Position numbers and translations under genes: made by a program
The notes under the pieces: model-generated
What the model was told of the DNA's origin: nothing
What the model saw: only the letters and a program-made list of their open reading frames with translations
Database searches by the model: none
Origin: a virus
Lineage: Duplodnaviria > Heunggongvirae > Uroviricota > Caudoviricetes
Virus record (IMG/VR): IMGVR_UViG_2534681663_000021
Coordinates: 1-11,078 of that record
DNA: 11,078 bases
Direction: 5' to 3' (one strand)
Shown here: positions 1 to 11,078 of the stretch, in pieces
How the letters are laid out: each line of letters opens with the position of its first letter
Numbering within the stretch: position 1 is the first letter of the stretch

Positions 1-1197
1 ATGGCTCTAACCGATATACAAATCAAACGCGCAAAACCACAAGACAAACCATATACAATGAATGATGGGCAAGGCTTGTCATTACTCATCAATCCAGACG
101 GCTCAAAGGGATGGCGATTCCGCTTTCGTTTTGCCGGTAAAGCGCGGTTAATGTCATTTGGTAGTTACGATCTTGTAAGCCTCGCGGAAGCACGTGAGAA
201 ACGCGATACGGCACGTAAACAGGTTGCAAACGGCATTGATCCAGCAGAAGAACGTAAGGCTCAGAAAATTGCTCAGAAATTATCAACTGAAAACTCTTTT
301 GAGGCCGTTAGCAGAGAATGGCATGCAACAAAAGCAGATCGCTGGACTTTAGCTTATCGCGAAGAAATTATTAAAACATTTGAACAGGATGTTTTTCCTT
401 TCATTGGTAAACGGCCAATAGCTGAAATTAAACCCCTAGAACTGCTTGAAGTTCTTAAACGCATAGAAAAACGTGGAGCGTTGGAGAAAACCAGAAAAGT
501 ACGTCAACGATGCGGAGAGGTGTTTCGCTACGCGATCATCACTGGCCGCGCTGAATACAATCCAGCACCTGATTTAGCTATCGCTCTGGCCGTTCCTAAG
601 CAAAAACACCACCCATTTTTATCTGCCGAAGAATTGCCTTATTTTATTCAAGATCTTGAAGCGTATACCGGAAGCATCATCACTAAAAATGCGACAAAAA
701 TAGTCATGTTAACTGGCGTAAGAACTCAGGAAATGCGCTTTGCCACGTGGGATGAAGTTGACCTTGAGAAAGGAATATGGGAGATTCCAGCTGAAAGGAT
801 GAAAATGCGCAGACCTCATATTGTACCTCTATCTACTCAGGTGATTGCCCTTTTTAAACAGCTCAAGCCTATTAGCGGCCATTATCCCTACATTTTTATA
901 GGTAGAAATAATCGTAGTAAACCTATATCTAAAGAAAGTGTGACACAGGTGATTGAGTTATTAGGCTACAAAGGTCGTGCAACAGGTCATGGGTTCAGGC
1001 ATACCATGTCAACCATTTTGCATGAAAAAGGATTCAATAGTGTATGGATTGAAATGCAATTAGCTCATGTAGATAAAAACACAATTCGAGGCACATATAA
1101 CCATGCACAATATTTAGAGAAAAGGAAAGAAATGATGCAATGGTATAGTGATAGATTATATCCGAAAATGAATATGGAGATATATAATGCACTTTAA
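1..1197 (+). CDS. int: P4-family tyrosine integrase (site-specific recombinase)
   Basis: 398-aa ORF starting MALTDIQIKRAKPQDKPY...GSKGWRFRFRFAGK, the N-terminal pattern of P4-type integrases. C-terminal catalytic region has GHGFRHT (HxxR box) and a downstream Tyr (NHAQY). Sits at the element edge, followed by cos, psu, delta, sid as in a P4 prophage. Confidence 0.9.
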   Translation: MALTDIQIKRAKPQDKPYTMNDGQGLSLLINPDGSKGWRFRFRFAGKARLMSFGSYDLVSLAEAREKRDTARKQVANGIDPAEERKAQKIAQKLSTENSFEAVSREWHATKADRWTLAYREEIIKTFEQDVFPFIGKRPIAEIKPLELLEVLKRIEKRGALEKTRKVRQRCGEVFRYAIITGRAEYNPAPDLAIALAVPKQKHHPFLSAEELPYFIQDLEAYTGSIITKNATKIVMLTGVRTQEMRFATWDEVDLEKGIWEIPAERMKMRRPHIVPLSTQVIALFKQLKPISGHYPYIFIGRNNRSKPISKESVTQVIELLGYKGRATGHGFRHTMSTILHEKGFNSVWIEMQLAHVDKNTIRGTYNHAQYLEKRKEMMQWYSDRLYPKMNMEIYNAL

Positions 1198-2143
1198 ATT
1201 CTACACAACGTTAAGATTTATGAATGTTATAGGGGATAATTTCGATGATTTTGACCTCCTTCCCGGAGTTACTCTAATAAGAGATAGGGCAAAAATTAGA
1301 AAAATAATTAACAAAGATATTAAGCCTTTTACTGGTATCATTGAATATGAACATTTATACAATGCAAATCACATAATTTTTGCCGATCTTAAAGATGATT
1401 TTTTTCAGCCGTCTACAAAAAGCAATTTTGCATTGACGACTTGGCTTTTGTGGATAGATATGCTTATAAATACTTCTTGGTTTATCAAGGATAATGGCAT
1501 GCTTTGCGAAATTGCATATTGCAATAAAACTGATCGCAAAGCATATTCCGAATGGTCGAACAATAGTCTATTAAGTTTATTTACGATGGCAAGCGGTTAT
1601 CGCCATATTGATGTTGAATTTAACAGGAGTGACTTAACTAAGTGGGCAGATATAAACCATCGAGTTCAAACTCACCTATATAATAATAACTCTACTATTT
1701 TTGATTCTTTTGTTGATTCAAAATATTCTCGCTATGGAAGGGCATTGAGTTTTATAAGATCAGCAAAGCGAGATTTCGATCCCGCAATGAAAATATCTCA
1801 CTACTGCAGCGCACTTGAGAGCTTATTCTCAACAGATAGCTCTGAACTTTCTCATAAACTTTCTGAGCGGGTCGCTATTTTCTTAAAACCATATAACTTT
1901 GATCCTATCACTACATTTGATGAAATAAAGTCATTCTATAACATTCGCTCTAAAGTTACTCATGGTGACAGTTTAAAATCATCTAAAGTTGGAAAACTAC
2001 CAGAGGAAAGCATTAAACTTGATAATTATTTAAGAGAAATAATGAATATAATAATAAACTCTGATGAGTTGATGGGTGTATTCAATGGTGATAAGGATAG
2101 CTTTGAAAGCTACTTCAAGAAAAAATTATTGCTTGGCATTTAA
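1187..2143 (+). CDS. AT-rich cargo protein of unknown function in the int-to-cos variable slot; candidate HEPN-like defence/abortive-infection protein
   Basis: 318-aa ORF whose ATG overlaps the int stop by 11 bp, with GGAG 7 nt upstream. Markedly AT-rich against a GC-rich backbone. C-terminal motif NIRSKVTHG is R-x4-H, flanked by predicted helical segments (ISHYCSALESLFS, LSHKLSERVAIFL). No homology search was possible. Confidence 0.6.
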   Translation: MHFKFYTTLRFMNVIGDNFDDFDLLPGVTLIRDRAKIRKIINKDIKPFTGIIEYEHLYNANHIIFADLKDDFFQPSTKSNFALTTWLLWIDMLINTSWFIKDNGMLCEIAYCNKTDRKAYSEWSNNSLLSLFTMASGYRHIDVEFNRSDLTKWADINHRVQTHLYNNNSTIFDSFVDSKYSRYGRALSFIRSAKRDFDPAMKISHYCSALESLFSTDSSELSHKLSERVAIFLKPYNFDPITTFDEIKSFYNIRSKVTHGDSLKSSKVGKLPEESIKLDNYLREIMNIIINSDELMGVFNGDKDSFESYFKKKLLLGI

Positions 2144-2168
2144 ATTGAAAATCATCCATTCGCGCGCA

Positions 2169-2187
2169 GTGCTTTCCCCGCCTCGCC
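2169..2187. other. cos site: P2/P4 19-nt cohesive-end sequence
   Basis: Plus strand reads GTGCTTTCCCCGCCTCGCC, the exact reverse complement of the P2/P4 cohesive end GGCGAGGCGGGGAAAGCAC. Located between the integrase-side cargo and psu, as in P4. Confidence 0.75.
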
Positions 2188-2287
2188 CGCCCGCTTTGCG
2201 GGGCGGTTTTAATGCAGTTGCACTGACACGCTCACGCCGCGTCGGGCGCGGCGTAATCTGCAGGAAATGAGGCGGGAAAACGCATGC

Positions 2288-2321
2288 AAAGCCATGCACC
2301 TTATCGATGCATGGCTTTTTT
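2288..2321 (+). terminator. Rho-independent terminator-like hairpin between cos and psu
   Basis: Perfect 11-bp inverted repeat AAAGCCATGCA / TGCATGGCTTT with a 9-nt loop, followed by a T run (GGCTTTTTT). An A run on the other side means it could act in both directions, also ending the psu transcript. Confidence 0.55.
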
Positions 2322-2351
2322 CAGTAAAAACAGGCGGATTTTCGGGGAATT

Positions 2352-2924
2352 TTACACAGACTGACGTGATGCCAGTTCTGCACTTTTACGCGAAAAAATC
2401 ATGTTCTGCGCAGGGGTGAATTTTTCACGGCTGTCATCCACCGAAGCCGCGTCAGGCCTGAATCCGATGGTCGTTAAAATGTCGCTATCCTGTGCGGAAT
2501 AATTAATTTTTTCACCCTTCGCAAGCCAGGACAGGAGGGCTTCACGCAAAGCATCTGTGGCACGCTGTATGGCACAGTTTCGGGCAATGGCCGTCAGCTC
2601 ACTGTAGCCCATCAGCTCCGGTGCCAGTGCGGCCGCCAGTGCTGTGCCGTGCTGCTGCATAAAATCATTCAGCCGCTCGCGGATGCTGATGTGCTGAACG
2701 GCTTCATGCGAACGAATATAACGACCGGCGGCCTGATTCACCTGCCATTTTCTGACTTCGATAATATTGCGTAATTCGTCCAGGCGGCTGACGTTTCTGC
2801 CTTCTCCTGACAGAAGCCGCAGATATTCCTGTTCGGCCGCTGCCAGCTCATTTTTGCGTTGCAGCCATGCCGCTTTGTTATTCTGGCAGACCTCAAAAGC
2901 CTGCTGTAATGACATTGTGGTCAC
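2352..2924 (-). CDS. psu: Polarity suppression protein Psu (capsid decoration / Rho antagonist)
   Basis: 190-aa ORF, matching P4 Psu in length. Sequence (MTTMSLQQAFEVCQNNKAAWLQRKNELAAAEQEYLRLL...) matches my recollection of P4 Psu. AGGAGA RBS upstream. Last gene of the sid-delta-psu late operon. Confidence 0.85.
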   Translation of the reverse strand: MTTMSLQQAFEVCQNNKAAWLQRKNELAAAEQEYLRLLSGEGRNVSRLDELRNIIEVRKWQVNQAAGRYIRSHEAVQHISIRERLNDFMQQHGTALAAALAPELMGYSELTAIARNCAIQRATDALREALLSWLAKGEKINYSAQDSDILTTIGFRPDAASVDDSREKFTPAQNMIFSRKSAELASRQSV

Positions 2925-2938
2925 ACCCCGTCTCCTGA

Positions 2939-3184
2939 TTAATGGTTGAATGGTGAGCTGTAACAGCCTTTAACTTTTCGGACAACAGCCGGTGCTGTGC
3001 TTGCCGGTGCTGGTTTTTCCTCCGTGACCGGAGAACGAATCACGGCACAAATTGACTCATGCGTTTTAAATGTCGCCGAACAGTAAATATTCTGGCACTG
3101 CAGATAACTTTCTTTGACATTGTCACTCACATACCGGCTGGTGCGAGTATGCGCTGAATGACGACAGAAAGGGCAGCGCATCAT
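2939..3184 (-). CDS. delta: Ogr/Delta-family zinc-finger late-gene transcriptional activator (single-domain form)
   Basis: 81-aa ORF MMRCPFCRHSAHTRTSRYVSDNVKESYLQCQNIYCSATF with the CxxC...CxxC zinc-binding pattern and strong similarity to P2 Ogr (MFHCPLCQHAAHARTSRY...CQNVNCSATF). Lies between sid and psu. Confidence 0.85.
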   Translation of the reverse strand: MMRCPFCRHSAHTRTSRYVSDNVKESYLQCQNIYCSATFKTHESICAVIRSPVTEEKPAPASTAPAVVRKVKGCYSSPFNH

Positions 3185-3914
3185 GACAGCAGTCCTCTGG
3201 CCTTAAGCACTGCTCCCTGCTGGTCTATTTTGTCCTGCCACACCTTGCGCTGTGCCGGTGTGCCTGCCACCTCATAATCCATGTGCGGGAGTGTTGCCGC
3301 TGACAGTCCGGTCAGCCGGAGAACCGGCTCGCCGGTGAGGCTGATTTGCATCTGTTTAATTTTCTGTTCCAGCGATGATTTCACCTGCTGCATGACAGCC
3401 TTTTCCGGTGCGACGTAGCCCTGATGGCCGGTGGTGTTGGCGAGCGGATTTTCCTGTACCAGAATGCTCAGATGCATTGCCCGGACAAGCGCCTCACAGG
3501 TTTCATTCAGGGCGTGTTCCAGCTCATGCTCTGCATACAGACTCAGAAGGTGATGATGTGCCTTCCGGTAGGCGGTGGCCGTGCTGTCACACGCCCCTTT
3601 CAGGCGTTCACGTTCGAAATTCAGCACCACGGCCAGATTGTCATATTCCTGTACCAGCTCCCGGCGTGCCACGCGCTCAATGTGGCGCTGTTTCAGCTCG
3701 TCGCTCAGGACACCACCGGCTGCACGAAAGGCGTGCGCCAGTCGTCAGCGTCGTTTCCGTCGGCCTGCGCCAGCGCATTTTTTTCCTGCTCTGCCCGTTC
3801 AATGGCCGTGACGGTCTCATCCATCAGGCGGGCGTTCTCAAGATGAGCGGCTCTGGCCTTTTCCAGTTGTGCCAGTGCGGGTTGCAGATATTCAGGGATG
3901 GTGTTGTCAGACAT
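3181..3914 (-). pseudogene. sid: sid (external scaffold / capsid size determination) interrupted by a 1-bp frameshift
   Basis: Two minus-strand ORFs: 3705-3914 (MSDNTIPEYLQPALAQLEKARAAH...DDWRT, GAGGAG RBS 7 nt upstream of the ATG at 3912-3914) and 3181-3744 in another frame (AFRAAGGVLSDELKQRHIERVARRELVQEYD...). Together they reconstruct a ~244-aa Sid-like protein if one base is restored near 3730-3735. The total length is one base short of an intact 245-codon gene. Confidence 0.7.
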
Positions 3915-3948
3915 TTTCCGGCTCCTCGTCACTTCAGGTTAAGAAAAT

Positions 3949-3966
3949 TGTGACGTACACCGGACA
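3949..3966. promoter_or_regulatory. TGT-N12-ACA dyad, candidate Delta/Ogr activator site for the divergent late promoters (sid-proximal)
   Basis: TGT at 3949-3951, 12 nt, ACA at 3964-3966. TGT-N12-ACA is the conserved element of P2/P4 late promoters. It would sit near -18 of a minus-strand sid promoter or near -55 of a plus-strand late promoter. Confidence 0.55.
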
Positions 3967-3986
3967 ACAACACGACGCATTGCAGA

Positions 3987-4004
3987 TGTGCCAGCCCTGA
4001 CACA
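3987..4004. promoter_or_regulatory. Second TGT-N12-ACA dyad, candidate Delta/Ogr activator site (about -55 of the sid promoter)
   Basis: TGT at 3987-3989, 12 nt, ACA at 4002-4004; 38 bp from the first dyad. The centre lies about 55 bp upstream of a plausible sid transcription start near 3940. Confidence 0.55.
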
Positions 4005-4083
4005 GGAGACTCATCCTCAGACCGGCAAGCCAGGAAAAGGTCGCAGGAAAAACCGGCTTACTGTTTGTTTTTTTATATTTTAC

Positions 4084-4187
4084 TGTTCACCTCTGTTCAC
4101 CATAAGAAAAAAGATAAGTAATACAGTAAGTTAAAGGGTGAACAATCGCAGTAATGACTGTTCACCGTCTGTTCACCACTGTTCACC
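4084..4187. repeat. ori-like iteron cluster: six copies of the octamer TGTTCACC / GGTGAACA (likely alpha-protein binding sites)
   Basis: TGTTCACC at 4084-4091, 4094-4101, 4159-4166, 4170-4177 and 4180-4187; inverted copy GGTGAACA at 4137-4144. The same octamer recurs downstream of alpha (crr), matching the P4 ori/crr pair about 4.5-4.8 kb apart. Confidence 0.75.
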
Positions 4188-4249
4188 CGTTGATGGGATT
4201 TTTGTGCTGTTTATTACTTTTTATTTTTATTAATTCACTGAAATAAATA

Positions 4250-4285
4250 AGAAAAAACAATTTGTATTTCACTATAATTTTTTCC
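4250..4285 (+). promoter_or_regulatory. Candidate early promoter (P_LE-like) for the alpha operon
   Basis: Perfect -10 hexamer TATAAT at 4273-4278 in an AT-rich tract; the -35 is weak. It is followed by a ~180-nt untranslated leader before the first ORF at 4466. Sequence-only prediction. Confidence 0.3.
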
Positions 4286-4465
4286 AGCTCCTTCCAGAGC
4301 GTTTTAAAGCTATCTGGCGCTGATGTACAAAAAACGCACAGTCATTGTAAGGCTGCCGGAACAAATCCCCCCTGTTGCGTCTGCCAAAAATATTCACAAA
4401 ATAAAGCGCTACCCGAAGCCGGACGGACTTATCCGGTGCTGTATGGACATTAACGAGGTAGCCCG

Positions 4466-4732
4466 ATGCAAGCTGTTTTTTCTTCCCCGTCTCCCGCCCC
4501 TGTGACGCCACTGATGCCGCTGCCGGACATCACGCAGGAGCGTTTTTTACGTCTGCCGGAAGTGATGCACCTGTGCGGCCTGTCACGCTCGACCATCTAC
4601 GAATTCATCCGTAAGGGGGAATTTCCGCCGCAGGTGAGTCTTGGCGGTAAAAATGTGGCCTGGCTGCACTCTGAAGTCACCGCATGGATGGCCGGGCGCA
4701 TTGCCGGACGCAAACGGGGGTACGACGCATGA
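4466..4732 (+). CDS. AlpA-family (phage) transcriptional regulator, HTH
   Basis: 88-aa ORF with [50 protein letters not shown], the AlpA/prophage-regulator HTH signature. GAGG RBS 8 nt upstream. Matches P4 orf88 in length. Confidence 0.8.
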
Positions 4733-5328
4733 TGATGCCTGTTCTGCAAAAAGTCCCTTTTTCTGGCTTGCCTTTTTCCGGCATTTGCGGATATAGTTTT
4801 TCCGCTGCCGCAAAATCGGCAGCCGGGCGTGAGAACCCGAGCAATCTAACGGCGACATATGACGCGCCATGCGTCTTTTTTTGTGTCGCAATCAACGCCA
4901 CAGAGCGCCAGATTATGGTGTGGTGTGTGGTCAGTCGTGCAGATGGCATTCCGTGCATCCTGCCCGCGTCCGCTCATTATGCCGCAGAGTCAATGGTAGC
5001 TCAGGCGGGGCAGCCTCCGGGCTGGCCGGTATCCGTTAGAGCCGGTATTCTCACCCCCGTCTGGGCTATCGCCATCGAGCGTGAGAACTCCGGCGATAGC
5101 GTAACCTGCTATCTAACGGAGGCTGCCATCATGGCTACAACCCTTACCACCTCACACCCTGAATTTGTCTTTGTGTTTGCGGCTGTCCGTCGCGCAGACC
5201 GTCATCCCCGTATCTGTATGCTTCGCACCGTCGCCGGTGATGAACGCAGCGCCCGCCGTTCCCTTGTCCGTGACTATGTGCTCTCCCTTGCTGCCCGTCT
5301 GCCGGTGGTGGAGGTGTCCCGTGCGTAA
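4729..5328 (+). CDS. Hypothetical protein (199 codons), alpha-operon gene
   Basis: ATG overlaps the stop of the AlpA-like gene (ATGA coupling), and its stop overlaps the next start. Length matches P4 orf199. GC-rich region, so coding status rests on operon context only. Confidence 0.5.
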
Positions 5329-5608
5329 TAAAAAAGCCCCTCAGACCGTCTCAGCACGTCATGACGCCCGTGAACACCTCAGCATTGAGGCTTACCATAA
5401 GCTCAACCGCGCCAGCGCCGTATCCCGGTTTGTTGGGGGTGATTTGATTCACCGTGAACTCTCCGGCCTGCATCAGCTCTACATTCCGCATATTTTCAGC
5501 TACCTGAATGAAGATATTGATTTTGTGCTGAATGAGCTGAAAGCCAAAGGCCTGTGCCGCGATTTTCTCGCCCAGCAGAAAGACCGGGGAGACAGGACGC
5601 ATGTTTGA
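5321..5608 (+). CDS. Hypothetical 95-aa protein; possibly the epsilon-like (helper prophage derepression) gene
   Basis: GTG start with GGAGG 6 nt upstream; overlaps the preceding ORF's stop by 8 nt and the next ORF's start. The 95-aa length and position before the 151/106-codon ORFs and alpha fit P4 epsilon, but the identity was not verified. Confidence 0.4.
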
Positions 5609-6056
5609 TTTTCCCCAGCCCGGTGAGATTTACCGTTCTGCCGGTTTTCCCGATGTGGCCGTGGTCGGCATTCTGGAAGACGGTATTCCGTGGGAAATGC
5701 CGTACCGCTGCCCGGACATTGTCTGGAATCCGTACCACCGTAAATTCAGTATCCTTGTGCGTATCCTCGCTGACGGGCGCACCACAGACATCCCGCTGGG
5801 GCGTTTTCTGCGGGAATTTACCTGTGACCGTCCTGACCTGTTTAAACGCAGCCCCGTAAACCGGCATGCGGTACTGAAAGAAATGGCCGGAGACCCGGAA
5901 TTACAGAAATGGCGGGAGAAATATCTGGATATTTACCCGCAGGACCCTGTTCCGGTCAGCCGGGCGGCACCGGTGGAGCGGGAATGGCGGGAAATTCCCC
6001 GCACGGAGCCTGACCCGGAAATCACCCCGGATAACAGTTACCGCAATTATCTGTAA
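5601..6056 (+). CDS. Hypothetical protein (151 aa), alpha-operon gene
   Basis: ORF starting [18 protein letters not shown] with a GGGAGA RBS, translationally overlapping the upstream ORF. Length matches P4 orf151. Confidence 0.6.
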   Translation: MFDFPQPGEIYRSAGFPDVAVVGILEDGIPWEMPYRCPDIVWNPYHRKFSILVRILADGRTTDIPLGRFLREFTCDRPDLFKRSPVNRHAVLKEMAGDPELQKWREKYLDIYPQDPVPVSRAAPVEREWREIPRTEPDPEITPDNSYRNYL

Positions 6057-6191
6057 TTAAAAAACGACACCCGAAAAATTAAATGTGCGTATTCGCGCAG
6101 GGATACGCACGTCTTCAGGAGACGCAGATATGCCTTATCAGTTAATGCAACCGGCACGGAATGCAGTCATCTGTCACAGGGAGGAAAACAA

Positions 6192-6512
6192 ATGAAAACA
6201 CCCTTACCGCCCGCCTTACGCGCTGCCCTTTACCGTCGCGCTGTCGCCTGTGCCTGGCTGACCGTGTGCGAACGTCAGCACCGCTACCCGCATCTCACCC
6301 TTGAATCACTGGAGGCGGCCATCGCCGCTGAGCTGGAAGGCTTTTATCTGCGCCAGCACGGTGAGGAAAAAGGGCGCCAGATAGCCTGTGCCCTGCTGGA
6401 AGATTTAATGGAATCCGGCCCCCTGAAGGCCGCGCCGTCGCTGTCCTTTCTCGGGCTGGTTGTGATGGATGAACTCTGTGCCCGTCACATAAAAGCGCCG
6501 GTACTGCACTGA
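6192..6512 (+). CDS. Hypothetical protein (106 aa) immediately upstream of alpha
   Basis: [22 protein letters not shown]... with a GGGAGG RBS 8 nt upstream. Length and position match P4 orf106. Confidence 0.6.
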
Positions 6513-6526
6513 AGGAGAACAACACC

Positions 6527-8860
6527 ATGAAAATGAACGTAACCGCCACCGTCAGCCATGCGCTCGGCCACTGGCCGCGTATTCTCCCGGCGCTGGGGAT
6601 TCAGGTGCTGAAAAACCGTCATCAGCCCTGTCCGGTCTGTGGCGGGAGTGACCGCTTCCGTTTTGATGACAGGGAGGGGCGCGGCACCTGGTACTGCAAT
6701 CAGTGTGGTGCCGGTGACGGCCTGAAACTGGTTGAAAAGGTGTTTGGTGTCTCCCCGTCCGACGCGGCCGCAAAGGTGGCTGCCGTGACCGGCAGTCTGC
6801 CCCCGGCTGACCCGGCAGTGACGGCCGCCGCCGTTGCTGAAACAGACGCTGCCCGGAAGAACGCCGCCGCACTGGCACAAACCCTGATGGCGAAAACCCG
6901 TCCCGGAACCGGTAACGCCTACCTGACCCGCAAGGGCTTTCCCGGCCGGGAATGCCGGATGCTGACCGGCACACACAGAGCCGGTGGCGTGAGCTGGCGC
7001 GCCGGTGACCTTGTGGTGCCACTGTATGACGACAGCGGCGAACTGGTTAACCTTCAGTTAATCAGTGCTGACGGCCGTAAGCGCACCCTGAAAGGCGGAC
7101 AGGTCAGGGGCACCTGTCACACCCTTGAAGGACAGAATCAGGCCGGAAAACGTCTGTGGATAGCGGAGGGATACGCGACCGCACTTACCGTGCATCACCT
7201 GACCGGTGAAACGGTGATGGTGGCGCTTTCTTCCGTGAACCTCCTTTCTCTGGCCAGCCTTGCCCGGCAGAAGCATCCGGCCTGTCAGATTGTCCTTGCC
7301 GCAGACCGTGACCTCAGCGGTGACGGCCAGACAAAAGCCGCCGCAGCCGCAGATGCGTGTGAGGGCGTTGTTGCCCTGCCGCCGGTCTTCGGTGACTGGA
7401 ATGATGCCTTCACGCAGTACGGCGGGGAGGCCACCCGTAAGGCCATTTACGATGCCATCCGGCCACCGGCTGAAAGCCCGTTCGACACCATGAGCGAAGC
7501 AGAGTTTTCCGCCATGAGTACCAGCGAAAAGGCCATGCGTATCTATGAGCATTACGGCGAGGCGCTCGCGGTCGATGCCAACGGCCAGCTTCTGTCCCGC
7601 TATGAAAATGGTGTCTGGAAGGTGCTGCCGCCACAGGACTTTGCCCGGGATGTGGCCGGGCTGTTTCAGCGTCTGCGCGCGCCGTTCTCCTCCGGGAAGG
7701 TGGCCTCCGTGGTGGACACCCTGAAGCTGATTATTCCGCAGCAGGAAGCCCCATCCCGCCGCCTGATTGGCTTTCGTAACGGCGTGCTCGACACGCAGAA
7801 CGGCACGTTCCACCCGCACAGTCCGTCACACTGGATGCGCACCCTGTGCGATGTGGATTTCACCCCGCCGGTGGACGGTGAAACGCTGGAAACCCACGCC
7901 CCCGCGTTCTGGCGCTGGCTTGACCGTGCTGCCGGTGGTCGTGCGGAAAAACGCGACGTGATTCTGGCCGCACTGTTTATGGTGCTGGCAAACCGCTACG
8001 ACTGGCAGCTCTTTCTGGAGGTGACCGGTCCCGGCGGCAGCGGCAAAAGTATCATGGCCGAAATAGCCACCCTGCTGGCCGGGGAGGATAACGCCACGTC
8101 GGCCACCATCGAGACGCTGGAATCCCCGCGTGAACGTGCCGCGTTAACTGGCTTCTCACTGATACGCCTGCCGGACCAGGAAAAATGGAGCGGCGACGGT
8201 GCCGGACTCAAGGCCATCACCGGCGGCGACGCGGTGTCCGTTGACCCGAAATACCGGGATGCGTACTCCACGCATATCCCGGCGGTAATTCTGGCCGTGA
8301 ACAATAACCCGATGCGCTTCACCGACCGCAGCGGCGGCGTGTCACGCCGGCGGGTGATTATTCACTTCCCGGAACAGATAGCCCCGCAGGAGCGCGACCC
8401 GCAGCTTAAGGACAAAATCACCCACGAGCTGGCGGTCATCGTGCGTCACCTGATGCAGAAGTTCAGCGACCCGATGCTCGCCCGGTCACTGCTTCAGTCC
8501 CAGCAGAACTCAGACGAGGCGCTGAACATCAAACGGGATGCCGACCCGACGTTTGATTTTATCGGCTATCTGGAAACCCTGCCGCAGACCAGCGGCATGT
8601 ATATGGGGAACGCCAGTATCATCCCGCGCAATTACCGTAAATACCTCTATCACGCCTATCTGGCCTACATGGAGGCAAACGGCTACCGGAATGTACTCAG
8701 TCTGAAAATGTTCGGACTGGGGCTGCCGGTGATGCTGAAGGAATACGGGCTGAATTACGAGAAGCGCCATACCAAACAGGGGATACAGACCAACCTGACG
8801 CTGAAAGAGGAAAGCTACGGCGACTGGCTGCCAAAATGTGACGACCCTGCAACAGCCTGA
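6527..8860 (+). CDS. alpha: Alpha protein: bifunctional primase-helicase with origin-binding C-terminus
   Basis: 777-aa ORF, matching P4 alpha in length. N-terminal zinc ribbon (CPVCGGSDRF...YCNQCGAGDG), TOPRIM-like acidic motifs (LWIAEGYATA; VLAADRDLSGDG), Walker A P-loop (TGPGGSGKS). AGGAGA RBS. Flanked by the TGTTCACC iterons it should bind. Confidence 0.9.
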   Translation: MKMNVTATVSHALGHWPRILPALGIQVLKNRHQPCPVCGGSDRFRFDDREGRGTWYCNQCGAGDGLKLVEKVFGVSPSDAAAKVAAVTGSLPPADPAVTAAAVAETDAARKNAAALAQTLMAKTRPGTGNAYLTRKGFPGRECRMLTGTHRAGGVSWRAGDLVVPLYDDSGELVNLQLISADGRKRTLKGGQVRGTCHTLEGQNQAGKRLWIAEGYATALTVHHLTGETVMVALSSVNLLSLASLARQKHPACQIVLAADRDLSGDGQTKAAAAADACEGVVALPPVFGDWNDAFTQYGGEATRKAIYDAIRPPAESPFDTMSEAEFSAMSTSEKAMRIYEHYGEALAVDANGQLLSRYENGVWKVLPPQDFARDVAGLFQRLRAPFSSGKVASVVDTLKLIIPQQEAPSRRLIGFRNGVLDTQNGTFHPHSPSHWMRTLCDVDFTPPVDGETLETHAPAFWRWLDRAAGGRAEKRDVILAALFMVLANRYDWQLFLEVTGPGGSGKSIMAEIATLLAGEDNATSATIETLESPRERAALTGFSLIRLPDQEKWSGDGAGLKAITGGDAVSVDPKYRDAYSTHIPAVILAVNNNPMRFTDRSGGVSRRRVIIHFPEQIAPQERDPQLKDKITHELAVIVRHLMQKFSDPMLARSLLQSQQNSDEALNIKRDADPTFDFIGYLETLPQTSGMYMGNASIIPRNYRKYLYHAYLAYMEANGYRNVLSLKMFGLGLPVMLKEYGLNYEKRHTKQGIQTNLTLKEESYGDWLPKCDDPATA

Positions 8861-8867
8861 CCCACCT

Positions 8868-8892
8868 GACCGGCATCTGCCGGTCTTTTTTT
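8868..8892 (+). terminator. Rho-independent terminator downstream of alpha
   Basis: GACCGGCA-TC-TGCCGGTC hairpin at 8868-8885 followed by seven T (8886-8892), eight bases after the alpha stop codon. Confidence 0.7.
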
Positions 8893-8910
8893 ATCCCTGA
8901 ATTCCCCGAA

Positions 8911-9002
8911 GGTGAACAATCCACTGTTCACCCTTCACCGTATATTAACCCGTTATCACACTGAAATTAAAAGAGAAAAATGAAAGGTGAACAGTGTGAA
9001 CA
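8911..9002. repeat. crr-like (cis replication region) iteron cluster
   Basis: GGTGAACA at 8911-8918 and 8986-8993, TGTTCACC at 8925-8932, degenerate TGTGAACA at 8995-9002. Same octamer as the ori cluster, located just 3' of alpha as in P4. Confidence 0.7.
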
Positions 9003-9271
9003 ATCAAATCAAAAAAACTTTCTACTCCCACTATAGCCTGACTGGTCGTCTCCAAAACGAGCGGAAAAGCATCAACAATGAATAGTTAACTGTTAACTCC
9101 GCGCCAACTCATTACCACTTAACTCAATGATATTAAATGGAAAACTATCGAAATGAATACTCTGCAAAATTAAATGCAAAAAAATATATGCCAGTCAAAT
9201 TTCGTTACGCACTCTCTTCCAAGAAAGAGATAAATGCTTTATACGTCCACCATACTATGTTATTTTTTTAA

Positions 9272-9412
9272 TACGGCTCTGCCTTAAATCTGTGAGGTTG
9301 TTTCGCCTCGAAGTATCTTATGTTAGCACATCACGCTACCAATCAGCGGTTAGTTACTTGACGTAACTGTTAATTGGCTAAAGTTTGCATAGAGTGATTG
9401 GGCGGAGCCGTA
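9272..9412 (+). ncRNA. Candidate retron msr/msd non-coding RNA, bounded by an a1/a2-like inverted repeat
   Basis: 12-bp inverted repeat with one mismatch: TACGGCTCTGCC (9272-9283) and GGCGGAGCCGTA (9401-9412), ending 35 nt before the RT start codon. Internal hairpins at TGAGG...CCTCG and AGTTAC-TTGAC-GTAACT. Spacing and position resemble retron ncRNAs; nothing else supports it. Confidence 0.25.
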
Positions 9413-9446
9413 AATTTAGTCCATAAATACAGTAACGAGGTAGAGA

Positions 9447-11078
9447 GTGTCTTTACATGACAAGCTACTGATGCTTAGTCTCAATTCGGCGAATAAAGAA
9501 GAAGATGAGACAATCCCGGAGTTACCTAAGTTAGAGCCTCAGCCCTATCAAGCTGGAAATAAGTTGAAATGGGATAATAAAGAGCTGAAAAATCAGCCCA
9601 TCACTTCAAAGAATGACATTAATGTAATATGCAAAAAAATTGAAAACAAAAGCATTGTAATTACATCAGCAAACGATGTAGCCAATCTGTTAGAAGTCCC
9701 GGTCGGACAATTATTATTTATTTTATATAATAAAAAAGATAACTATAGAACTTTTGAAATAAAAAAGAAAAATGGAAAAAGTAGAATCATAAATGCACCT
9801 CAAGGCGGTTTATCAATTCTGCAAGAGAAATTAAAGCCAGTTCTTGAGTACTTTTATCGTCCCAAAAAACCAGCACATGGATTTATTAAGGATAAAAGTA
9901 TATTAACAAATGCAGAAAAACATACAAAGAAAAAATATGTTGTTAATGTAGATTTAGAAAATTATTTTGGTTCAGTCACTTTCGCTAGAGTATATGGGAT
10001 ATTTAAAAGTAAGCCATTTAATTTCTCTCATCCTGCGGCGAGTATATTAGCTCAACTATGTACTAAGGATGGAAAATTACCTCAAGGAGCATGTACCTCC
10101 CCTGTTCTAGCAAATTTAGCATCAGCCTCACTCGATAAACACCTAACCCAACTGGCACGTAGAAAAAACATCACATATACAAGATATGCAGATGATATTA
10201 CTTTTTCATTTAATCAACGACAAGTCAGAGAAATCATAACGCTAGATAATGAAAATAATTTTGAATTGGGCGAGGCGATTATCTCTGTGATAGAGAAAAG
10301 TGGCTTCAGCATAAACACAAGTAAATTCAGAGTTCAGAAAAGAAATGAACGTCAAAAAGTTACTGGTCTAGTGGTAAATGAAAAAGTAAATGTTGAGCGT
10401 AAATATCTTAGAGTTACTCGTTCATTAGTTCATAAATGGAGAGAAGACAAGTTAACATCAGCATTGTTGTTTGTTACTAAAAAAGGTTTTAAGGCAACAA
10501 ATAACGAACATGCTATATCAATTTTTCGCAATCATATTTATGGGCGATTGAGTTTTATAAAAATGATCCGTGGTGAGGACTTCCCGTTATATCTTAAATT
10601 AATGGCTGAAATGAGTCATCATGATCCTTTAAAAACAAAAGAAGGGCTTAGAGCAATGAAAGAAACTGAAACTTACGATGTATTTATTTGTCATGCAAGC
10701 GAAGATAAAACATCCATCGCAATTCCAATTTACGAAGAATTAATTAAATTAAATATATCAACATTCATAGATCATGTTGAAATAAATTGGGGCGATTCAT
10801 TAATCCAAAAAATTAACTCAGCTCTTGTAAAGTCTAAATATGTAATTGCCATTCTTTCGGCTAATTCTGTAGATAAACATTGGCCTAAGAAAGAATTGCA
10901 TTCTGTGCTTGCAAGAGAAATCACTGAAGGTGAAGTAAAATTACTTACTCTTGTAAAAGAAGCAGATGAAGCAATAGTTGCTGAATCTTTGCCGCTCTTA
11001 AGTGATAAGCTTTATATGACCTATAAAGATAATCCGGCAGAAGTTGCAGATAAGGTTCGTGCGCTTTTAAACAAGTGA
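9447..11078 (+). CDS. Reverse transcriptase (retron-type motifs) fused to a C-terminal TIR domain
   Basis: 543-aa AT-rich ORF. RT motifs: NAEKH (NAxxH) followed by YVVNVDLENYFGSV, LPQGACTSPVLANL, RYADDITF (YxDD), KVTGLVVNE (VTG). C-terminal ~130 aa: YDVFICHASEDK...YVIAILSANSVDKHWPKKELHSVLA, a TIR-domain signature that includes the candidate catalytic Glu in KKEL. Confidence 0.85.
   Translation: MSLHDKLLMLSLNSANKEEDETIPELPKLEPQPYQAGNKLKWDNKELKNQPITSKNDINVICKKIENKSIVITSANDVANLLEVPVGQLLFILYNKKDNYRTFEIKKKNGKSRIINAPQGGLSILQEKLKPVLEYFYRPKKPAHGFIKDKSILTNAEKHTKKKYVVNVDLENYFGSVTFARVYGIFKSKPFNFSHPAASILAQLCTKDGKLPQGACTSPVLANLASASLDKHLTQLARRKNITYTRYADDITFSFNQRQVREIITLDNENNFELGEAIISVIEKSGFSINTSKFRVQKRNERQKVTGLVVNEKVNVERKYLRVTRSLVHKWREDKLTSALLFVTKKGFKATNNEHAISIFRNHIYGRLSFIKMIRGEDFPLYLKLMAEMSHHDPLKTKEGLRAMKETETYDVFICHASEDKTSIAIPIYEELIKLNISTFIDHVEINWGDSLIQKINSALVKSKYVIAILSANSVDKHWPKKELHSVLAREITEGEVKLLTLVKEADEAIVAESLPLLSDKLYMTYKDNPAEVADKVRALLNK

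Follow-up and report, generated by a model that had tools for sequence, protein, structure and literature searches.

P4-like satellites have seven core components, int, psu, delta and sid along with alpA, epsilon and alpha (PMC8628076), and the product of one of them, sid, is the protein which makes the helper phage build small heads. In the P4 procapsid, residues 11-137 of Sid make up a 100-Å stem of two helices, which trimerises through contacts of its tip at the threefold axes; the dimer knot comprises residues 139-189, and helix alpha6 (219-224) together with the 161-165 loop binds gpN; redirection of capsid size needs Sid dimers on the hexamers, tied together through trimerisation of their stems (PMC7552001). 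The result of losing sid in P4 is also described. Mutants in this gene, which PMC6893505 attributes to Shore et al. (1978), form no small capsids, package three P4 genomes in P2-size heads with low efficiency and release far more helper phage (PMC6893505). P4 sid1 (ATCC 29746-B1) is nevertheless a usable strain and was used in PMC9122126. A second described case concerns alpA, whose pseudogenes, the ‘Type B’ P4-like variants, occur frequently and are clade-conserved (Moura de Sousa & Rocha 2021, PMC8628076).

The locus described here resembles the sid-null mutants of P4 in the gene itself (99% identical), in the sid-delta-psu operon and in the early premature stop in sid. It is unlike these laboratory mutants in that the change, as assembled, is a natural 1-nt deletion at codon 61/62 of an integrated satellite in a clinical E. 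coli draft genome, and unlike P4 in that the element carries an 81-aa delta and different cargo. With the alpA pseudogenes it shares the feature that a frameshift brings an early stop into one of the seven core components of an otherwise conserved satellite, and this allele of sid fits the described pattern of core-component frameshift pseudogenes in P4-like satellites. The two cases differ in their distribution, since the alpA pseudogenes are clade-conserved, whereas the sid deletion is a singleton and the other sid lesions that we found are rare and lie at different sites. We consider that this is probably a sporadic, strain-specific loss-of-function allele of sid in an otherwise intact P4-like satellite.

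The window, by which we mean the whole stretch of 11,078 nt that was analysed, is an exact substring of the draft contig AQDJ01000060.1 of Escherichia coli 2865200 (GCA_000354975.1). It spans nearly the whole of a P4-like satellite of 11.95 kb, which is inserted at selC, the tRNA-Sec gene. One copy of a 33-nt att repeat overlaps this tRNA gene at its 3' end, and the second copy is 11,953 bp away. The core set of P4-like satellites is co-localised in conserved order, with int, psu, delta, alpA, epsilon and alpha at full length and sid as a pseudogene (Table 1). sid is the first gene of the minus-strand late operon sid, delta, psu, and it is followed on the other side by alpA (88 aa), an Icd-like/ASH protein, epsilon (‘Derepression’, 95 aa), orf151, a DUF5375 protein and alpha. 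For the cos site, the query was a 19-nt sequence which we take to be the cohesive end of P2 and P4.

Table 1. Positions of the main features in the window, including the two open pieces of sid
Feature	Position	Strand	Description
Integrase	1-1197		398 aa, full length
Cargo protein	1187-2143	+	318 aa; named HEPN domain-containing by PGAP in relatives
cos	2169..2187	-	Matches the P2/P4 cohesive-end sequence of 19 nt, GGCGAGGCGGGGAAAGCAC, exactly; 0 mismatches, 0 expected by chance
psu	2352..2924	-	190 aa, intact; third gene of the sid-delta-psu operon
delta	2939..3184	-	81 aa, single Ogr/Delta zinc-finger domain, intact; its ATG overlaps the sid stop (ATGA)
sid pseudogene	3181..3914	-	734 nt instead of 735; ATG at 3914, stop at 3181
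C-terminal ORF of sid	3181..3672	-	163 aa from GTG 3672, equal to Sid 82-244; GenBank EMV86616.1
N-terminal fragment ORF of sid	3705..3914	-	69 aa, Sid 1-61 followed by aberrant PFVQPVVS; GenBank EMV86617.1
Dual-open stretch	3705..3744	-	Between TGA 3747-3745 (downstream frame) and TGA 3707-3705 (upstream frame)
Region upstream of sid	3915..4000	-	86 nt; ribosome-binding site and late-promoter region, within a stretch 99.3% identical to P4
isrK	4804-4881		Immunity RNA
C4/CI RNA	4989-5076		Immunity RNA
alpha primase-helicase	6527-8860		777 aa, full length
Retron type XII RT-TIR	9447-11078	+	NCBIfam Retron_TIR_antiphage, 678 bits (cut-off 600); PADLOC RT-TIR_XII

Besides sid, several parts of the element were compared with P4 and with related satellites. 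The delta gene of the window encodes one domain, while P4 Delta has 166 aa and two domains, and the DNA identity to P4 ends at the sid/delta junction. As a 166-aa delta is present in other close satellites (those of O157, L005 and L007), the late operon is a mosaic. The 318-aa cargo gene is located between the integrase gene, with which it overlaps by 11 nt, and cos, an interval which is the known defence hotspot of P4; its product contains RSKVTH and had no match in Pfam, NCBIfam or PADLOC. The retron XII locus is located downstream of alpha and is flanked by a direct duplication of about 480 bp (89-94% identity; 8463-9017 of the window and 2281-2754 of L003). The duplicated segment comprises the 3' end of alpha and the region downstream of it, which suggests that the retron locus was inserted by recombination at this site.

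The immunity region is another variable part. Among the 79 SNPs which separate the window from its closest relative, 34 fall within 4500-5500, where isrK and the C4/CI RNA are located. A compensated pair of indels, +1 and -1, at 5112 and 5128 (16 nt apart), is located in a SNP-dense patch and inside the Icd-like ORF, and an identical 199-aa Icd-like protein is encoded on one metagenome scaffold (L017) by a satellite with a different delta. Judged by this pattern of variation, the immunity module looks as if it had been recombined.

To describe the lesion in sid, the minus strand of the window from 3181 to 3932 was aligned with the sid genes of P4 (NC_001609) and O157, and exactly one gap appeared in 753 columns. 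The gap is located at 3732..3733 (minus strand), where the sequence is GCGCAC-GG-CCTTTCG in P4 and O157 and GCGCAC-G-CCTTTCG in the window, so one G of a GG pair is gone; all relatives have ACGGCC where the window has ACGCC. The remaining G at 3732 corresponds to sid nt 183/184, at the codon boundary T61/A62, and to about position 78,774 of AQDJ01000060.1. The same loss of a single G was seen in the alignment of the source contig and in the whole-element alignments. When the frame is read from the ATG at 3914, 61 native Sid residues (...DDWRT) are followed by PFVQPVVS and by the TGA at 3707-3705. The -1 frame reads AFRAAGGVLSDELKQRHIERV... as far as the normal sid stop at 3181 and carries Sid residues 62-244, the Sid frame being open downwards from 3731. 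Ahead of the GTG at 3672 there is no convincing Shine-Dalgarno sequence, but GAG only. A first-pass annotation of this DNA had proposed that sid is split by the loss of one nucleotide at 3730-3735 and had quoted a peptide from each of the two frames. The single alignment gap, with the retained G at 3732, bears out the split and its place, and both peptides were read correctly; the only imprecision is that eight aberrant residues separate DDWRT from the stop.

The identity of the gene is equally clear. With one G added back, the repaired Sid aligns from 1-244 to 1-244 with chain E of PDB 7JW1, ‘Size determination protein Sid’ (E = 5e-156), and 242 of 244 residues are identical, the two differences being H4N and E236V. 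The DNA of sid is 99.3% identical to that of P4. Neither Pfam nor NCBIfam provided a Sid model, and the assignment rests on PDB 7JW1 and on the DNA match to P4, a likeness which is not due to chance and which agrees with the name given in the first-pass annotation. There was no second lesion in the sid sequence. An uninterrupted Sid ORF of about 244 aa with stem, dimer knot and gpN-binding helix is absent, and as sequenced the gene is a sid pseudogene.

We then asked how widely the deletion is distributed. For an 81-nt query across the junction, this sid stretch was found in 974 of 5,426 complete E. coli genomes with 1,165 copies, and it turned out that the deleted junction occurs in none of these genomes (0 of 974) and that none of the 1,165 copies is identical to the query. 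The best matches listed for it are 98.8% identical and one base longer. The 34-mer of the deleted junction has no exact match in GTDB (one genome per species), in the JGI metagenomes or in IMG/VR, and the 35-mer of the intact junction is present in 67 IMG/VR loci. At the protein level, the exact 69-aa product was found on one contig among about 15 billion proteins, and the repaired 244-aa protein has an identical copy on at least 1000 contigs. A match over at least 80% of the window was obtained for 13 complete genomes (98.3-99.3% identity); none of the 13 has the sid deletion, and the two which were examined in detail have a full-length sid. The 163-aa C-terminal ORF recurs on more than 20 other contigs, which might be taken for a shared frameshift, but this was rejected as the alignment reveals other lesions there (A7->A6, Q50* and rearrangements). 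Conservation of the same frameshift across related elements, which had been named earlier as a sign of a tolerated or programmed event, was not found, the deleted junction being absent from complete E. coli genomes and from the GTDB, JGI and IMG/VR sets scanned. Since the deletion is present in no other genome, it is a one-off null allele or an assembly error and not a conserved or programmed feature.

The integrity of sid was surveyed in 65 IMG/VR loci with a complete sid region. Most of them (62 of 65) encode a 244-aa Sid, while three (~5%) are broken. Different lesions were found in different satellites: L041 and L051 have 1-nt deletions at sid nt ~300-368, L055 has a 1-nt insertion near nt 138, L005 has an amber codon at Q50, and in L010 and L012 the N-terminal part of sid has been replaced by rearrangement. 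L012 also shares its int, HEPN and 81-aa delta genes with the window. In addition, a run of seven A residues in sid (GGAAAAAAATG, nt 125-131) is shortened to six on at least three sid backgrounds (L004, L006, L007, L009, L011 and L013). The A7->A6 contig of the L007 type is recorded in 20 or more samples and the allele is also present in one finished genome, CP013662.1, while the 81-mer of the L006-type A6 allele has no exact match in complete genomes. The run may be a hot spot at which slippage recurs, or the shortening may be a homopolymer error in some of the assemblies. The A7->A6 allele of E. coli 08-00022 (CP013662.1) is similar to the allele of the window in that a short N-terminal ORF is followed by the same 163-aa ORF with GTG at codon 82. 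It differs in that the change is at another site, in a homopolymer run, and is inherited within a lineage and contained in a finished genome; the window keeps the normal A7. L004 (GCA_016587195.1, ECZU43) has, besides its split sid, a psu split into 103 + 86 aa and a DUF5375 gene of 82 instead of 106 aa, and is either an error-prone assembly or a truly decaying satellite. Lesions of sid are therefore rare, sporadic and heterogeneous, and they behave like the neutral decay of a gene which is used only in transfer.

A frameshift that splits a gene could also be programmed, as the first-pass annotation had considered while remarking that no obvious slippery heptamer is present. As a TGA of the downstream frame is located five codons upstream of the deletion, a -1 shift would be workable only within about 40 nt. 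This overlap, from 3744 to 3705, reads C GAC UGG CGC ACG CCU UUC GUG CAG CCG GUG GUG UCC UGA. In agreement with the remark, it contains no heptamer of the form X XXY YYZ; the nearest sequence, G CCU UUC, is slippery in its A-site half (U UUC) only, and the A AAA AAU run of sid nt 125-131 is outside the overlap. The RNA from 3745 to 3640 folds with z = -1.87, and 11 of 200 shuffled sequences fold as well; the candidate slip site is inside the first hairpin and not upstream of one. All intact sid genes have these very nucleotides in the overlap, and hence no part of it has been selected for shifting. For these reasons, namely the same nucleotides in all intact sid genes and a shift which is not conserved, together with the missing heptamer and an unremarkable fold, a programmed -1 frameshift was rejected: no heptamer exists in the sole workable stretch, and none of the other copies examined has the shift. 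Transcriptional slippage was rejected as well, the longest run at the site being TTT.

A weaker form of this idea is that the split is tolerated and still yields some function. A -1 slip, for example of tRNA-Phe from UUC to UUU in CCU-UUC, would produce a low level of Sid(A62P), or re-initiation at GTG 3672 would produce Sid 82-244, which might act as a Psu-like binder of gpN hexamers. The two frames do overlap by about 40 nt, the stretch contains U-UUC, and a slip there would alter one residue only. Besides, residues 82-244 keep the dimer knot and the gpN-binding helix (PMC7552001), and Sid and Psu share a fold. Against this, the P-site tRNA-Pro would need to re-pair with GCC where an X XXY YYZ heptamer is lacking, the local fold is not unusual and the slip site is within the hairpin, the nucleotides are common to all intact sid genes and the shift is conserved in no relative. 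For the re-initiation product, GTG 3672 is not preceded by a real Shine-Dalgarno sequence, and the 82-244 piece is without helix 1 and the stem tip, which trimerisation requires. We regard a functional split of either kind as very improbable. If it were true, a trickle of Sid(A62P) or a stem-less dimer of Sid 82-244 would attenuate or alter the interference with the capsid, and the satellite would be a naturally ‘tuned-down’ pirate; what argues for such a tuned-down sid is that the frames overlap by 40 nt and that the modules for the dimer and for gpN binding are retained, and we give it hardly any weight.

The question is then whether the G was lost by the strain or by its assembly. In a comparison over 11 kb with the two elements closest to it (99.3% identity), the window has no uncompensated indel inside a gene other than the sid deletion, the only further indels being the compensated pair at 5112/5128. 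All other genes have the same length as in these two relatives, one of which differs in addition by a single T at ~4067, between sid and alpA. On the same contig, 6.1 kb of chromosomal flank is gap-free, equal in length and ~100% identical to several complete genomes, which indicates that the draft is not riddled with indels. An artefact would mean that the strain has an intact 244-aa sid and that one G was dropped from the draft consensus. Such an error would agree with the confinement of the deletion to one draft assembly, with the extreme commonness of the repaired protein and with the lack of a second degenerative change in sid, and the ECZU43 assembly of L004, with several split genes in one element, is consistent with errors being behind some of the sid splits in public data. 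The site itself speaks for a true mutation, for it is a dinucleotide and not the homopolymer run which is usual for consensus indel errors. No further unexplained indel is present in the remaining 11 kb of the element or in the 6.1-kb flank, the compensated pair at 5112/5128 is confirmed by the independent metagenome scaffold which encodes the identical protein, and genuine sid frameshifts do arise and are inherited in other lineages. An assembly error is therefore unlikely in our view, though it is the alternative that we take most seriously.

The allele is known from a single draft assembly of 2013. Neither a clone-mate with the same element nor an independent assembly of the strain was found in the collections, where the exact Icd-like protein is present only on the source contig and on one unrelated metagenome scaffold with intact sid; inheritance of the deletion cannot be shown for this reason. 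The sid lesion can be judged to be very recent, since the repaired protein is identical to an allele of very wide occurrence, sid has no second lesion and the deletion is in no other genome.

If a true loss of sid is accepted, it has to be considered in what kind of element it occurred. The first-pass annotation suggested a decaying satellite retained for its cargo. This suggestion was not supported, as the other core genes are of full length in comparison with relatives that have intact sid, cos, the att repeats and the immunity RNAs are present, and sid itself is free of a second lesion. With the rest of the 11.95-kb satellite intact, the element is not generally decaying. A different proposal is selected domestication, in which the host would retain the satellite for its defence cargo (the HEPN protein and the retron XII RT-TIR), the loss of sid would be favoured for this reason, and the element would be becoming a fixed island. 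The presence of two cargo loci and the independent, recurrent sid lesions in other satellites would be in line with it. However, none of the 13 complete genomes which cover at least 80% of the window has the deletion and full-length sid was seen in both genomes examined; no damage is seen in integrase, att repeats, cos, alpha, epsilon, delta or psu; and about 5% of the sid genes in the sample are broken, with a different site in each, which is the prediction of neutral decay. Furthermore, sid-null alleles are restricted to tip lineages, and one singleton allele cannot show selection. Domestication is accordingly a very unlikely explanation, and the most fitting reading of the lesion is that a gene used only during transfer was recently hit by a neutral change.

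The consequence of such a null allele can be predicted from P4. The break at residue 61 leaves the larger part of the first stem helix detached from the remaining stem and from the dimer knot and the helix that binds gpN. By analogy with the procapsid of P4, neither piece of Sid would be able to build the dodecahedral cage, since the 69-aa peptide would amount to about the first stem helix and the 82-244 piece would be without helix 1 and the tip. The loss of capsid-size redirection, which the first-pass annotation had expected, is thereby supported by the published structure of Sid (PMC7552001), and its second expectation, packaging in full-size heads, corresponds to the published phenotype of sid mutants (PMC6893505).

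The proposed course is as follows. With one G of the GG lost at codon 61/62, ribosomes starting from the sid ATG would make a 69-aa peptide and stop, leaving the remaining three quarters of sid out of frame. Without the cage, the Sid structure and the genetics of sid mutants predict that gpN of the helper would assemble T=7 instead of T=4 heads. Upon induction of the helper, packaging of the satellite, if it occurred, would be inefficient and would place two or three genome copies in P2-size heads (three copies amount to 35.9 kb), and the production of helper phage would presumably no longer be suppressed. Termination 520 nt before delta may also lower the expression of delta and psu through polarity. 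The element should stay inducible and should remain packageable in this inefficient mode, since cos and the att repeats are intact, as are integrase, alpha, epsilon, delta and psu. The phenotype expected for the window is the same as that of the P4 sid-null mutants, with small capsids missing, multimers packaged in P2-size heads with low efficiency, and a larger release of helper. The allele would be a new natural null allele of a well-studied gene, and what it is expected to do has been known since the original sid mutants.

In conclusion, the finding matters little outside annotation and work on isolate 2865200, and the sporadic lesions of sid are mildly useful for surveys of satellite decay, in contrast with the clade-conserved pseudogenes of alpA. 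If the deletion is real, the element would be a natural sid-null satellite, which could neither shrink the capsids of its helper nor suppress the helper yield, and which would transfer its two defence cargoes, the HEPN protein and the retron XII RT-TIR, inefficiently.

Follow-up and report, generated by a model that had tools for sequence, protein, structure and literature searches.

A Retron-TIR cassette very probably carried as cargo between crr and the attachment site of a selC P4-like satellite, and a covariation-supported fold for its RNA

Type XII retrons (Retron-TIR) are anti-phage defense systems for which the fused domain is needed, as stated in the Mestre 2020 classification (PMC7736814), which cites Gao 2020. 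The same classification names the NAXXH and VTG motifs as specific to retrons and lists the structure of the type XII RNA as "nd" (not determined), and in a 2026 survey type XII is still without a validated msr/msd model. An earlier retron of P4 elements was placed in the psu-int/cos hot spot (Rousset 2022), in a study that analyzed the psu-int interval only. De Sousa and Rocha (PMC8628076) delimited their elements by int and the furthest core gene, which is usually alpha, and noted P4-like elements in tandem, including pseudogenized tandems. Here, we describe an 11,078-nucleotide stretch of viral DNA (the window) that ends in a gene for an RT-TIR protein, with emphasis on the interval between the replication repeats of the satellite and this gene (positions 9003 to 9446).

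The window is a P4-like satellite prophage, on which the map of open reading frames (ORFs), the Rfam matches, and the RefSeq annotation of two near-identical Escherichia coli loci (L001 and L002) agree; judged from these loci, it is integrated in selC (tRNA-Sec). The core genes int, psu, delta, sid, alpA, an epsilon/Icd-like gene, and alpha, together with the immunity RNA, are present in the P4 order in the RefSeq annotation of L001 and L002, and the alpha protein scored 108.9 bits against TIGR01613 (cut-off, 108.7). Positions 8400 to 9029 are 97.5% identical to phage P4 (X05623), in which the alpha terminator, crr, and the iterons are annotated; the terminator of the window (t-alpha) lies inside this stretch and corresponds to the annotated one. 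The features are collected in Table 1.

Table 1. Features of the window and of the interval upstream of the RT-TIR gene
Feature	Position	Strand	Basis or remark
int	1-1197		ORF map
HEPN-annotated ORF	1187-2143		ORF map, RefSeq; occupies the classical psu-int cargo locus
psu, delta, sid		-	RefSeq annotation of near-identical loci
P4-type immunity RNAs C4, isrK, c4-a1b1	4791-5076		Rfam
alpha primase	6527-8860		ORF map
t-alpha, rho-independent terminator of alpha	8868-8895	+	Stem GACCGGCA/TGCCGGTC, followed by a T run
crr 120-bp repeat 1, with intact type I iterons	8897-9017	.	Identity to P4 X05623 and alignment
Iterons of repeat 1	8911-8918; 8925-8932; 8986-9002		GGTGAACA; TGTTCACC; GGTGAACAGTGTGAACA
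Inter-repeat crr spacer (backbone)	9018-9063	.	Aligns with the spacer of L004 and L005
Decayed second crr repeat	9064-9184	.	Every iteron mutated
Junction segment	9185-9255	+	Common only to the Salmonella retron-bearing satellite; holds the 9213-9230 hairpin
-10-like hexamer TATGTT	9256-9261	+	10 nt upstream of the closing stem; candidate -10 box
msr-msd RNA gene (template role predicted), 141 nt	9272-9412	+	Inverted repeat, fold, covariation
Closing stem, 13 bp	9272-9284 with 9400-9412
5' (msr) hairpin	9290-9298 with 9305-9313		Loop UGUUUC
Variable middle (predicted template, msd)	Hairpin ~9340-9378
Invariant GTGATTGG	9394-9401
Shine-Dalgarno sequence GAGG	9437-9440	+	6 nt before the GTG start of RT-TIR; read from the sequence
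RT-TIR gene, type XII retron, 543 aa	9447-11078	+	The stop is the last codon of the window

The RT-TIR protein is a type XII retron reverse transcriptase (RT) that is ordinary for its kind. The PADLOC model RT-TIR_XII matched residues 67 to 542, i.e., nearly end to end (2.1e-192), and the NCBIfam equivalog NF042941 (Retron_TIR_antiphage) scored 677.8 bits against a cut-off of 600. In an alignment of 21 sequences, N155, A156, and H159 of the NAXXH motif, Y247, A248, D249, and D250 of the YADD motif, and V305, T306, and G307 of the VTG motif were all invariant (numbering of the window protein). All of the relatives carry PF01582/PF13676, with the TIR domain fused to the C terminus, and RefSeq annotates the identical GTG start. 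Among the matches listed in the contig search, the relatives were distant only, and the close enterobacterial loci were fetched individually. The relatives so assembled include those of a Salmonella satellite (96% amino acid identity), an island (81%), a metagenomic contig (L091; 74%), an Edwardsiella prophage (72%), an Erwinia P4-like element (70%), and a Providencia P2-like prophage (67%). The Providencia retron lies between gpA and the portal gene, a position that we take to be the P2 cargo hot spot.

Downstream of alpha, crr carries type I iterons in one intact repeat and is followed by a second, decayed one. By both the sequence and the P4 annotation, the last intact iteron ends at 9002. 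A previous reading of the window from its sequence alone (here, the sequence-only reading) had drawn an abrupt boundary between backbone and cargo at 9003. This boundary is contradicted by the homology of 9004 to 9190 to crr. Aligned pairwise with the spacer and repeat 2 of L004, this segment showed 72% identity and a score of 71 (shuffles, -35 +/- 6.7). A multiple alignment with L004 and L005, two retron-less P4-like elements at other E. coli sites, likewise matched the window from 9004 to ~9190 with their spacer and repeat 2, and past ~9190 it revealed no homology to retron-less P4-like elements. The decayed repeat is 61% identical to the window's own repeat 1, and its counterpart in the Salmonella satellite L087 is equally decayed. 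Its iterons have changed from GGTGAAGA to AATGAATA, from TGTTCACT to TGTTAACT, and from GGTGAACAGTGTGAACA to AATGAATACTCTGCAAA. The tandem GTTAACT GTTAACT at 9085 to 9098, which the sequence-only reading had correctly located, occupies the place of the iteron pair GGTGAAGA-N6-TGTTCACT and is a relic of this inverted pair, not the junction or operator element that had been considered; a tandem 7-mer occurs in ~3% of shuffles. We also considered and dropped the idea that the changes in repeat 2 were targeted to the iterons, as their enrichment was unclear (14/40 iteron positions versus ~39/151 positions elsewhere, counted by hand in a pairwise alignment). Given the lack of a clear concentration in the iterons, the changes point to a general decay that touched every iteron.

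The composition of this region belongs to the backbone. The GC content is 0.61 in alpha, 0.33 to 0.36 over 9018 to 9271, and 0.33 in the RT gene. A shift from GC-rich to AT-rich DNA had been described at the last iteron; the DNA does stay AT-rich from there on, but the fall begins directly past the alpha terminator, ~115 bp before 9003, and the first crr repeat (8886 to 9017) is already at 0.348. Since the crr-att region of P4 itself is natively AT-rich (GC content, 0.39), this AT richness is a trait of the backbone and not a sign of foreign DNA. A different boundary emerged from the comparison with Salmonella L087, to which the window is ~0.8 identical in alpha and crr, 0.89 identical over 9061 to 9210, and ~0.95 identical from ~9211 onward. 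This step near 9200 places the backbone-to-cassette junction near 9185 to 9210 and not at 9003. The junction segment probably contains the upstream part of the retron promoter. Thus described from left to right, the interval 9003 to 9446 is crr spacer and decayed repeat 2, then the junction, a -10-like box, and the retron RNA gene.

Several further candidates in the interval were rejected. The hairpin that had been reported near 9211 to 9229 exists, but with a stem of 6 bp (TCTCTT-N6-AAGAGA at 9213 to 9230) and not 7 bp, and it does not rise above chance: the interval contains three 6-bp hairpins versus 0.87 expected (p ~0.1), one of which is the tip of the template hairpin of the retron RNA. 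In Salmonella, its stem shows no compensatory change (one pair became G-U and one was broken), so that the proposal of a junction or operator element is unsupported for this small hairpin as well. An inverted repeat (9210-9220/9439-9449) that brackets the RNA gene and overlaps the RT start is missing from other lineages, and a 44-aa ORF (9137 to 9271) that ends at the RNA stem, considered as a candidate small gene, has no counterpart ORF in Salmonella L087; neither was retained.

The segment between the junction and the RT-TIR gene has the anatomy of an msr-msd RNA gene, i.e., a contiguous RNA within a1/a2 inverted repeats that adjoins the RT gene and shares its strand; its role as the template of multicopy single-stranded DNA (msDNA) is predicted. 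A 12-nt inverted repeat (TACGGCTCTGCC/GGCGGAGCCGTA) just upstream of RT-TIR encloses 141 nt with a minimum free energy of -50.8 kcal/mol (z = -4.2). Inverted repeats of 12 to 13 nt at unchanged spacing were found in seven loci including the window, with compensatory changes in Edwardsiella. Covariation was evaluated in an alignment of 10 sequences over 21 pairs, which comprise the 13-bp closing stem and 8 bp of the 5' hairpin. In this alignment, 97.6% of the cells pair (~40% in slid controls), compensatory changes occur in 12 of the 21 pairs, including 10 of the 13 in the closing stem, and none of 500 shuffles was as good. When folded singly, all 10 RNAs formed both the closing stem and the 5' hairpin, with a middle part that varies among them and is rich in hairpins. 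The invariant G-U pairs indicate that the transcribed strand is that of the RT gene (+). G9294, the best candidate for the priming guanosine, is a G in 9 of the 10 RNAs, and G9292 is not conserved; directly after the closing stem, no G is invariant among the 10 RNAs.

A covariance model (R1) built from the seven loci gave matches in 7 additional loci (including two near-identical pairs), each time upstream of an RT-TIR gene. These loci belong to Neiella, Pseudoalteromonas, and an Oceanospirillaceae metagenome-assembled genome (46 to 48% protein identity), as well as to Citrobacter, Erwinia tasmaniensis, and Yersinia. The model gave no match in the retron-less P4, L004, and L005, and its matches lay only upstream of RT-TIR genes. 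An Rfam scan of the whole window (E values up to 1) returned the P4 immunity RNAs only and nothing within 9003 to 9446. With the type XII structure listed as "nd," no validated model, and no Rfam match, the fold constitutes an addition to the description of this type and not a departure from it; we found no covariation-backed fold for a type XII RNA in the literature searched. Such a fold could aid annotation and retron engineering. The sequence-only reading had missed this RNA gene, which is the main functional element of the interval.

Conservation across unrelated genomic contexts begins ~20 nt before the inverted repeat, at a TATGNT box. The pattern TATGNT/ATGGTA recurs at a constant distance in seven loci of differing genomic context, and the sequence farther upstream diverges. 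A generic scan for sigma-70 promoters and terminators called no promoter before the RNA. The TATGTT hexamer of the window is therefore put forward, from its position and conservation, as a candidate -10 box of the retron promoter.

The right end of the satellite was placed in near-identical genomes, the window itself ending at the RT stop. The E. coli sample comprised every complete genome in the collection with this retron, i.e., 14 genomes with an intact copy and one (ES4) with a copy truncated by IS5. The 14 genomes match 8800 to 11078 of the window at 98.7 to 99.9% identity; all 15 carry the satellite at selC and have a common structure downstream. In L002, the 22-bp 3' end of tRNA-Sec (GACTCCTGTGATCTTCCGCCAA) is present at 5026 to 5047 (attL) and again at 16972 to 16993 (attR). 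The attL copy lies 162 bp upstream of the window start, consistent with the earlier remark that the window begins at the int ATG and leaves attL outside, and the attR copy lies 693 to 714 nt past the position that matches the last base of the window. A comparison with empty sites, which had been proposed as a check, gave a clear answer. Fusing the tRNA to the DNA on the right of the distal repeat reconstructs the empty site as a 355-bp string. Other E. coli genomes carry this string uninterrupted at 100% identity, and at least 80% of it is covered at a single place in 2488 genomes. Both the direct repeats of the tRNA 3' end and the empty site were found for L001 and L002, which are near-identical genomes. 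The contiguous empty site indicates that the 11,946-bp segment is one insertion with RT-TIR inside.

Integrase arm-type sites support the same placement. The exact motif ATGTGTATA occurs at only five places in L002: two beside attL, one 14 nt past the RT-TIR stop, and two just before attR. One of the copies on the attL side overlaps the int ATG, like the arm repeat of P4. In the satellites of Salmonella, Citrobacter, and Yersinia, tandem arm repeats start 13 to 25 nt past the RT-TIR stop and are followed after 60 to 70 nt by the tRNA-Sec core. This simple form in three genera suggests that the basic order is alpha, terminator, crr, retron, P arm, and att core. The retron thus very probably belongs to the satellite, as cargo that lies between crr and the attP P arm. 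The sequence-only reading had offered a second cargo site between crr and attR as one of two options and had specified that an attR beyond 11078 would put RT-TIR inside the satellite; the 22-bp repeat ~700 bp beyond the window end and the arm sites past the RT stop agree with this option. A cassette between crr and the P arm also implies that the right attachment site lies beyond the window. The satellite has two cargo loci, psu-int with the HEPN ORF and crr-attP with the retron.

In E. coli, the sequence between RT-TIR and attR includes the remnant of a second satellite. The sequence after the RT gene is homologous to the P arm up to ATAAGA/TTCCT, i.e., up to the first ~5 nt of the core. Past this point, it continues as the 3' third of alpha, from about codon 645, with an internal deletion and a stop codon, and then come another t-alpha, one crr repeat, an intact P arm, and attR. 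From exactly this breakpoint onward, the distal part is matched by "empty" selC satellites whose alpha is intact. The att core and alpha share a CCT microhomology at the junction, which fits an integrase event at a secondary site and illegitimate recombination alike. In Erwinia persicina, downstream of the retron and of selC-type arm repeats come an alpha fragment with its breakpoint at about codon 705-712, crr, and an arm and core of the P4/leuX type; this case is analogous to that of E. coli but independent of it. The E. coli arrangement looks like the relic of a tandem or cointegrate pair of satellites minus its middle, which is the most economical reading of these sequences. The route of origin (i.e., tandem integration and deletion versus recombination with a circle) was reconstructed from the end products only.

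The other option raised by the sequence-only reading was that RT-TIR is a separate island stacked at selC, in which case the true attR would be a degenerate site within 9003 to 9270. An AT-rich region does follow crr at the place where, in P4, att lies ~194 bp downstream, and the locus really has a second-satellite remnant stacked in it, so that the notion of stacking was right in part; this remnant, however, lies to the right, beyond the window, and RT-TIR is not part of it. With up to 3 mismatches allowed, the tRNA-Sec att core was not found anywhere in the window, nor was an exact arm-type site found within 9003 to 9446, and ARAGORN predicted tRNAs neither in the window nor in the six related loci that were scanned. 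The earlier observation that the region has no sequence resembling a tRNA 3' end or an att site was therefore accurate, and an attR between 9003 and 9270, which had been set beforehand as the test, was not found. The homology of 9004 to 9190 is to crr spacer and repeat 2 rather than to an att region; in four genera, RT-TIR is followed by arm sites and the tRNA-Sec core; and, in the empty site, the tRNA directly adjoins the DNA that lies to the right of the distal repeat. A separate island is thus extremely improbable. A further question concerns how the cassette came to be followed by an alpha remnant, for which a single-crossover (Campbell-type) insertion of a circle with the retron and an alpha-3'/crr segment would dispense with a tandem array and its subsequent deletion. 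The cassette in E. coli is indeed flanked by direct repeats of alpha-3' and crr with 90 to 93% identity, and repeats of ~450 bp would let it loop out and move between satellites. Erwinia, too, has a similar alpha remnant downstream of the retron, and E. coli and Salmonella share 95% identity in the cassette against ~80% in the backbone, a difference that fits exchange by recombination. At its left end, however, the downstream alpha fragment adjoins a P arm and the first att core bases, which are expected of a complete satellite end and not of a simple circle. The remnant-free simple form in three genera and the different alpha breakpoints of E. coli and Erwinia also argue against a single crossover, which we regard as a rather unlikely alternative to a deleted tandem pair.

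The RNA itself could be read in another way, namely, as an ordinary leader at the 5' end of the RT-TIR mRNA (for example, an attenuator or a regulator of translation) and not as an msDNA template. Its location on the coding strand, 34 nt ahead of the start codon, is what such a leader would have, and a conserved priming G abutting the stem and an Rfam family are both missing. This reading nevertheless appears very unlikely, because the element has the architecture of retron RNAs (i.e., terminal inverted repeats of 12 to 13 nt, a conserved 5' hairpin, and a fast-evolving middle) and precedes a protein with the retron-specific NAXXH and VTG motifs that belongs to the Retron_TIR equivalog. Moreover, according to a commentary on Gao 2020 (PMC7699616), msDNA synthesis and structure were required for defense by the retrons tested, including Retron-TIR.

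On the model of other retrons, the system would work as follows. The retron RNA would be transcribed from its own promoter, and its ends would pair as the 13-bp stem. The RT would dock on the conserved 5' hairpin, prime from the 2'-OH of a guanosine near the stem, and copy the variable middle into msDNA. The resulting RT-msDNA complex may restrain the fused TIR domain until a phage infection perturbs the complex, upon which the freed TIR domain would degrade NAD+ and the infection would be aborted. Among these steps, the fold of the RNA is the only one drawn from the present results, and the others are drawn from established retron and TIR biology.

The position of the cassette is the second addition made here. 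The location reported earlier for a P4 retron, between psu and int next to cos, does not apply to RT-TIR, which comes after alpha and crr. Given that the published surveys were delimited by psu-int and by int-alpha, cargo beyond alpha falls outside both of them, and we found no description of a crr-attP cargo position in the literature searched. Five enterobacterial genera have selC-type P4-like satellites with the type XII retron at this one place between crr and attP, and across them the identities of RT-TIR (57 to 96%) and alpha (59 to 84%) do not track each other. The higher conservation of the cassette than of the backbone between E. coli and Salmonella is in line with its exchange among satellites by recombination. 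Whether the gap between crr and the P arm serves as a general cargo or defense hot spot, for systems beyond this retron, and whether transcription of the cargo could couple to the integrase are matters of speculation, and we judge this extension rather unlikely. If it were a general hot spot, it would be one uncatalogued so far, as int-to-alpha surveys would miss it. Once the satellite is excised as a circle, transcription of the cargo would run toward attP and int and meet no terminator on the way, which could couple the expression of the defense gene and that of the integrase. Being within a mobile satellite, RT-TIR is expected to travel along with it, if a helper phage still mobilizes the element. 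For the interval itself, the annotation is corrected to a decayed replication repeat and a retron RNA gene in place of a junction. Retrons and retron-bearing satellites were already known; what the cargo site and the RNA structure add to this is modest, and neither alters the understanding of retrons or of satellites.

Set beside described systems, the locus combines familiar parts. Its RT-TIR is no different in kind from other type XII Retron-TIR proteins of the Mestre 2020 classification, with the same RT motifs, a C-terminal TIR domain, and a single gene preceded by an RNA. Like the P4 hot spot between psu and int (Rousset 2022), the site described here holds an anti-phage system as exchangeable satellite cargo, but in a different location: in this satellite, psu-int holds the HEPN ORF, and the retron is at the other end, between crr and attP. 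The retronphage phiR73 is, as here, a P4-like satellite at selC with a retron (Ec73) as accessory cargo. Ec73 is presumably not an RT-TIR, so that the type of retron would differ from that of the window. The closest parallel for the site is the crr-attP region of P4, which shares with the selC satellites the order of alpha, terminator, crr with type I iterons, AT-rich spacer, tandem arm repeats, and att core, as well as an arm site that overlaps the int start codon. The type of integrase and att differs (selC here and leuX in P4). P4 has two intact 120-bp crr repeats ~60 bp apart, whereas repeat 2 has lost its iterons here, and the ~117 bp that separate crr from the first arm repeat in P4 correspond to a gap that is occupied here by the ~2.0-kb retron.

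The satellite carries cargo at both ends. Besides the retron cassette, consisting of the msr-msd RNA gene and the RT-TIR gene and lying between crr and attP, we found an open reading frame (ORF) annotated as a HEPN domain-containing protein, which occupies the classical psu-int defence hotspot; the satellite therefore contains two separate cargo loci. The int stop and this ORF overlap by 11 nt, and searches of its product against PADLOC and NCBIfam profiles returned no match. Between the two cargo loci lies a P4-type RNA immunity region, identified by Rfam matches that score 74.5 bits for the C4 antisense RNA, 72 bits for isrK, and 49.5 bits for the c4-a1b1 target. The coordinates of these and the other features are collected in the table.

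Features of the satellite and of related elements
Feature	Location	Strand	Remark
HEPN ORF, 318 aa	window 1187-2143	+	annotated "HEPN domain-containing protein"
P4-type RNA immunity region	window 4791-5076	+	Rfam matches
Inverted repeat, 11 nt	window 9210-9220 and 9439-9449		10/11 complementary
Exact arm-type site	L002 5202-5210 (window -7 to 2)	-	overlaps int start codon
IS66 (tnpA, tnpB, tnpC)	L001 6857-9445 (CP080235)		between sid and alpA
IS5 in RT-TIR gene	L006 4875-7327 (CM184348)		strain ES4
Retron cassette (RNA + RT-TIR)	L093 2546-8370		Providencia vermicola; P2-like prophage, after gpA
Retron cassette (RNA + RT-TIR)	L088		adjoins integrase end of different small island
Retron cassette (RNA + RT-TIR)	L089		end of Edwardsiella prophage
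Element end, two types of arm repeats + core	L092 6633-7360		Erwinia persicina CP082141

Related cassettes in other mobile elements (L088, L089, and L093) are likewise located at or adjoining one end of the element in all three cases. Of the closer Escherichia coli relatives, the L001 element is 99.9% identical apart from its IS66, an insertion that is present neither in the window nor in L002. In strain ES4 (L006), IS5 interrupts the RT-TIR gene, leaving a TIR-only ORF of 263 aa; an alpha remnant and the attR side are retained, and the rest of the satellite has been lost.

A scan of the + strand from the L002 RT-TIR stop to the arm sites (L002 16279-16300, just beyond the window end) found no terminator; the first one downstream is the second t-alpha terminator (16686-16703). 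Once the satellite is excised as a circle, transcripts from the retron would proceed toward attP and int. The 11-nt inverted repeat flanks the putative retron promoter and the RNA gene on both sides, its right arm overlapping the RT Shine-Dalgarno sequence and GTG start, and it is probably a chance occurrence, because it is confined to the E. coli/Salmonella lineage.

Compared with the 3' end of tRNA-Sec, the attR cores of the elements in Salmonella (L087 9285-9305) and Yersinia (L099 and L101, about 7737-7760) show 1-nt deletions or substitutions, which may reflect immobilised elements or selC differences among species. The Erwinia persicina element is a hybrid with two att systems, in which the retron is followed by selC-type arm repeats (ATGTGTATATTAATGCGTATAAGG) and, past an alpha fragment and crr, the terminus bears arm repeats of the P4/leuX type together with the core TTTGAGTCCGGCCTTCGCACCA. 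At the int end of the E. coli satellite, the arm-type site over the int start resembles the arrangement in phage P4, where an arm repeat (L003 2971-2982) likewise overlaps the start of int, a likeness that hints at the same integrase autoregulation.

Follow-up and report, generated by a model that had tools for sequence, protein, structure and literature searches.

The 11,078-nucleotide stretch of DNA analyzed here (the window) is a P4-like satellite prophage that carries a retron as cargo at its end; its features are collected in Table 1, and the P4-type immunity RNAs among them are consistent with a satellite of this type. From 8861 to 11078 the window is 100% identical to E. coli O139:H1 W13-16, in which the island adjoins tRNA-Sec and RT-TIR is the last gene; PGAP names this identical gene 'TIR domain-containing anti-phage reverse transcriptase' and annotates no RNA feature upstream of it. 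Homology to the satellite backbone, which is common to ~1,000 E. coli genomes, stops near 9029. The non-coding gap before the RT-TIR gene, taken as 440 bp in an earlier note on this DNA, in fact measures 586 bp (8861–9446), the first ~170 bp being P4-satellite backbone.

Table 1. Features of the window, with positions, strand and basis of assignment.
Feature	Position	Strand	Basis or remark
Integrase	1–1197		
Psu	2352–2924	-	
C4 antisense RNA, its a1/b1 target and isrK	4791–5076		Rfam; P4-type immunity RNAs
Primase-helicase, 777 aa	6527–8860		
Terminator-like hairpin closing the primase gene	8868–8885		
Putative -10 element TATGTT	9256–9261	+	Recurrence upstream of a1 in homologues
a1, 5′ arm of closing stem	9272–9284 (conserved core 9274–9284)	+	Repeat, fold, covariation
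UUAAAU directly 3′ of a1	9284–9289	+	Invariant in 16/16 homologues
msr hairpin, stem 9294–9298/9305–9309, loop UGUUUC	9294–9309	+	Covariation
Conserved box AAUGUUAGCACAUCACGC, holding the RT-DNA stop site	9319–9336	+	Invariant columns
msd template, ~75-nt RT-DNA being its complement	9322–9396	+	Published RT-DNA of 97%-identical ncRNA
Stem-loop inside msd (RNA level), 38 nt	9339–9376	+	MFE fold
Invariant GUGAUUGG, 5′ of and overlapping a2	9394–9401	+	15/16 close homologues
a2, 3′ arm of closing stem	9400–9412 (conserved core 9400–9410)	+	Repeat, fold, covariation
RBS-like GAGG	9438–9441		
RT-TIR gene, 543 aa, retron reverse transcriptase fused to TIR effector	9447–11078	+	GTG start

Several further observations concern the satellite itself. 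In its W13-16 copy, an IS66 element is inserted between the sid-like gene and the immunity region (L001 positions 4796–7384), and the distance from the start of the integrase to the end of RT-TIR is ~13.8 kb, against 11.1 kb in the window; from this shorter span, the window seems to derive from a carrier without the IS66 insertion. Just after the primase gene and its terminator, at 8909–9003, lie several copies of GGTGAACA and TGTTCACC in both orientations; the latter is the P4 alpha-protein iteron of ori/crr, and the repeats are probably the crr-like replication region of the satellite. Between integrase and psu, an interval known as the P4 defense hotspot, a 318-aa ORF (1187–2143) has no Pfam match; the identical gene in W13-16 is a HEPN domain protein according to PGAP, and the ORF may be a second defense cargo of the same satellite. 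A 44-aa ORF at 9137–9271, the stop codon of which abuts a1, has no homologue in any other RT-TIR locus and is probably spurious.

The best PADLOC match of the ORF at 9447–11078 is RT-TIR_XII (E = 2e-192, residues 67–542), followed by RT-Protease_XI and RT-Toprim_I-C (E = 4e-102 for the RT-Toprim_I-C models), and Pfam recognizes RVT_1 at residues 105–308 and TIR_2 at residues 412–540 (E = 7e-17). The motifs of retron reverse transcriptases, NAxxH (as NAEKH, N155 to H159), YADD (247–250) and VTG (305–307), are invariant across 24 family members; in the TIR domain, E483 (in WPKKE) is the candidate catalytic glutamate. By these matches the ORF is a type XII retron RT-TIR fusion, an architecture defined by Mestre et al. 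2020 (PMC7736814); in the account of Gao 2020 given in that paper, Retron-TIR (type XII) acts in anti-phage defense and needs the fused domain. RT-TIR retrons of 53–66% identity are found repeatedly just after P4-type primase-helicase genes (loci L175, L177, L178, L179 and L180), and other RT-TIR loci (L181, L090, L183), as well as the Ec67 retron, follow a P2 gpA/DinI-like gene. Retrons of clade 8, the Mestre clade to which the window RT belongs, appear to be exchangeable cargo at two fixed phage/satellite positions.

The earlier note had proposed a retron msr/msd RNA in the gap before this gene, bounded by a 12-bp inverted repeat with one mismatch. The arms, TACGGCTCTGCC (9272–9283) and GGCGGAGCCGTA (9401–9412), are exactly where it placed them; they are 12 nt each, 92% complementary and 117 nt apart, and at the sole mismatch T9280 faces G9404, which makes a G·U wobble (U9280·G9404) in RNA of the + strand. 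The repeat does lie shortly before the RT gene on the same (+) strand, with two corrections to the earlier description: a2 ends 34 nt, not 35, before the start codon, and that codon is the GTG at 9447 rather than an ATG, the first in-frame ATG of the ORF being at 9471. The minimum free energy (MFE) fold lengthens the closing helix to 13 bp (9272–9284/9400–9412) and contains the internal hairpins that had been described between the arms, a small one at 9294–9309 and a longer one at 9339–9376. As RNA, 9268–9416 folds with −50.8 kcal/mol (z = −4.0). The caution that such a repeat is only modestly unlikely by chance was well placed: in 20% of shuffles of 8861–9446 there is an inverted repeat 12 nt or longer with no more than one mismatch, and the same gap holds several other inverted repeats of 11–16 nt. 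On its own the repeat is weak evidence and not significant; the significance of the stem comes from the fold and from covariation across homologues.

Homologues were collected by several routes. Sensitive BLASTN against E. coli genomes returned 14 full copies and, in ~90 genomes, a match to 9272–9413 only, at 76% identity. This shorter match lies directly before the RT-TIR gene of a second lineage (68% protein identity), which resides in a P2-like prophage; there the DNA is conserved exactly from a1 to a2 and the flanks are unalignable. RT-TIR loci came from a scan of viral contigs, from a metagenome scan with a TIR-only alignment and from exact-protein look-ups; a scan of genome contigs with the full RT-TIR alignment was swamped by generic YxDD matches and yielded only 7 true RT-TIR loci, and a search of a phage collection gave no match. 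The set used for covariation comprises 16 non-redundant upstream regions, alignable from a1 to a2, with RT identities of 52–81%.

In this alignment, 91.8% of cells are paired and 12 pairs show compensatory changes, values reached by none of 500 shuffles (slid controls were 35–50% paired). The core of a1/a2 (11 bp, 9274–9284/9400–9410) carries compensatory changes at 8 of the 13 stem pairs, as illustrated by the variant arm pairs GGCTCTGCC/GGCAGAGCC, GGCTTCGTC/GACGAAGCC, GGCTCCACC/GGTGGAGCC and GGTTCCACC/GGTGGAACC; the outermost pairs (9272–9273/9411–9412) are not conserved and are unpaired in 6–8 of the 16 homologues. The G·U pairs U9280·G9404 and U9284·G9400 fit the + strand only, and a covariance model of the family (model R1) scores the window at 139 bits on the + strand versus 10 bits on the − strand. 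A second helix (9289–9293/9389–9393) is 83.8% paired with 2 compensatory pairs; one of its pairs, 21–137, is broken in 8 of the 16 sequences, and the covariation supports this helix only partly. An alternative AAU/AUU extension of the stem does not vary in the alignment, and hence gives no covariation signal either way.

Beyond the close set, R1 also detects this RNA before RT-TIR genes whose identity is only 40–48%, with E values from 1e-10 to ~0.04: three loci (L002, L094, L095) at 1e-10 to 3e-8 and four (L098, L101, L097, L152) at 0.0015–0.04 in one search and 0.0012–0.031 in another. The placement, upstream of RT-TIR and on the same strand, is the same in the 16 close and ~9 distant loci. 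Thus the covariance-model check suggested in the earlier note came out in favor of the RNA, and where that note had held that the lack of a conserved fold, or of the repeat upstream of orthologous genes, would speak against it, the stem is kept and covaries in 16 loci. The search with existing retron ncRNA models that it also suggested was unproductive: Rfam returned no retron family, either at the gathering threshold or at E values up to 10, a miss that counts little because clade 8 ncRNAs fall outside the Rfam model. Together, the analyses of the fold and of the homologues show directly where the RNA lies, on which strand, how it folds and how far it is conserved.

The comparisons also resolve the parts of the RNA. 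In most of the 16 loci, a1 is preceded at a distance of ~10 nt by a TATG(A/G/T)T-like hexamer, the other upstream sequence being unconserved; in the window it would place the 5′ end of the ncRNA at a putative ~9268–9270; a promoter scan with the sigma-70 consensus found no site. In the msr hairpin, 98.8% of cells are paired with 2 compensatory pairs (GAGG/CCTC to AAAG/CTTT), the loop is invariant and the core GUUGUUUCGC is invariant or nearly so; this hairpin is probably the element recognized by the RT. A possible second small hairpin, 9324–9338, appears in the single-sequence fold only. Downstream, the AAUGUUAGCACAUCACGC box has invariant columns at A9320, G9322, G9326, A9328, A9333, G9335 and C9336. 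The msd stem-loop region, by comparison, is variable and unalignable across homologues, which fold differently there. The hairpin 9339–9376 is stable as RNA via several G·U pairs, and the DNA copy of the msd folds weakly (z = −0.6), no better than shuffles; selection may act on the RNA template, or the msDNA, instead of forming a hairpin, may base-pair across subunits in the manner of the three-way junction of Eco2. In Khan Table S1 (PMC10849725), the human donor insertion site 72;102 corresponds to this hairpin. Finally, UUAAAU and GUGAUUGG are single-stranded boxes that hardly vary; GUGAUUGG is replaced by GTGATTAG in one close homologue (L175) and is found in Pseudoalteromonas-type loci as well.

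The ends of the template are given by a published relative. Mestre et al. 2020 (PMC7736814) derived a single consensus ncRNA for clade 8, with some sub-branches lacking one, and Khan et al. 2024 (bioRxiv 10.1101/2024.01.25.577267, PMC10849725) synthesized and tested two type XII retrons. One of these, Mestre-1156 ('Terminal 1156', Salmonella Muenster str. 0315), has an ncRNA of the same length that differs from 9272–9412 at 4 of 141 positions (97% identity); the a1/a2 arms are the same, and the differences, at 9327, 9367, 9371 and 9392, fall in the variable template region. Its RT-DNA was sequenced at 76 nt and obtained in low yield, 0.025× Eco1 by PAGE (Khan et al. 2024, PMC10849725, supplementary file 3). 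Aligned to the window, it matches the complement of 9322–9396 and both of its ends fall on invariant bases: the first templated base is G9396 (the RT-DNA 5′ end CAC... is the complement of ...GUG9396), and the last is G9322, in an AAUG-like motif that reads CUUAUG in the window and CUAAUG in most homologues. RT-DNA synthesis and its ends have been shown in the literature for this 97%-identical RNA; by analogy, the msDNA of the present locus is predicted to begin 5′-CACTCTATGC... and to end opposite G9322.

Two readings would deny the RNA this role. Were the inverted repeat a chance match in an AT-rich intergenic region, without function, the frequency of equally good repeats in shuffled sequence and the several others in the gap would be expected; that reading, to which we attach virtually no weight, is refuted by the covariation and by the RT-DNA published for a near-identical sequence, and it is further opposed by the confinement of conservation to a1 through a2 and by the model matches upstream of distant RT-TIR genes. 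Alternatively, the structure could be a cis-regulatory mRNA leader only, acting on translation or stability and not reverse transcribed in the native host, as its place in the 5′ UTR close to the start codon, the very low heterologous yield of RT-DNA and the absence of a canonical branching G might suggest. Against a leader of this kind, which we regard as very improbable, the Salmonella copy yielded sequenced RT-DNA with defined ends on the invariant G9396 and G9322, the stop motif matches that of Eco2, the catalytic YADD is invariant and the architecture is homologous to that of the Ec67-type ncRNAs.

The msr/msd reading is instead borne out by the RT-TIR_XII gene, the covariation, the covariance-model matches and the published 97%-identical ncRNA with its RT-DNA: 9272–9412 (+) is, with high confidence, the msr-msd ncRNA of a type XII (RT-TIR) retron that a P4-like satellite prophage carries at its end as cargo. 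The points counted against it are the lack of an Rfam match and of a sigma-70 site, the low RT-DNA yield of the Salmonella copy, the missing branching G and the unconserved msd stem-loop. The element is already known, having been catalogued and RT-DNA-validated as the near-identical Salmonella copy, and the window holds another copy. As the correct ncRNA annotation of a catalogued defense system, the finding matters little; PGAP-style annotation misses this ncRNA, and the covariance model together with the invariant boxes UUAAAU and GUGAUUGG are reliable locators of RT-TIR retron ncRNAs. Judged from the alignments, its only potentially novel aspect is the missing branching G.

In every characterized retron, the branching G lies just 3′ of a1 (Khan et al. 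2024, main text, PMC10849725). The earlier note could not identify one, and we likewise find that no G is conserved at the canonical position or close to it: between a1 and the msr hairpin, no position holds a conserved G across the 16 homologues, and the first G downstream of a1 varies in position and is a paired hairpin base in many members. Where Ec67 and Ec86 have their branching G, the homologous nucleotide of the window is A9287, which is invariant within UUAAAU. Here the junction aligns base for base with that of I-C retrons (GCA-G-AUUU versus UUA-A-AUYU); the R1 alignment puts G15 of Eco2 at A9286, one position from A9287. In the Pseudoalteromonas group, the U9285·U9399 mismatch is replaced by an A-U pair and U9284·G9400 by C-G, changes that support the register placing A9287 after the last pair. 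The distant locus L101 has a G at the position equivalent to A9287 (CUUUG).

The same junction was read from the ncRNA/RT-DNA pairs in the supplement of Khan et al. by a rule of geometry, in which a1/a2 is extended to the mapped first templated base and the next nucleotide of the 5′ strand is taken. The rule returns G, with a 1–2-nt spacer, for Eco1, Eco2 and four Eco2-like I-C retrons, and A for 1156 (standing in for the window), 1190 and 1278; manual extension gives A for P. aeruginosa 1195, and the result is unclear for several type XI retrons. For one further retron, 1235 (type XI; Khan et al. 2024, supplementary file 3), the listed RT-DNA starts within the a2 complement (CCATTCA...). The canonical geometry is hence not universal among the clade 8 entries of that data set, and priming sites should be deduced from it with caution. 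Individual guanosines of the window were considered in turn as the branch. G9281 is an A in 3 of the 16 sequences and falls within pairs that covary; neither G9292 nor G9294 is conserved; and the invariant G9297, G9300 and G9305 are part of the hairpin, which does not contain the branch in Eco2. Hence none of them qualifies. Literature searches turned up neither a mechanistic study of type XII retrons nor any report of a branch at a nucleotide other than G.

That the family uses either an adenosine branch or a non-conserved G is offered as a lead, not a result; within this clade, branch points have been mapped in Eco2 alone. We consider it somewhat better than an even chance that these are canonical retrons priming on a G elsewhere, at a flexible position (G9292 or G9294 in the window, the first G of the hairpin stem in others). 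Every biochemically characterized msDNA branches from G, both guanosines lie within 8–10 nt of a1, and the weak helix 9289–9293/9389–9393, which shows some covariation, would put G9294 at its end. Against this, both positions are U in locus L174 and read U and A in L178 and loci like it; G9294 forms a base pair within the covarying hairpin; and helix 2, apart from its frequently broken pair, ends 8 nt inside the template rather than at the RT-DNA start, G9396. The other, more doubtful possibility is that the msDNA of the enterobacterial type XII family is primed from the 2′-OH of an adenosine, A9287; this may also apply to the clade 8 retrons with UUUA-AC after a1 (P. aeruginosa XII-1195, XI-1278 and 1190). 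A9287 is the candidate because it aligns with the Ec67-type branching G and directly follows the last a1/a2 pair, with a 0–1-nt spacer before the first templated base. Adenosine priming, if true, would break the 'branching G' rule of retrons for the first time, would change the rule for retron ncRNA prediction and the engineering of retron editors, and would bear on primer selection by clade 8 RTs.

Taken with what is known of other retrons, these data suggest how the system may work. The ncRNA and RT-TIR are presumably co-transcribed, from a promoter that would lie just upstream of a1. In the transcript, a1 (9274–9284) would pair with a2 (9400–9410), enclosing the msr hairpin and the variable template; the RT would bind this fold and prime on the 2′-OH of a nucleotide in the invariant UUAAAU beside the stem, copying the template from G9396 back to ~G9322 into an msDNA of ~75 nt. 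By analogy with other retrons, Eco2 among them, the RT-msDNA complex would keep the fused TIR, a probable NAD+ hydrolase, inactive until it is perturbed by a phage, and the released TIR would, as bacterial TIR domains suggest, deplete NAD+ and abort the infection.

Among known systems, the closest is Mestre-1156, with an RT of the same class (clade 8, type XII); its host is Salmonella enterica serovar Muenster, whereas the retron of the window is hosted by E. coli and lies in a P4-like satellite at tRNA-Sec. The likeness to Mestre-1156 is drawn from the ncRNA; the closest Salmonella RT cluster found, P0001, is 96% identical to the window RT. Mestre-1195 of Pseudomonas aeruginosa, also a type XII RT-TIR retron with validated RT-DNA (0.29× Eco1; Khan et al. 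2024), is very divergent in sequence, with UUUAAC after a1 where the window has UUAAAU and with the loop CUAC. In a manual reading, its junction has the same geometry as that of the window, with a U·U mismatch, then one more pair and then an A opposite a spacer of 1 nt that precedes the first templated base; a G (CAAG) lies 5 nt upstream, inside the stem. Relatives of its ncRNA, at L097 and L170, were found by model R1. Retron-TIR of Gao et al. 2020 shares the domain architecture and is likewise assigned to type XII, a likeness taken from its description by Mestre et al. 2020.

Retron-Eco2 (Ec67; type I-C1, RT-Toprim) belongs to the same RT clade as the window (Mestre clade 8) and shares the plan of its ncRNA: a1, 1–4 nt, AUUUGU/AUCUGU, a hairpin with a UG..UCG loop, a UAAUG-type stop, the template and a2. 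The Ec67 loop, UGAAUCG, is similar to UGUUUC in the window, and termination of Eco2 at G52 in UUAAUG (PMC12916289) is paralleled by the stop at G9322 in an AAUG-like motif. A search for sequence homology with the type XII model did place the Ec67 ncRNA as top match, but at 8.8 bits (E = 0.24) this is too weak to count. The two differ in effector, Toprim in Eco2 and TIR in the window, and at the junction, where the G15 branch of Eco2 directly follows a1 (GGCA-G-AUUU) and the window reads UUA-A-AUCU. Both reside in phage or satellite hotspots, Ec67 after P2 gpA/DinI, like the second RT-TIR lineage.
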